From: Myxococcota bacterium | GTDB taxonomy: Bacteria > Myxococcota_A > UBA9160 > SZUA-336 | Direction of reading: 5' to 3' | Assembly (NCBI GenBank): GCA_965247115.1 | Contig: CBDFGR010000002.1 | Coordinates: 1,568,001 to 1,632,000 of the forward strand | DNA: 64,000 bases | Shown here: one piece after another, positions 1-64,000 of the stretch | Position numbering within the stretch: the stretch's first letter is position 1 | Layout: every line of letters starts with the position of its first letter | The notes under the pieces: generated by a model | Databases searched by the model: none | Seen by the model: only the letters and a program-made list of their open reading frames with translations | Told to the model about the DNA's origin: nothing | Program-made: the position numbers and the translations under genes

Positions 1-228
1 GCGCAGCTTCGGGTCTACTAGGCTGCCGTCGCGGTTGTAGAGGGCGAAGCCGGCAACGGCATGGTTGAAGACCTCGGGGACCAGGGCAAAGATGGTCCAC
101 CAGTTGCCCGGAGTGCCGGTGGAGGTACCAGGCTCTTTGACCGGGTCTCTATCTCCAAAGAGCTGGTCGTACATGCTACGCACCTCTGCGGTCGCCTCCG
201 AGCGCGGTACCTGGCGCAGCCGCGGCAC
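1..228 (-). CDS. Carboxymuconolactone decarboxylase (CMD/AhpD-like) family protein, 5' part; runs off the window edge
   Basis: Not in the ORF track. Hand translation from GTG at 228 gives MPRLRQVPRSEATAEVRSMYDQLFGDRDPVKEPGTSTGTPGNWWTIFALVPEVFNHAVAGFALY...DPKLR, which resembles CMD-family N-termini. Confidence 0.65.
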   Translation of the reverse strand, partial: MPRLRQVPRSEATAEVRSMYDQLFGDRDPVKEPGTSTGTPGNWWTIFALVPEVFNHAVAGFALYNRDGSLVDPKLR

Positions 229-229
229 C

Positions 230-370
230 TCAGGCCACCGGCGCCAGGGCTCGCGTATGCACCGGCAGGAACAAATCTGTGTAGCCCAGCGAGTCGAGCT
301 CCTGGATCCAGTCTCGCTGCTCGAGGATGGGAACTCCCTCGAGCGGGATGGTCATACCGTGGCGCTTCAT
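230..370 (-). pseudogene. 46-aa remnant of an LLM-class (F420-dependent) oxidoreductase
   Basis: GGAGG RBS then ATG at 370. MKRHGMTIPLEGVPILEQRDWIQELDSLGYTDLF resembles the LLM first strand/helix (ending ...LGYTD), then the ORF stops after 12 more residues. Confidence 0.55.
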
Positions 371-434
371 GTACATCCTCCGGGAGACGCAGCTCTGGAG
401 ACCGCATGGTACATGAATGCCCCACCCGCCCGAG

Positions 435-1094
435 ATGCCCGGTCGCCTGACTCGCGCCTTCTTCGCGGGTCCATGTCTCGAGGTGGCTCGAGAGCTGCTC
501 GGCTGCAGGCTGGTCCACCAGCTCGAGGCGGGCACGCGCCTGTCGGGGCGCATCGTGGAGGTGGAGGCGTACCTCGGCGACGGCAGCGACCCGGGCTCCC
601 ACTCCCACAACGGTCGGACCGCTCGCAACGCGTCGATGTTCGGAGCACCAGGCGTCTTCTACGTCTACCGCAGCATGGGGATTCACGTTTGCGCCAACGT
701 GGTGTGTGAGCCCGCTGGCAGCGGCGCCGCCGTGCTGCTGCGCGCCGTCGAGCCTTGTGACGGGATCGAGTGGATGCGCCGACGACGCGGCAACCGACCC
801 GAGCGCGAGCTCACAAACGGTCCAGGGAAGCTTTGCCAGGCGCTCGGCATCCGCCTCGACCACGATGGCCATTCCGCGCTGAGCGGCTCGCTGCGCCTGC
901 AAGCTGCCGAGAGCCGCCCCGCTACGATCATGCACAGCCCCCGCATCGGTCTCAAGAAAGGGGCCGACCTCTGGCAGCGTTTCTTCGTCGCGGACAGCCC
1001 TTGGGTGAGCTCCTCGCCACACAATCGGCGGGCTTGCTCCTTACCACCTATCATGGGCGGGCCATGGCTCCGCCCGACTCGAAAGGCGAGATGA
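435..1094 (+). CDS. mpg: DNA-3-methyladenine glycosylase (AAG/MPG family)
   Basis: Motifs VARELLG, GRIVEVEAY, YVYRSMGIH.CAN, AVLLRAVEP, TNGPGKLCQALGI, PRIG. Start could be 417 or 435. Confidence 0.93.
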   Translation: MPGRLTRAFFAGPCLEVARELLGCRLVHQLEAGTRLSGRIVEVEAYLGDGSDPGSHSHNGRTARNASMFGAPGVFYVYRSMGIHVCANVVCEPAGSGAAVLLRAVEPCDGIEWMRRRRGNRPERELTNGPGKLCQALGIRLDHDGHSALSGSLRLQAAESRPATIMHSPRIGLKKGADLWQRFFVADSPWVSSSPHNRRACSLPPIMGGPWLRPTRKAR

Positions 1095-2113
1095 GAGCGC
1101 GCGAGCGCTTCCTCCGCGCCTGCAGGGGCCAGCCCGTCGACCGACCCCCGGTCTGGCTGATGCGGCAGGCGGGGCGTTACCTGCCGGAGTACCGCAAGCT
1201 CCGTGAGCAGGCGAGCTTCCTCGAGCTGTGCGCAGATCCGGATCGAGCGACCGAGATCTCGCTGCATCCGCATCGGCGCTTCGGCGTGGACGGCGTCGTC
1301 GTCTTCTCCGACATCCTGGTTCCCCTCTCCGGCCTGGGCATCGAGCTCCAATTCGATCCGGGGCCGGTCGTACGAAATCCGGTGCAGAAAGGCGCCGACC
1401 TCGAGAGGCTCGACGGTGACGTCGAGCAGGCCATGGAGCCCACCTGCGAGGCAATCCGTCGGCTCAAGCGGGAGCTCGGCGAGGAGGCCGCCATCATCGG
1501 CTTTGCCGGCGCGCCGTGGACCCTGGCAGCATACGCCTGTGAGGAGAAGCTCTCCCGCGACGTGGAGTACCTCATGGGCCTGTCCTACAGCGAGCCCGAG
1601 CTCGTCGATCAGCTCCTGGATCGCATGGCGGAGATCAGCGCCGAGACGCTCCGCGTGCAGATGGAGGCCGGGGCCGACGTGCTCCAGATCTTCGATACGT
1701 GGGCGGGCATGCTGTCCGTCGCGCGCTTCGAGCGCCTCGCGGGACGGGCACTACGACGGGTGCTCGAGCTGCTTCCAAGCCACAGGCCACCGCTGATTAT
1801 CTTTGCCCGGGCTGCCTCGCACCTGATGGAGTCGATCGCGGACGTCGGGCCCGACGTGGTTTCACTCGACTGGCGGACGGACCTCGCCGAGGCCGCGCGT
1901 CGTATCGGAGAGCGCGTGTCGCTGCAGGGGAACCTCGAGCCCGCCGCGCTCAAGGCTCCGCCGCAGCAGATCGAGGCGGCCGTGGATGCGCTCGTGCGCG
2001 ACGGCCGAGCTGCGCGGGGTCACATCCTGAACCTGGGACACGGCGTGCTGCCCTCAGTCCCCGTCGAGGGGGTGGCCGCCTTCGTCAGAGCCGCGCAGCG
2101 AGCTCGCGCCTGA
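1091..2113 (+). CDS. hemE: Uroporphyrinogen decarboxylase
   Basis: Motifs PVWLMRQAGRYLPEY, FSDIL, GFAGAPWTLA.Y, QIFDTWAG, LQGNLEP, HILNLGHG. ATGA overlap with the mpg stop. Confidence 0.96.
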   Translation: MRARERFLRACRGQPVDRPPVWLMRQAGRYLPEYRKLREQASFLELCADPDRATEISLHPHRRFGVDGVVVFSDILVPLSGLGIELQFDPGPVVRNPVQKGADLERLDGDVEQAMEPTCEAIRRLKRELGEEAAIIGFAGAPWTLAAYACEEKLSRDVEYLMGLSYSEPELVDQLLDRMAEISAETLRVQMEAGADVLQIFDTWAGMLSVARFERLAGRALRRVLELLPSHRPPLIIFARAASHLMESIADVGPDVVSLDWRTDLAEAARRIGERVSLQGNLEPAALKAPPQQIEAAVDALVRDGRAARGHILNLGHGVLPSVPVEGVAAFVRAAQRARA

Positions 2114-2126
2114 GTCTGCCTTGCGG

Positions 2127-2219
2127 GTCTTGCGGGATCCGGCGCGCGAGCGGTCGCGCGCCACCCGCTCTTCGTTCGCCTACGGCTCACTGCGCACCGC
2201 GCCTACGGCGCGGCTTGCG
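2127..2219 (+). repeat. ~92-bp palindromic dispersed repeat, family A
   Basis: Near-identical to the reverse complement of the two tandem units at 39846-40031. Lies between convergent genes. Confidence 0.85.
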
Positions 2220-2227
2220 GGGGTCCG

Positions 2228-4294
2228 CTAGTCGCCCGCGATCTCCTCGATCAGGCGGCGCTTTGGGATTGGTTTGCTCAGGTAGATGTCGCAGCCGGCG
2301 GCTATACATTTCTCTGCGTCACCCTGCATTGCGTTTGCCGTGAGTGCGATGATCCGTCCCCTGTAGCCCGCGTCGCGCAGCTTTCGCGTCGCTGCGTAGC
2401 CGTCGAGGATGGGCATCTGGATGTCCATCAGGATCACGTCGAAGGGACTGCCAGCGGACTTCGCCTCGATGGCGCGCTCGTACGCGAGCAGTCCGTTACC
2501 GACGATCTCTACCTTGGCCCCCGCCAGGCTCAACATCCGGTTGATCAGCCGCTGATTGTCCTCTCCGTCCTCCGCCAGCAGGACGCGGAGCCCGTCCAGG
2601 CTCGGCTCGTCACCGAGCTCGCTCAAATCCGGTGCTACCTCTGCGAGCTTCGAGAGCGCCTCTAGCGGACTCGTAAACAGCTCGGAACCCTCGAGAGAGC
2701 CTGTCTCGATCGTGGCCACGAAGCGGCTCCCGGGCGTGTCCTTCTCCTCAATCGTAACGCTTCCGCCCAGCAGTTCGGCAAGGCTACGCGAGATGGAGAG
2801 GCCGAGGCCCGTGCCGCCGAAGAGACGTGTCGTCGACATGTCCGCCTGCGAAAAGGGCTTGAAGAGACGCTCGTGATCCTCGGGATCGATGCCGATGCCC
2901 GTGTCCTCGACCACGAAGCGCAGCATCGGCTGCTCCACCTCCGGAGGGCTGACAAGGCTCACGATCAGGCGGACGCTGCCGCGGTCCGTGAACTTGATCG
3001 CGTTGCCCAGCAGGTTGAGAAGGATCTGCTGCACCCGGGTCGGATCCGTCTCTATCTCCTCCGGGACAGGTGTGTCGTAGCCAATCTCGAAGACGAGGTC
3101 CTTCTCTGCCATGCGCGGCTCGATCACCTCTCTTACGCGTTGCAGCAGGTCCGCAGTTGCGCAGGGTATGCGCTCAACGCTGAGGTTCCCTGTCTCGATC
3201 TTCGAGACGTCGAGGATCTCGTCGATCAGCCCCAGCAGATGCTCGCCGTTGCGCCGCACCGTGCGCGAGAACTCGACGCGCTCTGCTTTGGAGCGCGCTT
3301 CGGGGAACAGCTCGGCGTAGCCCAGGATCGACATCATGGGAGTGCGCAGCTCGTGGCTCATGTTCGCTAGGAAATTGGTCTTCGCCTCGGCAGCTGTCTC
3401 GGCCGCGCGCAGAGCCTCAGCCAGCTCGCTGTGACGTCGCAGCAACAGCTCGTTGCTTCTGCGCCGGTGCATGGCCTGGCCCAGGGTAAGCCCGATGTTG
3501 TGCATGAGCGAGACCGAACGGATCTCGCGTGGTCGGGGCTCGACGTCAAACAGCTCGACCACCGCCATCACGTCGTTCGCCACCGAGGCCGGGAACGCGA
3601 CTGCCCCGCGAACCTCTTCTGAGCTGGGCCTGCCGAACCAGTCCTGACCTTGCACGTCTTCTACCCAGAGCGCTTCTCCGCGCTCCAGCACCCTGCCAGG
3701 GAGCTCGGCACCCCGCTCGAATTCAAGCGAGCGGCTCGCCTCGACAAAGTTGCCGGCCAGATCGGGAGCCGAGACGTGCCAGATGTCTCCGGGGCGAAGG
3801 CGACCCGGGTCTTCCAGGTCGACCACATAGACGTGACCAATTGGCCAGCATAGGAACCTGCAGATGAGCTGACAGCACGCCGCGAGAGCGGCCTCGAAGT
3901 CTCCCTGTCGATCGACGATCCGGCTGATCTGGCCCAGTAGCCGAAGCTCGGCCTCCGAACGCTGAAGATCGCGGTGCGCATGCTGGTGGATCTCGAGCAT
4001 GGCGTCTACGGCGCGCGCGAACTCCGCAAACTCGCGGACCTCGGTCCGGACCTCGGCACACGAGCTCGGCTCGAGAGGCGTCCCTCTCCCGATCATCTGC
4101 GAGAGATCTGCGAGCGGATCGAGGGCCAGGCGCAGGAGCGCGCGGTGAACTGCGAGCGCCGCCGCCCCCACGACAGCAAACGCGAGCAGGCCGGATAGCG
4201 CGGCGCGCGGCCACGGCGAGAGTCGTTGTCCCACGGCCGCCTCGAGGCACACTGCGACGAGTGCGGCGAGCACGCCGACAACCGCCAGCCTCAT
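2228..4294 (-). CDS. Hybrid sensor histidine kinase/response regulator (TM, GAF, HisKA, HATPase, receiver)
   Basis: H-box FLANMSHELRTP, N-box QILLNLLGNAIKFT, DTGIGI, GGTGLGL; receiver LLAED...DVILMDIQMP...KP. Start uncertain. Confidence 0.93.
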   Translation of the reverse strand: MRLAVVGVLAALVAVCLEAAVGQRLSPWPRAALSGLLAFAVVGAAALAVHRALLRLALDPLADLSQMIGRGTPLEPSSCAEVRTEVREFAEFARAVDAMLEIHQHAHRDLQRSEAELRLLGQISRIVDRQGDFEAALAACCQLICRFLCWPIGHVYVVDLEDPGRLRPGDIWHVSAPDLAGNFVEASRSLEFERGAELPGRVLERGEALWVEDVQGQDWFGRPSSEEVRGAVAFPASVANDVMAVVELFDVEPRPREIRSVSLMHNIGLTLGQAMHRRRSNELLLRRHSELAEALRAAETAAEAKTNFLANMSHELRTPMMSILGYAELFPEARSKAERVEFSRTVRRNGEHLLGLIDEILDVSKIETGNLSVERIPCATADLLQRVREVIEPRMAEKDLVFEIGYDTPVPEEIETDPTRVQQILLNLLGNAIKFTDRGSVRLIVSLVSPPEVEQPMLRFVVEDTGIGIDPEDHERLFKPFSQADMSTTRLFGGTGLGLSISRSLAELLGGSVTIEEKDTPGSRFVATIETGSLEGSELFTSPLEALSKLAEVAPDLSELGDEPSLDGLRVLLAEDGEDNQRLINRMLSLAGAKVEIVGNGLLAYERAIEAKSAGSPFDVILMDIQMPILDGYAATRKLRDAGYRGRIIALTANAMQGDAEKCIAAGCDIYLSKPIPKRRLIEEIAGD

Positions 4295-4402
4295 GAGCAC
4301 CGCTCTACACAGCGTAAGTCCGCCTGGGCTCAACCGGAAACACCCACACACGACCTATCGTCGGCGGGCGGGGATCCCTGAGAGAGAGGACTGGACCCCG
4401 GC

Positions 4403-5542
4403 TCAGAAGCCTAGCAGCGTCGCGTAGCGGTCGCGGTGGTAGCTGGCGTCACCCAGCGTAAACTGCGCCACTCGGGCTCGCTTCAGGAACAGGCCGATCT
4501 CCTCCTCGTCGGTCATCCCGATGCCACCGTGCATCTGCAGCGCCTCGTTTCCGACCAGGAACGCCGTGTCACTGAGGCGCGCCTTCGCCACGCTGGCCAG
4601 CTTGGGAAGATCAGGTCGACCCTCATCGACTGCCTGCAGCGCGTCGAGCACGATCGAGCGAGCCAGCTCGATCTCCACGAACATACTCGCCGCGCGGTGC
4701 TTGAGCGCCTGGAACGAGCCAATCGGTACGCCGAACTGCTTGCGGTCCTTCAGGTACTGTAGCGTGCGATCGTACGCCTCGAGGCAGGTGCCGAGCATCT
4801 CCGCGGAGAATACGGCGGTGGCGCGGTCGAGCACCGCGTCGAGCACGTCGGCACCAGCGCCGACCGTGCCCAGCACCGCGGAACGCTCCACGCTGACCCC
4901 GTCGAGCTCGACGTTCGCGGCGTTGCGGCTATCCACCATGATCGTTCGCATGCGGGTCACGCCTTCTGTCGCGCCATCGAGCAGGAACAGCGTCAGGCCG
5001 TCGCGCTCGCTTGGCGCACCGGAGGTCCGAGCCACAACGACCAGCTGATCGGCGACGTGACCGTCCAGCACGAAGGTCTTCTTGCCGCGGAGTGTGTAGC
5101 CGCTGGGCGTCTGCTCGGCGCGCGTGGCGATCGCGTAGGGATCGTGGCGCGTGCCTTCTTGCAGCGCGAGCGCCAGGATCCGTTCGCCCTTACAGAGCGC
5201 GGTCAGCACATCCTTGCGCTGCGTCTCGTTGCCGCCGATGAGCACGGCGTTACCCGCAAGCAGGACCGTCGAGACCAGCGGCGAGGCGAGCAGCACGCGC
5301 CCGGTCTCCTCGAGGACGATGCCGAGCTCCGCGTGGCCCATGTCGACGCCCCCGACCTCCTCGGGAAAGATGATCCCGGCCCAGCCGAGCTCGGCCATCT
5401 CCTTCCATAGCTCGCGCGAGAATCCGTCGGAGCTCTCCTCATCGCGCAGCTTGCGCAGCTCCGTCACAGGAGCCCGTTCGCGCACGAACTCGCGCGCTGT
5501 TTCCTTGAGCAGCTCCTGCTCTTCCGTCAGTACGAGTGCCAT
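4403..5542 (-). CDS. Acyl-CoA dehydrogenase family protein (partner subunit of a paired ACAD)
   Basis: Motifs WKEMAELGW, RKQFGVPIGSFQALKH, QMHGGIGMT.E. Confidence 0.92.
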   Translation of the reverse strand: MALVLTEEQELLKETAREFVRERAPVTELRKLRDEESSDGFSRELWKEMAELGWAGIIFPEEVGGVDMGHAELGIVLEETGRVLLASPLVSTVLLAGNAVLIGGNETQRKDVLTALCKGERILALALQEGTRHDPYAIATRAEQTPSGYTLRGKKTFVLDGHVADQLVVVARTSGAPSERDGLTLFLLDGATEGVTRMRTIMVDSRNAANVELDGVSVERSAVLGTVGAGADVLDAVLDRATAVFSAEMLGTCLEAYDRTLQYLKDRKQFGVPIGSFQALKHRAASMFVEIELARSIVLDALQAVDEGRPDLPKLASVAKARLSDTAFLVGNEALQMHGGIGMTDEEEIGLFLKRARVAQFTLGDASYHRDRYATLLGF

Positions 5543-5558
5543 CTCGTATCTCCGCAAC

Positions 5559-6752
5559 TCAGTCCGGCAGCCCGAGCACACGCTTGGCCACGATGTTCAG
5601 CTGGACCTCGGAGGTTCCGCCCTCGATCGAGTTGGCCTTGGAGCGCAGCCAATCGCGAGTCGTACTGAGCTCTCCAGCACTGAAACCCTCGCCCTCCCAG
5701 CCGAACGCCTGGGTGCCGAGTGCGGCGACCAGAAGCTCGTAACGGCGCTTGTTCATCTCGGTGCCGTAGTACTTGAAGATCGAAGAGGTGGCCCCCGGCC
5801 CCTGTCCTGCCTTCGCCTCCGCAGCCGAGCGGCGCGCTGTCGCGGTGAAGCACGTCTCGTCCATCATCTGCTGAGCGACGCGATCCCGGAGGATGGGATC
5901 CGCGATCTTGCTGTCCTTCGTGCCCACGTACTCGACCGCCAGCTCGGCCAGGCTCGGGCCACCGGCCTTGCCTCGCAGACCAAAGCCCATCCCGCCAATC
6001 ATCGAGCGCTCGTGTTGCAGCAGACGCTTCGCGATGGTCCAGCCGCCGTTCAACGTCCCGATGAGATTGCCTTTGGGGACCTTTACGTCCTCGAAGAAGG
6101 TCTGACAGAAGAGAGACGACCCGCTGATCAGCTTGATGGGCGCGACGGACACCCCCTCGGACTTCATGTCGAATAGCAGGAAGCTGATCCCGTCGTGTTT
6201 TGGGGCGTCGGGATTTGTCCGCACCAGACAGAAGATCCAGTCGGATTCGTCCGCCATCGAAGTCCAGATCTTCTGCCCGTTCACGAGATAGTGATCACCC
6301 TTGTCGTCTGCGCGCGTCTGGAGCCCTGCCAGGTCCGAGCCCGCTCCCGGCTCGCTGTAGCCCTGACACCAGCGGATTTCACCGCGGACGATCTTGGGGA
6401 GATGCTCCTGCTTCTGCTCCTCTTCTGCGAACTCCAAGAGGACGGGACCGAGCATCGAGAGGCCGAAGCTCAGCAGCGGCGGGCGACACTTTTGCGCCGC
6501 CATCTCCTCTGCGAGCACGCGCGCCTCGGCGTTCGAGAGCCCGCCACCGCCGTACTCGCGCGGCCAGGTCGGTGCGGTCCAGCCCTTCTCCGCCATGCGG
6601 TCGAGCCACAGCTTCGAGTCGGGGTTGGCGTAGGTGGCGTCCCGGCCACCCCACGTGGCGTCCTGGGGCCTCGTCCTGTCTCGCAGCGATGCGGGGTAGC
6701 TCTCTTCCAGCCAGGTCCGGGCGGACCGACGAAACTCGTCTAGATTCTCCAA
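5559..6752 (-). CDS. Acyl-CoA dehydrogenase family protein
   Basis: Motifs WCQGYSEPGAGSDLA, NGQKIWTS, SIEGGTSEVQLNI. Confidence 0.94.
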   Translation of the reverse strand: MENLDEFRRSARTWLEESYPASLRDRTRPQDATWGGRDATYANPDSKLWLDRMAEKGWTAPTWPREYGGGGLSNAEARVLAEEMAAQKCRPPLLSFGLSMLGPVLLEFAEEEQKQEHLPKIVRGEIRWCQGYSEPGAGSDLAGLQTRADDKGDHYLVNGQKIWTSMADESDWIFCLVRTNPDAPKHDGISFLLFDMKSEGVSVAPIKLISGSSLFCQTFFEDVKVPKGNLIGTLNGGWTIAKRLLQHERSMIGGMGFGLRGKAGGPSLAELAVEYVGTKDSKIADPILRDRVAQQMMDETCFTATARRSAAEAKAGQGPGATSSIFKYYGTEMNKRRYELLVAALGTQAFGWEGEGFSAGELSTTRDWLRSKANSIEGGTSEVQLNIVAKRVLGLPD

Positions 6753-6852
6753 GGGGGTGATCCTCCAGCAAGGGGGCTCGCGCCCGAGGCGGGAGCGCGC
6801 CCATCCTGCCAGCCGGTCGGGGCTTTGTCGAGGGAGGCGTTAAGATCACGGC

Positions 6853-7401
6853 ATGCGGGCGCTGCGCAACATCCTCGGACTGGAGACGCAAGAGCGGGCG
6901 GCGGACGCGGCCCGCGACACGGAGACCGTCGCCCGGATCGCCGCCGAGCTCGAGCAGCTCGAACCCGACGAGGCGCGGTTCCTGGCAGCCTTCGCCTACG
7001 TTCTGGCGCGGGTAGCAGGGGCCGACCTCGAGATTTCGGAAGCGGAGACCCAGGAGATGATCGGAAGCGTGCGCGAGTTCAGCGAGCTGCAGCCCGCGCA
7101 GGCCACACTCGTGGTGCTCATCGCGAAATCACACGCGACGGCGCTAGGAGGCACGGAGAACTACGTCGTAACGCGACAGTTCCGGACGCTGGCCAGCCGC
7201 CCCCAGCGAATCGGTCTCATGCGCTGCCTGTTTGCCGTGGCGGCTGCGGACGAGAACATCTCGTCGGTGGAAAATGCGGAGATCAGTCAGATCGGGGCGG
7301 AGCTCGGCTTCACCAGCGAAGAGGTCGCCGGTCTGCGCTCCGCCTTTCGCGACCAGCTCGCGGTCATGAAGAACCCGCCTGGCAAGGGGGAAGCCCGATG
7401 A
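6853..7401 (+). CDS. TerB/DjlA-N-like family protein
   Basis: Two TerB-like helical units: LARVAGADLEISEAE and LFAVAAADENISSVE. Confidence 0.8.
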   Translation: MRALRNILGLETQERAADAARDTETVARIAAELEQLEPDEARFLAAFAYVLARVAGADLEISEAETQEMIGSVREFSELQPAQATLVVLIAKSHATALGGTENYVVTRQFRTLASRPQRIGLMRCLFAVAAADENISSVENAEISQIGAELGFTSEEVAGLRSAFRDQLAVMKNPPGKGEAR

Positions 7402-7436
7402 AGCTCGGGATCACGCTCGTCCCGGAGGCCGTGTGA
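7398..7436 (+). pseudogene. 12-codon mini-ORF MKLGITLVPEAV, possible collapsed gene remnant
   Basis: ATGA overlap with the TerB stop and GTGA overlap with the HAD start. MKLGITL resembles LLM-family N-termini. Confidence 0.4.
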
Positions 7437-8146
7437 CGGCCCTGCGGGCGGTCCTGTTCGACTTCGGCGGCACACTGTACGACTACGGCTCGCTGGCGCG
7501 CGCCGAGGCGGAGAGTCTGGGCCAGCTGATCGAGTGGGCTGGAATCGATGCTCCTCCCGAGGAGGTCCGGCTCGCGCAGCGAGAGTCCGCACGCAAGGTG
7601 TTCACGGAGTACCTGAGTCGGCCCTTCTACCTGCACAGGGATCTGTTCAACGACACGCTGCGCGAGCTCCTGGCGAGCTTCGGCAAGGACGCAGAGGCGG
7701 GCTGGCTCGACCGCTACCGCGCGGCGCAGTGGGCGGGGCACGCGCGCGACCTGGAGCTCCGCCCGGGAGTCACCGAGACGCTGTCGACGCTCCGTGCCCG
7801 GGGTCTCCACGTCGGCATGGTGAGCAACATCGATGAAGATCAACTCAAGCACCTGCTCGAGATCTCCGGGGTGCGCCCGTACTTCAACGCGATCCTCTCC
7901 AGCGAGCGAGCGGGGTCGTGCAAACCGAACGGCGCGATCTTCGAGCGGGCCCTGCGCAGCGCCGGCTGCGCGCCGCACGAGGCACTGTTCGTCGGCGACT
8001 CGCGCCCGGCCGACGTGGCCGGGGCGAATGCGACCGGGCTGCGCTCCGTCCTCATCTGGCACCGCGCGGACCGGCCGCCGCCCACGGGCGACCCCGAGCC
8101 AACCCACGTGATCCGCTCGATCCCCGAGCTGCTCGACCTGGCCTAG
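7433..8146 (+). CDS. HAD family hydrolase
   Basis: Motif I FDFGGTL, VSN, KP, motif IV FVGDS..DV.GA...G. Confidence 0.92.
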   Translation: MTALRAVLFDFGGTLYDYGSLARAEAESLGQLIEWAGIDAPPEEVRLAQRESARKVFTEYLSRPFYLHRDLFNDTLRELLASFGKDAEAGWLDRYRAAQWAGHARDLELRPGVTETLSTLRARGLHVGMVSNIDEDQLKHLLEISGVRPYFNAILSSERAGSCKPNGAIFERALRSAGCAPHEALFVGDSRPADVAGANATGLRSVLIWHRADRPPPTGDPEPTHVIRSIPELLDLA

Positions 8147-8150
8147 TCGG

Positions 8151-8336
8151 GTCTTGTGGGACCCGGCCCGCGGGCGGCCGCGGACCACCCACCTCCGCTC
8201 AGGCCTACGGCCTTCGCTGCGCGCGCCGCTTCCGCGGCGCTTGCCTTGTGGGACCCGGCCCGCGGGCGGCCGCGGGCCACCCACCCCCGCTCAGGCCTAC
8301 GGCCTTCGCTGCGCGCGCCGCTTCCGCGGCGCTTGC
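8151..8336 (+). repeat. Two tandem 92-bp palindromic repeat units, family B
   Basis: Units start at 8151 and 8243 (G(T/C)CTTGTGGGACCCGGCCCGCGGGCGGCCGCG...). Further copies at 15120, 19889 and 21537. Confidence 0.9.
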
Positions 8337-8398
8337 ATGGTTGCCAAGCCCCGCAGGGAATTGCCGGTTCTCCACAGAATCTGAACTAGGTGGGAATC

Positions 8399-8429
8399 TG
8401 AACTTGGGGACGGTCCTTCGTCTTAACTT
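8399..8429 (+). repeat. Family D short repeat (GAACTTGGGGACGGTCCTT...)
   Basis: Same motif occurs as an inverted pair at 41945-42025 and as a single copy at about 46749-46773. Confidence 0.7.
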
Positions 8430-8590
8430 CTTTGGACGAGGTTGGAACTTCTGGTCACTCTGGCGGGACTCTTGAGCACAGTCGTTTATTTGGGCGTCGT
8501 TGCGGTCGTCTCAGGCGGAGTAGGTTCTGATTCAGTGACCGTCCCTGGTCCGGGGATGGTCTGACGTCCGTCGGATGGGGAATGCGAGGC

Positions 8591-9493
8591 CTAGACGAGC
8601 TTGGTGCGGCCGACAAGGGCTCGGTTGAGGTGTCTGCCTAGCCAGTCTGGCTCGGACTCACCAGCGAGTCGGCGACGCGCGTCGATGTAGGGCGGAAGAT
8701 AGCGCAGGCGGGGCGGTAGCCAGCGCTGGCCTCGGAGGAGCTGGATCGAGGCCGAGAAGACGGCGCGCTCGCGCGCCCGGCCGAACGACAGGCCGAACTC
8801 GGCGCGCAGCCGTTCCGGCAAAAGTGCCGCTGTCATGACCCGATACCAGCGCATGAAGGGGCCGAGGCCAGGCAACGGGGGGCAGAACAGCAGCTCGGCA
8901 ATCTCGCGGGCCGCTGGCGTAACCTCGAGCTCAGGGGACATCCACATCCGGCGGTTGTAGGCCTCGAACTCCAGCCAATCCGCAGGAAGCGCTGCTCGCG
9001 GGATCCCGAAGAGCGAGGCGAAGCGCGTCGTCTCCTCGTAGTACGCGCTCTTCTCTGCCGTGCTGAGTCTGCGCACGGTGAGCTCGAAGACGCGAACGGA
9101 AGTGTCCCACAGGGTGGAGTGAACCCAGAGCGCGCCCTCGCGCTCCAGCGCGCCGGGGACAGGGGCGTGCATGGCGTACACGCGGCGGGAAGCGCGCAGG
9201 GCCAGGTCGAGGTCACCAAACACCATGGCAAACACGTTCGTGAAGGTATTCTGGAAGCGCCGCATCGGGTTCTGTCGGAGTCCGGACCATTGATCGATCG
9301 CATGCGCCACCGACGGAAGCGCGAGCTGCAGCAGCGCTGCGCGACCTGCGCCCAGGAACACGGCTGCGTGTCGGTTGACCAACCAGACCTGGGAGCTCGG
9401 ACCGAAGAGCCCCGCGTTCGGATGTCGAACCCGAGCACGAAGCCGTGCCAGGTCCTTCTCGAGCTCGTGCGGGTCGAGCGAGATCGAGCTCAC
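8591..9493 (-). CDS. Oxygenase MpaB / DUF2236 family protein
   Basis: Motifs GLFGPSS..W, GAGRAALLQLA.P.VA, LWVHSTL, YYEE...FA.LFGIP. Confidence 0.85.
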   Translation of the reverse strand: MSSISLDPHELEKDLARLRARVRHPNAGLFGPSSQVWLVNRHAAVFLGAGRAALLQLALPSVAHAIDQWSGLRQNPMRRFQNTFTNVFAMVFGDLDLALRASRRVYAMHAPVPGALEREGALWVHSTLWDTSVRVFELTVRRLSTAEKSAYYEETTRFASLFGIPRAALPADWLEFEAYNRRMWMSPELEVTPAAREIAELLFCPPLPGLGPFMRWYRVMTAALLPERLRAEFGLSFGRARERAVFSASIQLLRGQRWLPPRLRYLPPYIDARRRLAGESEPDWLGRHLNRALVGRTKLV

Positions 9494-9617
9494 ACAAGTG
9501 CACGGGCGCAAGAGCACATCGGAATGATTCTGTCACACTCGTGCAGGCGCCCGCGTGCTAGGCTCGGGAATCACCGCGACCCGGTTTCATGCGGGGCTGC
9601 GGTGGGGAGCCGAGTCG

Positions 9618-11156
9618 GTGTCACTCACGCTCGAGACACGCTACGGATGGGTTCGCGCTGCGGCCGAGCGCGGCGTACAGACGTACCGCGGGATCCCGTA
9701 CGCACGACCTCTCCTCGGCCCACTTCGACATCGTCCACCGCTGCCACCGGAGCCCTGGGAAGGCGTTCGGGAGTGTCGGGAGTTCGGGGCCGCGGCCCCG
9801 CAGAATCCGCCGAAGATCCCCTCACTGTTCGAAGGCGCAGCCCCGCGCTGGAGCGACGACTGCCTCAGCCTGAACATCTCGACTCCGGGTCTGGACGGAG
9901 AACCGAAGCCTGTGCTGGTCTGGATTCACGGCGGAGACTTCGTCGAGGGCTCGGCCTCCAAACCCGGACTTACCGGCCGTGCACTCGCGCGCCGGGGAGA
10001 CATAGTCGTGGTCACGATCCAGTACCGACTGGGCGCCCTGGGGTTTCTGGATCTGGCTGCCGCGGAGCCGGCTGCCGCGGAGCCGGGTGCCGCCGAATCC
10101 GGCGCCGGATCCGCGAACCTGGGGCTGCTGGATCAGGTCGCGGCACTCGAGTGGGTGAACAGCGAGATCGACGCCTTCGGCGGTGATCCCGCAAACGTCA
10201 CCGTATTCGGCAGCGGCGCCGGGGCAGGCTGCGCCGCCGCGCTGCTTGCGATGCCGCGGGCCCGCAGGCTGTTCCAGCGCGCCATCCTGCAGAGTCCGGT
10301 ACTGCACGTCTGGGATCGCGAGGCGTCCAGTGAGATCGCCCGCAGCTTGCTCGCGGAGCTCGGAGTCTCCGCGGCAGGCCTGGCCGGAATCCCGACCGAT
10401 CAGCTGCTGGCAGCCCAGCAGCGCGTGGAACAGCGACTCGGCGGCAACGCGGACGGGTGGGTGTTCCGTCCCAGCGTGGACGGAGAGACGCTGCCGTCCG
10501 CCCCCCTCGCGGCGATTGGCGCCGGCGAGGCACGAGAGCGCGAGCTCATCGTCGGCACCAACCTGGACGAGGCGCGCATTGCATGCGTCGAGGATCCCTC
10601 CGAGCTCGGCCTGAGCGAGGCAGAGCTCCAGAGGCGCTGCCTCACCCTTGCGCCCGACGAAGCGAGCGCCCGGCTCGCCATCGCGACATATCGCGGGGCC
10701 CGGCTCGGCGCCGCGGCGAGCCCGAGCTCAGTCTGGTCGGCGATCGAGTCCGACCGCCTGTTCCGCTACCCCGCTGCGCAGCTCGCCGAGGCGCAGGCGG
10801 GCACTGGCACACGCGTGTTCGCCTATCTCTTCAGCTGGCCCTCGCCGGTGGGAGGAGGTGCGCTGGGCGCCTTTCACGGGCTTGAGGTTCCCTTCGTCTT
10901 CGGCACGCGCCGCCATCACGCTCTGCGCCGCTTTGTTGGCGGTGGCGACGAGGCCAAACAGCTCTCCCACAGGATGAGCGACGCGTGGATCGGCTTCGCG
11001 CACGCGGGCGAGCCGAGCTGCCCCGGTCTCGGACGCTGGCCTGCCTACGTCGCTCCCGAGCGCCGCACGCTCGTGCTCGGCAGCAAGCCCGAGGTAATCG
11101 GCGCTCCCATGGAAGCGGAGCGCGCTCTGTGGGATCGACTCCGGTCCATCCGGTGA
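9618..11156 (+). CDS. Type-B carboxylesterase/lipase family protein with an atypical nucleophile elbow
   Basis: Motifs YRGIPYA.P, DDCLSLNI.TP, WIHGG, QYRLGALGFL, NLGLLDQVAALEWV, FGGDPANVT. GESAG is replaced by GSGAG. Confidence 0.9.
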   Translation: MSLTLETRYGWVRAAAERGVQTYRGIPYARPLLGPLRHRPPLPPEPWEGVRECREFGAAAPQNPPKIPSLFEGAAPRWSDDCLSLNISTPGLDGEPKPVLVWIHGGDFVEGSASKPGLTGRALARRGDIVVVTIQYRLGALGFLDLAAAEPAAAEPGAAESGAGSANLGLLDQVAALEWVNSEIDAFGGDPANVTVFGSGAGAGCAAALLAMPRARRLFQRAILQSPVLHVWDREASSEIARSLLAELGVSAAGLAGIPTDQLLAAQQRVEQRLGGNADGWVFRPSVDGETLPSAPLAAIGAGEARERELIVGTNLDEARIACVEDPSELGLSEAELQRRCLTLAPDEASARLAIATYRGARLGAAASPSSVWSAIESDRLFRYPAAQLAEAQAGTGTRVFAYLFSWPSPVGGGALGAFHGLEVPFVFGTRRHHALRRFVGGGDEAKQLSHRMSDAWIGFAHAGEPSCPGLGRWPAYVAPERRTLVLGSKPEVIGAPMEAERALWDRLRSIR

Positions 11157-11509
11157 TGTGGATCTGGATCGCAGCCCTCTCCGGCGCGCTTGGCGTGGCC
11201 GCGGGCGCCCTGGGATCTCACAGCCTGGAGACGCGTCTCAGTCCAGCCATGCTGTCCGCCTGGAACACGGCCGTGCTGTACCACCTGCTGCACAGCGTGG
11301 TCCTGCTGGCGCTGGGCCTCTTCACCATCTCCACGCAACGCGACGTGCGTCTGCCCGCGACCCTGTTCAGCGCGGGCGTGTTGCTCTTCTCGGGCTCGCT
11401 CTACGCTCTTGCCCTGTCAGCACCGAGCGCACTCGGTCCGCTCACCCCGCTCGGTGGGCTGTGCCTGATCATGGGCTGGCTGTCGCTCCTGTCCCTCCTG
11501 CGACGCTGA
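11156..11509 (+). CDS. DUF423 (YgdD/TMEM256) family membrane protein
   Basis: Motifs GALGSH, TAVLYHLLH, LFSGSLY.LAL, TPLGG...I.GW. TGATG coupling to the upstream gene. Confidence 0.9.
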   Translation: MWIWIAALSGALGVAAGALGSHSLETRLSPAMLSAWNTAVLYHLLHSVVLLALGLFTISTQRDVRLPATLFSAGVLLFSGSLYALALSAPSALGPLTPLGGLCLIMGWLSLLSLLRR

Positions 11510-11566
11510 CACCCACGAAGCCCTTCGTCGCATCCGGAGCCTGGACGTCCTCCGACGTCCTCCAAC

Positions 11567-13246
11567 CTACTCCGTAACCGCACCCAGCGAAGCACTCGAC
11601 ACCAGCTTTGCGTACTTGGCGAGCACGCCCCTGCGGTAGTGCGGCTCAGGCGCGGTCCAGGCGCTGCGCCGTCTCTCGATCTCCGCGGCGTCGACGTTGA
11701 GCTCGAGGATCCGTTTCTTGGCGTCTATGGTGACACTGTCACTCTCGTGGACCAGAGCGAGAGGGCCACCCACCTGGGCTTCTGGCGCTACGTGTCCCAC
11801 AACCATGCCGTAGGTGCCGCCCGAGAAGCGGCCGTCGGTGATCAGCCCGACCGATTCCCCGAGGCCCTTGCCGATGAGGGCGCTCGTCGGCGTGAGCATC
11901 TCGCGCATGCCGGGTCCCCCCTTCGGGCCTTCGTAGCGGATCACGAGCACATCGCCCGGACGAATTCGATCCTCCATGATCGCGTCCATACACGCCTCCT
12001 CGGAGTCGAAGACACGAGCGGGCCCGGTGATGGAAAGGGACTTCAGCCCGCTGATCTTCGCGACTGCGCCGTCTGGCGCGAGGTTGCCCCGCATGATGGC
12101 GAGGTGCCCTTCCCCGTAGATGGGGCGGTCGAGCGGGTGCACGACGCCCTGTCCGGAAGGCGGGACCGCCGACACATCGGCCAGGTTCTCCGCGATCGTC
12201 TTCCCCGTCGCCGTCAAGCAGTCCCCGTGCAGCAGGTCCGCTTCGAGCAGCATCTTCATGATCAACGGGATTCCGCCGACCGCGTGCAGATCCGTCGCCA
12301 CGTACTTGCCGGACGGCTTCATGTTCGCGATCACCGGGACACGCTCGCGGATCCGCTCGAAGTCGTCGAGCTCGAGCTTCACATCGCTGGCGTGCGCGAT
12401 CGCCAGCAGGTGCAGAACCGCGTTGGTAGAGCCGCCGGTCGCCATCACAACGCTGATGGCGTTCTCGAAGGCTTGCCTCGTCATGATCTCTCGAGGCCGC
12501 AAGTCGCGTTTGACGAGCTCCAGCAGCGCAAGCCCGCTCAGCCTCGCGCTCTCGCGCTTCTCGGCGTCCTCGGCTGCCATGGTGGACGAGCCCGGCAGGC
12601 TCATGCCCATAGCCTCGATGGCGCTGCTCATGGTGTTCGCGGTGAACATCCCACCGCACGAGCCCTTGCCGGGACAGGCACGTCGCTCGATCTCCAAAAA
12701 GTCCGCGTCACTGAGCGCACCCGCACCGTGCTCTCCGACGGCCTCGAAGACACTCACAACCGTGAGGTCGCGGCCCGCGTAGTGCCCGGGCTTGATCGTT
12801 CCGCCGTAGACGAAGAGCGCGGGGATGTCCAGGCGCCCGATCGCGATCAAGGCACCCGGCATGTTCTTGTCGCAGCCGCCGACCGCCAGGACGCCGTCCA
12901 TGCACTGTCCCCGACACACCGTCTCGATCGAGTCGGCGATGACCTCCCGACTGACGAGGGAGCACTTCATGCCCTCGGTCCCCATCGAGATGCCGTCGCT
13001 GACTGTGATCGTGCCGAAGGTCTGAGGCATGCCTCCAGCGGACCGGATCGCCGCGGCCCCCTCAGCCGAGAGCTCTCCAAGGCCTGCATTGCAGGGCGTG
13101 ATGTCGCTCTGCGCGCTGGCCACACCCACGATGGGTTTGCCGAAATCTCCGTCCGTGAAACCCACCGCTCGCAACATGGCGCGGTTCGGCGCTCGGTTTT
13201 CTCCCTCGGTGATCAGCTTGCTGCGCGAGTTCAGATCCTTGCTCAT
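11567..13246 (-). CDS. ilvD: Dihydroxy-acid dehydratase
   Basis: Motifs [60 protein letters not shown]. Confidence 0.97.
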
Positions 13247-13256
13247 AGCCCCTATT

Positions 13257-14585
13257 CTACCCAGCTCTGGACTGACGGTGGCTACCGGGTCCCGGTTCGC
13301 GTCGTCCGCACCAGGCGCAGAAGCGCCAGAACTCGCTAGGCACCGGCCAGCGACAACGCGGGCAGCGGGCGGGAAGCTCCGGGTGGCTCCACAGGCGGGC
13401 CGGCTTCTGCTTGCAGACCGGGCAGTAGCGCATGAAGGGCCGCAGCTGTCCGTCGCAGCCGCGACGGCTACAGGCTCGCGTGGCCCTCGGATCCCGGCGC
13501 GGCTGCCGGCCGCTGCCCTCGAAGCGTCCAGCGAAGCACCACGGACACGCGGTCCAGTCCGCCTGGACGCCGCGCTCGCACCAGGGACAGATCAGTCCCG
13601 CGGGGGTGATCTCCGCGAACGAGTTCTCGCCGCTTCCGCACCAGGGGCAGAACGGCATCTCCTCGGCCATGGCACCGTCGCAGCGATGGCAGCGATATCT
13701 CATGCGCAGCGAGCTGCCGTGCAGCCTGCGGAAGAGCTCCGCCTGCACCACCAGGGGAGAGGGTGCGGGAGCGGGGGCCCGTCGTCGCTTGCGCGGCCGG
13801 ACGGGCGATACCGCGCGCTCGGCCTTCTCGAGCGCGCGCTGAAACGCGATCGCGTCCGCGTAGCGACGGCGCGGCTCGAACTCGGAGGCCTTGCGGAGTA
13901 CGGACATCAGGGGCTTGGGCACCCTTGACACAAAGCGCCTGTAGCCCGGAGGCGGCCATTCGAAGGGCCAGCTCAACAGCTTTCCGCCGAGCAGCTCATA
14001 GGCGATCAGGCCCAGGGAGAAGACGTCCGAGGAGAGGGTCGGTCGGCCGTACGCTTGCTCCGGAGCCATGTACCCGAGCGTGCCCGCCTCGGTCAGCGAC
14101 CGCTCCGGACCGGCGAAGCGGGAGACGCCGAAGTCTCCCAGTGCCGCGCGGCCGTCTGCGAAGATCATGACGTTCTCGGGCTTCACGTCGCGATGCATCA
14201 GCCGACGCTCGTGGGCGTAGGCCAGACCGGCCGCCACGTCGCGCACTACGCGCAGTGCCACGCGTCCAGAGCGCCGCGCGCCCGCATAGGTCGCCAGCGA
14301 GGTTCTCGCGAGCTCGGTGACCAGGACGAAGTGTCCCTCCATCCAGTCTGCATTGCGGATGGCAACGATGTTCGGGTGGGAGAGACGGCTCGCGATGCGC
14401 GCTTCGCGCTCGATCTCGGCGCGGCCATGCTGACCGACAACGGCAGACTGAATGATCTTGAGCGCGACACGACGCTGCTCGATGCTGTCGCGCGCCGCCC
14501 AGACGTCCGCCGCGGAGCCCCTTCCGATCCGCCGCTCGAGACGATACTTGCCGAGGCGGACCCCCTTGCGCAGTACCGCGGGCAT
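13257..14585 (-). CDS. Hanks-type Ser/Thr protein kinase with C-terminal multiple zinc ribbons
   Basis: [34 protein letters not shown]. The C-terminal part has eight CxxC-type pairs. Confidence 0.92.
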
Positions 14586-14619
14586 GCGCCTCCTTACCAA
14601 CTGGCCCGGTCCGCGCCGA

Positions 14620-15099
14620 TCAGGCGTAAATCAGCCGCGTGAGAAACTCGGCTACGCAGGCCGGCTTCGGCTCACCTTCGATCTCGACGCTGACCTTCTG
14701 TTTGAGCTGCAGCGTGTTGGGCGCGACCTCGTCGGCCGAGACGAGCTCCCTGCTGGCCCGGACCCGGGAGTCCACCTTGACGGGGAAGGGGAAGCGGACG
14801 CGGTCGAGCCCGTAGTTCACACCCATGACCATCCCCGCGTAGGCCTCAGGAGCCGCATTGGGGACACTCTGCTGGAGAAAGGGCAGCAGCGAGAGGGTCA
14901 GAAAGCCGTGAGCGATCGGAACCTTGTACGGCGACAGCTGCGCACACTTCTCGGGGTCGACATGGATGAACTGGTGGTCGCCGGTGGCATCGGCAAACAG
15001 GTTGATCTGACTCTGATCCACCACGTGCCACTCGCCCGGACCTTCGATTTCGCCGACACGGGCCTGGAAGCGCTCCGACGCCTGCTCGAGCTTACTCAC
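14620..15099 (-). CDS. MaoC family dehydratase
   Basis: Motifs FADATGDHQFIHVDPE, IAHGFLTLSL, NYGLDRVRF. GGAGG RBS before GTG at 15099. Confidence 0.92.
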   Translation of the reverse strand: MSKLEQASERFQARVGEIEGPGEWHVVDQSQINLFADATGDHQFIHVDPEKCAQLSPYKVPIAHGFLTLSLLPFLQQSVPNAAPEAYAGMVMGVNYGLDRVRFPFPVKVDSRVRASRELVSADEVAPNTLQLKQKVSVEIEGEPKPACVAEFLTRLIYA

Positions 15100-15119
15100 T
15101 GGGTTCCTCCTCTGGCCGT

Positions 15120-15210
15120 GTCTTGTGGGACCCGGCCGCGGGCGGCCGCGGCCACCCACCTCCGCTCAGGCCTTCGGCCTTCGCTGCGCGCGCGCATTCG
15201 CGCGCTTGCA
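15120..15210 (+). repeat. Family B palindromic repeat copy
   Basis: Matches the 8151 unit, with compensatory changes in its hairpins. Confidence 0.88.
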
Positions 15211-15305
15211 GGGTGGTCCTGGGTCATCACCAGAGAAGGTTAACCACGAGGATGGGTGTGGTGCCAGCCTGGCCCCAACTTGGCGCTAGCGGGTATGCTC
15301 GGGAC

Positions 15306-15659
15306 ATGGGTGCGCTTGTGCTTTATCACAACCCTCGCTGCTCGAAGAGTCGCGCTGCCCTGGCACTGCTCCAGGGACGTGGGGCCGCGTTCGAGCTGGT
15401 CGAGTATCTCGAGACGCCGCTGAGCCGGAAGGATCTGGAGAACCTTCAGCGCAAGCTCGGGTTGCCCCCCTCGCAGTGGGTTCGCCGCAAAGAGGAGGCG
15501 TTTCGTGAGGCTGGGCTGTCCGCCGAGAGTACGGAGGCCGAGATCCTCGACGCCATTGCTGCTCGCCCGATCCTGCTCGAGAGGCCCATTCTCGTGCGCG
15601 GCGAGCACGCCGCCATCGGTCGACCCACCGAGCGGCTGCTCGACCTCCTGGACGAGTAG
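15306..15659 (+). CDS. arsC: ArsC/Spx family arsenate reductase (glutaredoxin-type)
   Basis: Motifs YHNPRCSKSR and LLERPI. Confidence 0.88.
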   Translation: MGALVLYHNPRCSKSRAALALLQGRGAAFELVEYLETPLSRKDLENLQRKLGLPPSQWVRRKEEAFREAGLSAESTEAEILDAIAARPILLERPILVRGEHAAIGRPTERLLDLLDE

Positions 15660-15704
15660 TAGGATAGAAAAAAGCCAAGCGCGGTTCGGCGCGAGAGGAG
15701 CAAC

Positions 15705-16154
15705 ATGGACGAAGAGCGCGTCAAGGAGATCGTCAACGACATGAAGTTCTTCAGCGGGAAGGGCGAGATGGCGATCGACGAGATCGCGATGATCCAGCCC
15801 GGCCTCGCCCGGATCATGCCGGAGATCGGCAACCGTGCCTGGAAGCTCTACTACGCTGCCAAGGCCGAGAACTGGCCCAACGCGATGTACCAGTGGAAGG
15901 AGGCCAAGAAGCTGTTCGAGGTCGCAGCATACACGCGGCCCAAGTACGAGGAGGCGATCGAGGAGTATCTCCGCGACGACTGGGCGCTGCTGGAGGTCGC
16001 GATCGTAGACCAGAACCTCGAGAAGTTCCTCGAGAGTTTCGACCAGTGCGTGGACTCCGCCAACGCGTGGCACGAGAAGAAGGACAAGCCCTTCATCCGG
16101 TGGAAGGTCCCCGATCAGCCCCCTCCCGACCTCGACCTGACGCCGCGAAAGTAA
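15705..16154 (+). CDS. Hypothetical helical protein resembling a cytochrome c'-like bundle without CxxCH
   Basis: Strong GAGGAG RBS and typical codon usage. Motifs KLYYAAKAENWP.A.Y and ANAWH...PFI.W..P. Confidence 0.75.
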   Translation: MDEERVKEIVNDMKFFSGKGEMAIDEIAMIQPGLARIMPEIGNRAWKLYYAAKAENWPNAMYQWKEAKKLFEVAAYTRPKYEEAIEEYLRDDWALLEVAIVDQNLEKFLESFDQCVDSANAWHEKKDKPFIRWKVPDQPPPDLDLTPRK

Positions 16155-16157
16155 GGG

Positions 16158-17273
16158 CTAGACGAGCGAGCGCTGCCTCAGCTTGAGGCGCTCGTCGTAC
16201 GCACCACGCACGAGCTCGGCATCTCGGATGAAGTATTCGAGCTCCGAGAGCAGCAGCGCCTGAGGACCGTCGCAGAGCGCCTCCTCGGGCTTGGGGTGGA
16301 CGTCTACAAGGACCAGATTCGCTCCGGCAATGATGCCCTGCGCTGTCGCGTGGACGATGTCGAGCAACCCGTCGGGTGCGGTTTCGCGCTTTCCGACCGA
16401 GTGCGAGGGATCGATGCAGACCGGAAGCCGCGTGAGTCGCTTCACGACGGGCACGTGTGCGAAGTCGACGAAGTTGCGGTGGGGGTCGCCCAGGTTCGAC
16501 TTCATGCCTCGCAAGCAAAAGATGATCTTGTGGTTGCCCCCCGAGGCAACGTACTCGACCGCGTTCAGCGATTCCTCGAGCGTGATGCCCATCCCGCGCT
16601 TGAAGAGCACGGGGTAGTCCTGCTGCGAGCCGACGACCTTGAGCAGCTCGAAGTTCTGGGCGTTACGCGTGCCGATCTGCAGCATGACGCTGGTCGGCTG
16701 TCCGGCGGCCTGGAGCGCGTCGTGGATCTCGTCCACCTGCCCGGCGTGACAGACCTCCATGGAGATCACGCGGATCCCGTACTTGCCGGCGATGTCGAAC
16801 AAATAGGGGAGGCACTCCGCGCCGCGACCCTGGAAGTCGTAGGGACTCGTGCGCGGCTTGTAGGCACCGGCCCGCGTGGTTTCGATGCCGAGCTGGTGCA
16901 GCACACGGAACGTGGCCTCCACGCTCTCCGGGGTGTCCACGGCGCACAGTCCTGGGAAGACGTGGAAGCTCTCCTGGCTGAAGTGGACGCCGTTGTGCTC
17001 GAAGCCGACGGCCTCGCCCTGTCCTTCGTGACGCCCGATCGAGCGGTAGCGCACGCGGATCCGGATCACGCGCTCGACCGCAGAGAACTCGTCGAATTGC
17101 TCCTCCGAGACAGACCCGGTCGAGCCAAGCAGGTAGACCTCGGTCAGCGCGCGTGTCGCACCCTGGATCGCACGTACCTCCGTACGCACGTCTGGGTAGC
17201 TCTCCGCCATCCGCACGACCCGGTGCACTTCTTCCGAGTCCGGGAGAACGTCCGATTTCATCACGATGATCAT
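16158..17273 (-). CDS. aroF: 3-deoxy-7-phosphoheptulonate (DAHP) synthase, class I-beta with N-terminal regulatory domain
   Basis: Motifs GLCAVD, RAGAYKPRTSPYDFQG, QIGTRNAQNFELL, KRG, DPSHS.G, ALCDGPQAL. Confidence 0.93.
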   Translation of the reverse strand: MIIVMKSDVLPDSEEVHRVVRMAESYPDVRTEVRAIQGATRALTEVYLLGSTGSVSEEQFDEFSAVERVIRIRVRYRSIGRHEGQGEAVGFEHNGVHFSQESFHVFPGLCAVDTPESVEATFRVLHQLGIETTRAGAYKPRTSPYDFQGRGAECLPYLFDIAGKYGIRVISMEVCHAGQVDEIHDALQAAGQPTSVMLQIGTRNAQNFELLKVVGSQQDYPVLFKRGMGITLEESLNAVEYVASGGNHKIIFCLRGMKSNLGDPHRNFVDFAHVPVVKRLTRLPVCIDPSHSVGKRETAPDGLLDIVHATAQGIIAGANLVLVDVHPKPEEALCDGPQALLLSELEYFIRDAELVRGAYDERLKLRQRSLV

Positions 17274-17396
17274 GGCTCGCGAAATATATCCGCTTTCAGG
17301 AGCCGCGTCTCTTCGCGCCGCGTCTTTGCGCAGTCCGCCCAGATCGGACTCTGACGATATCCCGTCAACGGGGGAGCAGGTCTGCCGGGATTCCGT

Positions 17397-17411
17397 CGGT
17401 AATATCTGCCG
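17397..17411. promoter_or_regulatory. Candidate enhancer (UAS) for a sigma54 activator
   Basis: CGGTA-N5-TGCCG imperfect palindrome centred about 83 bp upstream of the -24 GG. A similar site with similar spacing lies upstream of flgB. Confidence 0.45.
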
Positions 17412-17485
17412 GGCGGAAAGTCCCGCCTGGCTCGAGCGTGTCCACCGGCGCTGCTCCGTGCCCACCCCGGACCCACGCCGCGCGG

Positions 17486-17501
17486 AGGCACACGGGTTGC
17501 A
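17486..17501 (+). promoter_or_regulatory. Sigma54 (-24/-12) promoter for the TPR/activator genes
   Basis: AGGCAC-ACGGG-TTGCA matches GGCAC-N5-TTGC. Confidence 0.7.
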
Positions 17502-17562
17502 GTGCGCGACGCCGTGTTGTGTCCCGGTTCCAAGTTGCCCCCCCTCGCGGGACCCGGTACCT

Positions 17563-17663
17563 GTCTTGCGGGACTGGGCCCGCGGGCGGCCGGGGGCTAC
17601 CCGCCTCCCCGGAGACCTAGGGCCTTCGCTCTTCGCGCTGCCATCGGGGCGTTTGCGGGGGGT
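17563..17663 (+). repeat. Divergent family A/B-type repeat copy
   Basis: GTCTTGCGGGACTGGGCCCGCGGGCGGCCG...CCTTCGCT...TTGCGGGGGTC shares its ends and core with families A and B. Confidence 0.7.
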
Positions 17664-20000
17664 CTGCGCAGGCTCGGCCCGGTACTGTCACTCGCACTCG
17701 CGCTGTCCGGAGCTGACCACGCGCTTGCGCAGGAAGCGCCGACGCTGATCGATTCGAAGGTCTGGCAGGAGCGCTTCCGGGAGTGGGTCGAGCAGCAACT
17801 CGTGCGCGATCAGATCGACGCCGCCGCGGAGAACCTGCCGACCCTGGATCGGCGGCTGGTCCTGCGCGTGCTCGACCGGCTCGAAGACGACTTGCTCATC
17901 TCGCTGCGCGAGGTGCCCTCGCTGCCAGAGGACGCGCTGGTGAAGATGCTCGCGCGAGGGCTCGACGGCCCCGCGTTGGTCTCGGCGCGACTCTTCGCCG
18001 ACGGCCAGACGGCGCAGGCTCTCGAGATCCTCGGGACGCCCGAGCTCGCCGAAGACGCGCCGACCCAGCACCTGCGGGCCCAGCTCCTTGACAACCTGAG
18101 CGCGGACCTGCCGCCGCTCTATCGGCTCCAGGTGATCGAGCTCTACCGCGAGGCGCTGCGTCTCGACGGGGAGCTGCCCCAGGCGAATCGCGCCCGCCTG
18201 CGCATCGGTCAGATCTATCTCGAGCTCCGTTTCGCGAGAGAGGCACGTGCGGCACTGCGCACGCTCCTGGAGAGAGACCTCCCTGAGTCCTACCGAAGGG
18301 CGGCCCAGCTCTCGCTGGCGGAGGCTGCCTACGTGGACCGCGCTCCGGTTCGCGCGATCGAGCACCTCGCGATGATCGACCTGGAGGCGGTCAGCCCCGC
18401 GACTCGCGACTGGGTCTCCCGGCGGCACGCGGACAGTCTCGTCAAGCTGGAGCGCTACGGAGAAGCGATTGCGCTCTACCGGCGCGTCCTCCGCGCCGAC
18501 GTACCCCTCGAGCCGCTGGTCGCGGTGAACCTCGCGTTCGCCCTGTTACACACGCGCGAGTGGCGCGCCGCTCCCGAGCTCCTCGATCCGATCGTCGCGG
18601 GAACCGCCTCGCGTCCCACCCGCGCGATCGCCGCCATGCTGCTAGCCCGCGCGCAGCGCCGCCTCGTGTCATTCAAGGAGGCCTCTCAGTCCGCCACTCG
18701 CGCGACGGAGCTCGCTCCCGGTACCGAGGTCGCTGCGCTCGCGGCCGTCGAGACGCTCGAGGCGGAGCGTGCTCTCCACAACGACTCGGTCCCGCTTCCC
18801 CCCGGGACAGCTCCTCTCGTGCAGAGCACGACCTTCATTCCAGCGGTCGGACTGCTGACCTATCTCGTACAGGCTGCTCCCAGTCCCGGAGATACCCCAC
18901 AGGAGCAGAGACGCCGTCTGGGCTCACTCGCGGTCACGCTTCCGCCCGGCATCGTTCAGCACCTGGCCTACACGGATCTGGTTACCTGGCTCGCCAGCGA
19001 CCTTGCAAGAATCGCAACCCGGCAGATCGAGCCAGACCCCTCGGTTCTCGCGGACACGGGTCGCTACCTGCGACCCCAAACGATGGACGAAGACGTCCTT
19101 CTGCTCGCGATCGAGTCCCAGATGCTGGCGGGAGATCACAATCGCTGTGCCCGCTGGGCACGCACGCTGCAGCGCCGTGAGCCGCGGCCGCTGCGCCGCG
19201 GCATCGGAACGTGGCGCGAGGTCACGTGTCGTCTGCCTGGCGCAGAAGACGTCAATGCGGCGCGGCGCATGATGGTGCTCGCCGACAGTGGCGCCGCGGG
19301 GCCATTCGCGCTGGCCGTCGCCGCGGTCGCGGCCGAAACGTACGTGCAACGGGGAGACCTCGAGCGCGCGGCTCTCACCTTCGCGCGAGCGGTCGAATCG
19401 TTCTCGGAGCCGACCTTCGTGGGACCTGTGCTGCTCCGCCTCGGGGAGATCGAGGTCGCCCTGGGCCAGGATGCGCTGGCTCTTAACCGGCTGTCACGAG
19501 GACTCACGCTCTCGGACGCCCCGGACGCCGCCTCCGAACCCTTTCGCAAAGCGGGGATCGTCGCACTGGCCCGGGTCGCCGCCCGCAGCGAGAAGCCCGA
19601 GCGCGCGCTGCGTCTCCTCCAGGCCGAGCACGACCGCGCGGAAGACTGGTGGGCAGAGGCGTACGCCTACCTACTCCTCCACACCGGTGCCACGGATCCG
19701 CCAAAAGGCGACAGCCTCTTCGCCCGTGGCGCTCGCGCCCAAGACGAGATCAAGACCATGCGCGCGAGGCTACAACGCGTACAACGAAGACGAGCCCGCA
19801 ACCGCCGCCCCCCACACAGCGGCCCCCCCCCTCGCAACCTAGCCCCACCTCCGCCAGCAAACGCGTCCACCGCACGACACGGCAACCCGCAAGCGCCGCA
19901 AAGCGGCGCGCGCAGCGAAGGCCGCAGGCCTGAGCGAAGGTGGGTGGCCCGCGGCCGCCCGCGGGCCGGGTCCCACAAGACGCGGTCCCACAAGACATGA
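17664..20000 (+). CDS. Large exported TPR-repeat protein at the head of the flagellar cluster
   Basis: Signal-peptide-like LRRLGPVLSLALALSGADHALA-QE followed by multiple TPR-like helical pairs. Start uncertain (GTG 17514 or CTG 17664); the C-terminus reads through a repeat. Confidence 0.7.
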   Translation: MRRLGPVLSLALALSGADHALAQEAPTLIDSKVWQERFREWVEQQLVRDQIDAAAENLPTLDRRLVLRVLDRLEDDLLISLREVPSLPEDALVKMLARGLDGPALVSARLFADGQTAQALEILGTPELAEDAPTQHLRAQLLDNLSADLPPLYRLQVIELYREALRLDGELPQANRARLRIGQIYLELRFAREARAALRTLLERDLPESYRRAAQLSLAEAAYVDRAPVRAIEHLAMIDLEAVSPATRDWVSRRHADSLVKLERYGEAIALYRRVLRADVPLEPLVAVNLAFALLHTREWRAAPELLDPIVAGTASRPTRAIAAMLLARAQRRLVSFKEASQSATRATELAPGTEVAALAAVETLEAERALHNDSVPLPPGTAPLVQSTTFIPAVGLLTYLVQAAPSPGDTPQEQRRRLGSLAVTLPPGIVQHLAYTDLVTWLASDLARIATRQIEPDPSVLADTGRYLRPQTMDEDVLLLAIESQMLAGDHNRCARWARTLQRREPRPLRRGIGTWREVTCRLPGAEDVNAARRMMVLADSGAAGPFALAVAAVAAETYVQRGDLERAALTFARAVESFSEPTFVGPVLLRLGEIEVALGQDALALNRLSRGLTLSDAPDAASEPFRKAGIVALARVAARSEKPERALRLLQAEHDRAEDWWAEAYAYLLLHTGATDPPKGDSLFARGARAQDEIKTMRARLQRVQRRRARNRRPPHSGPPPRNLAPPPPANASTARHGNPQAPQSGARSEGRRPERRWVARGRPRAGSHKTRSHKT
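19889..19996 (-). repeat. Family B repeat (reverse) inside the 3' end of the TPR ORF
   Basis: Reverse complement of the 8151 unit, plus a duplicated terminal GGTCCCACAAGAC. Confidence 0.88.
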
Positions 20001-21367
20001 TCGGGTACCTGGATCTCGGCGAGCAGGGCCTCGTGCGGGCTGCACTGGAACGCAGCGGGCACCCCGTGCGCGAGCTCGGCAACCGCGACGCCGCAAGTGG
20101 CGCGCTCGTCTCTGGTCGCCTCGACGCGCTCGTGATCGAGGCCGCAGCCATCACGGAGCCCGAAGAGACTCTGCTCGAGCAGGCACGGGCGCACTCGGTC
20201 CCGACACTGGCCATAGGCCGTGATCGCAGCGTGGGCGCGGCGGTAGCAGTGTTGCGTGCGGGCGCTACGGACTACTTGGCGTCTCCCTTCGAGTACGAGA
20301 GCCTGCTCCGCTCCATCGACAGGCTGGTCGACGAGTCCAGCACAACGGCCATCCTGAGTCCGCCCACGCCTCTAGTGAGCGGCGATCCCGCCGTGCACGC
20401 AACGCTCGAGCTGCTGCGGTCCGTCGCGGCCAGCGAAGCGACGATCCTGATCGAGGGCGAGAGCGGCACGGGAAAAGAGCTCCTCGCCGCGCTCGTTCAC
20501 GCGTCATCTCCGAGGCGCGAGCGGGAGATGGTCTGCGTCAACTGCGCCGCCCTGCCCAGCGGTCTCGTCGAGAGCGAGCTGTTCGGGCACGAGCGGGGCG
20601 CGTTCACCGGCGCCATCGGCCGCTCCATCGGCAAGTTCGAGCTGGCGCACGGAACCACGCTCCTGCTCGACGAGATCGGTGAGCTGGAGCTACAACCACA
20701 GGCGAAGCTCCTCCGCGTGATCCAGGAACGGCAAGTACAGAGGGTCGGAGCCAGGAGACCCCTCCAGGTCGACTTCCGGATCGTGGCGACCACGAACCGC
20801 AATCTGGAAAAGGACGTGGCGGCTGGACGCTTTCGCGAGGATCTGTTCTACCGGCTGAACGTCGTCCCGGTGCGCCTCGCACCACTGCGCGATCGTCCCG
20901 GTGACGTGGCACTGCTTGTCGAGCACTTCTTGAGGCGGCACGCGGAGGGGGGCCGCCCGGTTCCGTCGCTCCCAGCCGAGACCCTTCGACTGCTCGAGGA
21001 ACACAGCTGGCCGGGTAACGTACGCGAGCTCGAGAACGTCATCGAACGACTCGTGCTGACGCGAGGCGACCGCGCGGTGCGTCCAGAGGATCTCGCCTTC
21101 GTCGTACCGCCGGACCGGCCTCGAAACGAGACTTCTGAACGACCCGCCTTCCGAACCATCCGCGCAATGGAGCGCTGGCTCATCGTCGACACCCTGACCC
21201 GTCTACAGGGAAACCGGACGCAAGCAGCGCGCGAGCTCGGCATCAGCCTGCGCACGCTGCGCAACAAGATCAGAGAGTACGAGATCACCGAACCGTCCAC
21301 CCTCCCCCGAACCGGCACAGCCCGCCCCCCCACCACCCAGGAGCGCACTGCAAAGGCAGAAGCCTGA
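19997..21367 (+). CDS. Sigma54-dependent Fis-family transcriptional activator (probable flagellar regulator) with degenerate receiver
   Basis: Walker A GESGTGKE, ESELFGHERGAFTGA, LLDEIGE, WPGNVRELEN; C-terminal HTH GNRTQAARELGISLRTLRNK. Confidence 0.93.
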   Translation: MIGYLDLGEQGLVRAALERSGHPVRELGNRDAASGALVSGRLDALVIEAAAITEPEETLLEQARAHSVPTLAIGRDRSVGAAVAVLRAGATDYLASPFEYESLLRSIDRLVDESSTTAILSPPTPLVSGDPAVHATLELLRSVAASEATILIEGESGTGKELLAALVHASSPRREREMVCVNCAALPSGLVESELFGHERGAFTGAIGRSIGKFELAHGTTLLLDEIGELELQPQAKLLRVIQERQVQRVGARRPLQVDFRIVATTNRNLEKDVAAGRFREDLFYRLNVVPVRLAPLRDRPGDVALLVEHFLRRHAEGGRPVPSLPAETLRLLEEHSWPGNVRELENVIERLVLTRGDRAVRPEDLAFVVPPDRPRNETSERPAFRTIRAMERWLIVDTLTRLQGNRTQAARELGISLRTLRNKIREYEITEPSTLPRTGTARPPTTQERTAKAEA

Positions 21368-21402
21368 ATGAAAGGTGGTGCGGCCCGTTCGCGACTCGCC
21401 CC

Positions 21403-21513
21403 GTCGGAGGTCGGGATCATCCCCCGCAGGACCTCGCTACTCAGCTGGACCCGCGTCGAGCACGCCTCGGACACCGCTACACGGTCCTGCGGGGGATGAT
21501 CCCGACCTCCGAC
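21403..21513 (+). repeat. Family C hairpin element (31-bp perfect IR, 49-nt conserved loop), copy 1
   Basis: Arms 21403-21433 and 21483-21513 are exact reverse complements; the loop is shared with the copies at 46595 and 55430. Confidence 0.92.
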
Positions 21514-21536
21514 TCCCAGCCACCACCAGCAACCCT

Positions 21537-21628
21537 GCAAGCGCCGCGCGAGCGGCGCGCGCAGCGAAGGGCATAGCCCTGAGCGGAGGTGGGTGGCCGC
21601 GGCCGCCCGCGGCCGGGTCCCACAGGAC
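21537..21628 (-). repeat. Family B repeat (reverse)
   Basis: Reverse complement of the 8151 unit with covarying hairpins. Confidence 0.85.
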
Positions 21629-21631
21629 CCA

Positions 21632-21644
21632 GGCAAGAACTGCC
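21632..21644. promoter_or_regulatory. Candidate enhancer (UAS) for the flgB sigma54 promoter
   Basis: GGCA-AGAAC-TGCC palindrome centred about 81 bp upstream of the -24 GG. Confidence 0.45.
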
Positions 21645-21717
21645 CCGTGGCCTGTCGCGTATGGACTCGCTCAGCACGCCTGAGCCCGCATGTCTGCGAC
21701 CGCGCCGGCGAAGCTCC

Positions 21718-21733
21718 TGGCACGGCGATTGCT
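21718..21733 (+). promoter_or_regulatory. Sigma54 promoter of the flgB operon
   Basis: TGGCAC-GGCGA-TTGCT fits the -24/-12 consensus, 40 bp before the flgB ATG. Confidence 0.88.
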
Positions 21734-21772
21734 CAAGTGCAGCGCGGATATGCACGGGGAAGGTTTCTGCCC

Positions 21773-22159
21773 ATGGGCCTGATCGACAACCCGCTCTCTT
21801 CGGTCCTCGAGAAGGTTCTGGCGCACCACAGCCTGCGCCACGACGTGATCGCGTCCAACATCGCCAATGCAAACACGCCAGGGTACACCGCGTTCGATCT
21901 GGCACTGCGGTCGCGTCTCGACGAGGCGGCACCTCTCCTGGTCAGAACCAGCGACTCCCGACACATGAGCTCGGAGCGCCTCGACGAGAGCGGCTCTCTG
22001 CTCCAGAAATCCAGGGCTCCCGCAGGGCTCGATGGCAACAACGTCTCCCTCGAGCAGGAGTTCCTCAAGCTCTCCGAGAACGGAATGCTCTACCAGGTCA
22101 CCTTCGAGCTGATGGACAAGTGGGGCGGTCTCAACCCGATCGCGAGGGAGACGCGATGA
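21773..22159 (+). CDS. flgB: Flagellar basal-body rod protein FlgB
   Basis: Motifs RHDVIASNIANANTPGY and DGNNVSLEQE. Confidence 0.93.
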   Translation: MGLIDNPLSSVLEKVLAHHSLRHDVIASNIANANTPGYTAFDLALRSRLDEAAPLLVRTSDSRHMSSERLDESGSLLQKSRAPAGLDGNNVSLEQEFLKLSENGMLYQVTFELMDKWGGLNPIARETR

Positions 22160-22587
22160 GCTTCTTCACGTCGTTGAAACTCTCGGCGTCCGGCCTCCAG
22201 GCCGAGCGACTCCGGGTCGACCTGGCGACCTCGAACCTCGCGAACGCGAACTCGACCCGTACTCCAGAGGGCGGACCGTATCGTCGGATGGACGCGGTGT
22301 TGCGGGCTCGACCGCTGGAAGGGGCCTTCGGTGAGCGGCTGCGGCGCAGCTTTCGCACCGCCTCCGTCGAGCAGATTGTGAGCGACTCGCGTCCGCCGCG
22401 AGAGGTGTTCAGCCCGGGTCATCCGGACGCAGACGAGAACGGCATCCTGCGGCTCCCGAACGTACAGATCGTGGAGGAGATGGTGAACCTCATGAACGCG
22501 AGGCGCTCCTTCGAGGCAAACCTCGCGGCGCTGCGAATGAGTCGCGAGATGGCGCAGCGCGCGCTCCGCATCGGAAGGACCAGCTGA
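22156..22587 (+). CDS. flgC: Flagellar basal-body rod protein FlgC
   Basis: Motifs SASGLQAER, SNLANANSTRTPEGGPYRR, PGHPDAD, PNV..VEEMVNLM.A.RSFEAN. Confidence 0.95.
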   Translation: MSFFTSLKLSASGLQAERLRVDLATSNLANANSTRTPEGGPYRRMDAVLRARPLEGAFGERLRRSFRTASVEQIVSDSRPPREVFSPGHPDADENGILRLPNVQIVEEMVNLMNARRSFEANLAALRMSREMAQRALRIGRTS

Positions 22588-22874
22588 TGGCGGTAGATCC
22601 GATCGGTGGTGGCGTCTTTGCGGATCCGAAGCGCTTCACGCAGAAAACGGGGGGCGAAGACTTCGCGGAGACCGTCACGCGCGTCCTCAAGCAGGCAAAC
22701 AGTGATCAGGTGAACGCGGCTGGAAAGATCAAGGAGCTCAGCGTCGACGGTGAGGGCTCCATTCACGAGACCATGGTCGCAGTATCGAACGCTGAAGGCT
22801 CGTTCCGGCTGATGATGGAGATACGCAACCGGATGATCGAAGCGGTCAACCGGCTGCTTCAGACACAGGTGTAG
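22587..22874 (+). CDS. fliE: Flagellar hook-basal body protein FliE
   Basis: IHETMVA...AEGSFRLMMEIRNRMIEA; position after flgC. Confidence 0.92.
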   Translation: MAVDPIGGGVFADPKRFTQKTGGEDFAETVTRVLKQANSDQVNAAGKIKELSVDGEGSIHETMVAVSNAEGSFRLMMEIRNRMIEAVNRLLQTQV

Positions 22875-22883
22875 AGGAAAAGC

Positions 22884-24467
22884 GTGGACCGACTGGCAAA
22901 GCTGTTCGCTGATCTGGGCAAGTTCTGGCAGGGCCTGAACTCCGCCCAGCGCATCGCGGCGCTGTCCATCGCCCTGATCACCGGTGGCACCCTGGCGCTT
23001 CTCGTGAACCTGGCCAGCAGGCCCCAGTACACCACGCTCTATTCCGAGCTCAGTCCGAGCGACGCCCAGACAATCGTGGAGCAACTCCGGAGCCGTCAGG
23101 TCCCGTTCAAGCTCACTCACGCCGGCACCACCATTCAGGTACCGCTCCCGCGTGTGTACGACATGCGCCTGGAGCTCGCTGCCCAGGGCCTGCCTAGCGC
23201 CGGACCCGTGGGCTTCGAGGTCTTCAATGATTCCGGACTCGGACTGACGCCCTTTCAGGAGAAGGTGCGTTTCCGCAGGGCGCTCGAAGGAGAGCTCTCG
23301 CGCACGATCAGCCAGATCGACTCGATCGAGTTCGCGCGCGTTCACATCAACATCCCCGAGCGCGCCGTGTTCCGCCGCGAGCAGAAGAAGGCGAGCGCGG
23401 CCGTGGTCGTGAAGCTTCGTGGCGGCCGTGCGCTCGGCGTGGGCGAGACGGCCGGGATTGGACACCTCGTCTCCGCGGCGGTCGACGGACTCGTAGCGGA
23501 TCAGGTCACACTACTCGACACCAAGGGTCGCCTGCTGGCACGTGCGGGATCCAGCGATGGAGAGGGCCTCGCGACGGCAGCCTTCGACGCGCAGCGCGTG
23601 ATCGAGAAGAACCTCTCCGAGCGCGCGCAGACGCTGCTCGACGCGGCCCTCGGCGAGGGCCGCTCGGTGGTCACGGTCTCAGCGCTGATCGACCGTCGCC
23701 GGATCGAGGAGAACCAGGATCGCATCAACCCCGACGAGACCGCCGTGCTGAGCGAGCAGGTTACAGAGGAAGAGCGCTCGGAGAGCAGCGCGAGTGCTGG
23801 TGGTGTGCCCGGTACGCCGACGAACGTGCCCGGTGGCGCAGGAGCGACCACTGCGGCCGGGCCGCCTTCGACGGAGACCGTGACCCGCGCGACCACGAAC
23901 TTCGAGGTCAGCCGCACGAAGAGCCACACCGTCATCCCCATGGGCAGCCTGCAGAGCCTGTCGGTGGCCGTGCTCGTCGACGGAAACTACACGACTCCTG
24001 AAGCAGCTCCCGGCGAGGAGGAGGCAGCTCCTCCGAAGCCCGTCTACGAGCCTCGCAGCGCGGAGGAGATCGGCCAAATCACCCAGATCGTGCAGCGCGC
24101 GGTGGGCTTCAACGAGGAGCGCGGCGATCAGATTGCCGTGCAGAACCTGCAGTTCCGGTCCCCGCTCCAGGACGTGGGCTCCGCCGCGAGCCTACCGCTC
24201 TGGCGCAGCCCCGAGCTCTTCCTGCTTCTGCCCTCGGTCGCGCGCACCCTCGCGCTCCTGGGCGGGATCGTGATGCTGATCTTCTTCGTGCTACGGCCCG
24301 CACTCAAGCAGCTGTCTGTGGCGAATGTGATCGCATCGGGTCCGACGCAGCAACAGGGCGAGACCGGAATGCTGGAGCTACCAAAACAGGGTGAGCTCGT
24401 GATTCCCATCTCCAAGGATGACGCCAGGCTGGCAGCCAATACGATGAGACAATGGCTGCGCGAGTAA
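22884..24467 (+). CDS. fliF: Flagellar M-ring protein FliF
   Basis: Two TM segments; motifs GFEVF, RRALEGELSRTI, ARVHI.IP, AVGFNEERGD. Confidence 0.95.
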   Translation: MDRLAKLFADLGKFWQGLNSAQRIAALSIALITGGTLALLVNLASRPQYTTLYSELSPSDAQTIVEQLRSRQVPFKLTHAGTTIQVPLPRVYDMRLELAAQGLPSAGPVGFEVFNDSGLGLTPFQEKVRFRRALEGELSRTISQIDSIEFARVHINIPERAVFRREQKKASAAVVVKLRGGRALGVGETAGIGHLVSAAVDGLVADQVTLLDTKGRLLARAGSSDGEGLATAAFDAQRVIEKNLSERAQTLLDAALGEGRSVVTVSALIDRRRIEENQDRINPDETAVLSEQVTEEERSESSASAGGVPGTPTNVPGGAGATTAAGPPSTETVTRATTNFEVSRTKSHTVIPMGSLQSLSVAVLVDGNYTTPEAAPGEEEAAPPKPVYEPRSAEEIGQITQIVQRAVGFNEERGDQIAVQNLQFRSPLQDVGSAASLPLWRSPELFLLLPSVARTLALLGGIVMLIFFVLRPALKQLSVANVIASGPTQQQGETGMLELPKQGELVIPISKDDARLAANTMRQWLRE

Positions 24468-25477
24468 GCCGCGGAAAACGGCGCATCACCGGCCCGCACA
24501 GGGTCGCAGTGGTGCTGCGTCTCCTCGACGAGGAGGTCGCGATGGAGGTCCTGCGTCACCTGGGGGACAGGGATCTCGCTCGCATCAATCGGGCCGACAC
24601 CGAACTGGGTCACCCTTCCGAAGAGGTGTTGAGGGGGATCGCCGGCGAATTCAAGGAGCGCCTGTTCGGAGGCGGGCACGAGCTCGCCGGCGTCCAGAGC
24701 AAGCGCGTCGAGTCCCTGATCCGTCAGGTGTTCGACGAGGATCGGCTCGAGGCCATTCTCGGCCGCGAAGACATCGACATCGGCAAGATCTCCGACACTC
24801 TGGTCGAGATCGACCCACGCGTGATCGGGCGCATCCTGACGCGCGAGTACCCGCAGACCTGCGCGCTGATCCTGTCGCAGCTGCCTTCGCTCCAGGCCGC
24901 CCAGGTGCTGCTCTCGCTACCGGAAGAGCTGCGCGTAGACGTGGTAATGCGCCTGGCGCGCATGGAGAAGATCGGCGAGGACATGCTCGAGGAGCTCAAC
25001 CGCGCGCTCGAGCGAGAGATCGCAGGCTTCGAGGGGGCGTCGCAGTCGCAGGAGATGGAAGGCGTCGACCTGGCAGTCCAGCTGTTCATGAACATGGACC
25101 GGACGAACGAGTCGGCGCTGCTCGATGCGATCTCGGAGCAGGACGAGGAGATCGCGGACCTGATTCGCGAGCGCATGTTCACTTTCGAGGACATGCTGGG
25201 AGTCGACGACCGCGGCATCCAGACGGTCCTGCGTAACATCGATAACCAGACGTTGGTGCTCGCGCTGAAGGGCGCCGAGCCCGAGATGCTCGACAAGTTC
25301 CTGTCGAATGTTTCGCAGCGCGTCTCGGCCTCGCTCGTCGAGGACCTGGAGACGATGGGGCCGGTGCGGCTCTCGGAGGTGGAGGGCTCGCAGCAGAAGA
25401 TCGCGAACATCGCGCGCGAGATGGTGGACCGTGGCGAGATCGTGATTCCGGGGAGGGGCGAAGATGAGCTCGTCTGA
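24452..25477 (+). CDS. fliG: Flagellar motor switch protein FliG
   Basis: Motifs EYPQT.ALILS, RMFTFED, LALKGA, GPVRLSEVE..QQKI. Confidence 0.95.
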   Translation: MAARVSRGKRRITGPHRVAVVLRLLDEEVAMEVLRHLGDRDLARINRADTELGHPSEEVLRGIAGEFKERLFGGGHELAGVQSKRVESLIRQVFDEDRLEAILGREDIDIGKISDTLVEIDPRVIGRILTREYPQTCALILSQLPSLQAAQVLLSLPEELRVDVVMRLARMEKIGEDMLEELNRALEREIAGFEGASQSQEMEGVDLAVQLFMNMDRTNESALLDAISEQDEEIADLIRERMFTFEDMLGVDDRGIQTVLRNIDNQTLVLALKGAEPEMLDKFLSNVSQRVSASLVEDLETMGPVRLSEVEGSQQKIANIAREMVDRGEIVIPGRGEDELV

Positions 25478-26096
25478 GTTCCTGCGCCGCCCCGAGCTGG
25501 TCGACCTGCACGAGTCTGACGCGGCACCGGCGCCTCAGACCTTCGAGGAGCACACCGAGTTCGAACGGCTCGAACCGGGACCCGCGCGTGAGATCACTCC
25601 AGAGCAGGCGTACAAGAGCGGACTCCACGAGGGCGAGCGGATCGGACGCGAAGCGGCGCACAAGGAGCTCCAGCCTATCCTCGGCGAGCTACAGGCGGTA
25701 ACAGCGTCGATGGCGCGGGTGCGGGAGCAGAGGCTGGATGATCTGGAGGGCGAGCTGCTCGCCATCTCTAGCGAGATAGCGCGCCGCATTCTGCGGGGCG
25801 AGCTGCAGCAGCCAGGCGATACGGTCGTGCGCATGGCACGCACCTGCATCGAGGAAATCCGGGACGAGGGCAGCGCCGTCTTGCGCGTGAACCCGCAGGA
25901 TCTCGAACTGATCCGCATCCACCTGGCCGAGCTCGAGTCGGAGCTCGCGGAGACATCGATCCAGACCCAGGCCGACCCGTCTGTCGCCCGCGGCTGCGTG
26001 CTGCTCGAGACGCCGACGCGCTGCTACGAGGGTCGGCCCGAACGGATTCTCGACGCGGCGTTGCAGAAGCTCCAGACCCTGGACGAGGAAGACTGA
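25464..26096 (+). CDS. fliH: Flagellar assembly protein FliH
   Basis: AxxxGxxxGxxxG repeat, LRVNPQD, DPSVARG.V; lies between fliG and fliI. Confidence 0.88.
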   Translation: MSSSEFLRRPELVDLHESDAAPAPQTFEEHTEFERLEPGPAREITPEQAYKSGLHEGERIGREAAHKELQPILGELQAVTASMARVREQRLDDLEGELLAISSEIARRILRGELQQPGDTVVRMARTCIEEIRDEGSAVLRVNPQDLELIRIHLAELESELAETSIQTQADPSVARGCVLLETPTRCYEGRPERILDAALQKLQTLDEED

Positions 26097-27403
26097 TGTC
26101 GACTCCCCAGGCGCTGCTGGACGTTGTTGGAACCCTCGGCCCGCCCGTGGGTGGTCGACTCACTGCTGTGCGTGGGGTCGTCGCCGAGGCGCACGGCCTC
26201 GAGCTTCCGATCGGCGGCCTGGCCGAGATCGAGACACCGCTGGGACTGACGGCGGCCGAGGTCGTCGGCTTCCGTGCGGAGTCCATCCAGCTCATGCCCC
26301 TTGGCCCCATGAGCGGCGCGGCCGTTGGAGCCCGGGTCTGGCCGCGCTCCCGCGAGGCGGGAGTCCCCGTGACGCAGCGCATGCTCGGTCGCGTGGTCGA
26401 CGCGGTCGGAGAGCCGATCGACCAGGGGCCGCCGCTCCTACCGGAGGCGTTCGCGCCGCTGTATCGCGAGCAGATCTCTCCGCTCGACCGACCTGTCATC
26501 GACACGCCGCTCGACGTGGGCGTACGCGCCGTGAACTGCACCGCGACGCTGGGGCGAGGCCAGCGGGTAGGTCTCTTCGCGGGCTCCGGAGTCGGCAAGA
26601 GCACGCTACTCGGGATGATCGTGCGCGGCACGAACGCCGACGTCCGCGTCGTGGGCCTGATCGGGGAGCGAGGCCGAGAGGTGCGCGAGTTCATCGAGCG
26701 CGAGATCGGCGTCGCGCGCGAGACCACTATCGTGGTCGCCGTTCCCGCAGATTGCTCTCCGCTGCTACGCACCCGAGGCGCCTACGTCACGACGGCCATT
26801 GCGGAGTGGTTCCGAGACCAGGGCGCGGACGTGCTGCTCTTGATGGACTCGATCACGCGCTTCGCCTTTGCCGCGCGCGAGATCGGTCTGGCGAGGGGCG
26901 AGCCCGCAACGACCAAGGGCTATACGCCCAGCGTGTTCGCCGAGCTGCCGAAGCTGCTCGAGCGAGCCGGGCGCACCAACAGTGGCAGCATCACTGGCAT
27001 CTACTCCGTGCTCGTGGAGGGCGGGGACATGGAGGATCCAATCGCGGATAGCCTCCGCGCGATCCTGGACGGCCACATCGTCCTCTCACGCGATCTTGCG
27101 GATCGCGGTCAGTTTCCCGCGATCGATGTCCTCAGCAGTGTGAGCCGCGCGATGCCGCTCGTCACCGACGACGTACACCGGGGGCACGCCACGCACCTGC
27201 GTCGCCTGCTCGCCGCGTACCGCGATGCGGAAGATCTGATTCAGGTCGGGGCCTACGCAGCGGGCAGCGATGCCAGCGTCGACGAGGCGATTCAGCGCAG
27301 GCCACTCATCCAGCAGCTGCTGCAGCAGGAGCGCGCAACGTCGGTGTCGCTGGCCAACTCCTGGAGCGAGCTCGAACGCGCACTGGTGGAGGAAGTCCAG
27401 TGA
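26096..27403 (+). CDS. fliI: Flagellar export ATPase FliI
   Basis: Motifs GLFAGSGVGKS, IGERGREV, MDSITRFA.A.REIGL, GSITG.Y.VLVEG, ILDGHIVLSR. Confidence 0.96.
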   Translation: MSTPQALLDVVGTLGPPVGGRLTAVRGVVAEAHGLELPIGGLAEIETPLGLTAAEVVGFRAESIQLMPLGPMSGAAVGARVWPRSREAGVPVTQRMLGRVVDAVGEPIDQGPPLLPEAFAPLYREQISPLDRPVIDTPLDVGVRAVNCTATLGRGQRVGLFAGSGVGKSTLLGMIVRGTNADVRVVGLIGERGREVREFIEREIGVARETTIVVAVPADCSPLLRTRGAYVTTAIAEWFRDQGADVLLLMDSITRFAFAAREIGLARGEPATTKGYTPSVFAELPKLLERAGRTNSGSITGIYSVLVEGGDMEDPIADSLRAILDGHIVLSRDLADRGQFPAIDVLSSVSRAMPLVTDDVHRGHATHLRRLLAAYRDAEDLIQVGAYAAGSDASVDEAIQRRPLIQQLLQQERATSVSLANSWSELERALVEEVQ

Positions 27404-27837
27404 GGCGCTCCAAGCTCCACGTGATCCGGCGCCTCGCCAAGCTGGAGACGGACCGCGCGCTGCGCGGACTTGGTGAGACCCAGTCGAGCGTGCGACGAGT
27501 CCAGGGAGCCCTCGACGACGTCCATGCCTCGGCCCAGGAGTCGCGACGCGCCCGCGCACTGGACGCGGGTGAGCAGCTCGACGCGGCCGCGATCACGGCC
27601 GCGCATCGGCGCGAGCTGTGGCTCACGACGAGAGATGAGTCACTGAGCGGCGAGCTCGGGGTGGCGCAACTTGCCGCGGAGGCAGCCCGCGAAGGTGTCG
27701 CAGAGGCGAAATTGCGCGTGCGCGCCATCGAGAACGCGATCTCGCGCCGCGAGGAGCGTGCTCGCCAGGAGGCCCGGCGTGCCGAGAGCCGTCGCCTGGA
27801 CGAGCTCACGCGGGGCCGCCCGGGAGAGGAGCCATGA
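27400..27837 (+). CDS. fliJ: Flagellar export protein FliJ
   Basis: 145-aa coiled coil ending ...ESRRLDE, directly after fliI. Confidence 0.75.
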   Translation: MRRSKLHVIRRLAKLETDRALRGLGETQSSVRRVQGALDDVHASAQESRRARALDAGEQLDAAAITAAHRRELWLTTRDESLSGELGVAQLAAEAAREGVAEAKLRVRAIENAISRREERARQEARRAESRRLDELTRGRPGEEP

Positions 27838-28277
27838 TCCCGCGGCCGCTCATCGCGTCGGCACTCCTCATCCTGCCGCTGCCCGTGGCTGCGGAGCCGG
27901 GCGACGTCCCGCGCGCCGTTGCGGACCCCAGTCTCGCGGTGCAGGCACTCGAGCTCGAGGCCCGCAAGGGCGCGCTCAAGCTGCTCGAAGAGGATCTCGA
28001 GCGCCGGCTCGTAGAACTCAGCGCCCTGAGCGCGGAGGTGTCCGCCGCACTCGCTCCCGGAGAGGAGAAATCAGACCACGACCTCAAGACCCTGATCTCG
28101 TTCTACCAGGCGATGAAACCGAAGAGCGCCGCGCAGCTGCTCGAGAAGCTCCCGGCACAGCTCGCCGCCAACGTCCTGGCAGCAATGAAGACACGCGAGG
28201 CCGGGAAGATCTTGAACGTGATGGCCGCGGACCGAGCTGTGCGGATCTCGCGGCTGATGGCGGGGGAGAAGCGATGA
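27834..28277 (+). CDS. MotE-family (MgtE N-terminal-like) flagellar protein
   Basis: Signal peptide, coiled coil, YQAMKPKSAAQLL...AMKTREAGKILNVM. Confidence 0.82.
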   Translation: MIPRPLIASALLILPLPVAAEPGDVPRAVADPSLAVQALELEARKGALKLLEEDLERRLVELSALSAEVSAALAPGEEKSDHDLKTLISFYQAMKPKSAAQLLEKLPAQLAANVLAAMKTREAGKILNVMAADRAVRISRLMAGEKR

Positions 28278-29812
28278 GCGAAGCGCTACCGCTCTCGCGC
28301 CTGATGGAGGCAGTCGGCGGGCTCGACGGCACGGTCGAACGGGCCGGCATCGAAACTCCCGTACCGATCGAGGCGGAGTCTGCAAATTCCTTCCACGGCG
28401 CGCTCCGAACGGCAGACCTCCTACTCGGCGCGCAGCCGGCGGCGACCGCCGTCGAGAACCTCTTGATCGAGCTCGATCCGGAAGCGGCTCCCGCCGAGCT
28501 TCCGGCGCCGGGGGCGCCCAGGATGATGGGGTTCCTCGATGTGGGCGCGGCGCGCCTGGCGACTTCCCAGGAGCAACAGGAAGCCTCTGATCCGGAGCTG
28601 GGCTCCACAGAGGGCCGCTCCTCTTCGGGCTCGGCTGGCGAGCAGCCCGCGAGTATTCTCGAAGCACTCGCACAACGAGTCGCGCAAACGTCGCAGCTCG
28701 CGCAAACGTCGCAGCTCCCGCAGCTCGCGCAGACGACTACCGGACCTGGCTTGCAACCGTCCGTCCCGACAGACCCGGCGACGAGCGGGAACGCTGCTGG
28801 TGGACACGATGGTCCGAGCCCGTCTAGTGAAAGCGCCAGCGCACTCCAGGCGGCAGCCGGCCTGCCCGAGCAGGGCCACACTTCGGAGCGTAGTACAGGG
28901 CGCGTGGCGGACTTGCCTGAGCTGCGGGATCTGACGGAGCTACGGGAGCGCCCGGCCAGCAATCCTGCGGACGACGCCCGATTGTCGGACGCTGCTCAGC
29001 AGACAGCGGTTGCCGCAACGCGCGAGTCCTCTACGCCTGGAGAAGCCCGCTCCACGCCACCAGCCACTGCGCGCTTTGACGGGATCCCGCAACAGCAGGC
29101 GGCTCCGGAATCCGAGGCGCGCGCCGAGAGTGCGCCGCGCACGAGCGCCGGAGGTTCCCTTCCGTCTTTCGATTCCCTCTCCCAGGGAAGCGACGATCCG
29201 GGAAGGGAGACGTCTCGCCCGACCACGGCGGAGCTATCCGAGCTCGGCAGCCAGAACGGAGCGCGCATCAAACAGGACGCGAGCTCCTCATCGATCCCAC
29301 AGGCACAGCTGACGAGCGCGCCGCAGGCCCAGAGCGCTACCCAGGACACCGCTCCGACGCGCGAGCCTCGCGCCCTGCCCGAGCTGCCCGTCGAGAACGA
29401 GACGGAGATCATCCGCGAGGCGCGTCTGCTCACTCAGGCCGGAGGGGGTCAGGCGCGCATCCAGCTCCACCCGCCACAGCTCGGCGAGCTGAGCCTGCGC
29501 GTCGTCGTCACGGATCAGAGCGTTTTCGTGAGCTTCGTGGCAGAGCACGGGCAGATCGCTGACGTGCTGGCGCGCCACCTGCCAGAGCTGCGCCAAGCCT
29601 TGGAGGGCATGGGACTCCGGATGGAGAACCTCGAGCTAGAGGCGCGAACGGCCAGGGACGAGGCTGACAAGTTCGGCTCCCGCGGCTCGGCCGGCGACAG
29701 AGAGACGCGGGACGGGATGCGCCAGGGGCTCCCAGGAGCTCATACCGACGTGCTGCTGCCACTGCCGCGCGTATCGCCGAACAGCCTCGGCACCGTCGAC
29801 GTGACCATCTGA
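28274..29812 (+). CDS. fliK: Flagellar hook-length control protein FliK
   Basis: Long low-complexity N-terminus; C-terminal ARIQLHPPQLGEL.L...LPELRQAL; lies before flgD. Confidence 0.9.
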   Translation: MSEALPLSRLMEAVGGLDGTVERAGIETPVPIEAESANSFHGALRTADLLLGAQPAATAVENLLIELDPEAAPAELPAPGAPRMMGFLDVGAARLATSQEQQEASDPELGSTEGRSSSGSAGEQPASILEALAQRVAQTSQLAQTSQLPQLAQTTTGPGLQPSVPTDPATSGNAAGGHDGPSPSSESASALQAAAGLPEQGHTSERSTGRVADLPELRDLTELRERPASNPADDARLSDAAQQTAVAATRESSTPGEARSTPPATARFDGIPQQQAAPESEARAESAPRTSAGGSLPSFDSLSQGSDDPGRETSRPTTAELSELGSQNGARIKQDASSSSIPQAQLTSAPQAQSATQDTAPTREPRALPELPVENETEIIREARLLTQAGGGQARIQLHPPQLGELSLRVVVTDQSVFVSFVAEHGQIADVLARHLPELRQALEGMGLRMENLELEARTARDEADKFGSRGSAGDRETRDGMRQGLPGAHTDVLLPLPRVSPNSLGTVDVTI

Positions 29813-29829
29813 GTGGATAGGAGCGGAAG

Positions 29830-30639
29830 ATGGAAGAAGTAACAGCACTGACGCCCACCACCGATTCCTTCGAGAGCTCGACGACCACACTGGAACAGGC
29901 AGGGCTGGACCGAGATGCGTTCCTGCGCATCTTCCTCACGCAGCTCCAGTTCCAGGATCCGCTGAACCCGCAGGACTCGAGCGAGCTGAGCGCGCAGCTG
30001 GCGACCTTCAGTCAGCTGGAGCAGTCCATCGTTCAGGCCGACCAGCTGCGGGAGGTCAACGAACGACTCGAGTCGTTGATCGAGGCGACGAATCGCACAC
30101 AGGCCGGACCGACGCTCGACCCGGTCGCTCTGATCGGCAGGCAGATCGAGGTAGACGTCGACGAGCTGCTCGTTCCCGCAACGGGGGAGTCGATCCAGCT
30201 CGGCTTCGAGCTGAATCAGACCGACGCCGAGTTTCTGAGCTTCCTCGCCAGCGACGCATCCGGCAACCTCTTCGGGCTCGCGGCAAGCGGCGCCGGAGAG
30301 GGCGCGATCTACGCCCCGGGCCACTACACGCTGAGCTTCTCGAACGGGTCTCCACGCTTGCAGGCGCCGGGGCAGGATCCTGTCGAGCTCATCTTCTTTT
30401 CGCTGACGGAGCTGCCGAACGGAGAGCTCGCGGTGGACCCGGACGCGAATCCGCTCGTCTTCTCCACGGGCTCGACCTACGGCTTTCAGGTCGAAGCCAG
30501 CGGAGCGAACAATCAGCGCACCTCACTCGCCACCACCACGGCGGGGGTCGTGACGAGTGTGCGCGTCGTTGATGGCTTTCCCGTTCTGGTCGTTGGTGGC
30601 CAGGACATCGACCCAACCCAAATCCTTCGGATCCAGTAG
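29830..30639 (+). CDS. flgD: Flagellar hook assembly protein FlgD
   Basis: FLRIFLTQLQFQDPLNP.D...AQLATFSQLEQ. Confidence 0.93.
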   Translation: MEEVTALTPTTDSFESSTTTLEQAGLDRDAFLRIFLTQLQFQDPLNPQDSSELSAQLATFSQLEQSIVQADQLREVNERLESLIEATNRTQAGPTLDPVALIGRQIEVDVDELLVPATGESIQLGFELNQTDAEFLSFLASDASGNLFGLAASGAGEGAIYAPGHYTLSFSNGSPRLQAPGQDPVELIFFSLTELPNGELAVDPDANPLVFSTGSTYGFQVEASGANNQRTSLATTTAGVVTSVRVVDGFPVLVVGGQDIDPTQILRIQ

Positions 30640-30653
30640 AGGAGCATGCTGAC

Positions 30654-32066
30654 ATGGGAATTCTGACCAGTCTCTTTGCGGGTGTGTCGGGGATGAATGC
30701 TGCGGGGCAGCAGATCTCCATCATTGGTGACAACATCGCGAACGTAAACACTCCGGGCTTCAAGGCGTCCCGCGCCGAGTTCCAGGACGTGCTGGCGGGG
30801 AATCTCGCGGGATCGGGAAGCGCGGGCCAGATCGGCGCCGGTGCGCGGCTCGCGGGCGTGAACCAGAGCTTCACGCAGGGCTCGCTCGAGGCCACGGACG
30901 TGACGACGGACCTCGCGATCGATGGCGGCGGCTTCTTTGTCCTGCAGGACACCACGGGCATCTCCTACACGCGCGCGGGCCTGTTCCGGCTGGACAGCAC
31001 GCAGCAGCTGGTCAACGCCCAGGGCCAGTCGGTGCTCGGCTTTGGCATCTCACCCGGCGGGCTCCCGAACGGCGCACTCGGAGCGGTCGTCCTGTCGAAC
31101 ACGGCCTCTGTGCCCTCCGCCACGGCTGCGGTCGACGTGAACGTCAACATCGACCCGAACGACACGGCGATTCCTGCGGGGAACCCGTTCGACCACCTGG
31201 ATCCCATCAGTCACTCCAACTTCCAGACGGGGATCCGAGTCTTCGATTCGCTCGGCAATCCGCGAAACGTCACCATTCACTTCCGCAAGGATGACGCGGT
31301 GGCGAACCGCTGGGTCTGGTTCGCGGGCGTGAATCGCAGCGACCTGGACATGGCGGCGTACGGCGGTGCCTTCGCTCAGGGTCCTGCTGGCGCGCAGACA
31401 CAGTTCATCCCGGTCCAGAGCGGTACGCTCGACTTCGACAGTACCGGTGTGCTGAGCCTCGAGACTGCCGCCGCCCTGTCGATCCAGTTCGACCACGACG
31501 GGGACGGGGCTCTCGACGGTGCCGCAGAGCCGACGCCGCAGCTCTTTCGCTGGGCGGACGGTGCCAACACCGCCACCATCGGCTTCGACTTCGGCAACTC
31601 GCTCACGGAAGGCGGTACAGGGGCTGACCGGACGACGCAGTTCGGCGGCTCCACTGCTGCGGGCGTGAACAACTTCGTCCGCTTCATGGACCAGGACGGC
31701 TTCTCGGCCGGCTCGCTGCAGAGCGTGGCCATCGACGAGTCGGGCTTTGTGACCGGCTCCTTCTCGAATGGACAGGTGACGCGCCTCGCTCAAGTGGCGC
31801 TGGCCACCTTCCCGAGCGTGAACGGGCTCTCTCGCCTTGGCAAAAACAACTACACCGAGACCTCCGCCTCGGGAAACGTGATCGTCGGCTCGCCGAATCA
31901 GGCGGCCTTCGGCGCGATTCGATCCGGCTTCCTGGAGCAGTCGAACAGCGACCTGGCGGACCAGTTCGTCAAGCTGATCATCGCTCAGCGGGCCTTCCAG
32001 GCGAACACGCGAACCATCCAGACCTCGAGCGACCTGCTGTCGAGCCTGGTCGGTCTGGGACAGTAA
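30654..32066 (+). CDS. flgE: Flagellar hook protein FlgE
   Basis: Motifs IGDNIANVNTPGFK, DLAIDGGGFF, YTRAG.F, VFDSLGN, LEQSNSDL...I.AQRAFQAN. Confidence 0.95.
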   Translation: MGILTSLFAGVSGMNAAGQQISIIGDNIANVNTPGFKASRAEFQDVLAGNLAGSGSAGQIGAGARLAGVNQSFTQGSLEATDVTTDLAIDGGGFFVLQDTTGISYTRAGLFRLDSTQQLVNAQGQSVLGFGISPGGLPNGALGAVVLSNTASVPSATAAVDVNVNIDPNDTAIPAGNPFDHLDPISHSNFQTGIRVFDSLGNPRNVTIHFRKDDAVANRWVWFAGVNRSDLDMAAYGGAFAQGPAGAQTQFIPVQSGTLDFDSTGVLSLETAAALSIQFDHDGDGALDGAAEPTPQLFRWADGANTATIGFDFGNSLTEGGTGADRTTQFGGSTAAGVNNFVRFMDQDGFSAGSLQSVAIDESGFVTGSFSNGQVTRLAQVALATFPSVNGLSRLGKNNYTETSASGNVIVGSPNQAAFGAIRSGFLEQSNSDLADQFVKLIIAQRAFQANTRTIQTSSDLLSSLVGLGQ

Positions 32067-32084
32067 TCGTTGAGGACATGAGAC

Positions 32085-32696
32085 ATGGCAGAAGAAGAGG
32101 CGACGCCTGAGGTAGAGGAGCCAGAAGCATCCCCCTCCGCTCGGAGGGGGGCCTTCGTGCTCGGCGCCGGTCTGGTGGTGGCACTCGCTGTCACCGCGAC
32201 GGGGATCCTGGTCTTCTGGCCGGACGCCGAGGAGGGTCAGGAGACCGGGCGCGCAGCGACGGAGCCGCCTGCGGCCTCGGCCGAGGTCGCAGCAGCAACG
32301 GAGGGGATCGACTACGAGGCCGAGCTCGGTGTCGTCCTGCCGCTCGCGTTCGTGGCCGCAGCAGGAGAGGAAGCGGGTGGCAAGAGCAACCACATCGGCA
32401 AGATCGTCCCACTCGATTCCTTCGTCGTGAACATCAGTGATCGCGAGCGCGACCGCTACCTCAAGCTCAAGACCGAGCTGGAGCTCTCCATGCCGGAGCT
32501 CTCCGACGAGCTCGATCAACGCATGCCTCAGATTCGGGATCTGATCATCAGCTTGCTGGGAAGCAAGTCCTTCGAGGAGGTCCGCACGATCGAGGGGAAG
32601 AACTTCCTCCGCGAGGAGATCCTGCTGCGGATCAACTCGCTGCTGGTCTCGGGCAAGGTCAAGCGCGTGTTCTTTACGGAGTTTGTCGTTCAGTGA
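32085..32696 (+). CDS. fliL: Flagellar basal body-associated protein FliL
   Basis: Single TM; motifs FVVNI, RYLK, PQIRDLII.LL, VFFTEFVVQ. Confidence 0.92.
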   Translation: MAEEEATPEVEEPEASPSARRGAFVLGAGLVVALAVTATGILVFWPDAEEGQETGRAATEPPAASAEVAAATEGIDYEAELGVVLPLAFVAAAGEEAGGKSNHIGKIVPLDSFVVNISDRERDRYLKLKTELELSMPELSDELDQRMPQIRDLIISLLGSKSFEEVRTIEGKNFLREEILLRINSLLVSGKVKRVFFTEFVVQ

Positions 32697-33850
32697 CAGA
32701 ACGCATTCTAGAACAAGAAGAGATCGATCAGCTCCTTCAGGCTGTAATCGACGGGAAGGTCCCGACGTCCCGGGGATCCCTCGTCCCGCTCCTGAATGCC
32801 ACTCCCATGGACTTCTCCGATCCGGGCTGGAGCCAGGATCGCATCATCCGGCGGCGCCTCCCGGTGCTCGACCTGGTCTTCGATCGGCTGGGCCCACTTG
32901 TCCAGGTGACACTGACGAAGAGCCTGCGCTTCCCGATCCGCGCCGAGTCCTTCGGTGTAGAGCTCAAGAAGTTCGGCGATTTCCGAAAGGACTTCGAGTC
33001 CCAGGCGTGCCTGTTCGAGGTCATGCGCCTGGATCCGCTGCGCGGCTACTCCGTCATGGTCTTCCCGACCAACATCCTCTACGCCCTGATCGATGCGCTG
33101 ATGGGCGGGCTCGGCGTGGGCGAGCCAGTGGATCGGGAGGTGTCGGACATCGAGGCGAGCCTGCTCGAGAAGCCTCACCTGGAGACGCTACGCGACCTGG
33201 AGAACGCGTGGAGGCCCTGGTTCCCGCTGAGCGTCGAGCACGTCCGGGCCGATCGCAACGTCCGCGTGTTCAGCACGATCGGGGACGAGGAGGTCTGCCA
33301 CATCGGCAAGATCGTCATCGCGGGCGACGTCTTGCCCTCTTCCCCGATCTACTTCGTGCTTCCCTACGCCGGCCTGGAGCCACTGATCGAGGCGACGGCC
33401 GGCCGTGCGGGAGAGGAGAACGATCCCAACTGGCGCGTGAACCTGGAGCACAACGTTCAGGAGACGAAAGCCCGTGTCTCCGCGGTGCTGGGAACGACCA
33501 AGCTCTCGACTTCGAAAATCCACGCGCTCGCGGAGGGAGACGTTGTTGAGCTGGACCGGCGAGTCGATGAAGACATCGATCTCCTCGTCGAAGGCGAGAA
33601 TGTGTACAAGGCGCGTATGGGTCGCAGCCGCGGCAACTACGCGGCCCGGGTCACGACCCGACGCATGATCAAGCGCGAATTCGTCGACCGCACTTCGGGA
33701 CAGAAGCTGGTTCGCACGGGTCTGATTACGAGCGAGCAGCTCGCCGTCGCCCAGGTGGACGAGCGGATCAATCGCAAGCTCCTGCTCGATTCCATCGTCA
33801 GTCGCGGATGGGTCGAGCGAAGGGTTCTCGAGGCCGCTCTACAGAGCTGA
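32693..33850 (+). CDS. fliM: Flagellar motor switch protein FliM with an extra C-terminal domain
   Basis: N-terminal ILEQEEIDQLL, middle domain with LMGGLG and SDIE, SpoA domain, then a ~55-aa extension. Confidence 0.9.
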   Translation: MTERILEQEEIDQLLQAVIDGKVPTSRGSLVPLLNATPMDFSDPGWSQDRIIRRRLPVLDLVFDRLGPLVQVTLTKSLRFPIRAESFGVELKKFGDFRKDFESQACLFEVMRLDPLRGYSVMVFPTNILYALIDALMGGLGVGEPVDREVSDIEASLLEKPHLETLRDLENAWRPWFPLSVEHVRADRNVRVFSTIGDEEVCHIGKIVIAGDVLPSSPIYFVLPYAGLEPLIEATAGRAGEENDPNWRVNLEHNVQETKARVSAVLGTTKLSTSKIHALAEGDVVELDRRVDEDIDLLVEGENVYKARMGRSRGNYAARVTTRRMIKREFVDRTSGQKLVRTGLITSEQLAVAQVDERINRKLLLDSIVSRGWVERRVLEAALQS

Positions 33851-33860
33851 GGAGGAAGGC

Positions 33861-34151
33861 GTGCCGGAGGCAACCACCGATGCCAAAGGGGAAGAGGGAT
33901 TTGAGCTGCTACTGGACGTTCCGCTCCAGGTCTCGGTGCAGCTCGGCGAGACGCAGATGCGGATTCAGGACCTGCTCGAGCTCGGCCAGGGCTCCGTCGT
34001 CGATCTCGACCGCCTTGCCGGAGAGCCCGTCGACATCCTCGTGAACGGACATCCCATCGCGCTCGGAGAGATCGTGGTCGTGAACGAGCGCTACGCAGTG
34101 CGTGTCGTCTCGGTCAACAACCCGGCGGAGCGCCTCGAGTCCCTGAAATGA
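33861..34151 (+). CDS. fliN: Flagellar motor switch protein FliN
   Basis: LLDVPLQVSVQLG...LL.L.QGSVV.LDRLAGEPVDILVNG...GEIVVV. Confidence 0.94.
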   Translation: MPEATTDAKGEEGFELLLDVPLQVSVQLGETQMRIQDLLELGQGSVVDLDRLAGEPVDILVNGHPIALGEIVVVNERYAVRVVSVNNPAERLESLK

Positions 34152-34624
34152 AGCGCGCGCTCGCTCTCGTGCTCACGCACGCCGCGTTGGTCATAGGCGC
34201 GACGGCCGCTTCTGCGGCCCCCGGGGAGGACGCAGCGGCTCGGAACCCGAGCGTCGACTCCTTCCCCACGCCCATGGTCGCGCCGCTCACAAAGATGGGG
34301 CTCGCGTTGGCGGCCATCAGCGCGCTCAGCGGCGGTCTGGCGCTGTGGTCGAGGCGCAGGCGACAGACCCTCGGCGGCGCCGACGCGAACATCCGGATCC
34401 TCGCGAATCGCAGCCTCTCCAACCGTCACCAGATCTTGCTCCTGGACGTGGGCGGGCACCGCCTGCTCGTCGGCACGGGCGGAGACGCAGTGACCTTCCT
34501 CGCGGACCTGACGGAGACCGAGCTCTTCTCGGGCAAGCTGGATCGACACCTGCCCAGGGCGGAGTCAACGCCCGAGCCCGACTTCCTCGAGAAGATCGGA
34601 AAGTTCGAGGGACTCGATGCGTAG
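34148..34624 (+). CDS. fliO: Flagellar biosynthesis protein FliO
   Basis: TM segment then IRIL....L......LLDVGG.RLLVG; lies between fliN and fliP. Confidence 0.82.
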   Translation: MKRALALVLTHAALVIGATAASAAPGEDAAARNPSVDSFPTPMVAPLTKMGLALAAISALSGGLALWSRRRRQTLGGADANIRILANRSLSNRHQILLLDVGGHRLLVGTGGDAVTFLADLTETELFSGKLDRHLPRAESTPEPDFLEKIGKFEGLDA

Positions 34625-35390
34625 GAGCTGGAGATGGGCCGCGCTGGCCTGCTTCGGCATCGCGGCCGTCCTGCTCGCCAGCACGTCCGTCGCGAACGCA
34701 CAGCAGAGCGGCATCCTCGGCGATGCACTCGCGGACCTCGAAGCACTCACGGAGAATCCGGAGAAGCTCACGCCGGCCTTCCGCCTGGCGATCCTGATGA
34801 CGCTGCTCTCTCTCGCACCCGCGCTTGTGATGATGCTGACCTGCTTCGTGCGAATCGTGATCGTTCTCACCCTGCTCCGTCAGGCGATCGGCATCCAGAC
34901 TGTCCCCCCGACGCAGGTGCTGGTTGCGCTAGCGCTGTTCCTCACCATGTTCGTCATGCAGGGCACCTTCACCAAAGCGTACTCCGAGGGGGTCGGCCCC
35001 TTCCTGCGCGGCGAGATCGACGACACGACAGCCTTTGAAGCTTCCGTCGGGCCCTTTCGCGAGTACATGCTGCGGCAGACACGCGACCAAGACCTGCTCC
35101 TCTTCGAGGAGATCTCGGACAAGCCCCTGCCGGAGGATCCCTCCGAGCTCGGCATCGCCACGCTCACACCCGCATACATGCTGAGTGAGCTGCGAACGGC
35201 CTTCATGATCGGCTTCATGTTGTTCTTGCCGTTTCTCGTGATCGACATGGTCGTCGCGTCGACGTTGTTGTCTATGGGCATGATCGTCGTACCCCCGATC
35301 ATGATCTCGCTCCCCCTCAAGCTGATGATCTTCGTGCTCGTCGATGGTTGGAACCTGGTCGTTGGGGCACTGGTCAGGGGGTTGACATGA
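34617..35390 (+). CDS. fliP: Flagellar export gate protein FliP
   Basis: Motifs MLTCFVRIVIVL.LLRQAIG, PAYMLSELRTAF.IGF, PP.MISLPLKL..FVLVDGW. Confidence 0.96.
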   Translation: MRRSWRWAALACFGIAAVLLASTSVANAQQSGILGDALADLEALTENPEKLTPAFRLAILMTLLSLAPALVMMLTCFVRIVIVLTLLRQAIGIQTVPPTQVLVALALFLTMFVMQGTFTKAYSEGVGPFLRGEIDDTTAFEASVGPFREYMLRQTRDQDLLLFEEISDKPLPEDPSELGIATLTPAYMLSELRTAFMIGFMLFLPFLVIDMVVASTLLSMGMIVVPPIMISLPLKLMIFVLVDGWNLVVGALVRGLT

Positions 35391-35662
35391 GCATGGACCT
35401 GGTTGTCGAGCTCTATCGAGAAATGCTGCGAACCGCGGCGTTCGTTGCCACGCCGATCCTCGGCACCGCGATGTTCATCGGGCTGGGCGTTTCGCTCTTA
35501 CAGACCATCACGAGCATCAACGAGCAGACACTCACGTTCGTGCCAAAGATCGCCGGCATCGCGATCGTCGTGGGAGTCACCCTGCCCTGGCTCCTCACCC
35601 AGCTCATGACCTTCCTCACGCTGATTCTCTCGCACGCACCCGGACTGGTGATCGGGCCCTAG
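35387..35662 (+). CDS. fliQ: Flagellar export gate protein FliQ
   Basis: GLGVSLLQTITSINEQTLTFVPKI. Confidence 0.94.
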   Translation: MSMDLVVELYREMLRTAAFVATPILGTAMFIGLGVSLLQTITSINEQTLTFVPKIAGIAIVVGVTLPWLLTQLMTFLTLILSHAPGLVIGP

Positions 35663-36937
35663 CAGGCTGCTGAAAAACTCCTCATCGAAGGGTACCTTGG
35701 GAGCGAGCCCCAAAGGGGGAGGCGTGAGAGGACAGGGGACGCTTCAGGGCGGGATGTTCAGCTACGTGTCGCTGGAGTCGCGGATTCCGGATGATCATCC
35801 GCTTCGAGCGATGCGGCGCATGGTCGACACGGCGCTGCAGCGGCTATCGCCGCGCTTCGACGCGATCTACGCCAGAGGCGTAGGGCGCCCGTCCGTGCCC
35901 CCGGAGCAGCTGCTGCGCGCCCTGCTGCTGCAGGTGCTCTACACCATCCGGAGCGAGCGGCAGCTGGTGGAGCAGCTGGAGTACAACCTGCTGTATCGCT
36001 GGTTCGTGGGTCTGGAGCTTGACGAGGTGGTGTTCAGCGCCACGGTGTTCACGAAGAACCGAGACCGGCTGCTCAAGGGCGAGATTGCCGAGCACTTCTT
36101 CGACGCAGTGCTGGAGCAGGCCGAGACCGAGGGATGGGTGTCGTTGGAGCACTTCACGGTAGACGGGACGCTGATCGAGGCGTGGGCGAGCCAGAAGAGC
36201 TTCGTACGGAAGGACGAGGAACGGAGAGACGACGATGACCCGGGCAACCCGACGGTGAACTTCCGAGGCGAGAAGCGGAGCAACCAGACGCATGCGTCGA
36301 CGACGGATCCCGACGCACGACTCGCCGGTATGAGAGGCCAAGGCGCCCGACTCGCGTACCAGGGACACGTGGTGACGGAGAACCGGAACGGCTTGGTGGT
36401 CGCGGCGAAGCTCACGCAGGCGTCGGGATATGCGGAGCGCGAAGCGGCGCTCGAGATGGTGGAAGGTCTGGGAGGCGGGCGTCGGAGGACATTGGGCGGA
36501 GACAAGGGCTTCGACACGAAGGGGTTCGTGGAAGAGCTTCGAGAGTTGGGCGTGACCCCACACGTGGCGCAGAACACGACGAATCGACGCAGCGCGATCG
36601 ACGGGCGGACGACGCGCCACCGGGGCTACGAACTGAGTCAGCGTTTTCGCAAACGGGTGGAAGAGGTCTTCGGCTGGATGAAGACCGTGGGGCTGATGCG
36701 CAAGACCCGACACCGCGGCACGGATCGGGTCGGCTGGGTCTTCACCTTCACGGCCGCAGCCTACAACCTGATCCGGATCCGCAAGCTGCTGGAGGCCACG
36801 TAGGTCATGTGCGAAACCGCCCCGCGATCAGCGGAGCCCAAGACCGGTTCGAACCGGGAATCGCGCCCCGCCCCTCGGCCGGTGAACCCCCTCGTCGGAA
36901 GGACCACCCCTCAACCAGTCACTTTCTCCGCAGCCTG
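35663..36937 (+). mobile_element. IS5-family insertion sequence, 1275 bp
   Basis: TIRs CAGGCTGCTGAAAAA and the reverse complement of CAGGCTGCGGAGAAA (13/15 match), flanked by CTAG at 35659-35662 and 36938-36941. Confidence 0.92.
35724..36803 (+). CDS. IS5-family DDE transposase
   Basis: Motifs DHPLR, GRPSVPPE.LLRALLLQ.LY.IRSERQL, FTVDGTLIEAWAS, GGDKGFD, RKRVEEVFGW.K, AAYNL.R. Confidence 0.95.
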   Translation: MRGQGTLQGGMFSYVSLESRIPDDHPLRAMRRMVDTALQRLSPRFDAIYARGVGRPSVPPEQLLRALLLQVLYTIRSERQLVEQLEYNLLYRWFVGLELDEVVFSATVFTKNRDRLLKGEIAEHFFDAVLEQAETEGWVSLEHFTVDGTLIEAWASQKSFVRKDEERRDDDDPGNPTVNFRGEKRSNQTHASTTDPDARLAGMRGQGARLAYQGHVVTENRNGLVVAAKLTQASGYAEREAALEMVEGLGGGRRRTLGGDKGFDTKGFVEELRELGVTPHVAQNTTNRRSAIDGRTTRHRGYELSQRFRKRVEEVFGWMKTVGLMRKTRHRGTDRVGWVFTFTAAAYNLIRIRKLLEAT

Positions 36938-36973
36938 CTAGGAGCGCTCGCGCGAAAGCTTCAGGAATAGAGG

Positions 36974-39754
36974 CTACGGCGAGCGAGTGAAGGGGGCCGC
37001 GTGATGGTAGGCGCGCTCGTAGACCCTGCGCACGTCCACCAGGTCGAGGTCGGTCGGCGGAACCGTACTGTCCGCGTCCGCGAAGAAGTGACCGAGGAGC
37101 TCGAGCACGCGCGGTGTGAGCGAGGACCCGACGCGCAGTCCGCGCGCCGTGGTCAGAGCCTGGGCCAGAGTGGGCGAGTCCGGGTCCTCGTGCTGCCACT
37201 CCGCAAAGAGCGTTGCGCAGAGCCCGGCGCGGTGGGCGCAGGTTTCGCCCAGGATGCTCAGTCGCGCGGCGTCCGGGAGGCTGCCGCCCCAGCGCTCCCG
37301 GTAGCGGCGCAGCAGCGAGTTGCTGGCGCCGGTCGCCCTGACTTCCGCTGTGAGCCTGACGGGCAGGAGCGCGCGGCCCTCGGGAGCGAAGAAGGCGCGC
37401 GCGGCCCTGTGGCTGAGAATGGGATGGGCGATGGTGTGGACCTCGTCGGGCAGGTCGGCCGCGTGCACGACGGAGAGCGGCAAGAGCTCGTGTGCGAGCA
37501 GCTCGGGGAGCGAGTCGATCTGGACGCGGTGAAAGGCCGCGGCGAAGCCGTTTGACCAGCGCTTCTCGAGCTCGTCGAGGTCGATGCGGACGTTCGCGGC
37601 ACGGAAGCCCAGGATCATGAGATCGCCGCGCTGCGAGTACCAGACCCCCACCTGCTCGAAGACCTCACTGAACGTCCGCAGCACCACGCCGACGGTGCGG
37701 GAGTCCGTTTCGTAGGTGTGGAACCACTGCAGGTAGACGCCCTCCGGTGAGAGGCGCGCCCGCGCGGCCTCCAGGAACTCCAGGCTGAAGAGCATCTCGA
37801 CGCCCGTCACCCAGGGGTTGCTCGGCTCGGAGACGATCACGTCGTAGTGTCCCTCGCTGCGGAGCAGCGCGCGGTAGGCGTCGCCGACGATGATGCGTGT
37901 CTTGGGACTCGCGGCAGCACGCTCGTAAGACTCGAAGTACTGAGCGGCCTCCATCACGCCGGTGGAGATCTCCGCAACGCGCACCTCTCGGATCGAGGGG
38001 AGGGAAGTCAGCTCCGCGACGCTCACGCCAGTTCCGTAGCCGACGACGAAGGCGCGTTCGGGCTTTGGGGTCAGGAGCGCTGGCAAGAGCGACGCCATCG
38101 ACATGGTGAGGTAGTCGCCGGGCACGTTGCCGTCCGACTTGCCGTTATTGATGATGGCGGTCACAGGCACACCGCTCGAATCCGGGTAGCGGAAGACCGC
38201 GACGGACGTGGACGGGTCGTCGTTGTAGTAGGCGATGTAGTCGCCGCTGCGCAGCTTGCGGTACTCGGCGAAGAACGTTTCCGCTCCCTCTCTCGAGTAG
38301 GGCAGCGGCTCGCGGTGTCTGAACAGTCCCGCAGATAGCTTGTAAGGGGACCACGCCGGCTGAAGTCCTACGGCAAGGAGCGCGAGGCAGAGGCCGACGA
38401 GCCCGACCGTTCGGCCTCGGGGCGAAACCCGCGCGCAGAGGAGCACGGCGCCGATCGCCAGTGCCATCGTGGCCAGCCAGTAGACCTGATGCAGGTCCAG
38501 CCAGAAGAGCAGGGCGTAGCCGCCGAGCAACGCGCCGAGCAAGGAGCCGAACGTGTTCCAGCTGTAGAGACTGCCGGCCGCGCTCCCGAGCTGTCCCGCC
38601 TCCCTGCGCAGCTGGTGGAAGAGCAGCGGGAGCGTGGCGCCGGACAGGGCGAGGGGCACCAGGAACACGCCGAGAATGGCGCCAAAGACGGCCAGGTGGA
38701 ACGGAAAGAAGTTCGCGTCCTGGTTGCTGAAGCTGGAGCGCAGCAAGTGTCCCCAGTAGGGTGCGTCCTCGATCACCGGGTAGAGCGCCAGCAGGATCGC
38801 GACGAGCAGCCACTGCGAGACCGGGAGCAGTGCCGGAGGGATGCGGCGCAGCGCGGACACCGCGAAGCTGCCGAGCGCGATGCAAAGCACGAAGCACGCG
38901 ACGATCATCGAGAAGGTGAACTGCGAGGCGCCGAGGGCCAGCGCGCCCACACGATTCAGGATGGTCTGGATCGTCATCATGGCAAAGCCAGACAGCAGCG
39001 CGACGCTCGCGCAGACTGTTGCCGGGTGGCGCAGGTGGAGCGCGCCGGCGGGTGCTGGCTCGGACGCGGACTCGGGAGGCGACTCGGACTCCGGCTCGAG
39101 CGCCGAACCCAGGAAGCCGAAGATCCCGCCCGCTCCCAGGTTCACCAGCGCCATCGTCAGCATCACCCCGCCGAGGCCGAGCCACGGAATCAGGAAGAAG
39201 CTCGCGCACAGCGCGCCGGCAAACGCTCCGGCCGTGTTGAATCCGTACACGAAAGCGTGTAGTCGCGTGGAGTCCTCCAGGCTTCGCGCCAGCGACTGGG
39301 TGAGCAGCGGGATGGTCCCGCCCATGAGCACTGACGGCGGGCCGACGAGCAGGGTGCAGAGCCCCGCGTCAATCCCGAAGGCCAGTCCCGGCGACCCGTG
39401 CGGGATCCAGAGCGAGAGCTTCTGGATGCCGAGGAAGAGCAGCGGGAAGCAGAGCGCGTAGACGCCGATCCCGGCTTCGATCATCCCGTAGAGGAGCAAG
39501 AGCCGGGCAGGGCTACCGCCGGAGCAGCTGCGCTGGATACGCCGCCGTGCGACCCGACCAAAGAGCGCGTAGCCCACGGCCAGACCGCCCAGAAAGATAC
39601 CGAGCACCGTAGCCGTGGCCTCGCTGTCGGAGCCGAGCAGGGCGGCGAGGTACTTCTGCCACGTGACCTCGTAGACCAGGCCGGTGAAGCCGGTCAGCAG
39701 GGTCAGGAAGAGAGCAACCCTCCGAACCGTTCCCGAGCTCTCGACTGACGACAT
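36974..39754 (-). CDS. Fused multi-TM (MFS-like)/spermidine synthase-like SAM-domain protein
   Basis: Motifs GFTGLVYEV.W, MGGTIPLL, Y..NT.G...G, VVGYGTGVS, DVIVSEPSNPW..G, F..EF. Confidence 0.9.
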   Translation of the reverse strand: MSSVESSGTVRRVALFLTLLTGFTGLVYEVTWQKYLAALLGSDSEATATVLGIFLGGLAVGYALFGRVARRRIQRSCSGGSPARLLLLYGMIEAGIGVYALCFPLLFLGIQKLSLWIPHGSPGLAFGIDAGLCTLLVGPPSVLMGGTIPLLTQSLARSLEDSTRLHAFVYGFNTAGAFAGALCASFFLIPWLGLGGVMLTMALVNLGAGGIFGFLGSALEPESESPPESASEPAPAGALHLRHPATVCASVALLSGFAMMTIQTILNRVGALALGASQFTFSMIVACFVLCIALGSFAVSALRRIPPALLPVSQWLLVAILLALYPVIEDAPYWGHLLRSSFSNQDANFFPFHLAVFGAILGVFLVPLALSGATLPLLFHQLRREAGQLGSAAGSLYSWNTFGSLLGALLGGYALLFWLDLHQVYWLATMALAIGAVLLCARVSPRGRTVGLVGLCLALLAVGLQPAWSPYKLSAGLFRHREPLPYSREGAETFFAEYRKLRSGDYIAYYNDDPSTSVAVFRYPDSSGVPVTAIINNGKSDGNVPGDYLTMSMASLLPALLTPKPERAFVVGYGTGVSVAELTSLPSIREVRVAEISTGVMEAAQYFESYERAAASPKTRIIVGDAYRALLRSEGHYDVIVSEPSNPWVTGVEMLFSLEFLEAARARLSPEGVYLQWFHTYETDSRTVGVVLRTFSEVFEQVGVWYSQRGDLMILGFRAANVRIDLDELEKRWSNGFAAAFHRVQIDSLPELLAHELLPLSVVHAADLPDEVHTIAHPILSHRAARAFFAPEGRALLPVRLTAEVRATGASNSLLRRYRERWGGSLPDAARLSILGETCAHRAGLCATLFAEWQHEDPDSPTLAQALTTARGLRVGSSLTPRVLELLGHFFADADSTVPPTDLDLVDVRRVYERAYHHAAPFTRSP

Positions 39755-39845
39755 CCCGTCTCCCCGTGGCTCCTGGACCGCCATCGGAGAGATCGCCCCC
39801 GACATGTACAACGCTGGCGACGCTGACGCTCAGGGACCCGCAAGG

Positions 39846-40031
39846 CGCAAGCCGCGCCGATGGCGCGGCACGCAGTGAGCCGAAGGCGAACGAAGAGCGG
39901 GTGGTGCGCGACCGCTCGCGCTCCGGGACCCGCAAGGCGCAAGCCGCGCCGATGGCGCGGTACGCAGTGAGCCGAAGGCGAACGGAGAGCGGGTGGCGCG
40001 CGACCGCTCGCGCGCCGGGGACCCGCAAGAC
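39846..40031 (-). repeat. Two tandem 92-bp family A units (reverse)
   Basis: Units start at 39846 and 39938; reverse complement of 2127-2219. A partial third terminus lies at about 39833-39845. Confidence 0.9.
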
Positions 40032-40072
40032 AGGCAGCTGATAGACTCGCCCCCAACCAGAGGAGCGCTGCG

Positions 40073-40933
40073 ATGGAGCTGGGAGCCGTCTTTCCTCAGA
40101 GCGAGATCGGGAACGATCCCTCTGCGATCCGCGACTTTGCGCAGGCGGCGGAGTCGCTCGGCTTCACGCACCTCCTCATCTACGACCACGTGCTGGGGGC
40201 AGAACGCGATCGCCCAGGTGGCTTTACCGGTCCCTACGACATGGACACACCCTTTCACGAGCCTTTCGTCACGCTCGGCTTCCTCTCCGCGGTGACGAGC
40301 ACGATCGAGTTCTGCACTGCAGTATTGATCCTCCCGCAGCGTCAGGCGGCGCTCGTAGCGAAGCAGGCCGCCGAGCTGGACGTGTTGTCCGGCGGGCGCT
40401 TTCGCCTGGGGATCGGGACCGGCTGGAATCAGGTGGAGTACGAGGCCCTGAACGAGAACTTCCACGATCGCGGCAAGCGGCAGGAAGAGCAGGTCACGCT
40501 CATGCGGACGCTCTGGGACAAGGACGTCTTCAGCTTCGAAGGACGCTGGCATACCGTGACCCGAGCAGGCATCAACCCGCGACCCGCGCGCCCGATCCCG
40601 ATCTGGTTCGGAGGTAGCGCGGACGTCCTGCTGCGGCGGACCGCGCGCATGGGCGATGGCTGGATCCCGCTCATGGGACCGAACGACGAGGCCAAGACCG
40701 CGCTCGGCACGCTGCGCGGGTACCTCGAGGCAGAGGGTCGCGGCGCGTCGTCCTTCGGTATTCAAGCGCAAGCCCAGGCACGAGGCGGCAACCCCGAGCG
40801 CTGGTCCCGGCACGCCGAGGCGTGGCGCGATCTAGGCGCGACTCACCTCGCTATCGCCACCATGAACGCGGGCTTCGCGTCCCCCGGCGACCACATCGAC
40901 GCCATTCGCCGCTACAGGGAAGCAGTCAGCTAG
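40073..40933 (+). CDS. LLM-class F420-dependent oxidoreductase
   Basis: Motifs FAQAAESLGF, YDHVLG, FHEPFV.LG, LPQRQ.ALVAKQAAELDVLSGGR.RLGIG.GWN..EY. Confidence 0.92.
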   Translation: MELGAVFPQSEIGNDPSAIRDFAQAAESLGFTHLLIYDHVLGAERDRPGGFTGPYDMDTPFHEPFVTLGFLSAVTSTIEFCTAVLILPQRQAALVAKQAAELDVLSGGRFRLGIGTGWNQVEYEALNENFHDRGKRQEEQVTLMRTLWDKDVFSFEGRWHTVTRAGINPRPARPIPIWFGGSADVLLRRTARMGDGWIPLMGPNDEAKTALGTLRGYLEAEGRGASSFGIQAQAQARGGNPERWSRHAEAWRDLGATHLAIATMNAGFASPGDHIDAIRRYREAVS

Positions 40934-40942
40934 AGAGCGACG

Positions 40943-41887
40943 TTAGCGGGCCAGCTCGGCCATCAGTGAGAAGAGCTCGACCGTGTTGGGGCGCGCGGTG
41001 TCGTCGCCGAACTCCCTGTAGAGCGTGTGCACGTTCACCGCGATGCGCTCCCCATCCGTCCAGGCGCTGTAGTCGTCGAGCGCGATGTCGCGGGCAGCAT
41101 CCGCCGCCGACAGCCCGGCCTCGTAACGGGCCCGCGCCTCGTCGCGGATGTAGACCAGGTACTCGCGCATCGCGAGCACGCCGTCTCGATCCGTGATCGG
41201 ACCATGCCCCGGCACGATCGCCTCGGCGTCCATCTCCACGATCATGTCGCAGGCCCGGATCCAGTTCCCGACGGGGCCCTCCCAGATGACGGGTGTTCCG
41301 TTGATGAAGAGGATGTCCCCGGTATAGACGACGCGGTCCGAAGGAACGTGCACCAGCACGTCTCCCCGCGTGTGCGCTGGACCGACGTCGATCAGCCGAA
41401 CCTCCTTGGACCCCACGCGCCGCGTGACACTGCCCTCGAAGGTCTCGGTGGGAGGTGCGAAGGCGTTCTCGCTCCAGTCGAAGGGCGCAAAGATCCGCGC
41501 GAGAAACTCTCCCGCGGCACCCATCTCGCTGGCCCGGCCGACGAGCTGTCCCATGCGATCGGGTGCCAGCTCAGCCATCTCCTCGGCACTCGCCCGCGAC
41601 GCGATGATCGTCCCCGCCTCCGCAAGCCGGTTCCCGTAGCAATGGTCCCCGTTCGCGTGCGTGTTCACGAGGGCATCGATCCGCTGCGCCGCCGGACTCG
41701 CCTTGCGCATGCTCTTGAGCATCTCCCGGGTCAGCTTCGCATCAAACAGCGTATCGACGAGCAGCGACTCCCCCCCGTCGGTAATCAGCCCCGCATTGCT
41801 CCACCCCCACGACCCGTCAGGCTGCAGGTAGGCAAAGTCCCCGTTTCCGATCTCTTGCAATCCCTTCGAAAACGCCCAGTCACTCAT
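40943..41887 (-). CDS. MBL-fold metallo-hydrolase (cyclase-like)
   Basis: Motifs SNAG, LVDT, NTHANGDHCYGN, AHTRGD, GDILF, VPGHG. Confidence 0.92.
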   Translation of the reverse strand: MSDWAFSKGLQEIGNGDFAYLQPDGSWGWSNAGLITDGGESLLVDTLFDAKLTREMLKSMRKASPAAQRIDALVNTHANGDHCYGNRLAEAGTIIASRASAEEMAELAPDRMGQLVGRASEMGAAGEFLARIFAPFDWSENAFAPPTETFEGSVTRRVGSKEVRLIDVGPAHTRGDVLVHVPSDRVVYTGDILFINGTPVIWEGPVGNWIRACDMIVEMDAEAIVPGHGPITDRDGVLAMREYLVYIRDEARARYEAGLSAADAARDIALDDYSAWTDGERIAVNVHTLYREFGDDTARPNTVELFSLMAELAR

Positions 41888-41944
41888 GAGGAGACCCTAC
41901 CATGGCCCTCCGACTCCGAGCACACTAGAAACAAACCCCCGCAT

Positions 41945-42025
41945 CCGAACTTGGGGACGGTCCTTAATCCGAACTTAAGCCTCGGTGACTAGGAAGTTCG
42001 GATTAAGGACCGTCCCTAAGTTCGG
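41945..42025. repeat. Family D inverted pair (32-bp arms, 17-nt spacer)
   Basis: CCGAACTTGGGGACGGTCCTTAATCCGAACTT and its reverse complement, with 1 mismatch. Confidence 0.88.
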
Positions 42026-42080
42026 GTGCCGTTTGGCACTGAGGCGTGGGATGGTCCCGTCGCCCCGACGGGGTAAGTTC

Positions 42081-42611
42081 CTAGTCGACGAAGGGCCACA
42101 GCAGGCGCTGGCTTCCTGCGTCCATCGACTCCGGGTCGCGGATGTAGAAGAGGTCTCCTGCTACGTCGCGGATGATCAGGCCTCCGCCCGGGACCTCGCG
42201 GGGCCACTCGTCTCGTGGTGTCTGGAAGGAGCGCGGGCCGTGGAACGTGTGGACCTTCCAGTTGCGGATCTCGATCTCCTCGTCGATCGAGAGCAGCTCC
42301 TCGATCTCGAGCACGAAGCCGGCCTCGGCCAAAGCGAGCTCCAGCGCCTGCCGGGACTCCGCGTCGAGCTCTCCCATCTCAGTGATCAGTGCGACCTCCT
42401 CCTCGTCGTCCCTGAGCGAGACGTAGCGGGTCGGTTCGGACCACGGGAAGCAGCGGCAGACAACGACCGGCCGGGGCTCCCCGCGACCGTGCGCCCAGAG
42501 TCTCCCGTCGTCGCGCCGCTCGAGGCGCAGTGCGGGCGCGGCGCCTCGCGTGCGCCGCATCCGATCTATGGGGGGAGTTTTCCTCTTTGCCTTCTCTTCC
42601 GCTCTCAGCAT
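42081..42611 (-). CDS. DUF1854 domain protein
   Basis: RCFPWSEP.RYVSLRD...EEV...W.V.T..G.R.F...IRDVAGD.FYI.D...MD..S; GGAGG RBS; directly after an ABC transporter. Confidence 0.85.
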   Translation of the reverse strand: MLRAEEKAKRKTPPIDRMRRTRGAAPALRLERRDDGRLWAHGRGEPRPVVVCRCFPWSEPTRYVSLRDDEEEVALITEMGELDAESRQALELALAEAGFVLEIEELLSIDEEIEIRNWKVHTFHGPRSFQTPRDEWPREVPGGGLIIRDVAGDLFYIRDPESMDAGSQRLLWPFVD

Positions 42612-42630
42612 TCTGTGTTCCTCCGTGCGC

Positions 42631-44916
42631 TCAGACGTCTTCATGAAGCTCGATCTGCATCCGGTGCAGTCGTGTGTAGATTCCCTTGTCGTTTGCCAGC
42701 AGCTCAGCGTGCGTCCCGCACTCGACAATCTTGCCCTCGTCGATCACGATCAGCCTGTCTGCGCGCTTGAGCGTCGAAAGGCGGTGCGCGATCGCGAATG
42801 TCGTGCGCCCAGCGACGAGCCTCGACAGCGCGTCCTGGATCTTCCACTCCGTCTCCGTGTCGACGCTGCTCGTGGCCTCGTCCAGGATCAAGATGCGCGG
42901 GTTGTGCAGGATGGCCCGCGCGATCGAGATCCGTTGGCGCTCCCCACCAGACAGCGTCTGGCCGCGTTCACCGACCAGCGTGTCGTAGCCGTGGGCCAGC
43001 TTGCAGATGAAGTCGTGGGCGTTCGCGGCCCGAGCGGCCTCTACGACTTGATCCACCGTCGCCGTGGGCTCTGCGTAGCGAATGTTCTCGAGGATGGTTC
43101 CGAAGAACAGGTAGGGGTCCTGCAGAACCATTCCCATCTGCTCGCGGTAGCTCCCGCTGTCCAGGTCGCGGATGTCCACCCCGTCGATCCGCACGGTCCC
43201 GCTCGTAGCGTCGTAGAAGCGAGCGATCAGGTTCACGACGGTCGTCTTGCCACCCCCCGAAGGCCCTACGAGACCGATCATCTCTCCGAGCTTGGCCTCG
43301 AAGCTGATGCCCTTCAGCACCTGCCGCACTCCGTCGTACGCGAAGGTGACGTTCTCGAAGCTCACGTCCCCTTGCAGCGGGCGGAGCACCAGCGGGTTCT
43401 CCGCGTCGCGGACCTCCGGTCGAGTGTCCAGCACCTCGAACACGCGGTGGGCGGAGCTCGTCGCGCGGTTCATGATCCTGGCCATCTGCCCGAAAATCTC
43501 GATGGGCGCGCCGAACATGGTCATGTAGAGCAGGAAGGACACGAAGGTCCCTGCGCTCAGCGATGGGCCGCTCGTCTCGGCTCCGACCAGGCGGGGAACC
43601 GCGAAGACCCAGACCGTCACCACCATGGCGTGTACGGCGAGCGTCAGCACGGGCCAGAACGAGGTCCAGACACCGTGGATCCGATTGAACTCCTTCACCA
43701 CCTCGTAGTTGCGGTGACCGAAGCGCCGCTTCTCGCGCTCCTCCTGGTTGAAGGCCTTGACCACGCGCATGCCAGGGATGGTGTCCGAGAGGACGTCGGT
43801 CACGCTCGACCACTTTCTCCAGGCACGCAGGAACATCTCGTTCATGCGCTGGCCGTGACGGAAGATGCCCCAGCACAGCAGCGGCACGGGCAGGGTCATG
43901 ATCAGGCCGAGCTTCCAGTCCAGGTAGATCAGCACGCTCGAGAGCCCGACCAAGGTGACGCCGGCGAGCGAGACGTCCACCACGCCGAGGGCGAGGAACT
44001 CCCAGAGCCGGTCCGTGTCGTTGGTGACCCGGGTGATCAGGCTTCCCGTCTTCTTGCGCGAGAAGAAGCTGAGCGAGAGCGACTGCAGGTGCTCGTAGAG
44101 GTCCGTGCGTAGATCGCGGGCCACGAACTCGCCGAGCACCGCCATCAGGCGCAGGCGCACCCAGTTGCAGAGCTGGCGCAGCAGGTACACGAAGGCCAGC
44201 CCGGCCACCGCGATCCAGGCGATCATCGCCGCTCGCTCCACGCCGAGCGCGCCCGACTGGGCGGGGGCGATCACCGAGTCGATCAGGTAGCCGCTGATGT
44301 AAGGCGGTATGAGCACGCAGACCGTGAGCAGGGTGGTCGCCGTCATCCCCAGGGCGAAGTCCCGCCGGTACGGGTAGAGGTAGGCCAGCAGCCGCCACAG
44401 AACCGCGCTGCGCCTGTGCGCGACGAGCGCCTGTGCGTCGCGGATGGGCCGGGCCAGACTCTCGACGTACTCCCGGTCGGGATCGGGCGTGGGGATCTCC
44501 ACGCCCTCGAGCTGACGCTCGATCACGAACGAGATGTTCTCGATGGCCTTCCGCTGCCGCTGCGTGTAGCGCAACACCGCTAGCGCGGGCTCGCCCGGTC
44601 TGCCCATGATCGAGAGCACGTTGCAGCTGAGTCCGGGGGTCTCGGTCAGGTCGCGGATCTGACTGCGCGGATAGCTCTGGATCTCGGGCTCCCCGCCGGC
44701 AACGGGCTGCCGGGCGATGGCCAGGTGCTCCTTCCCCAATGCGAGCCAGATCCGCGCGAGTCGCATCGACGGGTCCAGGTCGGCCATGGCGTACAGCTGC
44801 ACGGGCGCGCCGTCCCAGCGCCTCTCGATCGCGCGCCGCAACTCTAGGGGCAGCAGCGTCGGCTGGTCGGTGTACCGAGCGACGATTTCCAGGTCGGAGT
44901 CTTTTGTCTCGATCAT
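42631..44916 (-). CDS. ABC exporter, fused permease/ATPase with N-terminal extension
   Basis: Six-TM domain, GPSGGGKT, LSGGERQRISIARA, LILDEATSSVD, IAHRLST. Confidence 0.94.
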   Translation of the reverse strand: MIETKDSDLEIVARYTDQPTLLPLELRRAIERRWDGAPVQLYAMADLDPSMRLARIWLALGKEHLAIARQPVAGGEPEIQSYPRSQIRDLTETPGLSCNVLSIMGRPGEPALAVLRYTQRQRKAIENISFVIERQLEGVEIPTPDPDREYVESLARPIRDAQALVAHRRSAVLWRLLAYLYPYRRDFALGMTATTLLTVCVLIPPYISGYLIDSVIAPAQSGALGVERAAMIAWIAVAGLAFVYLLRQLCNWVRLRLMAVLGEFVARDLRTDLYEHLQSLSLSFFSRKKTGSLITRVTNDTDRLWEFLALGVVDVSLAGVTLVGLSSVLIYLDWKLGLIMTLPVPLLCWGIFRHGQRMNEMFLRAWRKWSSVTDVLSDTIPGMRVVKAFNQEEREKRRFGHRNYEVVKEFNRIHGVWTSFWPVLTLAVHAMVVTVWVFAVPRLVGAETSGPSLSAGTFVSFLLYMTMFGAPIEIFGQMARIMNRATSSAHRVFEVLDTRPEVRDAENPLVLRPLQGDVSFENVTFAYDGVRQVLKGISFEAKLGEMIGLVGPSGGGKTTVVNLIARFYDATSGTVRIDGVDIRDLDSGSYREQMGMVLQDPYLFFGTILENIRYAEPTATVDQVVEAARAANAHDFICKLAHGYDTLVGERGQTLSGGERQRISIARAILHNPRILILDEATSSVDTETEWKIQDALSRLVAGRTTFAIAHRLSTLKRADRLIVIDEGKIVECGTHAELLANDKGIYTRLHRMQIELHEDV

Positions 44917-44967
44917 CTGTGGAGTCTCTCCACGCTCTCGGCAGCGCTGGCCCAATTGAGTTCGCGC

Positions 44968-45008
44968 AAAAGAAAAGGCCTCTCGGAGTCATGCACACCC
45001 GAAAGGCC
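44968..45008 (-). terminator. Intrinsic terminator-like hairpin in the ABC transporter leader
   Basis: Minus strand reads GGCCTTTCGG...CCGAGAGGCC-TTTTCTTTT, about 50 nt before the ABC start. Confidence 0.7.
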
Positions 45009-45038
45009 GGTTCTCCACGGTTCTGGAACTCGGGTCCT

Positions 45039-45203
45039 CTAGGGTGCCCCCTTCTGTTCGTCAGCGGCGCCGCGCGGCCCCGACGAGCTCGAGCGGTTTT
45101 TCGCCTTCCCGATCCGCCAGGGGACGGACGGCCACGGCCCCTCCAGCAGCATCTCGAAGAGAGAGTCGCTCCGGGGCACAGCTGTGCCGAAGAGAGCGTG
45201 CAT
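45039..45203 (-). CDS. Possible 54-aa leader peptide
   Basis: ORF MHALFGTAVPRSDSLFEMLLEGPWPSVPWRIG... ends 30 nt before the hairpin. No strong RBS. Confidence 0.3.
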   Translation of the reverse strand: MHALFGTAVPRSDSLFEMLLEGPWPSVPWRIGKAKNRSSSSGPRGAADEQKGAP

Positions 45204-45339
45204 GCGGGTCACCGGAAGGTCTGGAATCTCATGATCTGTCCCGAGTGAGCCGGGCAATGTACAGGTTCGCTTCTGGCCGTCAACCAGCTGACGCGGGGCG
45301 GCTGGTGTTCCCCGGTGTCAGGCCTAGAATCGGGCTTCC

Positions 45340-46548
45340 GTGAGGGGGTCGATCACGCTAGAGGGGATCCGCGCGGCGGCGCTGGCCATCCAGGGGACCG
45401 TCGCCCGCACCCCTGCCGCATGCTCCGTCACCCTGTCGGAGCTCACGGGCGCCGAGCTGATCCTCAAATTCGAGAACTTGCAGTTCACCGGCTCCTTCAA
45501 AGAGCGCGGAGCTCTCGTCAAGCTGCTCGCTCTGCCTCCCGAGGTTCGCGAGGCTGGCGTGCTCGCCATATCGCGCGGCAACCACGCGCTTGCGGTCGCC
45601 TATCACGGACAGCGGCTCGGCGTGCCAGTCACGATCGTGATGCCGCGACACACCCCCAACGTGAAGGTCGAGCACACCCGCCGGTTCGGGGCCGAGGTGG
45701 TCCTGCACGGCGAGGGACTCGCGGAAGTGAGCGAGTTTGCGCTTGCGCTGGTGCGCGAGCGCAAGCTGACCCTGATTCACCCCTACGACGATCCCGACGT
45801 GATCCGTGGACAGGGAACCATCGCGCTGGAGCTGCTCGAGGCTTTTCCTGAGCTCGATGTGCTGGTCGTCCCGGTTGGTGGCGGCGGGCTCATCGCGGGG
45901 AACGCCGTCGCGGCGAAGGGGATTCGTCCGGAGATCGAGATCCTGGGCGTGCAGGCAGCGCGTTTCCCCGCCATGAAGCAGCGCCTTGCGGGCGAGCCGG
46001 TCGAGTGTGGGAACGCCACCCTCGCAGACGGCATCGCTGTGCACCAGCCCGGTGAGCTGACCCTGCCGCTGGTGCGTACCCTCGTGAGCGAGATCCTGCT
46101 CGTCGAGGAAGATGCGTTGGAGGAGGCGGTATTGCTCCTGCTCGAGATCGAGAAGACGGTCGTCGAGGGAGCGGGGGCCGCAGGGCTGGCTGCTGTGCTG
46201 CGCAATCCGCAGCGCTTCCGTGGCAAGCGGGTCGGCCTGATCCTGAGCGGGGGGAACATCGATCTGCTGCCGCTGTCTTCGGTAATCCAGCGCGGGCTGG
46301 TCCGGACCGGGCGCCTGGTCCGCATCCGTGTGGAAGTGCCGGACGTTCCGGGGGGGCTCGCCGATATGACCCGCGTAATCGGGGACGCAGGGGGCGGCAT
46401 CGTGGACGTGGTACACCAGCGGGCGTTCACGCAACTCTCGCTCGAGTCCGCCGAGGTGGATCTGGCGATCCAGGCTCGGGGGTTGGAGCATGTGAGGGAG
46501 ATTCTCGAGGCTCTGCGGTCGGAGGGATACGCGGCGGTTTCGGTTTGA
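45340..46548 (+). CDS. Threonine ammonia-lyase with C-terminal ACT domain
   Basis: Motifs LKFENLQFTGSFKERGA (PLP Lys), GNHA, GQGTIALE, PVGGGGLI, SGGNID; ACT D.PG.L. Confidence 0.93.
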   Translation: MRGSITLEGIRAAALAIQGTVARTPAACSVTLSELTGAELILKFENLQFTGSFKERGALVKLLALPPEVREAGVLAISRGNHALAVAYHGQRLGVPVTIVMPRHTPNVKVEHTRRFGAEVVLHGEGLAEVSEFALALVRERKLTLIHPYDDPDVIRGQGTIALELLEAFPELDVLVVPVGGGGLIAGNAVAAKGIRPEIEILGVQAARFPAMKQRLAGEPVECGNATLADGIAVHQPGELTLPLVRTLVSEILLVEEDALEEAVLLLLEIEKTVVEGAGAAGLAAVLRNPQRFRGKRVGLILSGGNIDLLPLSSVIQRGLVRTGRLVRIRVEVPDVPGGLADMTRVIGDAGGGIVDVVHQRAFTQLSLESAEVDLAIQARGLEHVREILEALRSEGYAAVSV

Positions 46549-46594
46549 GCCTGGTCTGAGTGTATGCCTGGTTTGAGTCTATGTAGGGGAGGTC

Positions 46595-46705
46595 GGTCGG
46601 AGGTCGGGAGCGTCCCCGCCGGATCTCGCTACTCAGCTGAGCCTGCGTCGAGCACGCCTCGGGCACCGCTACACGATCCGGCGGGGACGCTCCCGACCTC
46701 CGACC
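46595..46705 (+). repeat. Family C hairpin element, copy 2
   Basis: 31-bp perfect IR (46595-46625 / 46675-46705) around the 49-nt conserved loop. Confidence 0.92.
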
Positions 46706-46761
46706 TCCTTGCCCGAACGTTTCCGAGCCGTCGTCGGGGGGGTATAGGTTGGGGACGGTCC

Positions 46762-48363
46762 TCAATCCGAACTTTTTGGGTCCTCGGGGGGATCTGACCA
46801 GCCCAGGGCGTGGGTGATGGCATGGTAGATGTAGGTCTGTTCTTGGACGCCTTGAAAGAGGGGGGATCCGGGGCCGCCGGCGTAGATGGGGACGTCCTCT
46901 CCCGAGTGGGTCTCTGCCAGAAGTGGGAATGTGGTCTCCTGCATATAGCGGGGATCGGCGGTATCGACCTCGGATAGGTCGGGACGGCCGTCTGTGATGC
47001 CTTCTACCTGGTTGGGGAGGTGCGGGAACCACTTCGGACCGGCAGGCTGGGCCTGGGTGGCGCCTGTGTAGCCCGGGCCGTTCGCGTAGGAGAGCGTGGT
47101 GTAGGGCTGGCCGAGGGCGTCGCGCTCCAGGCGTGCGGGGTTGCGAGCCAGGCCGAGGATATCGTTGCCCCGGCCGGGGTAGCCCGAGATGCTCATGGTG
47201 TGGCCATGGTCTGCGGTCACCACAATCAGCGTCTCCTTCGGATCGGTCAGCTCGAGTGCTGCGCGCACGGCGTTCGAGAGCTCGATCGTCTCGTCCAGCG
47301 CGCGGTACGCGTTGTTGAAGTGGTGGCCGTGGTCGATGCGGCCTGCCTCGACCATCAGGAAGAAGCCCTTGGGATTCTGGGACAGGGTCCGAAGGGCGTG
47401 CATCGTCATCTCCGTCAGAGATGGCTCGCCTCCGCGGTCCGAGCTCCGATCCGCCTCGAAGCGCATGTGCTCGGACTCGAACAGGCCGAGCAGGTGCGGG
47501 GTCGCCTCCGGCTTCCTGGCCAGGAGCTGCGCGCGGGTCCAGACATAGGAGTCGGGGCCGAAGCGAGCACGCCACTCCTCTGTGAGGTCGCGCCGGTCGG
47601 TTCGGAAGCCGACCCGCAGCGGGTCCTCCGGGTCCCGGATCTCCGCGGGCAGAAAGTGAGAGCGGCCGCCACCGAGCACCACCTCGATCCCGTCTCCCCG
47701 GTCGAACTCGATCAGCTGGCGGGCAATATCCGGGAACCCTGCTGTGCGGGCCGCGGAGGAGAGCCGGCCGTCGCTCTCCCAGTTTCGGTCCGGCACGTGC
47801 GCATAGCAGGCTGCCGGGGTTGCATGGGTGATGTTCGCGGTCGAGACGACACCGGTGGAGAGACCCCGCTCCTCCGCCTCCTCGAGCAGGGTCGGCACGC
47901 GCCCGGTCTCCACGCTGGAGTGGTCACCCCGCAGCACCCGATCGTCGACGCCGAGGACCCCCATCTTTGTCTTCACACCGGAGACCATGGCTGTCATCGT
48001 GCCGGCCGAGTCGGGCACCTGCATGTCTGTGTTGTAGGTCTTCGAGAGGGCTGTATAGGGCAGCCGCTCAAAGGCCAGCAGGTTCTCCTCGCCCGTCTGT
48101 CCGCGCCGCTGCCCCTCGAGAATCCGGGCTGCCGTGACGGTCGGGATGCTCATGCCGTCCCCTACGAACAGAATCACGTTCCTGGCTCGCTCGTTCGCCG
48201 CGGCTCCGACCCGCTGCTGGGCGCGCTGGACCGCCTCGCGGCCCTCTCGGAACCAGGGGTTTCCGAGCCTCGGGTCGGGGGGCTCGCGGGCGCTCGTCGC
48301 GCCCCACGCAATCAGGGCAGCCAGACAGAGCGCGATCGCGCGCCCTCCCGAGGCCCGCTCCAT
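46762..48363 (-). CDS. Alkaline phosphatase (PhoA family), exported
   Basis: Motifs NVILFVGDGM, VPDSAGT (catalytic Ser), THATPA, VEAGRIDH.HH, VTADHGH, ETHSGEDV; signal peptide. Confidence 0.94.
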   Translation of the reverse strand: MERASGGRAIALCLAALIAWGATSAREPPDPRLGNPWFREGREAVQRAQQRVGAAANERARNVILFVGDGMSIPTVTAARILEGQRRGQTGEENLLAFERLPYTALSKTYNTDMQVPDSAGTMTAMVSGVKTKMGVLGVDDRVLRGDHSSVETGRVPTLLEEAEERGLSTGVVSTANITHATPAACYAHVPDRNWESDGRLSSAARTAGFPDIARQLIEFDRGDGIEVVLGGGRSHFLPAEIRDPEDPLRVGFRTDRRDLTEEWRARFGPDSYVWTRAQLLARKPEATPHLLGLFESEHMRFEADRSSDRGGEPSLTEMTMHALRTLSQNPKGFFLMVEAGRIDHGHHFNNAYRALDETIELSNAVRAALELTDPKETLIVVTADHGHTMSISGYPGRGNDILGLARNPARLERDALGQPYTTLSYANGPGYTGATQAQPAGPKWFPHLPNQVEGITDGRPDLSEVDTADPRYMQETTFPLLAETHSGEDVPIYAGGPGSPLFQGVQEQTYIYHAITHALGWSDPPEDPKSSD

Positions 48364-48446
48364 CCGCTTCCGGTCCCGGCGAAGTCGCATTTCGGGAAGC
48401 ATACCCGGCGATCGGGGAGCTGGCGGACTGTGCGCAGGAGGAGCCG

Positions 48447-48938
48447 CTATTCCAGACAGTACCTGGCGACCAGAGCGCAGCGCGAGTCGGCGTTCAGGCC
48501 CTGGTGGCTGCGCCCCCTGGCCTCGAAACCGCGCACCACGTCGTCGCCCACCTCGAACTTGAGCAGGCAGTAGCCCGGAGCGATTTTCGTGGTCGTCGGA
48601 TTCACCCGGAATTCTCGCTCGCGATTCCGGTGCGTATCGCGTAGGGTCGGGTCGTTCGTCTCGCCGCGGGGGCGACCCAGGACCGGTGATCCAGTTCGAG
48701 CCCCGGCAACATCGACGGATTCCATCTCGCCCATCGGCGGCTCGAGCCGACGCACGTACACCCAGAGGCCGTGGAGGTCGCTTTCGTAATCCAAGTCCTC
48801 AGGGGGGCCCATACAGTTGATGATGTCACGACCACTGAGCCCTAGGACGCCGGTTCGGACCCGGTCCGACCGCTGCGTGTAGGTCTCGCCGCAGGCGGAG
48901 AGGATCAAAAAGAAAATGAGAATCACCGGTGCCCGCAA
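48447..48938 (-). CDS. Hypothetical lipoprotein
   Basis: Hydrophobic signal ending LSA-C (lipobox); LG.S...I..CMGPP. Confidence 0.7.
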   Translation of the reverse strand: MRAPVILIFFLILSACGETYTQRSDRVRTGVLGLSGRDIINCMGPPEDLDYESDLHGLWVYVRRLEPPMGEMESVDVAGARTGSPVLGRPRGETNDPTLRDTHRNREREFRVNPTTTKIAPGYCLLKFEVGDDVVRGFEARGRSHQGLNADSRCALVARYCLE

Positions 48939-49052
48939 CCCCTGACCCTCCGCGAAGAATGGTAGGATGAGGCCGACCTACGGAGAGCATGCCCGGTCGC
49001 GAACTGCTCTGCCAGAAAAACTGCGACGCCAGAAATGGGAGATAGAACGGAA

Positions 49053-49868
49053 GTGAGAACCCATAGCTTTCGCCGGAAGGCCCCCCTAGCGCTGGTTGCG
49101 GGTGTCTTGATTCTCGGCGCGCAGACGACGGCCGGATCCGACCAGCTGGACCAGGTCCTGGAGATTGGAGAAGGCACTCAGGTGGCGGCTGCAAAGTCGC
49201 AGGAGCGGATCGATAAGCTGGCCACCGACACGGACAAGCTCCTCGGGGAGTATCGAACCGTGAACGAGCAGATCGACCAGCTCCGAAACTACAACGGTCA
49301 GTTGCGAACGCTGCTCGCGTCGCAGAACGAGGAGATCGCCTCGCTCAGCAGCCAGATCGAGGAAGTCACCGTCGTGGAGCGCCAGATCATGCCGCTGATG
49401 AACCGCATGATCGTCGCTCTCGAGGACTTCGTGGAGCGGGACGTTCCCTTCCTCGTCGAGGAGCGGGCGGACCGGGTCGAGAACCTGCTCGCGCTCATGA
49501 GTCGGGCCGACGTGACGGTCGCCGAGAAGTATCGGCGCCTGGTCGAGGCGTATCAGATCGAGAACGAGTACGGGCGCACGATCGAGTCGTACCGTGGCGA
49601 GCTCCAGATCGGCGACGGCCCGCTGCGGACTGTCGACTTCCTGCGTTTTGGTCGCGTCGTGTTGATCTACACCACTCTCGACGGCAGCGAGGCCGGCGTC
49701 TGGGACGGCGGCACGAACTCGTGGGGGGAGCTTGACGGCAGCTATCGGACAGCGGTCCGCGAGGGACTGCGCATCGCGCAGCAGCAGTCGGCCCCTGATC
49801 TCGTGGTTCTTCCCGTACAGGCCCCGCAAACCGTAGGGTCCGGATCGACCGCGCAGGTGTCGCGATGA
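49053..49868 (+). CDS. DUF3450 family protein (TtpB-like)
   Basis: Motifs SQERIDKL, FV..DVPFL.EER..R, AEKYRRL.EAYQIE.EYG, VDFLR.GRV. Confidence 0.9.
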   Translation: MRTHSFRRKAPLALVAGVLILGAQTTAGSDQLDQVLEIGEGTQVAAAKSQERIDKLATDTDKLLGEYRTVNEQIDQLRNYNGQLRTLLASQNEEIASLSSQIEEVTVVERQIMPLMNRMIVALEDFVERDVPFLVEERADRVENLLALMSRADVTVAEKYRRLVEAYQIENEYGRTIESYRGELQIGDGPLRTVDFLRFGRVVLIYTTLDGSEAGVWDGGTNSWGELDGSYRTAVREGLRIAQQQSAPDLVVLPVQAPQTVGSGSTAQVSR

Positions 49869-51214
49869 ACTCGCTGAAACTGATCGCAGTAGCACTGGTC
49901 GCGACTTTGCTCAGCCCGGGCCCCCTCGGTGCTCAGGAGTCGCTCGACGAGCTCCTCGAGAAGGTGAGGACAAGCCGGATCGAGAACCAGGCCATCAACA
50001 AGCAGCGCGAGGCCGAGTTTCGCTCCCAGAAGTCCGAGCAGCAGCGCTTGCTGCGCGAGGCCCAGGGCACGCGAGACCGGCTCGAGCGGCGCAGCACGGA
50101 GCTCGAGGCGAGCTTCAACGAGAACGAGATCCGGATCACTCAGCTCGGGGAGCAGCTGAGGAATCGCCTCGGCAACTTGGGCGAGCTGTTCGGCGTGGTG
50201 CGCCAGGTCGCAGGCGACACACGAGGAGTGCTCGACGGGTCGCTCGCGACGGCGCAGTTCCCCGGACGAGCAGAGCCTATGGCCGAGCTTGCCGAGAGCA
50301 AGGTGCTGCCGTCGATCACCGAGCTGGAAGGCTTGTGGTTCGCACTTCTGGAGGAGATGGTCGAGTCCGGCAAGGTCGTCCGTTTCAACACCACCGTCGT
50401 GCTGCCCGATGGCGAGCAAGTCACTAAGGATGTGGTCCGCGTGGGCGTCTTCAATGCCATTTCGGACGGGAAGTTCCTGCGCTACCTGCCGGAGACCGGC
50501 AAGCTGACGGAGCTGGCGCGGCAGCCCGCAGCGCGTTATCGGGGTGCGGCCGCGGATCTCGAGGGAGCCACGAGCGGCCTGGTCGCGATGGCGGTCGATC
50601 CCTCGCGCGGCTCGATCCTGGCGTTGCTCGTCCAGAGTCCGACGTACATCGAGCGCGTCCAGCAGGGCGGCGTGATCGGCTACATCACGATCACTCTCGG
50701 TCTGATCGGGCTCGGGATCGTCGTGATCCGCTTCTACACTCTGTTCAGCGTCCGTGGCAAGATGATCTCGCAGATGAGCTCGGACAAGGCGGATCCTGGC
50801 AATCCGCTGGGCCGGGTGATGCAGGTCTACGAGGAATACGGCACTGCGGACACCGAGACGCTCGAGCTCAAGCTCGACGAGTCCATCTTGAAGGACGCGC
50901 CAAAGCTGGAGCAGGGCCTCACGACCGTGAAGGTGCTCTCGATCATCGCCCCGCTTCTGGGCCTGCTCGGAACTGTCACCGGGATGATCCTGACGTTCCA
51001 GCAGATCACCCTGTTCGGAACGGGCGACCCGAAGATGATGGCGGGCGGCATCTCGCAGGCACTCGTCACCACCATGCTGGGTCTGACCGTGGCCATCCCG
51101 CTCACGCTCTTGCACAGCTGGCTGCGTGACCGAAGCAAGTCGCTGATCCAGATCCTGGAGGAGGAGAGCGCGGGCATGGTCGCGCGTCGAGCCGAGGCGG
51201 AGCACGCCGAGTGA
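49865..51214 (+). CDS. Large MotA/TolQ/ExbB family protein (TtpC-like)
   Basis: Long periplasmic region, VRVG.FN, DPSRG, APLLGLLGTVTGMI.TF, MAGGISQALVTT.LGL. Confidence 0.9.
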   Translation: MNSLKLIAVALVATLLSPGPLGAQESLDELLEKVRTSRIENQAINKQREAEFRSQKSEQQRLLREAQGTRDRLERRSTELEASFNENEIRITQLGEQLRNRLGNLGELFGVVRQVAGDTRGVLDGSLATAQFPGRAEPMAELAESKVLPSITELEGLWFALLEEMVESGKVVRFNTTVVLPDGEQVTKDVVRVGVFNAISDGKFLRYLPETGKLTELARQPAARYRGAAADLEGATSGLVAMAVDPSRGSILALLVQSPTYIERVQQGGVIGYITITLGLIGLGIVVIRFYTLFSVRGKMISQMSSDKADPGNPLGRVMQVYEEYGTADTETLELKLDESILKDAPKLEQGLTTVKVLSIIAPLLGLLGTVTGMILTFQQITLFGTGDPKMMAGGISQALVTTMLGLTVAIPLTLLHSWLRDRSKSLIQILEEESAGMVARRAEAEHAE

Positions 51215-51750
51215 CAGCACTCTTAGATCAGTGGGTTGCGGTCCAGGACTTCATGGGCCGGGGCGGTCAAGTCCTGATCGGGATCGCGTTCCTGACCTTC
51301 TGGTTGTGGACTCTGATCATCGAGCGCTTCTGGTACATGCGCACGAGCCATCCCCTTGAGCTCGAGCGGGTCCTTGGAATCTGGGACACACGCAGCGAGC
51401 GGTCCTCCTGGTACGCGCACCAGATCCGCAGGGCGCTGATCTCCGAGGTCTCAGCCAAGGCCCACCGCCAGGTCAGCATGATCCAGGCGCTCGTGGCGCT
51501 CTGTCCGCTGCTCGGACTGCTTGGTACAGTTACCGGCATGATCGAGGTGTTCGACGTGATGGCGATCACCGGCAGCAGCAACGCCCGCGCCATGGCGTCG
51601 GGGGTGTCGAAGGCGACAATCCCCACCATGGCCGGGATGGTCGTCGCGCTGTCCGGTCTCTACTTCAGCGTGCGCCTCAAACAGTGGGCCGACGACGAGG
51701 AGGAGCGCACGGCCGACCTCCTCACGCACGAGACGGTGATCCATGGCTAG
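51211..51750 (+). CDS. exbB: ExbB-family proton channel protein
   Basis: Motifs CPLLGLLGTVTGMIEVF and MASGVSKATIPTMAG. Confidence 0.9.
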   Translation: MTALLDQWVAVQDFMGRGGQVLIGIAFLTFWLWTLIIERFWYMRTSHPLELERVLGIWDTRSERSSWYAHQIRRALISEVSAKAHRQVSMIQALVALCPLLGLLGTVTGMIEVFDVMAITGSSNARAMASGVSKATIPTMAGMVVALSGLYFSVRLKQWADDEEERTADLLTHETVIHG

Positions 51751-52153
51751 GCGCCGCCGGAGCCAGTCTGGCGAGGAAGAGGCGATCCAGCTCACCCCGA
51801 TGCTGGACGTCGTCTTCATCATGCTCATCTTCTTCATCGTGACCGCTTCGTTCGTGAAGGAGTCCGGGATTCAGGTGACCCGGCCGAACGCAGAGTCGGC
51901 CGAGCGAAAGATACGGGCCAGCATCCTGATCGCGATCTCGAGGACCGGAGAGATCTGGATCGAGAAAAAGCGCGTCGACGTGCGAGCCGTGCGCACGAGC
52001 GTCGAGCGACTGCTGGCCGAGAATCCGAAGGGATCGGTCGTGATTCAGGCCGACCAAAGGTCCCATAACGGCGTCTTCGTCAAGGTCATGGATCAGGCCA
52101 GGTTGGCGGGGGCAGCGGAGATCGCGATTGCGGCCAGGGAGGGTCCGTCATGA
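51743..52153 (+). CDS. exbD: Biopolymer transport protein ExbD
   Basis: Motifs LTPMLDVVFIMLIFFIVT and VIQAD......VKVMD..R.AG. Confidence 0.94.
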   Translation: MARRRRSQSGEEEAIQLTPMLDVVFIMLIFFIVTASFVKESGIQVTRPNAESAERKIRASILIAISRTGEIWIEKKRVDVRAVRTSVERLLAENPKGSVVIQADQRSHNGVFVKVMDQARLAGAAEIAIAAREGPS

Positions 52154-52764
52154 TCCAGCGTTACTCGAGTTCGGTCGTTCTTGGCGGAATTGCGACCCTC
52201 GCGCTCTTCTTCCTGATGCAGTCCCTGATCGCCTACGGTTCGGCAGGAGTCCAGGACGAGGTGCTCGGTACCGTCATCGACTTCGTCATGGTGAATAACG
52301 AGTCGGAGACGCAGGCCAAGAGGCGGCGGCCGCCTCGCAAGCTGCAAGAGGAAAAGCCCCCTGAGCCGCCAGACATCGAGCTGAACCGGGCGCGCAAGCC
52401 CCAGTCGCAGAATCAGGGTCAGGGCTTCGGCGACTTCGACTTCGGAGAGCTGCAGGGCGGTCCGCATCTGGGCGGCGCCCCCACCGATGGGGACATTCTG
52501 CCTCTGGTCCGGATCGAGCCCCGCTATCCGGCGCGAGCGCTGCAGCGCGAAATAGAGGGCTGGGTGCTGCTCGAGTTCTCGATTTCCCCCGCCGGAACCG
52601 TCATCAATCCGTTCGTGGTGGATTCAGAGCCCCCGCGCACCTTCGACCGGGCCGCACTGAGGGCGGTGGCGCGCTGGAAGTACAAGCCCAAGGTGGAGGA
52701 CGGCCTCACGGTCACCCGCCACGGCGTCCAGGTCGTACTCACGTTCGAGCTCGAAGAGGATTGA
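52150..52764 (+). CDS. tonB: Energy transducer TonB
   Basis: N-terminal TM, Pro-rich linker, PRYP.RA....IEGWV...F, WKYKP. Confidence 0.92.
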   Translation: MIQRYSSSVVLGGIATLALFFLMQSLIAYGSAGVQDEVLGTVIDFVMVNNESETQAKRRRPPRKLQEEKPPEPPDIELNRARKPQSQNQGQGFGDFDFGELQGGPHLGGAPTDGDILPLVRIEPRYPARALQREIEGWVLLEFSISPAGTVINPFVVDSEPPRTFDRAALRAVARWKYKPKVEDGLTVTRHGVQVVLTFELEED

Positions 52765-52779
52765 ACAGGAGGTGCCGTC

Positions 52780-54078
52780 GTGCATCCGAGACTTTCCTAC
52801 TTTCTCGCTGTAGTCACCGCCTTCGCACTCTCTTCCCCGCTACTCCTCGTACCGGGCCCTGATGGAGTTGTCTGGGCAGAGAAGAAAGAGTCGCGCAAGC
52901 CGCCCGAGACGAGAAAGGTCCAGGCGGTGCGCGAATGGGCCTTCAAGCGCCTCGGAGCCGCGCAGGATGCACTGACCGTCGACGACTACGTGACGGCTGA
53001 GGAGCAGCTGGAGGAGATGCAGAAGTCGACGCGGCTCAACACGCACGAGGTCGCGCTCATGCACCAGACCTGGGCCTACCTCCACTCCGAGCGGGACAAC
53101 TACCCAGACGCGATCAAGGAGTTCGAGGCGGCCATCGCCACCGGGGGGCTCCCGCTCTCGGTTGAGCTCAGCGTGCTCTACAACATCGCCCAGCTCTATA
53201 TCGTGACCGAGCAGTACCGGGAGGGCATCGCGAAGCTGCAAGAGTGGTTCAGACTCACCGAGCAGCCGACCGCGGCCGCCTACGTCCTGCTCGCTAACGG
53301 CTACGTACAGCTCGATGACTATGCGAGCGCCCTGCCGCACGCGAAGAAGGGCGTAGCGATGTCGGTCAACAACCCCAGGGAGAGCTGGGTGCGCTTGCTG
53401 CTCGCTCTGCACTTCCAGCTCGAGCAATACAGAGAGGCCGCGGACATCCTGGAAACGCTCGTGACCCTGTGGCCGAAGAAGTCGTACTGGATGCAGCTGT
53501 CCTCTATCTACGCGACCATCGGTGAGGACCACAAGTCGCTGACGGTCATGCAGATAGCCTACGGCGAGAACTACCTGACCGAGAGCAGGGAGATCGTGCG
53601 GCTGGCGCAGCTCTATCTCTACCATGAGATCCCCTACCGGGGGGCGAAGGTGCTCGAGAAGGGCTTCGAGGACGAGCTGGTCGAGGAGAACGAGAAGAAC
53701 TTCGAGCTGCTCGCCAACAGCTGGATCCACGCCCAGGAGCTCGACCAGGCGCTCCCGCCCCTCGGACGCGCGGCGGATCTGTCAGAGGACGGCAATCTCT
53801 ATATGCGCATCGGCCAGATTCACGTGGAGGCCGAGGACTGGAAGAAGGCCGCGGGATCCCTCGGCACGGCAATCGACAAGGGCGAGCTGGACCGCCCAGG
53901 CCTGGCGAACCTGTTGCTCGGCATTGCGCACTTCAACGGAGGCAAGTACACCGCCGCCAAGCGATCCTTTACCCGCGCCTCGAAATACGAGAAGACTCGG
54001 AAGAGCGCGCGCCAGTGGATGCGCCACGTCGACCAGGCGCGCCCTCCCTGGACAGGGGCGCGGAAGGCACCGAAGTAG
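52780..54078 (+). CDS. Exported TPR protein of the TonB operon (TtpD-like)
   Basis: Signal peptide and multiple TPR-like repeats; IPYRGAKVLE; follows tonB. Confidence 0.85.
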   Translation: MHPRLSYFLAVVTAFALSSPLLLVPGPDGVVWAEKKESRKPPETRKVQAVREWAFKRLGAAQDALTVDDYVTAEEQLEEMQKSTRLNTHEVALMHQTWAYLHSERDNYPDAIKEFEAAIATGGLPLSVELSVLYNIAQLYIVTEQYREGIAKLQEWFRLTEQPTAAAYVLLANGYVQLDDYASALPHAKKGVAMSVNNPRESWVRLLLALHFQLEQYREAADILETLVTLWPKKSYWMQLSSIYATIGEDHKSLTVMQIAYGENYLTESREIVRLAQLYLYHEIPYRGAKVLEKGFEDELVEENEKNFELLANSWIHAQELDQALPPLGRAADLSEDGNLYMRIGQIHVEAEDWKKAAGSLGTAIDKGELDRPGLANLLLGIAHFNGGKYTAAKRSFTRASKYEKTRKSARQWMRHVDQARPPWTGARKAPK

Positions 54079-54168
54079 CTTCTGCGCGCTGACGCAAATT
54101 CGCGCGTATCCCTAAAGCCAGACAGCTGATCTGCCGATTCCTCTGGGGTCCCCCCCGGAGGGAACGGC

Positions 54169-55425
54169 GTGATGCAGGTCTTCCGTTCGAGTTCGCTCGC
54201 CGCCTGTCTGCTCCTCTGCGTCTGTGCGAATCCCGGCGACGTGGCCTTCCAGCGTGGGGAGTACCGCCTGGCGGCCGAGCAGGGCCATCCCGAGGCCCAG
54301 TGGCTCGTAGGAGTCGCCTATGCCGGCGGGCTTGGCGTCGAGCGGGATGCAAAGGCGGCACTGCGCTGGTTTCACGCCGCGGCGGAGGCAGGCCACCCTG
54401 CCGCTCAGCACGAGCTCGGCCTCGCCTACCAGGAGGGAGTGCTCGTCCCGCGCAGCATGCTCGAGGCGGCTCGCTGGTTCCGGGCAGGTGCCGAGGCGGG
54501 CCACCCTGGCGCTCAGTTCGTCTACGGAGCCCTCTGTCTGGAAGGACGCTGGGTGACGTTGGGTCCGCGTCACGGGGCGCGCTGGATCACCCGGGCAGCC
54601 GAGTCCGGCCACCCCGGGGCCCAGGCCGCGCTCGCGTACCTGTACCACCGTGGAATCGGCGTAGGGTCCAAGAGCGACGAGAAGGCCAACGAGTGGCTGA
54701 AGAAGGCGGCAGAGCAGGGTGATGTCCCCAGCCAGAGCGGCCTGGGTACCGCGTACGCGCTGGGCTGGGGAGTGGAACGGGATCCTGAACGCGCCGTGCA
54801 CTGGTGGCGGCTTGCCGCCAACGCCGGAGACGTGACCGCGCAGGCCAACCTCGGCTCCATGTACGCGCAGGGCAGCGGGGTGGAGCGGGACGTAGAGAAG
54901 GCACTGCACTGGCTGTTCCGCGCCGCAGCTTCCGGCAGTACAGACGCCCAGTTTCACCTGGGCCTGATCTACCTGAGCGGCGACCAGGTCCTCATGGACC
55001 TGTCGCTGGCACTGAACTTCTTTCTGGCTGCGTCGGCGCAGGATCACGCGGGAGCGGAGAACGCGCTGGGAGCGATGTATGCCGGGGGTCGCGGGCTGGA
55101 GCAGAACCTGAAGCTGGCAGCGCACTGGTTCCGACGCGCTGCCGAGCGGGGGCACGCGCGGGCACAGGTGAACCTGGGGACCTTCTATGCGAACGGTCTG
55201 GGGGCGCCGCAGAATGACGCACGGGCCGCGCACTGGTTCCGGCTCGCGGCAGAGCAGGGGGAGCCTGTTGCGCAGCAGAGGCTGGCGGAGATGTATTTGG
55301 AGGGGCGTGGCGTCGAGAAGGATGATGGAGAGGCGCAGCGCTGGCGGCGGTTGGCTGAGGAGAATGGTTCGGGGGAGGATCCGCCTGCTTCGATGATCGA
55401 GGTGCCGGGGGTTTCTGGTAGGTAA
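54169..55425 (+). CDS. Sel1-like repeat protein
   Basis: About ten repeats of AA..G...AQ..LG..Y..G.GV..D...A..W. Confidence 0.92.
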   Translation: MMQVFRSSSLAACLLLCVCANPGDVAFQRGEYRLAAEQGHPEAQWLVGVAYAGGLGVERDAKAALRWFHAAAEAGHPAAQHELGLAYQEGVLVPRSMLEAARWFRAGAEAGHPGAQFVYGALCLEGRWVTLGPRHGARWITRAAESGHPGAQAALAYLYHRGIGVGSKSDEKANEWLKKAAEQGDVPSQSGLGTAYALGWGVERDPERAVHWWRLAANAGDVTAQANLGSMYAQGSGVERDVEKALHWLFRAAASGSTDAQFHLGLIYLSGDQVLMDLSLALNFFLAASAQDHAGAENALGAMYAGGRGLEQNLKLAAHWFRRAAERGHARAQVNLGTFYANGLGAPQNDARAAHWFRLAAEQGEPVAQQRLAEMYLEGRGVEKDDGEAQRWRRLAEENGSGEDPPASMIEVPGVSGR

Positions 55426-55429
55426 AGCC

Positions 55430-55542
55430 GTCGGCGGGCGGGACACTTCCCCCGCGTGACCTCGCTACTCAGCTCCGCCAGCGTCTCCTATGCCTCGGAC
55501 ACCGCTACACGGTCTCGCGGGGGAAGTGTCCCGCCCGCCGAC
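55430..55542 (+). repeat. Family C hairpin element, copy 3
   Basis: 32-bp IR with 1 mismatch (55430-55461 / 55511-55542) around the 49-nt loop. Confidence 0.9.
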
Positions 55543-55600
55543 TCCTTGCTCCGCGTTGCGTTGGTGGAGCTGCGTCCCTGTGTGGGTTGTGGGTGTGGAG

Positions 55601-56083
55601 TTAGGGGATGCGGGTGAGGGTGGTGATGGTGAAGGGGTGGGGGTGGTGGTTGTCGGGTTTGAAGTGTTTGCTGGCGGTTTCTTTCCACTCTGAGAGGTCG
55701 AAGTCCGGGAAGTAGGTGTCGCCTTCGATGTTGGCGTGGACTCTCGTGAGGTAGAGGACGTCGGCGAGGGGGAGGGCTTCCGTGTAGAGGGTGGCGCCTC
55801 CGATGATGATCCTCTCGGACCTGGTCGCTGCTTCGAGGGCTGCCTCTAGGCTGGGGGCGGATTTGCAGCCCTTTGCTACCAGGTGCGGGTTGCTCGTGAC
55901 GATGAGGTTTTCGCGGTCGGGGAGTTTGCGGGCGATGGATTGGTGGGTCTTGCGGCCCATGATGACGGTCTTGCCGAGGGTGGTTCTCTTGAAGTGGGCG
56001 AGGTCGCGGGGGAGGTGCCAGGGGAGGCCGCCCTGTGCTCCGATCACGCGGTTGCTGGCCACTGCGGCAATCAGCGAGATCAG
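55601..56083 (-). CDS. folA: Dihydrofolate reductase
   Basis: (M)ISLIAAVASNRVIG...LPW.LP.DL.HFK..T.GK.VIMGRKT..SI, IIGGA.LY, GDTYFP. Probable CTG start at 56083. Confidence 0.94.
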   Translation of the reverse strand: MISLIAAVASNRVIGAQGGLPWHLPRDLAHFKRTTLGKTVIMGRKTHQSIARKLPDRENLIVTSNPHLVAKGCKSAPSLEAALEAATRSERIIIGGATLYTEALPLADVLYLTRVHANIEGDTYFPDFDLSEWKETASKHFKPDNHHPHPFTITTLTRIP

Positions 56084-56091
56084 AGGGGCTC

Positions 56092-56886
56092 CTAGACGGC
56101 GATCGGCGCCTGGATCAGCGGGTGGCTCTTGTAGCCGGCGAGGTGAATGTCTTCGTAGCGGAAGTCGAAAATCGAGCGCACTCCAGGCTTGAGCTCGAGG
56201 CGGGGCAGCTCGTAGGGCGTACGGGCCAGCTGAGTGTCCGCCTGTGCGAGGTGGTTCGTGTAGAGGTGCACGTCGCCGAACGTGTGAACGAAGTCACCGG
56301 GCTCGAGGTTCGAGACGTGAGCAATCATGTGGGTGAGCAGCGCGTACGAGGCGATGTTGAAGGGAACGCCGAGGAAAACGTCGGCGGAGCGCTGGTACAG
56401 CTGGCACGAGAGCTTGCCCTCGGACACGTAGAACTGGAACAGCGCATGGCAGGGGGGTAGGGCCATGCTCGGCAGCTCGGCCACGTTCCAGGCGCTCACG
56501 ACGAGGCGCCTGGAGATGGGATTTCGAGCGATCTCGTCTATGACCCAGCTGATCTGGTCGACGGTCTTCCCGTCGGCACTGCGCCAGGAGCGCCACTGGG
56601 CACCGTAGATGGGACCGAGCTCGTCGTTGGCATCTGCCCACTCGTCCCAGATGCCCACGTCGTTCTCGTGCAGGTAACGGAGATTTGTATCCCCGCGCAG
56701 AAACCAGAGCAGCTCGTGGAAAACGGACTTGAGCTGCAGCTTCTTCGTCGTCACCGCCGGGAAGCCGCGCGCTAGATCGAAGCGCAGCTGGCGGCCGAAC
56801 ACGCTCAGCGTTCCCGTCCCCGTCCGGTCCGCCTTCGCAGTGCCGTTGTGGCGGACGTCTCTCAGCAAGTCCAGGTACGGCTTCAC
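56092..56886 (-). CDS. thyA: Thymidylate synthase
   Basis: Motifs [49 protein letters not shown]. Confidence 0.97.
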
Positions 56887-56945
56887 GCTGCCCTCCGTTC
56901 ACTCAAAGTACCAATCGAGTCGCTCCCTCTGCTACCCTCGCCGAC

Positions 56946-57560
56946 GTGTCGATTCTGCTGATTCGCCACGGCGAGACGGAGCTGAACGCGACACGCGTGG
57001 TCCAGCCACCGGACACACCTCTGAACGAGCGAGGCATCGCACAGGCGGACTGCCTCGCCCGCCGCCTGCTCTCGTTCGGGATCGCGCACATCCTGACCAG
57101 CGACCAGACCCGCGCGAAGATGACGGCGGAGTGTGTGCTGGCCGCGACCGGCGCGACGCTGAGCCTTGATCCGGGCCTGTGTGAGCGGAACTTTGGAGAC
57201 ATCCGCGGCACTCCGTACTCCGAGCTCAAAGAGGACATCTTCGCGCCGGGCTACATGCCTCCCGGCGGTGAGCTCTGGAGTGTCTTCGATGCTCGAGTGG
57301 ATGCCGCGTGGGATCGCGTGACCGCACGGGCGCGCCTCGTACAGGGCAACCTCGCCGTGGTCACTCACGGCCTGGTCTGTCGCTCTCTCGCCGCTCGCAA
57401 GCTCGAGCTCCCGGAGTCGGTCGCGCAGCCGCAGCGCTGGGGCAACACCGGGCTCACGATCGTGGATGGAGGACCTCCCTGGACAGTGCAACTTCTCAAC
57501 TGCACGGCCCATCTGGAGCCCGAATTCGCGGACGACATCAGGGGCACATCGGGACTCTAG
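56946..57560 (+). CDS. Histidine phosphatase family protein
   Basis: Motifs LIRHGET, L...G..QA, SD..RA..TA, ERNFG, VTHG. Confidence 0.92.
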   Translation: MSILLIRHGETELNATRVVQPPDTPLNERGIAQADCLARRLLSFGIAHILTSDQTRAKMTAECVLAATGATLSLDPGLCERNFGDIRGTPYSELKEDIFAPGYMPPGGELWSVFDARVDAAWDRVTARARLVQGNLAVVTHGLVCRSLAARKLELPESVAQPQRWGNTGLTIVDGGPPWTVQLLNCTAHLEPEFADDIRGTSGL

Positions 57561-57707
57561 GCTCATCCGCCTCGGAATCTGTTCGTTGGTTGTCTTCCCC
57601 CACATGGTACAGGAGCCAGGTTGGGGGCCGGTAACGGGGGTTCCGAGGCGATTTTGCGCTGCTTTTGGGCTAAATCCGCGAGTTGGATGAGATTTTCCGA
57701 TTAGTGA

Positions 57708-57736
57708 TTGACGTCCGTTGGTCAACGTGCTATAAT
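57708..57736 (+). promoter_or_regulatory. Near-consensus sigma70 promoter
   Basis: TTGACG-N17-TATAAT. Confidence 0.75.
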
Positions 57737-57756
57737 GCTCGCGCTTATTTCGAACC

Positions 57757-57783
57757 AGCCCGCCTTTCGGCGGGTTTTTTGTT
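57757..57783 (+). terminator. Intrinsic terminator
   Basis: GCCCGCC-TTTC-GGCGGGT followed by TTTTTGTT. Confidence 0.8.
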
Positions 57784-57836
57784 GCTCCGATATTTCGCTT
57801 TTCCTCGGAACTAGGTACTTAGCGCACAGGCCAGTT

Positions 57837-58478
57837 CTACCAGCGTGCGGGTTTTGTGAGCGCGCGGCCTCCTGGTAGCACCAGTGGATCGGGGAACTGG
57901 TGCTGGAGATAGCGAGGGGACTTAAGCTTGAACGTGTGTCCCGGGATCAGCTTTTGGAGTTCTTGGTTCTGTCTTGCGAAGGGGAATGCGAAGAAGATCG
58001 ATTTCTCAGGATAGAGAGCTTGGGCAGTCCGCACGGCAGGGGCTAGATCCGTGTCGCCAGTCACCAGCACTGCGATATCACATTGGTCTGCATCGAAGAT
58101 CTCAAGAAGCCTGCAGGCGATTGCTACATCGGTTTCCTTTTCTTCGTATGCAGGTCTCTTCTGCTTGCAGACGTTGCACCACACTTCCTTGAACTTGAAC
58201 CGCCCAAGCTCGACACGCACACCCGTGGATTTGAGCGCTTCAATATATAGTTGGTGTCGCGCGGTCGAACCCGGTCGATAGTGGTCTCTGTGGTCAGCGA
58301 GCGCTGAGAAGTAGTAGATCCTCTCAAGGGTCGCAGTTCGTCCGATCACGGGGAGACACGACTCGAGCAACGATCTGAGATTCAGCCACCGCGTGGATGG
58401 ATGCTGAGGCAACCTCCGCTCGATCTCCTTGGCGGAGTGATAGACGTTGAAGCCGTCAACGAGGAAGACGGTCCGCAC
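57837..58478 (-). CDS. NYN (LabA/DUF88, PIN-fold) domain ribonuclease
   Basis: Motifs FLVDGFNVYH, YYFSA, EEKETDV.IA, LVTGDTDL.PA; acidic catalytic residues intact; internal CxxC. Confidence 0.92.
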   Translation of the reverse strand: MRTVFLVDGFNVYHSAKEIERRLPQHPSTRWLNLRSLLESCLPVIGRTATLERIYYFSALADHRDHYRPGSTARHQLYIEALKSTGVRVELGRFKFKEVWCNVCKQKRPAYEEKETDVAIACRLLEIFDADQCDIAVLVTGDTDLAPAVRTAQALYPEKSIFFAFPFARQNQELQKLIPGHTFKLKSPRYLQHQFPDPLVLPGGRALTKPARW

Positions 58479-58494
58479 GCTAGCCCCTTAAATC

Positions 58495-58553
58495 GAGAAA
58501 CCCCCCAGGCCTTAGCCTGAGGGGGACCAGCGCGCCCGTAGGCCCGGCTGGGG
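58495..58553 (-). ncRNA. Candidate structured leader RNA (two hairpins) upstream of the NYN gene
   Basis: CCAGC..GCC-UACG-GGC..GCUGG, then CCCCUCAGGC-UAAG-GCCUGGGGGG-UUUCUC. Confidence 0.5.
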
Positions 58554-58609
58554 ATGATGTATATTACTTATCGTCCCAACGCTGCGGAAGTCAAGTGGGG
58601 ATTTCACCG

Positions 58610-58647
58610 AACTCTGCTAAACGGGTGATCACCCGTTTAGCAGAGTT
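58610..58647. repeat. Perfect spacer-less 38-bp palindrome
   Basis: AACTCTGCTAAACGGGTGA|TCACCCGTTTAGCAGAGTT. Confidence 0.95.
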
Positions 58648-58720
58648 TCCCTTATTGTTCAAGGACGGTCTACTCTTCCAATGTATTCAGTACGTTATGG
58701 TCGCAAGCTTCCGCTTATCG

Positions 58721-59725
58721 CTACTCCAAAGGGGATGATCCCGGCAGAGATCTGACTGGCTCTCGGTATCGGAGCCGCTTCCCCTCTCCCCGCTGGATCG
58801 CGCGCACGGTCCGCGCCCCATCGTCCAGCCCTCGCGTGTTGTAGCGGTATTCGAACTCGCTCACGTAGCGGTGCAAGTGCTTCTTGCTCACGCTGTGGAA
58901 GGTCCCGTACATGCCCCGCTTGATGAGCGAGAAGAAGCCCTCAATGGTGTTCGTGTGAACGTCTCCCCGGACGTACTCGCGGGCTCCGTGCTTCACCGTC
59001 TTGTGCCCGCCCATGAACTCCATTCCCACGTAGTCGTAGGACCGCTCCTCATCCGTCATGACTCGGGCGCTGCGATCCACGAATCGCCGCAGATTCCCCA
59101 TGAGGTTGTCCTTGGTGACGCGATCAATGACCTGGGTGCGAACCTCGCCCCCGCGCTCAACCACGGCAAACACGGGCGTCTTGAGCGTGGCGCGCCCGGT
59201 AATGCGCTTGCCTGGGAGGTTGCTGCGGCCCTTGTAGCGCGGCTTGCCACCGACGTAGGTCTCATCGGCTTCGACCGTGCCCGTCAGCTTCCCTCGGGGC
59301 GTCTTGGGCATGGGAGCCATTGCCCAGCGGATGCGGTGCATGAGGAACAGAGCGCTCTTGTAGCTCAGGCCAGTCTCGCGCTGGATCTGGAGCGCGCTGA
59401 CACCTTTCTTAGAGCTGCACGCGCGCCAGAAAGCGTGACACCAGATCCGAAGCGGGATCCGGGAGTCTTCGAAGATGGTCCCTATCCGTACAGTGAATTG
59501 GCGCTTACAGCCCTGGCAGCGCCACAGGAACCGCTTGTTCCGGCCCCCCTCGCGATCCTGCATCTGGTAGACGCTGGTATCACCGCAGCGGGGGCAAGCC
59601 GGGCTCTCGCCCCACCGCTGTCGCTCGACGAACTCCACGGCCGCGAGTTCGTGCCGGCATGCTTCAGGAATCTGAGCGAGCAGCCCGGAACGGGCACCTC
59701 CGACCTTGCCTTGACCCTTTGCCAT
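58721..59725 (-). CDS. IS1595-family transposase
   Basis: Zinc ribbon CPRC...CQGC, HTH (KKGVSALQI.RE.G.SYKSA), VEADETYVGG, MTDE, HTNTIEGFF, Y..EF.YRYN. Confidence 0.95.
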   Translation of the reverse strand: MAKGQGKVGGARSGLLAQIPEACRHELAAVEFVERQRWGESPACPRCGDTSVYQMQDREGGRNKRFLWRCQGCKRQFTVRIGTIFEDSRIPLRIWCHAFWRACSSKKGVSALQIQRETGLSYKSALFLMHRIRWAMAPMPKTPRGKLTGTVEADETYVGGKPRYKGRSNLPGKRITGRATLKTPVFAVVERGGEVRTQVIDRVTKDNLMGNLRRFVDRSARVMTDEERSYDYVGMEFMGGHKTVKHGAREYVRGDVHTNTIEGFFSLIKRGMYGTFHSVSKKHLHRYVSEFEYRYNTRGLDDGARTVRAIQRGEGKRLRYREPVRSLPGSSPLE

Positions 59726-59731
59726 GTGAGT

Positions 59732-59760
59732 ATTGTAGTAAGTTCAATTGGTTGCGTCAA
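59732..59760 (-). promoter_or_regulatory. Sigma70 promoter, probably giving a leaderless transposase mRNA
   Basis: Minus strand TTGACG-N17-TACAAT, 6 nt before the ATG, with no RBS. Confidence 0.75.
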
Positions 59761-59872
59761 GTAATAAGATATTCAGGGTGAGGCCACGACTTAAGAGCAT
59801 TAAGCCCGTAACACGCGAAAAACTGGCGTATTGACGCCAGGGAACCGATAATACGGCCGAGTCTTAACCGGG

Positions 59873-59959
59873 TCCCCCGGGAGGGGCTCGAACCCTCAAG
59901 ACGCGGATAGCGTCGCCCGGTTCCAGACCGGGTGCGTTTGCCAATTCCGCCACCGGGGG
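59873..59959 (-). tRNA. Atypical class II tRNA(-like) gene: Leu-type body, anticodon TGG (Pro)
   Basis: 7-bp acceptor CCCCCGG/CCGGGGG with A73; D-arm GCG-GAATTGGCAAA-CGC; anticodon arm CCCGG-TCTGGAA-CCGGG; V-arm GACGC-TATCC-GCGTC; T-arm GAGGG-TTCGAGC-CCCTC. CCA is not fully encoded (ACCC). Confidence 0.85.
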
Positions 59960-60063
59960 GTGTCCTAGGCGGATCCGGGGAACGGAGAGGTGGGTGGCCA
60001 ACCTGAGCCTCTTCGCCCCCGGACCCTTGGGATCAGGGACGACTAGACGCCCCTAGCGGTATT

Positions 60064-60534
60064 TCATAGGCGAGTTTCCTCCTCGTGTTGCTCCACTATC
60101 TGAGACTGGATGAGTGGTCCTCCCTCCAGCGTCGTGATCGCTTCGTTGATGCGTGATCTGGGGAACCACCACCTACCGTCGCTTCGCTTCTGCGAGTCGT
60201 AGACCTGCCGAACAGGGATTCCGATCTGGTGGAGGCGCTTTTGGACTAAGGCCATCGCCGACCCGGTGCCCTTGGCGCTCTTCATGTGGAATCGCTCGGC
60301 CATTTCAGAAGCTGAAGTACCTCTCAGCCCAGCTTCGGAGATGAACCTCAACGTTTCCACAGCCTTGTGCATGGAGTCCCCAGACCTCGGAGCTGATCCA
60401 TTTCCTCTGGGCTTCGGAGTATCGGAGGTCGTCCTACTCTGGGTGGACTCCCCATACTTGCGAATCAGACGATCGAGGTCCGCCTCCGTCTCGCAGTGGA
60501 CGGAGAGCCCTCGGATCGTCACTCTGTATCCCAT
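60064..60534 (-). CDS. Hypothetical protein, possible winged-helix DNA-binding domain
   Basis: Purine-rich RBS. C-terminal TLRFI...G.RG.SASEMAERF...GSAMA.V...L pattern is HTH-like. Confidence 0.6.
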   Translation of the reverse strand: MGYRVTIRGLSVHCETEADLDRLIRKYGESTQSRTTSDTPKPRGNGSAPRSGDSMHKAVETLRFISEAGLRGTSASEMAERFHMKSAKGTGSAMALVQKRLHQIGIPVRQVYDSQKRSDGRWWFPRSRINEAITTLEGGPLIQSQIVEQHEEETRL

Positions 60535-60655
60535 GACTCTTCCCCCCCCTGGGCATCGACGGCGCGCGTGTCGCCGACGGTCCTTAGGCTTTAGCACGAG
60601 AGTCTGATGTGGCGCAACATCTGACTAGTGATCTGATACCCCATCCGGAGGTTTT

Positions 60656-60829
60656 GTGGCGCACAGAAAGAAGAGACCAGGCCCAGACCCAGAGCGAGTG
60701 AAGATCGAAGGCGACTGGGAGGAAGCCGTGGGAGAAGCGCTGAAGAAGCCGCGACCCGAGGACGGCTGGCCCAAGCCCGAGAAGGGCCAGGACGAGAAAG
60801 AGCCCGAGGAAGACTCCTCGGACTCCTGA
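60656..60829 (+). CDS. 57-aa small protein in the IS1595 element
   Basis: Absent from the ORF track. GGAGG RBS then GTG; MAHRKKRPGPDPERVKIEGDWEEAVGEALKKPRPEDGWPKPEKG... Confidence 0.6.
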   Translation: MAHRKKRPGPDPERVKIEGDWEEAVGEALKKPRPEDGWPKPEKGQDEKEPEEDSSDS

Positions 60830-60910
60830 TTTTTCCGTGGCCTAGCGGTGCGGGGGATGATCCTAGCGCTTGTGCGCTAAGTCCATACTTCCGCTTTTCC
60901 TTCGTTTTGA

Positions 60911-62497
60911 TCACAGCCGCAAGTCTCGCCTGATCTCCCTGGCGGCGTTCCTGCCGCTCGCCCCCATCACGCCCCCACCCGGGTGAGTCGCGGATCCGCA
61001 GAGATACAGGGAGTCGATTGGGCTGCGATAGCGAGCCCAGCCCGGGGCCGGTCGCATGAAGAACAGCCGGTCTGGCGTCATGGCGCCGTGGAAGATGTTT
61101 CCCCCGGTCAGGCCGAAGATTCGCTCGACGTCCGGGGCGACCAGCGTCTCCTCGTGCTCTATCGAGTCGGAGAAGCCCGGCGCGACGGCTTCGATTTCTG
61201 CCACGATCCGGTCGCGCATCTGCGTGCGAACGGCTGCCCAGCCCGGGTCGTCCGACGCTCTGGCGGGCGCGTACTGGGCGAACACAGAGGCCACGTGGTG
61301 CCCGGGGGGCGCGAGCGAGTCGTCGAGCACGGAGGGAATCGTGAGCTCGACCATGGGCTGCTCGGAGACCGTGCCCGCACGCGCCTGCTCGAAGGCGCGC
61401 TCGATCCCATCGAGGTCACCCGGTCCAATGTGCACGGTTCCGGCGAGCGGCACAGGGTCGCGGTCGCGGCAACGGAAGCGCGGAAGCTCGCGCAGAGCCA
61501 GGTTCATCTTGACGACGGGGCTGCGGTAGTCGATTTGGCCCAGCGAGCGCGCGAACTCCTCTGGTAGGAGCGTCGGCTCGTCGAGCAGTGCGAAGGTTCG
61601 TTCGAGGTCCGCGCCCGAGACGATGGCATCTGCCTCGACCTCCTCCCCGTCGGAGAGCACCACGCCCACGGCCGACTGGCGTCTCGTGCGAATCCGCACC
61701 ACCTCCGCTCCGGTTCGGAGCGTAACCCCGGCGGCTCTGGCCGCGGCTGCGAGCGCGTCGGCCAGCCCTCCCATGCCACCTCGTACGTAGGCCCAGACGC
61801 CGCGCGTACCGGATACCGACCCCATCACGTGATGGAACAGGACGTAGCCCGTGCCCGGGGTCGACGGTGACGCGAATGCGCCGATCACCGCGTCGGTCGC
61901 GAGCGTGACCCGAAGCGCCTCGGCCTCGAAGTACTCCTCGAGCAGCTCCCGTGCGGGACCCAGCAGGAGTCGAGCCGCCCTTGGCAGGTCGCTGCGGAGT
62001 GCGAGGGCCGCCCTTCCTGAGAGCCACCACGCCTCGAGATCCCGAAGCCGCCGAGGTGGCCACTCGGGCGGGGGAACATCCAGGGTCGGCTCAAGGGCGG
62101 CGGCGACCCGCTCGAGCAGTGCCTCGTAGCGCGGGAACACCACGGCGTCCCGAGTCGAGAAGCGGGCGATCTCCTCCAGGTTCTGTGCCCGGTCCGCGCC
62201 CAACACAAGAGAGCGTTCCTGGGGCAGCAGCGTCAGCGAGGAAGGTCTGCGAGGCAGGAGCTTCAGCCCGAACTGGTGCAGCTTCAGCTCCCTCACGATG
62301 CGCGGTCTGAAGAGCGACAGGACGTAGGCTGCACGGGAGACCCGGTAGCCGGGCCAGATCTCCTCGGTCACGCAGGCGCCACCCATGACGTGGCGACGCT
62401 CCAGGAGCGTCACCCGCGCACCTGCACGTGCCAGGTAGGTCGCGCAGATCAGCCCGTTATGACCACCGCCCAGAACCACGATATGGCGCTGACCCAT
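60911..62497 (-). CDS. Phytoene dehydrogenase-like FAD-dependent oxidoreductase
   Basis: Motifs VLGGGHNGLICA.YLA..G, LERR..MGGA.VTEE, GGNIFHG, LYLCGS.THPGGGVMG.SGRNAA. Confidence 0.92.
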   Translation of the reverse strand: MGQRHIVVLGGGHNGLICATYLARAGARVTLLERRHVMGGACVTEEIWPGYRVSRAAYVLSLFRPRIVRELKLHQFGLKLLPRRPSSLTLLPQERSLVLGADRAQNLEEIARFSTRDAVVFPRYEALLERVAAALEPTLDVPPPEWPPRRLRDLEAWWLSGRAALALRSDLPRAARLLLGPARELLEEYFEAEALRVTLATDAVIGAFASPSTPGTGYVLFHHVMGSVSGTRGVWAYVRGGMGGLADALAAAARAAGVTLRTGAEVVRIRTRRQSAVGVVLSDGEEVEADAIVSGADLERTFALLDEPTLLPEEFARSLGQIDYRSPVVKMNLALRELPRFRCRDRDPVPLAGTVHIGPGDLDGIERAFEQARAGTVSEQPMVELTIPSVLDDSLAPPGHHVASVFAQYAPARASDDPGWAAVRTQMRDRIVAEIEAVAPGFSDSIEHEETLVAPDVERIFGLTGGNIFHGAMTPDRLFFMRPAPGWARYRSPIDSLYLCGSATHPGGGVMGASGRNAAREIRRDLRL

Positions 62498-62519
62498 GTG
62501 GCCGGATCTCGGGTCAGCT

Positions 62520-64000
62520 TCAGTCGAGCCTGGGGGGCCGGCCCGAGCTGCCAGTCTCCAAGCCGCCAGAGCTGACTTCTTCGGGGGTAGAACCCTCGCG
62601 GAAAGGCTGGAACACGGCGTTCTCGTCGCCCGGCTGCGCGAGCAGGCCGGTGGCCTCGTCGATGCGGGCGAACACCACTCCGTCTGGGACCGAGAAGTCC
62701 TCCACACCCCAGCCTTCGAGGGCGCGCTGCATGTACTCGAGAAAGATCGGGCTCGCGGCGCGGGAGCCCGTCTCATTCTTGCCGAGATCTGCGGCGCTGT
62801 CGTAGCCGACCCAGACTCCCGTCGCGATCTGCGGGGTGTAGCCGATGAACCAGGCGTCGAACAGGTTGTTTGTCGTTCCGGTCTTGCCGGCAACGGGGCG
62901 CCCCAGCGCGCGCACGCGACGCCCCGTCCCCTGCTCAACGACGGCCCGCAACATGTCGGTCATCAGGTAGGCGGTGACGGGATCGAGACTGTGGCCCGGA
63001 GGAAGTGGTGCGGGCTGCTCATCTAGCAGCACGACCTCGCGGATTTCGCCCATGACCCGCTCGAGGTCGTCCTGCTCATAGAAGGGCTCCTCGTCTTCGA
63101 GATCGAACTCCCCCTCTTCTCCCTCCGGATCCTCGAGGCTCGCCAGGAGTGGTACGTTCTCCTCGAGCAGCTCCCCGTCACGATCGCGGATCTCGACGAT
63201 GAAAATCGGGTCGATCCGGCGTCCGCCCGTCGCAAAGGCGGTGTAGGCGCGCACCAGCTCACCGAGTGTCACCTCGCTGTTGCCTAGTGCCAGCCCCAGG
63301 TTGGCTTCGAGCGGAGAGCGGATGCCGAGCCGCACGGCCATCTCGTGAACGGGTGCCAGCCCGATGTCTCTCAGGAGCTTGATCGTCGCAATATTGCGCG
63401 ACTTGGCGAGCGCCTGGCGCAAGGGGATGGGCCCATAGAACGTGTCCGAGTAGTTCTGGGGCTTCCACTGGAACCCGCTGTCCTCGTCGACGTACACGAT
63501 CGGCGTGTCGTACACGATGGTTGCGGGCGTGTAGCCGTGTTCGAGGGCGGCCGCGTAGATGATGGCCTTGAATGCGGAGCCGGGCTGGCGTCGCGACTGC
63601 AGCGCGCGGTTGAACTGGCTGCGTTCATAGTCGTAGCCCCCGATCATGGCGAGCAGGTACTTCGTCTGCAGATCGATCGATACCAGCGAGCCCTCGGCTC
63701 GAGGCTCCTGGTAGAGATCGAAGATCGGGATCGGCTCCGGCTCGGCAACCTCGACGCCATCGAAGAGGTCTCCCAGCACCTCGTCCGCGGGGTCCGCGGG
63801 CACCGGCGTCGAGTCCACCTCGCCGGGCCTCTCGCCCACCTTCTCCAGCCAGACGAGATCGCCTACATGGAGGGCCTGGCTCACACGCTTGACCCGGGGG
63901 ATGATGCCGTCGAGCGATGTGTCGGGGATGCGTGCCCAATTCAGGTCTTCCAGGTCGAGGACAGTCTCGCGGCGAGGTCCGACGGCCAGCCGCACCTCGT
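62520..64000 (-). CDS. mrcA: Class A penicillin-binding protein 1A, C-terminal transpeptidase part; starts beyond the window
   Basis: RQPGSAFK (SxxK), LAKSRN (SxN), AGKTGTTN (KTG), DAWFIGY. Confidence 0.92.
   Translation of the reverse strand, partial: EVRLAVGPRRETVLDLEDLNWARIPDTSLDGIIPRVKRVSQALHVGDLVWLEKVGERPGEVDSTPVPADPADEVLGDLFDGVEVAEPEPIPIFDLYQEPRAEGSLVSIDLQTKYLLAMIGGYDYERSQFNRALQSRRQPGSAFKAIIYAAALEHGYTPATIVYDTPIVYVDEDSGFQWKPQNYSDTFYGPIPLRQALAKSRNIATIKLLRDIGLAPVHEMAVRLGIRSPLEANLGLALGNSEVTLGELVRAYTAFATGGRRIDPIFIVEIRDRDGELLEENVPLLASLEDPEGEEGEFDLEDEEPFYEQDDLERVMGEIREVVLLDEQPAPLPPGHSLDPVTAYLMTDMLRAVVEQGTGRRVRALGRPVAGKTGTTNNLFDAWFIGYTPQIATGVWVGYDSAADLGKNETGSRAASPIFLEYMQRALEGWGVEDFSVPDGVVFARIDEATGLLAQPGDENAVFQPFREGSTPEEVSSGGLETGSSGRPPRLD

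Follow-up and report, generated by a model that had tools for sequence, protein, structure and literature searches.

A mobile IS1595 cargo transposon carrying a leucine-type tRNA(UGG) and a candidate lock codon in its transposase gene

The 64,000-nt stretch of DNA analysed here (the window) carries a genuine IS1595 cargo transposon of 3.1 kb (nt 57806–60893) with a tRNA gene inside its ends. The tRNA combines a leucine-type body with a proline anticodon, and comparison with related elements suggests that it is probably a leucine-inserting suppressor that opens a lock codon (CCA, residue 323) in the transposase of the same element. If this is true, the element would be the first known transposon to supply the key by which its transposase is decoded, and natural non-cognate bacterial tRNAs, so far without a purpose, would gain a concrete target codon. 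It would also mean that deliberate, regulated mistranslation of a sense codon is spread by mobile DNA among soil and sediment bacteria. The features of the element are as follows (nt positions in the window).

57798–57805, no strand: left target site duplication (TSD), CTTTTCCT, an exact 8-bp match to the right TSD; empty allele found
57806–57831, no strand: left terminal inverted repeat (TIR), 26 bp
57837–58478, minus: NYN/PIN-like RNase gene of the PADLOC HEC-09 family, variable cargo (PF01936, E = 1.9e-10)
58501–58560, minus: leader of two hairpins preceding NYN, the second resembling a terminator (z = -1.7, modest)
58610–58647, no strand: perfect 38-bp palindrome
58721–59725, minus: IS1595 DDE transposase, 334 aa, zinc ribbon (DDE_Tnp_IS1595, E = 7.5e-40)
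58757–58759, minus: predicted lock codon, CCA for residue 323, at the conserved Leu site near the C-terminus
59666–59668, minus: CCT codon, residue 20, mid-helix Pro, second candidate lock site
59732–59760, minus: sigma70-like promoter of the transposase (10/12 consensus positions)
59823–59840, minus: terminator-like hairpin and T run after the tRNA
59823–59852, plus: candidate promoter on the antisense strand, directed back across the tRNA (score 4.9, family mean 6.8)
59873–59959, minus: class II tRNA gene, Leu-type body (Rfam, 49.7 bits)
59971–60026, minus: long hairpin directly 5' of the tRNA (z = -1.8 against shuffles, modest)
60064–60534, minus: 156-aa winged-helix protein, variable cargo, upstream of the tRNA and co-oriented
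60656–60829, plus: 57-aa small basic protein of a conserved family (GPxPExLKIxGxW...KRPxxGWP)
60868–60893, no strand: right TIR
60894–60901, no strand: right TSD, CTTTTCCT

Structure and mobility of the element

Members of the IS1595 family are described as having one DDE transposase with an N-terminal zinc ribbon, TIRs, an 8-bp TSD and variable cargo (PMC8101967). The same arrangement is seen here: the single DDE_Tnp_IS1595 transposase has the N-terminal zinc ribbon and is intact (NF033547 score above the cutoff; D154, D225 and E262 all present), and the two TIRs, 26 nt long and 85% complementary, lie between the TSDs. The TIR starts with CGG, a signature of the ISNwi and ISNha5 groups in ISfinder, to which the element may belong. 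A preliminary description of this DNA had proposed a mobile element and suggested looking for the joined flanks, and an empty site was indeed recovered. Position 57795 is joined to 60892 in contigs from two of four runs of one sample, a join that skips 3096 bp, i.e., the element plus one TSD, and in a genome of the same genus (G358) the flanks are adjacent with a single degenerate 8-mer between them. The element is recently mobile and of the IS1595 cargo type. Within that sample the empty allele is frequent (depth 10.7 versus 4–5), and other copies of the tRNA exist there too.

The 38-bp palindrome, reported before, is perfect and the longest of eight perfect palindromes of at least 24 bp in the 5.2-Mb genome. 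A transposase-less copy on another contig (C3) has an imperfect version of it at the deletion joint and retains the tRNA, while its NYN gene is disrupted by a 32-bp deletion. Plasmid searches returned only distant relatives of the transposase (about 38–44%, among the best 30 of 45 matches) and two weak matches to the tRNA. An Rfam scan of the element returned the tRNA alone; elsewhere there was a Trp_leader match below threshold.

The tRNA and its relatives

The tRNA was earlier called chimeric, and this holds: a Leu-type body (A73, A15–U48, A20a, long V arm) carries the anticodon UGG at nt 59923–59925. LeuRS ignores the anticodon and needs A73, A15–U48, G18G19 and A20a, and bacterial ProRS needs G72, G15–C48 and G37 (PMC9976931, PMC2377443). 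The sequence contains the whole bacterial tRNA-Leu identity set, including G18G19 and the class II V arm, and of the tRNA-Pro features (G72, G15–C48, G37, short variable loop) it has only G72. Apart from itself and a second copy, its best matches in the host are the four tRNA-Leu genes, and its V-arm geometry (1/2 unpaired) is shared with 54 of 98 family members and with host tRNA-Leu CAG and CAA. It also has A37, an 18-nt V region and no encoded CCA end. Judging by two further positions, C1–G72 (a ProRS mark) and C33, it may be partly charged with proline or be a weak decoder.

Related tRNAs were found at no fewer than 120 metagenome loci (at least; about 210 estimated). With a search pattern that fixed UGG, the D arm and the U48-adjacent T stem and left the acceptor stem and base 73 free, the 100 distinct genes have A73 in 99, U48 in 100, A15–U48 in all, G1–C72 in 87, G72 in 7 (as C1–G72), G37 in 37 and C33 in 21. 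In 40 of these genes, 99.5% of 800 stem cells are paired and 198 double changes occur in the stems, compared with 56 after shuffling. GU pairs outnumber AC in the family (62 versus 6), which identifies the tRNA strand as the structured one. The family is rare in the genome sets: an anticodon-free pattern matched 3/401 genomes in an Acidobacteria-centred set (UGC twice in one, UGA, AGA) and 1/301 and 1/401 in sets for two further phyla, where the single match was the genome on which the set was centred.

Of 65 distinct tRNAs, 38 have a transposase within 2.5 kb, as do 16 of the 19 with at least 2 kb of sequence on both sides. Eight other loci (seven distinct) have a family tRNA inside TIRs and an 8-bp TSD; family tRNAs also adjoin IS1-like transposases and occur at loci without a transposase. 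What is conserved in the cargo is a tRNA of Leu type with a long variable arm and the anticodon UGG, usually with a predicted antisense promoter at its 3' end.

Transposase codons and a candidate antisense promoter

Near the transposase C-terminus is a conserved site, RLxYxx[L], which is often leucine in tRNA-less transposases and proline in tRNA-bearing ones. That proline is written CCA in 28/31 cases, while CCA is used at true proline columns in only 5/108; the elements behind these codon counts are related, and p-values are overstated accordingly. CCA occupies the site in 16/25 transposases with an adjacent tRNA and in 12/19 where the tRNA is not adjacent. CCA is followed by a hydrophobic residue or Thr in 19/28 sequences, and Leu likewise in 38/39. 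Among 46 C-termini of tRNA-bearing elements, ten have another residue and four have Leu. In a set collected by transposase similarity, CCA is found at residue 20 or 322–324 in 11/12 UGG elements (7/8 when four previously examined ones are excluded) and in 8/104 elements without a tRNA. Two elements with CCA (L152, L254) were found on closer inspection to carry a tRNA missed by the first detector. Leucine is present at the column in only 33 of the 104 tRNA-less elements, so it is not strictly required there. A first test on Leu-majority columns gave no signal because tRNA-bearing rows dominated the column.

The codon at this site changes with the resident anticodon in UUA and AGG variants. In two elements that are 44% identical and have a Leu-body tRNA(UUA) (ochre) inside the TIRs and TSD, the site is a stop codon followed by Val: TAA in L330 and TAG in L381. 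The site is CCT beside an AGG tRNA in L306, which also fits the +1-frame class, and GCG beside a UGC tRNA in L239. There are counter-examples. L290 and L296 are complete and have CCA at residue 20 with no tRNA found, and L260 and L265 have CCA at 323 with none found nearby; L251 combines a UGG tRNA with TAA at the site, and L294 an AGG tRNA with plain Leu. L258 has Ala and no tRNA. At residue 20, CCA is used by 22 of 25 Pro-bearing relatives with a tRNA, and the element itself has CCT. In an AlphaFold monomer, residue 323 falls in a coil predicted with low confidence (pLDDT about 65), and Foldseek matches of the transposase were distant DDE integrases and transposases only, none informative on this residue.

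Other explanations and targets were considered and rejected. Retention of CCA through overlap with the antisense promoter is not indicated, as the rate is the same where the tRNA is far and the distances vary (20–78 nt). A +1 frameshift at CCA is disfavoured because frame 0 continues the family pattern, and Leu-[TVIL] occurs in the +1 frame at 1/43 Leu/CCA sites. In the 57-aa ORF, CCA is scattered across true Pro positions without alternation with Leu. Five IS1-like transposases beside family tRNAs had no cognate lock codon at a Leu column.

The tRNA could instead be charged with proline or work outside decoding, as a supply for rare codons or a passenger, with CCA as a translational-speed signal or an inherited relic. 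C1–G72, A73 and UGG of the element's tRNA are ProRS marks, part of the family has C33, CCA persists in the four elements above that lack a tRNA, and some irregular tRNAs are described as charged yet unused in translation (PMC5389517). We nevertheless regard this as quite unlikely, given that G1–C72 and A15–U48 prevail across the family, G37 is in the minority, true proline sites so rarely use CCA, and a Leu-body tRNA(UUA) accompanies stop codons at the same site in two divergent elements.

The antisense promoter motif is enriched across the family and weak in the element's own copy: by a weight matrix built on approximate sigma70 frequencies, 97 relatives average 6.83 on the antisense strand, 2.86 on the sense strand and 3.5 after shuffling, and the -10 matches cluster 0–14 nt from base 73. 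No such promoter was found at 46 host tRNAs. Relatives usually have a hairpin 5' of the tRNA, often an antisense-strand terminator (21/97 antisense-type versus 2 sense-type). A cis-antisense unit of this kind would also suit an RNA–RNA toxin–antitoxin or abortive-infection system, in which the tRNA acts chiefly as a toxin by causing Leu to be inserted at CCA codons of the host or a phage, a labile antisense RNA restrains it, and the transposase codons have merely adapted. That the transposase avoids CCA where proline is genuine would fit, as would the tRNAs found without IS1595 and the transposase-less copy that retains its tRNA; allo-tRNA missense suppressors, which lie near toxin–antitoxin systems, killed E. 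coli when induced (PMC5389517). This leaves unexplained, however, why a cognate codon, TAA and TAG included, sits at one conserved transposase site and changes with the anticodon, and many genomes of that sample have the empty allele, albeit alongside other tRNA copies. We consider it unlikely as the main function, although it is compatible with suppression as a second one.

Under the preferred reading, suppression of the lock codon, host LeuRS would charge the tRNA with leucine, and the charged tRNA would compete with host tRNA-Pro(UGG) for CCA and decode it as Leu. The transposase would need Leu at residue 323, and the fully active enzyme would be made only in the presence of the tRNA. The cis-antisense RNA would set the tRNA level, keeping transposition low and condition-dependent and limiting harmful Pro-to-Leu mistranslation. 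We lean, with less assurance, towards a wider proposal for an IS1595 clade: a private code that would combine a Leu-charged suppressor tRNA of swappable anticodon (UGG, UUA, AGG, UGC), a needed transposase leucine behind the matching codon, and an antisense RNA switch. Transposition would then be tied to the translation state (e.g., proline starvation or a host that has lost tRNA-Pro), and in sister lineages a +1 frameshift would lock the same site. For work on the genetic code, the family offers about 100 putative natural Leu-type missense suppressors and two putative ochre suppressors.

Known systems and passenger genes

Compared with IS1595 insertion sequences that have passenger genes, the element is alike in transposase, TIRs, 8-bp TSD and variable cargo, but it also has a conserved tRNA of non-cognate type between its ends, and its transposase gene has the matching codon at the conserved Leu site. 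A literature search covering mainly open-access papers returned no precedent for this pairing. In the IS1 and IS3 families the transposase is under programmed frameshift control, and phage-borne suppressor tRNAs decode recoded stops in late genes; an active enzyme likewise stands behind a low-efficiency decoding event. Here, by contrast, the proposed key is a suppressor tRNA encoded by the element itself; it would read a single sense or stop codon, and codon and anticodon could be swapped as a pair.

Allo-tRNAs (Mukai et al., PMC5389517) are likewise class II, have an identity at odds with the anticodon, lie near mobile or toxin–antitoxin genes, and are proven missense suppressors in E. coli. 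They are 8/4 or 9/3 (acceptor/T stems) and mostly of Ser identity, whereas the tRNA family described here is canonical 7/5, as is the element's own tRNA, with Leu marks; the main text of that paper makes no mention of UGG, proline or a transposase. Nematode nev-tRNAs also have a V arm and non-Leu anticodons and are leucylated, but are eukaryotic and chromosomal, with no known target codon (PMC3333845, PMC4300185). They are leucylated in vitro yet give no detectable mistranslation (PMC4300185), which counts against the suppressor reading.

The preliminary description had tentatively joined NYN and the tRNA in one addiction or anti-phage module, with the tRNA as decoy, antidote or substrate (or the leader RNA in its place). 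NYN matches the HEC-09 profile end to end (E = 4e-43), the same profile as a defence candidate, here as IS cargo; the only family member tested did not protect against phage (bioRxiv 10.1101/2024.01.29.577857). NYN lies within 2.5 kb (about 130 nt) of the tRNA in 5/65 distinct loci, four of them one tRNA subfamily, it has a hairpin leader, and in the C3 copy it is broken while the tRNA is kept. The co-occurrence check suggested earlier spoke against the module: NYN is absent from all eight other complete tRNA-bearing elements and from 17 transposase-found loci with a Leu-body tRNA, and occurs in 1/18 tRNA-labelled and 2/102 unlabelled transposase-found loci, the single labelled one (L001) having a different, short tRNA-like gene. 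In the element itself the two genes are 1.4 kb apart with the transposase in between. Such a module is very improbable, and the partner of the tRNA is more likely the transposase than NYN.

Both NYN and the winged-helix gene are interchangeable passengers. Two hairpin structures noted before, the NYN leader and the one 5' of the tRNA, are present, with a stability only modestly above that of shuffled sequences. L001 has a leader-like unit next to its NYN gene, encoded on the other strand, a weak match (50% column identity, four sequences). For the 57-aa protein there was no match in Pfam, NCBIfam or PADLOC, and an atlas search with both small ORFs returned hypothetical clusters only, with DUF6416 on 15% of one cluster. 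The ORF first described as HTH-like has a predicted fold of a small N-domain and a winged helix (pLDDT 86), with weak ArsR/MarR matches in Foldseek (best E = 6.6e-3), and the 57-aa ORF, also noticed at the outset, belongs to a conserved family.

Ends and recent mobility of the element

The IS1595 transposon of the preliminary description, with its terminal inverted repeats (TIRs) and target-site duplication (TSD), is real: CTTTTCCT abuts both of its 26-nt inverted repeats, and unoccupied sites were found. In one sample, contigs of two of the four runs pass directly from 57795 to 60892, omitting the element and one TSD (depth 10.7 and 3.6 for the empty form versus about 4-5 for the filled form), and the site is also empty in the same-genus genome G358. 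The ends enclose a NYN gene, an intact IS1595 transposase, an 87-nt tRNA, a 156-aa winged-helix gene and a 57-aa ORF. Further remnants occur in the host genome (G000), with one copy on contig C3 and fragments on contig C2.

57806-57831 / 60868-60893: inverted repeat of 26 nt, the ends of the IS1595 element
G000:C3:768804-769846: transposase-less derivative of the element, tRNA retained

In the C3 derivative the NYN gene is broken, with a 32-bp deletion; an imperfect palindrome marks the joint, the tRNA T arm has one additional base, and in run X2 the derivative is at greater depth than the full element. The C2 fragments are two left ends facing outward, both within an island behind tRNA-Sec and tRNA-Thr (G000:C2:761830-781000) that carries IS1-like, IS256-like and IS1595 transposases, a methylase and HicAB-like genes. 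Since the site is empty in same-sample contigs and in G358, and remnants persist in the host, the element has been mobile recently. By ends and enzyme it is an ordinary member of the IS1595 family as outlined in PMC8101967. Just outside the left end (57708-57785, +), a strong promoter (11/12) is followed by a ~45-nt unit and a terminator; the arrangement is conserved in G358 and is possibly a host small RNA gene, directly behind which the element inserted.

The tRNA family and its companions

A transposase-based GTDB search gave 24 loci; in three of them a tRNA of 87-88 nt whose anticodon is UGG directly follows the transposase gene, and two have NYN. Metagenomes and viruses were scanned with a pattern that combined the D arm of a Leu-type tRNA, a UGG anticodon and a long variable region; it matched at least 120 metagenome and three viral loci. 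Among the matches listed, an IS1595 transposase lay within 2.5 kb of 38 of the 65 distinct tRNAs with fetched flanks and near 16 of the 19 with at least 2 kb of flank on each side; the 57-aa family was near 17 of the 65, and NYN near five. TIRs and an 8-bp TSD enclose the tRNA and the 57-aa gene at eight other loci (seven distinct). Across the family the remaining cargo is diverse (DUF5343, IrrE-like peptidase, P63C, GNAT, SecB-like, HTH). The first interpretation, an addiction or defence module of NYN RNase and tRNA, survives for the element and its tRNA cargo and is not supported for the NYN-tRNA unit: none of the eight enclosed loci carries NYN, and at transposase-found loci NYN is not linked to the tRNA (1/18 tRNA-labelled vs 2/102 unlabelled), in contrast to the 57-aa gene (11/18 vs 5/102). 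The window's NYN belongs to PADLOC HEC-09, of which the tested member gave no protection in 10.1101/2024.01.29.577857, and a module centred on NYN is unlikely.

Among the matches listed, the scan gave 100 distinct tRNA genes, with A73 in 99, U48 in all 100, G1-C72 in 87, C1-G72 in seven, C33 in 21 and G37 in 37. Across 40 of these, 99.5% of stem cells are paired, and double changes number 198 (56 in shuffles); GU pairs in the family exceed AC pairs (62 vs 6). According to PMC9976931 and PMC2377443, Escherichia coli LeuRS requires A73, A15-U48, G18G19 and A20a but not the anticodon, and ProRS requires G72, G15-C48 and G35-G37. Leu charging is predicted because the family has the Leu identity set and, in 54 of 98 members among the matches listed, a V-arm geometry like that of host tRNA-Leu; the window's copy is atypical (C1-G72, C33). 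Having 7/5 stems, the tRNA falls outside the allo-tRNAs of PMC5389517, although its predicted action would resemble that of the allo-tRNA missense suppressors described there and of nev-tRNAs.

Leu-type bodies also carry UUA, UGC, AGA, UCC, GCC and AGG anticodons in the viral and genome sets. Lone examples lie in prophage-like or IS1-linked DNA without IS1595: UUA (L173, L181, L197, L211), UCC (L193, L208), GCC (L202), AGA (L189, L242) and UGC (L225, L239, L240). Short tRNA-like genes (67-73 nt) with the Ala marks G3-U70 and A73 occur at L001:7109-7175 and L003:6926-6992, both with a UGG loop (residue 20 of the L001 transposase is encoded by CCA); at L042, L058, L143 and L225 such genes form a tandem with the Leu-body tRNA and lie on its 5' side. 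At L149:996-1082 (genome G223), a Ser-type body (G73) whose anticodon, CAA, is that of Leu lies upstream of an IS1595 transposase, ~400 bp away.

Codon and anticodon at the C-terminal site

CCA supplies 32% of Pro codons in 34 tRNA-linked transposases. Eight GC-rich transposases lacking the tRNA give 9% and the host 10%, and the excess is confined to specific sites. The C-terminal RLxYxx[X] position is Leu in 16 of 22 tRNA-less C-termini; the 46 tRNA-linked C-termini have CCA (29), another Pro codon (3), Leu (4) or another residue (10). After re-deduplication, Pro here is written CCA in 28/31 cases, versus 5/108 in columns of family-wide conserved Pro, at an equal rate with the tRNA adjacent or elsewhere. 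A second site, residue 20 within a predicted helix (14-24), has CCA in 22 of 25 Pro cases. The window's transposase has CCA at residue 323, placed in low-confidence coil by the monomer model, and CCT at residue 20.

A set retrieved by transposase alone comprised 103 distinct C-termini. Seven have CCA at the site, six of them with a UGG Leu-body tRNA; 36 have Leu, and in none of these was a UGG tRNA parsed (one has AGG, one is unclear). Of the 12 UGG elements, 11 have CCA at residue 20 or 322-324, against 8/104 without a tRNA; leaving out four UGG elements seen previously gives 7/8 for the fresh ones. At L152 and L254 the CCA was seen first, and the tRNA, missed by the initial detector, was found afterwards. 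Two elements that are 44% identical, L330 and L381, have TAA and TAG at the site, each followed by Val, and a UUA tRNA inside the TIR/TSD and the ends, respectively; wobble pairing lets an ochre anticodon read UAG as well. L306 pairs an AGG tRNA with CCT, and L239 a UGC tRNA with GCG. In these sequences, the site codon tracks the anticodon of the element's tRNA.

There are exceptions. No tRNA was found in L290 and L296, complete elements with CCA at residue 20, or in L260 and L265, with CCA at 323; L251 (UGG tRNA, TAA) and L294 (AGG tRNA, Leu) are mismatched, and the site was not seen in IS1-like transposases adjoining Leu-body tRNAs. Leu occupies the column in only 33/104 tRNA-less rows. Much of the remainder forms a class of its own, where reading in the +1 frame brings back Leu-[TVIL] (27/54 non-Leu, non-CCA sites vs 1/43), a pattern that resembles programmed +1 frameshifting or an overlapping ORF; L306 fits this class also. 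Its tRNA-less members (L259, L263, L266, L269, L314, L320-L323, L326 and others) have NCT/NTT at the site, and the +1 reading often continues as KPRT...RFxRW. Another host IS1595 (G000:C3:2511455-2512411), with CCA one codon past the site and no tRNA found, could be served in trans.

Proposed control and antisense layout

Most likely, the element's tRNA is leucylated by host LeuRS; it would then compete with host tRNA-Pro(UGG) at CCA and place Leu at codon 323 in a fraction of transposase molecules; full activity would be limited to these. True Pro sites would escape because they are written CCG or CCC. Comparison of the sequences makes a well-supported case for a new type of control over the transposase. 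Within a limited literature coverage, no account was found of a transposon carrying a suppressor that matches a codon of its own transposase. The tRNA may well have a second function as a toxin.

Just 3' of the tRNA, sigma70-like promoter scores on the opposite strand average 6.83, whereas the sense strand averages 2.86 and shuffled sequence 3.5 (n=97 related sequences among the matches listed; approximate matrix frequencies); the signal is absent from 46 host tRNAs scored likewise. The window's candidate promoter scores just 4.9. Antisense -10 matches crowd 0-14 nt from base 73 (56 vs 2-9 per 5-nt bin beyond). Among the matches listed, a hairpin lies 5' of the tRNA in 72/97 (25 shuffled), with the U run of antisense type in 21 and sense type in two. 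An antisense transcript may hold down the level of the tRNA, and so restrain transposition as well as mistranslation in the host. In one tRNA subfamily with no IS1595 transposase nearby (L030, L054, L065, L092, L113), the tRNA stands head-to-head with a NYN gene, and such a transcript would therefore run into NYN.

Follow-up and report, generated by a model that had tools for sequence, protein, structure and literature searches.

The window (the whole 64-kb stretch of DNA analyzed here) carries a leucine-shaped class II tRNA gene whose anticodon is UGG, for proline, and whose position 33 is C; this gene is cargo of an IS1595-family transposon, lying inside a 3,088-bp unit (57806..60893) that was inserted whole. 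It belongs to a family of covarying tRNAs, no sampled member of which has a leucine anticodon. Functionally, we predict that the tRNA is charged by LeuRS and reads CCA and CCG as leucine, probably weakly, a reading that we put forward tentatively, at somewhat less than an even chance.

ARAGORN reported only one tRNA for the window, on the minus strand at 59871-59959 with anticodon tgg, and the Rfam tRNA model aligned end to end to 59873-59959(-) with a score of 49.7 bits, against a gathering score of 29, and an E-value of 1.2e-7 for the window; counted from position 1 to A73, the gene spans 59873..59959 on the minus strand (87 nt). Its acceptor strands, read from the sequence, are CCCCCGG/CCGGGGG, giving C1:G72 and C2:G71, and these are accompanied by U8, G9, a D arm GCG-GAAUUGGCAAA-CGC (3-bp stem, with A14, A15, G18, G19, and A21 in the loop), and A26. 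The anticodon arm is CCCGG-UCUGGAA-CCGGG, that is, U32 C33 U34 G35 G36 A37 A38, with the loop UCUGGAA at 59921..59927 (minus strand), UGG at 59923-59925, and C33 at 59926. The variable arm pairs GACGC with GCGUC in a 5-bp stem that is closed by a 5-nt loop, and it is followed by UU and then by the T arm GAGGG-UUCGAGC-CCCUC, and the geometry, a 7-bp acceptor and a 5-bp T stem, is the same throughout the family. This copy retains each of the 24 stem pairs and every conserved tertiary position, and the fold of the single sequence is not significant when taken alone (z -1.67). After A73 comes CCC rather than CCA, so that CCA is not encoded. An intrinsic-terminator-like hairpin (CTGGCG-TCAATA-CGCCAG then TTTTT; 59823..59840, minus strand) lies 33 nt past A73, one being found where 0.2 were expected in shuffles, and no promoter-like site was found 5′ of the tRNA within 59960-60150. 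Independent assemblies of four runs contain no contig with a different letter at 59921-59927, though this agreement is not independent biological support because all runs come from the same sample. The features listed in an earlier note on this DNA (cloverleaf, long variable arm, A15, A73, UGG, C1:G72, and C33) are all present in the sequence, and the leucine-type body that it proposed is borne out by the nearest host tRNAs, which are Leu-CAA and Leu-UAG at 70% identity, with no canonical tRNA-Pro among the 14 nearest. The note gave no strand; the gene is on the minus strand.

The host genome (three contigs, 5.17 Mb, 66% G+C) has tRNA-Pro genes with UGG, GGG, and CGG, each called at 77 nt, of which 74 nt run to A73 and the rest is the encoded CCA, and all three have C1:G72, A73, U33, and G37. 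Unlike a canonical bacterial tRNA-Pro, the window tRNA has a 5-bp variable stem with a 5-nt loop and measures 87 nt to A73, against 74 nt in the host; of the features of a canonical tRNA-Pro, it has G35, G36, A73, and G72 and lacks G37 and G15:C48. CCA is encoded in 46 of 52 host tRNA calls, and its absence from the window tRNA is not disqualifying, since host Leu-UAG also lacks it and the host has two PF01743 nucleotidyltransferase genes. Over 808 long host ORFs, CCA accounts for 9% of the proline codons and CCG for 46%.

Elements of the IS1595 family encode a DDE transposase that has a zinc ribbon at its N terminus, end in terminal inverted repeats, and are flanked by 8-bp target duplications. 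The window element has the domains, the terminal repeats with an 8-bp duplication, and a presence/absence polymorphism. Its left terminal inverted repeat, CGGAACTAGGTACTTAGCGCACAG (57806..57829, plus strand), is matched at 18 of 23 scored positions by the right one (60870..60893, minus strand), and the target-site duplication CTTTTCCT stands on either side, at 57798..57805 (left copy) and 60894..60901 (right copy). The empty site was recovered in one contig of run X2, which connects 57795 directly to 60892 and skips 3,096 bases; it differs from the window at 4 of the adjoining 61 bases and therefore represents a related strain in the same sample. Since the inverted repeats and target duplication enclose the tRNA and an empty site exists, the tRNA is cargo of this element. 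The order of genes on the minus strand is ORF177, tRNA, transposase, and NYN. The transposase gene (58721..59725, minus strand) is intact and encodes 334 aa with zinc ribbon and DDE domains (Pfam PF12762, 7.5e-40, and PF12760, 2.4e-10; NCBIfam NF033547, 1.4e-54); its ORF begins 146 nt 3′ of the tRNA on the same strand and has a predicted sigma-70-like promoter (TTGACG, 17 nt, TACAAT; 59732..59760, minus strand). The promoter lies in a block that is conserved 5′ of 8 transposase genes related to this one, its core being similar to the terminal inverted repeat. The two passengers are a 213-aa NYN-domain nuclease gene (57837..58478, minus strand; Pfam PF01936, 1.9e-10), whose product matches the PADLOC candidate-defense family HEC-09 (4.3e-43), and the 177-aa ORF177 5′ of the tRNA (60064..60597, minus strand), which matches no Pfam, NCBIfam, or PADLOC family and whose Atlas neighbors are all labeled ‘hypothetical protein’. 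None of the 10 ORFs around the tRNA contains a synthetase domain.

A second copy of the tRNA lies elsewhere in the host genome, on contig C3 (769663-769752), with an identical anticodon arm, C33 included, and one extra C that gives an 8-nt T loop; the NYN gene of this copy is frameshifted. In a BLAST search against the genome, window positions 57828-58648 and 59794-60053 matched C3 768804-769846 at 98-100% identity, while the 1,145-bp segment that holds the promoter and transposase (58649..59793) is absent from the C3 copy. This segment is either an insertion in the window element or a deletion from the C3 copy, and its ends have no clear inverted repeats or duplication, an apparent inner repeat there being in fact the conserved transposase promoter. 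Judged by eye, the outer repeats look similar to those of two related elements, L183 and L176, whose transposases are near the window’s in the transposase tree, and this resemblance favors the transposase as the element’s own. A third, partial copy (C2 767512-767833) terminates in the same repeat as the left terminal inverted repeat, and the genome’s copies thus comprise one whole element, one internal fragment (T-loop insertion, broken NYN), and one end fragment. No full-length copy of the tRNA was found in 60 host relatives, including 2 of the same genus. Because the tRNA and NYN gene are duplicated together in the genome, a tRNA–NYN module was suspected at first. It was rejected: none of 80 metagenome loci of NYN relatives (39-62% identity) has a class II tRNA 5′ of the gene, NYN is found at none of the 34 loci of the pattern scan described below, and the NYN subfamily is rare in the host phylum, with 3 weak matches outside the host’s own genome among the 401 searched.

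To place the tRNA in a family, one genome per prokaryotic species was scanned for a Leu-type D arm with UGGA in the anticodon loop at the right distance. The 34 resulting loci, all from metagenome-assembled genomes, belong to Acidobacteriota, Pseudomonadota, Planctomycetota, Thermodesulfobacteriota, Chloroflexota, Actinomycetota, and Bacteroidota, and 24 of them hold a Leu-type class II tRNA with UGG (19 with perfect or near-perfect stems, 5 with an imperfect acceptor); 8 others end abruptly past position 34, and 2 are artefacts of masked bases. For the eight interrupted loci (L008, L009, L014, L018, L024, L027, L031, and L035), a group I intron in tRNA-Leu was considered and discarded, as Rfam at gathering scores gave no intron match. 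Pfam searches of the neighboring genes found an IS1595-family transposase adjoining the tRNA at 14 of 23 distinct loci, and tblastn with the window transposase added remnants at 3 more, so that 17 of 23 have a transposase or its remnant; the window transposase is 38-57% identical to those of the other tRNA loci. A script that sought repeats and duplications found the tRNA together with the transposase inside inverted repeats (16-20 of 20 positions matching) and a perfect 8-bp duplication at 11 of 26 loci, the denominator being tRNA-bearing loci with a full transposase match (L006, L012, L017, L022, L028, L160, L164, L168, L172, L176, and L183 are the 11). At L013, the same arrangement was identified by eye, with the duplication CGAAAATC, which together with the window brings the total to 13 elements. 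L013 and L036, two copies in one genome, have in common a 2,031-bp repeat of 99.4% identity with the tRNA inside, and the L022 element holds a second Leu-type tRNA with the anticodon CCC. That the tRNA might instead be a target of insertion was rejected, given the repeats and duplications that enclose it in the window and 12 other elements and the existence of an empty site.

Because the pattern scan had fixed the anticodon, a second census was begun from the transposase. Its loci are the best matches to the window transposase, and hence a biased sample of the IS family, and tRNAs at them were detected by ARAGORN, a custom scan, and a covariance model. In the host phylum, 9 of 401 genomes, host included, have a transposase relative at E<=1e-40, and three of the 13 loci there (the window’s locus left out) bear, respectively, a Leu-type tRNA with UGG that the pattern scan had missed (L131), a Ser-type tRNA with the leucine anticodon CAA (L128), and a normal tRNA-Arg (L138). 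In the class to which L013’s genome belongs, the transposase is present at E<=1e-50 in 152 of 401 genomes, a tally that includes four unpublished genomes, and a Leu-type tRNA occurs at 11 of 28 published best loci, with UGG at 8 (L160, L162, L164, L167, L168, L172, L174, and L185) and UGC at 3 (L176, L182, and L183). The scaffold in this census is therefore Leu-type in 12 cases and Ser-type with CAA once (L128), and none of the 12 Leu-type tRNAs (the 11 plus L131) has a leucine anticodon. Relative to the transposase, the tRNA has no fixed place or direction, and tandem, convergent, and divergent arrangements all occur. Evolutionarily, the UGC-linked transposases form a clade with 100/100 support beside the window’s, and tRNA-bearing and tRNA-less elements are interleaved within one 47-row clade (98/89 support) of the transposase tree. 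A private transposase code, in which leucine would be written as proline codons, was also tried and rejected: across 5 conserved-leucine columns of 64 aligned transposases, the 21 UGG-linked transposases show no proline.

The fold of the family is under selection, and the cloverleaf is strongly supported by covariation. In an alignment of 27 members (102 columns), 98.8% of 644 stem cells pair, compared with 68.9% in shuffles and 39-46% with partners slid by 1-3 columns, and both sides change in 20 of 24 pairs; the observed values were reached by 0 of 500 shuffles. The aligned sequences were chosen as tRNA-like, most of them via the D-arm pattern, a choice that favors the D stem and not the other four helices. 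Fifteen columns are invariant, among them G7, U8, G9, G12, A14, A15, G18, G19, A21, and A73, and U34, G35, and A37 are each present at 90% or more. The anticodon is UGG in most members and UGC or CCC in others, and never a leucine anticodon in the sampled family. Position 33 is U in 23 members and C in 4 (the window, L030, L033, and L167), and position 1:72 is C:G in 3 (the window, L182, and L183), with G1 in the other 24 of the 27 (C72 in 19, U72 in 5). The earlier note was thus right that the stems are under selection, as it was about the leucine body, and the homologs that it suggested seeking exist, with conserved stems and variable anticodons. Its claim of a proline acceptor identity did not hold up. 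C1:G72 looks like an inherited lineage trait rather than one tuned to ProRS, because the other two members that carry it, L182 and L183, have the alanine-type anticodon UGC (their transposases are near the window’s in the tree), and it is probably no proline signal. In this respect the tRNA is less strange than the note had made it; it is also stranger, being mobile and widespread, as both the transposon context and the family had escaped the note.

From the perspective of tRNA identity, the available part of a review of the field lists A73, A14, G18:U55, G19:C56, and U54:A58 as the leucine identity of E. coli and describes the anticodon arm as dispensable for leucylation. All of these elements are present in the window tRNA (A73, A14, G18, G19, U54, U55, C56, A58, and the long variable arm), and a leucine anticodon (NAG or YAA) is replaced by UGG. 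Since LeuRS needs no anticodon and this tRNA has the known identity elements for leucine, we infer that the host LeuRS would charge this tRNA with leucine. The leucylated tRNA would then be delivered to the ribosome and decode CCA and CCG proline codons as leucine, with C33 and an A37, where canonical tRNA-Pro has G37, attenuating the decoding, and perhaps with some benefit to the transposon or the host. The use of scaffolds only of synthetases that ignore the anticodon would fit selection for a charged, re-aimed decoder and would not be expected of a mere RNA processing signal. Furthermore, members with UGC and CCC have neither G3:U70 nor U73, the marks of alanine and glycine, respectively, which leaves leucine as the only obvious amino acid for them. 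Decoding itself may be poor or absent, because the nearly universal U33 is C33 here and A37 takes the place of G37. A Pro-to-Leu mistranslator should, moreover, be toxic, which counts against this explanation, as does the decay of the genome’s other copies (on C3, the 8-nt T loop and frameshifted NYN gene). By analogy, a non-U33 base may keep toxicity low, since tRNAProX, a known natural mistranslator, has A33. More broadly, we consider it possible, if on balance doubtful, that IS1595 transposons of several phyla spread leucine-accepting tRNAs for Pro, Ala, and Gly codons as mobile mistranslation cassettes, which might act as a tunable toxin or as a stress or defense device and which, in the present element, the candidate defense RNase NYN (HEC-09) could restrain.

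The same C33 and A37, which argue against efficient decoding, also speak for an unlikely, though the least improbable, alternative, namely that the transposon keeps a non-decoding tRNA-shaped RNA for a job at the RNA level, for example to mark neighboring transcripts for processing or to stabilize them, to regulate transposase expression, or to serve RNases such as NYN as a decoy or substrate. This alternative gains from three relatives without G18G19 (L168, L174, and L164), two of which (L168 and L174) also have an altered T loop, as in ribosome-avoiding tRNAs, from the location of the tRNA 60-300 nt 5′ of the conserved transposase promoter in 8 elements, and from RNase-type passengers or neighbors, these being NYN in the window and a PIN-domain gene beside L029. 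However, the NYN link is local, given its absence from the 80 NYN metagenome loci and the 34 pattern loci above, the passengers differ between elements, and the tRNA does not keep one position or orientation relative to the transposase; a processing signal, furthermore, needs neither a near-invariant U34, G35, and A37 nor a restriction to Leu and Ser scaffolds. A class II tRNA-Pro, charged with proline by ProRS and adding proline-decoding capacity, seems to us quite improbable. For E. coli, the available part of the identity review names G72, A73, G35, and G36 as proline determinants, together with a G15:C48 pair and G37. With C1:G72, A73, G35, and G36, the window tRNA has all four E. coli end determinants, and the host tRNA-Pro genes likewise have C1:G72 and A73, but A15/U48 stands in place of G15:C48 and A37 in place of G37. 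C1:G72, moreover, is common to the UGC relatives L182 and L183 and so is not tied to a proline anticodon, the great majority of the family (24 of 27) has G1, the host already possesses tRNA-Pro genes for UGG, GGG, and CGG, and LeuRS would compete for the tRNA because its leucine elements are intact.

It is also conceivable, if rather improbable, that the family functions elsewhere and that the window copy is a decaying relic, a neutral passenger heading for loss. C33, the missing CCA, the lack of a promoter-like site within 59960-60150, and the state of the other genome copies (a broken internal fragment and an end fragment) would fit such a fate. Against it stand the 24 of 24 intact stem pairs and conserved tertiary positions, the recurrence of C33 in three unrelated members (L030, L033, and L167), which indicates that it is therefore tolerated, and an insertion that is probably recent, because the transposase and NYN genes are intact and the empty site persists in the sample. 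A leucine anticodon misread in sequencing (which the earlier note had named as fatal to its reading) or in assembly is almost certainly not the explanation, as the same loop occurs in two genome copies, contigs from the four runs show no variant at 59921-59927, and UGG recurs in dozens of relatives. Having weighed these, we regard a weakly decoding, LeuRS-charged Pro-to-Leu mistranslator as the most likely reading.

Several natural systems invite comparison. Allo-tRNAs, according to the available text of their description, have an acceptor/T geometry of 8/4 or 9/3, a D arm like that of tRNA-Sec, serine identity, and many anticodons (PMC5389517); they and other irregular tRNAs come mainly from soil bacteria and metagenomes, Acidobacteria included, and lie near toxin-antitoxin genes (Mukai 2017, PMC5389517), and one pseudogene of that study overlaps a transposon-related ORF, its authors having suspected links to transposable elements. 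The window tRNA resembles them in its long variable arm, in an anticodon mismatched to the scaffold, and in a mobile/toxin-antitoxin link, but it differs in its canonical 7/5 cloverleaf rather than an 8/4 or 9/3 geometry, its Leu-type D arm, and A73; the main text of the allo-tRNA paper contains no mention of UGG, and its available part does not describe IS1595 cargo with inverted repeats and target duplications (PMC5389517). The nev-tRNAs of nematodes are class II and Leu-type, with Gly CCC or Ile UAU anticodons, and are mischarged in vitro with leucine, as described in the available parts of two studies (Hamashima 2012, PMC3333845; 2015, PMC4300185). They share with the window tRNA a Leu-type class II scaffold with a non-Leu, non-Ser anticodon (CCC occurs also at L022), yet they are nematode-specific nuclear genes, for which those parts state no transposon link and no UGG, whereas the window family is bacterial and spans several phyla. 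In tRNAProX/ProRSx of Streptomyces and Kitasatospora, the available text reports a class I proline body whose anticodon is one for Ala, Asn, or Thr, a dedicated synthetase encoded alongside, and A33 in the mistranslating tRNAProX family (PMC11415595). Like these, the window tRNA is a natural bacterial tRNA of dual identity, a predicted mistranslator without U33 (A33 there, C33 here); unlike them, it is the reverse chimera, with a Leu body and a Pro anticodon, and its element contains no synthetase gene. The window tRNA is not a member of the allo-tRNA, nev-tRNA, or tRNAProX families, and by analogy it may work like a nev-tRNA on a bacterial transposon. A literature search of titles and abstracts found no description of a tRNA gene as IS1595-family cargo.

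Few natural tRNAs violate the codon table, the known ones being allo-tRNAs, nev-tRNAs, tRNAProX, and the CUG-clade tRNA-Ser, and each of them has changed views on the rigidity of the genetic code. Here, the mismatch rides a defined mobile element whose transposase is intact, and it recurs across phyla, with its fold conserved. If our reading is true, these tRNAs would be a previously unrecognized kind of cargo for insertion sequences and would provide natural, pre-tested scaffolds for missense suppression; annotators would also be warned that calls of ‘tRNA-Pro’ or ‘tRNA-Ala’ at 84-100 nt may mislead. If the tRNAs are charged with leucine, horizontal transfer of such an element could introduce Pro/Ala/Gly-to-Leu ambiguity across the proteome of any host with a LeuRS that accepts the scaffold.

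The cargo tRNA of the window transposon travels together with an NYN-domain passenger gene (57837-58478, minus strand), which is covered over its whole length by the PADLOC family HEC-09 (4.3e-43); in the preprint defining HEC-09, protection was absent against all of the phages tested. In the near-identical partial copy on contig C3 of the same host genome, the NYN gene is frameshifted and lacks 32 bases through a deletion. The 1,145-bp promoter-plus-transposase segment missing from that copy is bordered exactly, in the window, by a perfect 38-nt palindrome (58610-58647), the C3 counterpart of which is imperfect. Elsewhere in the window, a stretch of ~120 nt (55427-55549) recurs at several sites in the genome, with 76-81% identity.

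Two Leu-type tRNAs, both of them unusual, lie within the related IS1595 element L022 of another genome (1657-4468), for which the 8-bp duplication is AAATCATT: the first has anticodon UGG and a defective acceptor stem, and the second (4228-4312) is intact, with the glycine anticodon CCC. Two family members with G37, at L168 (2550-2651) and L174 (1354-1453), have a D loop devoid of G18G19 and a T loop that reads UGCAAAU or UGCAAUU, and these tRNAs, still located within IS1595 loci, would have lost the contacts that join D loop and T loop. L030 (2994-3076), a Leu-type tRNA from a Chloroflexota chromosome that combines UGG with C33, is flanked by cas3 on one side and by an ORF followed by cse2 on the other, and no transposase was found within 3 kb of it. 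Eight further loci (L008, L014, L018, L024 and L031, and also L009, L027 and L035) contain tRNA-Leu-like 5′ halves in which the resemblance to a tRNA ends after position 34, followed in five of the eight by a conserved insert (GAGTGC ... GGGAAAC ... CTCAAATTCGG). A group I intron was suspected at these 5′ halves, but zero Rfam matches were obtained at gathering scores.

A Ser-type tRNA with the leucine anticodon CAA was also recovered, at L128 (996-1082, minus strand), in a genome that belongs to the class of the window's host. It has a GGAGAGG acceptor and G73, and a single base distinguishes its anticodon loop from one with CGA. Situated ~420 nt away is a transposase that shares 56-58% identity with that of the window; a search around the tRNA gave no pair of inverted repeats accompanied by a target duplication.

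In the host genome itself, the real tRNA-Ser(CGA) gene lies at C3 2329734, and its 3′ two-thirds are shared by two additional copies, both partly degenerate, at C3 688608-688692 and 2401143-2401229. These additional copies resemble the duplicated attachment sites of integrated elements. Across the whole host genome, ARAGORN called no tRNA-Leu(UAA), and TTA accounts for 0.3% of the leucine codons counted over 808 long ORFs. UUA may be nearly unused, or unreadable, in the host organism.
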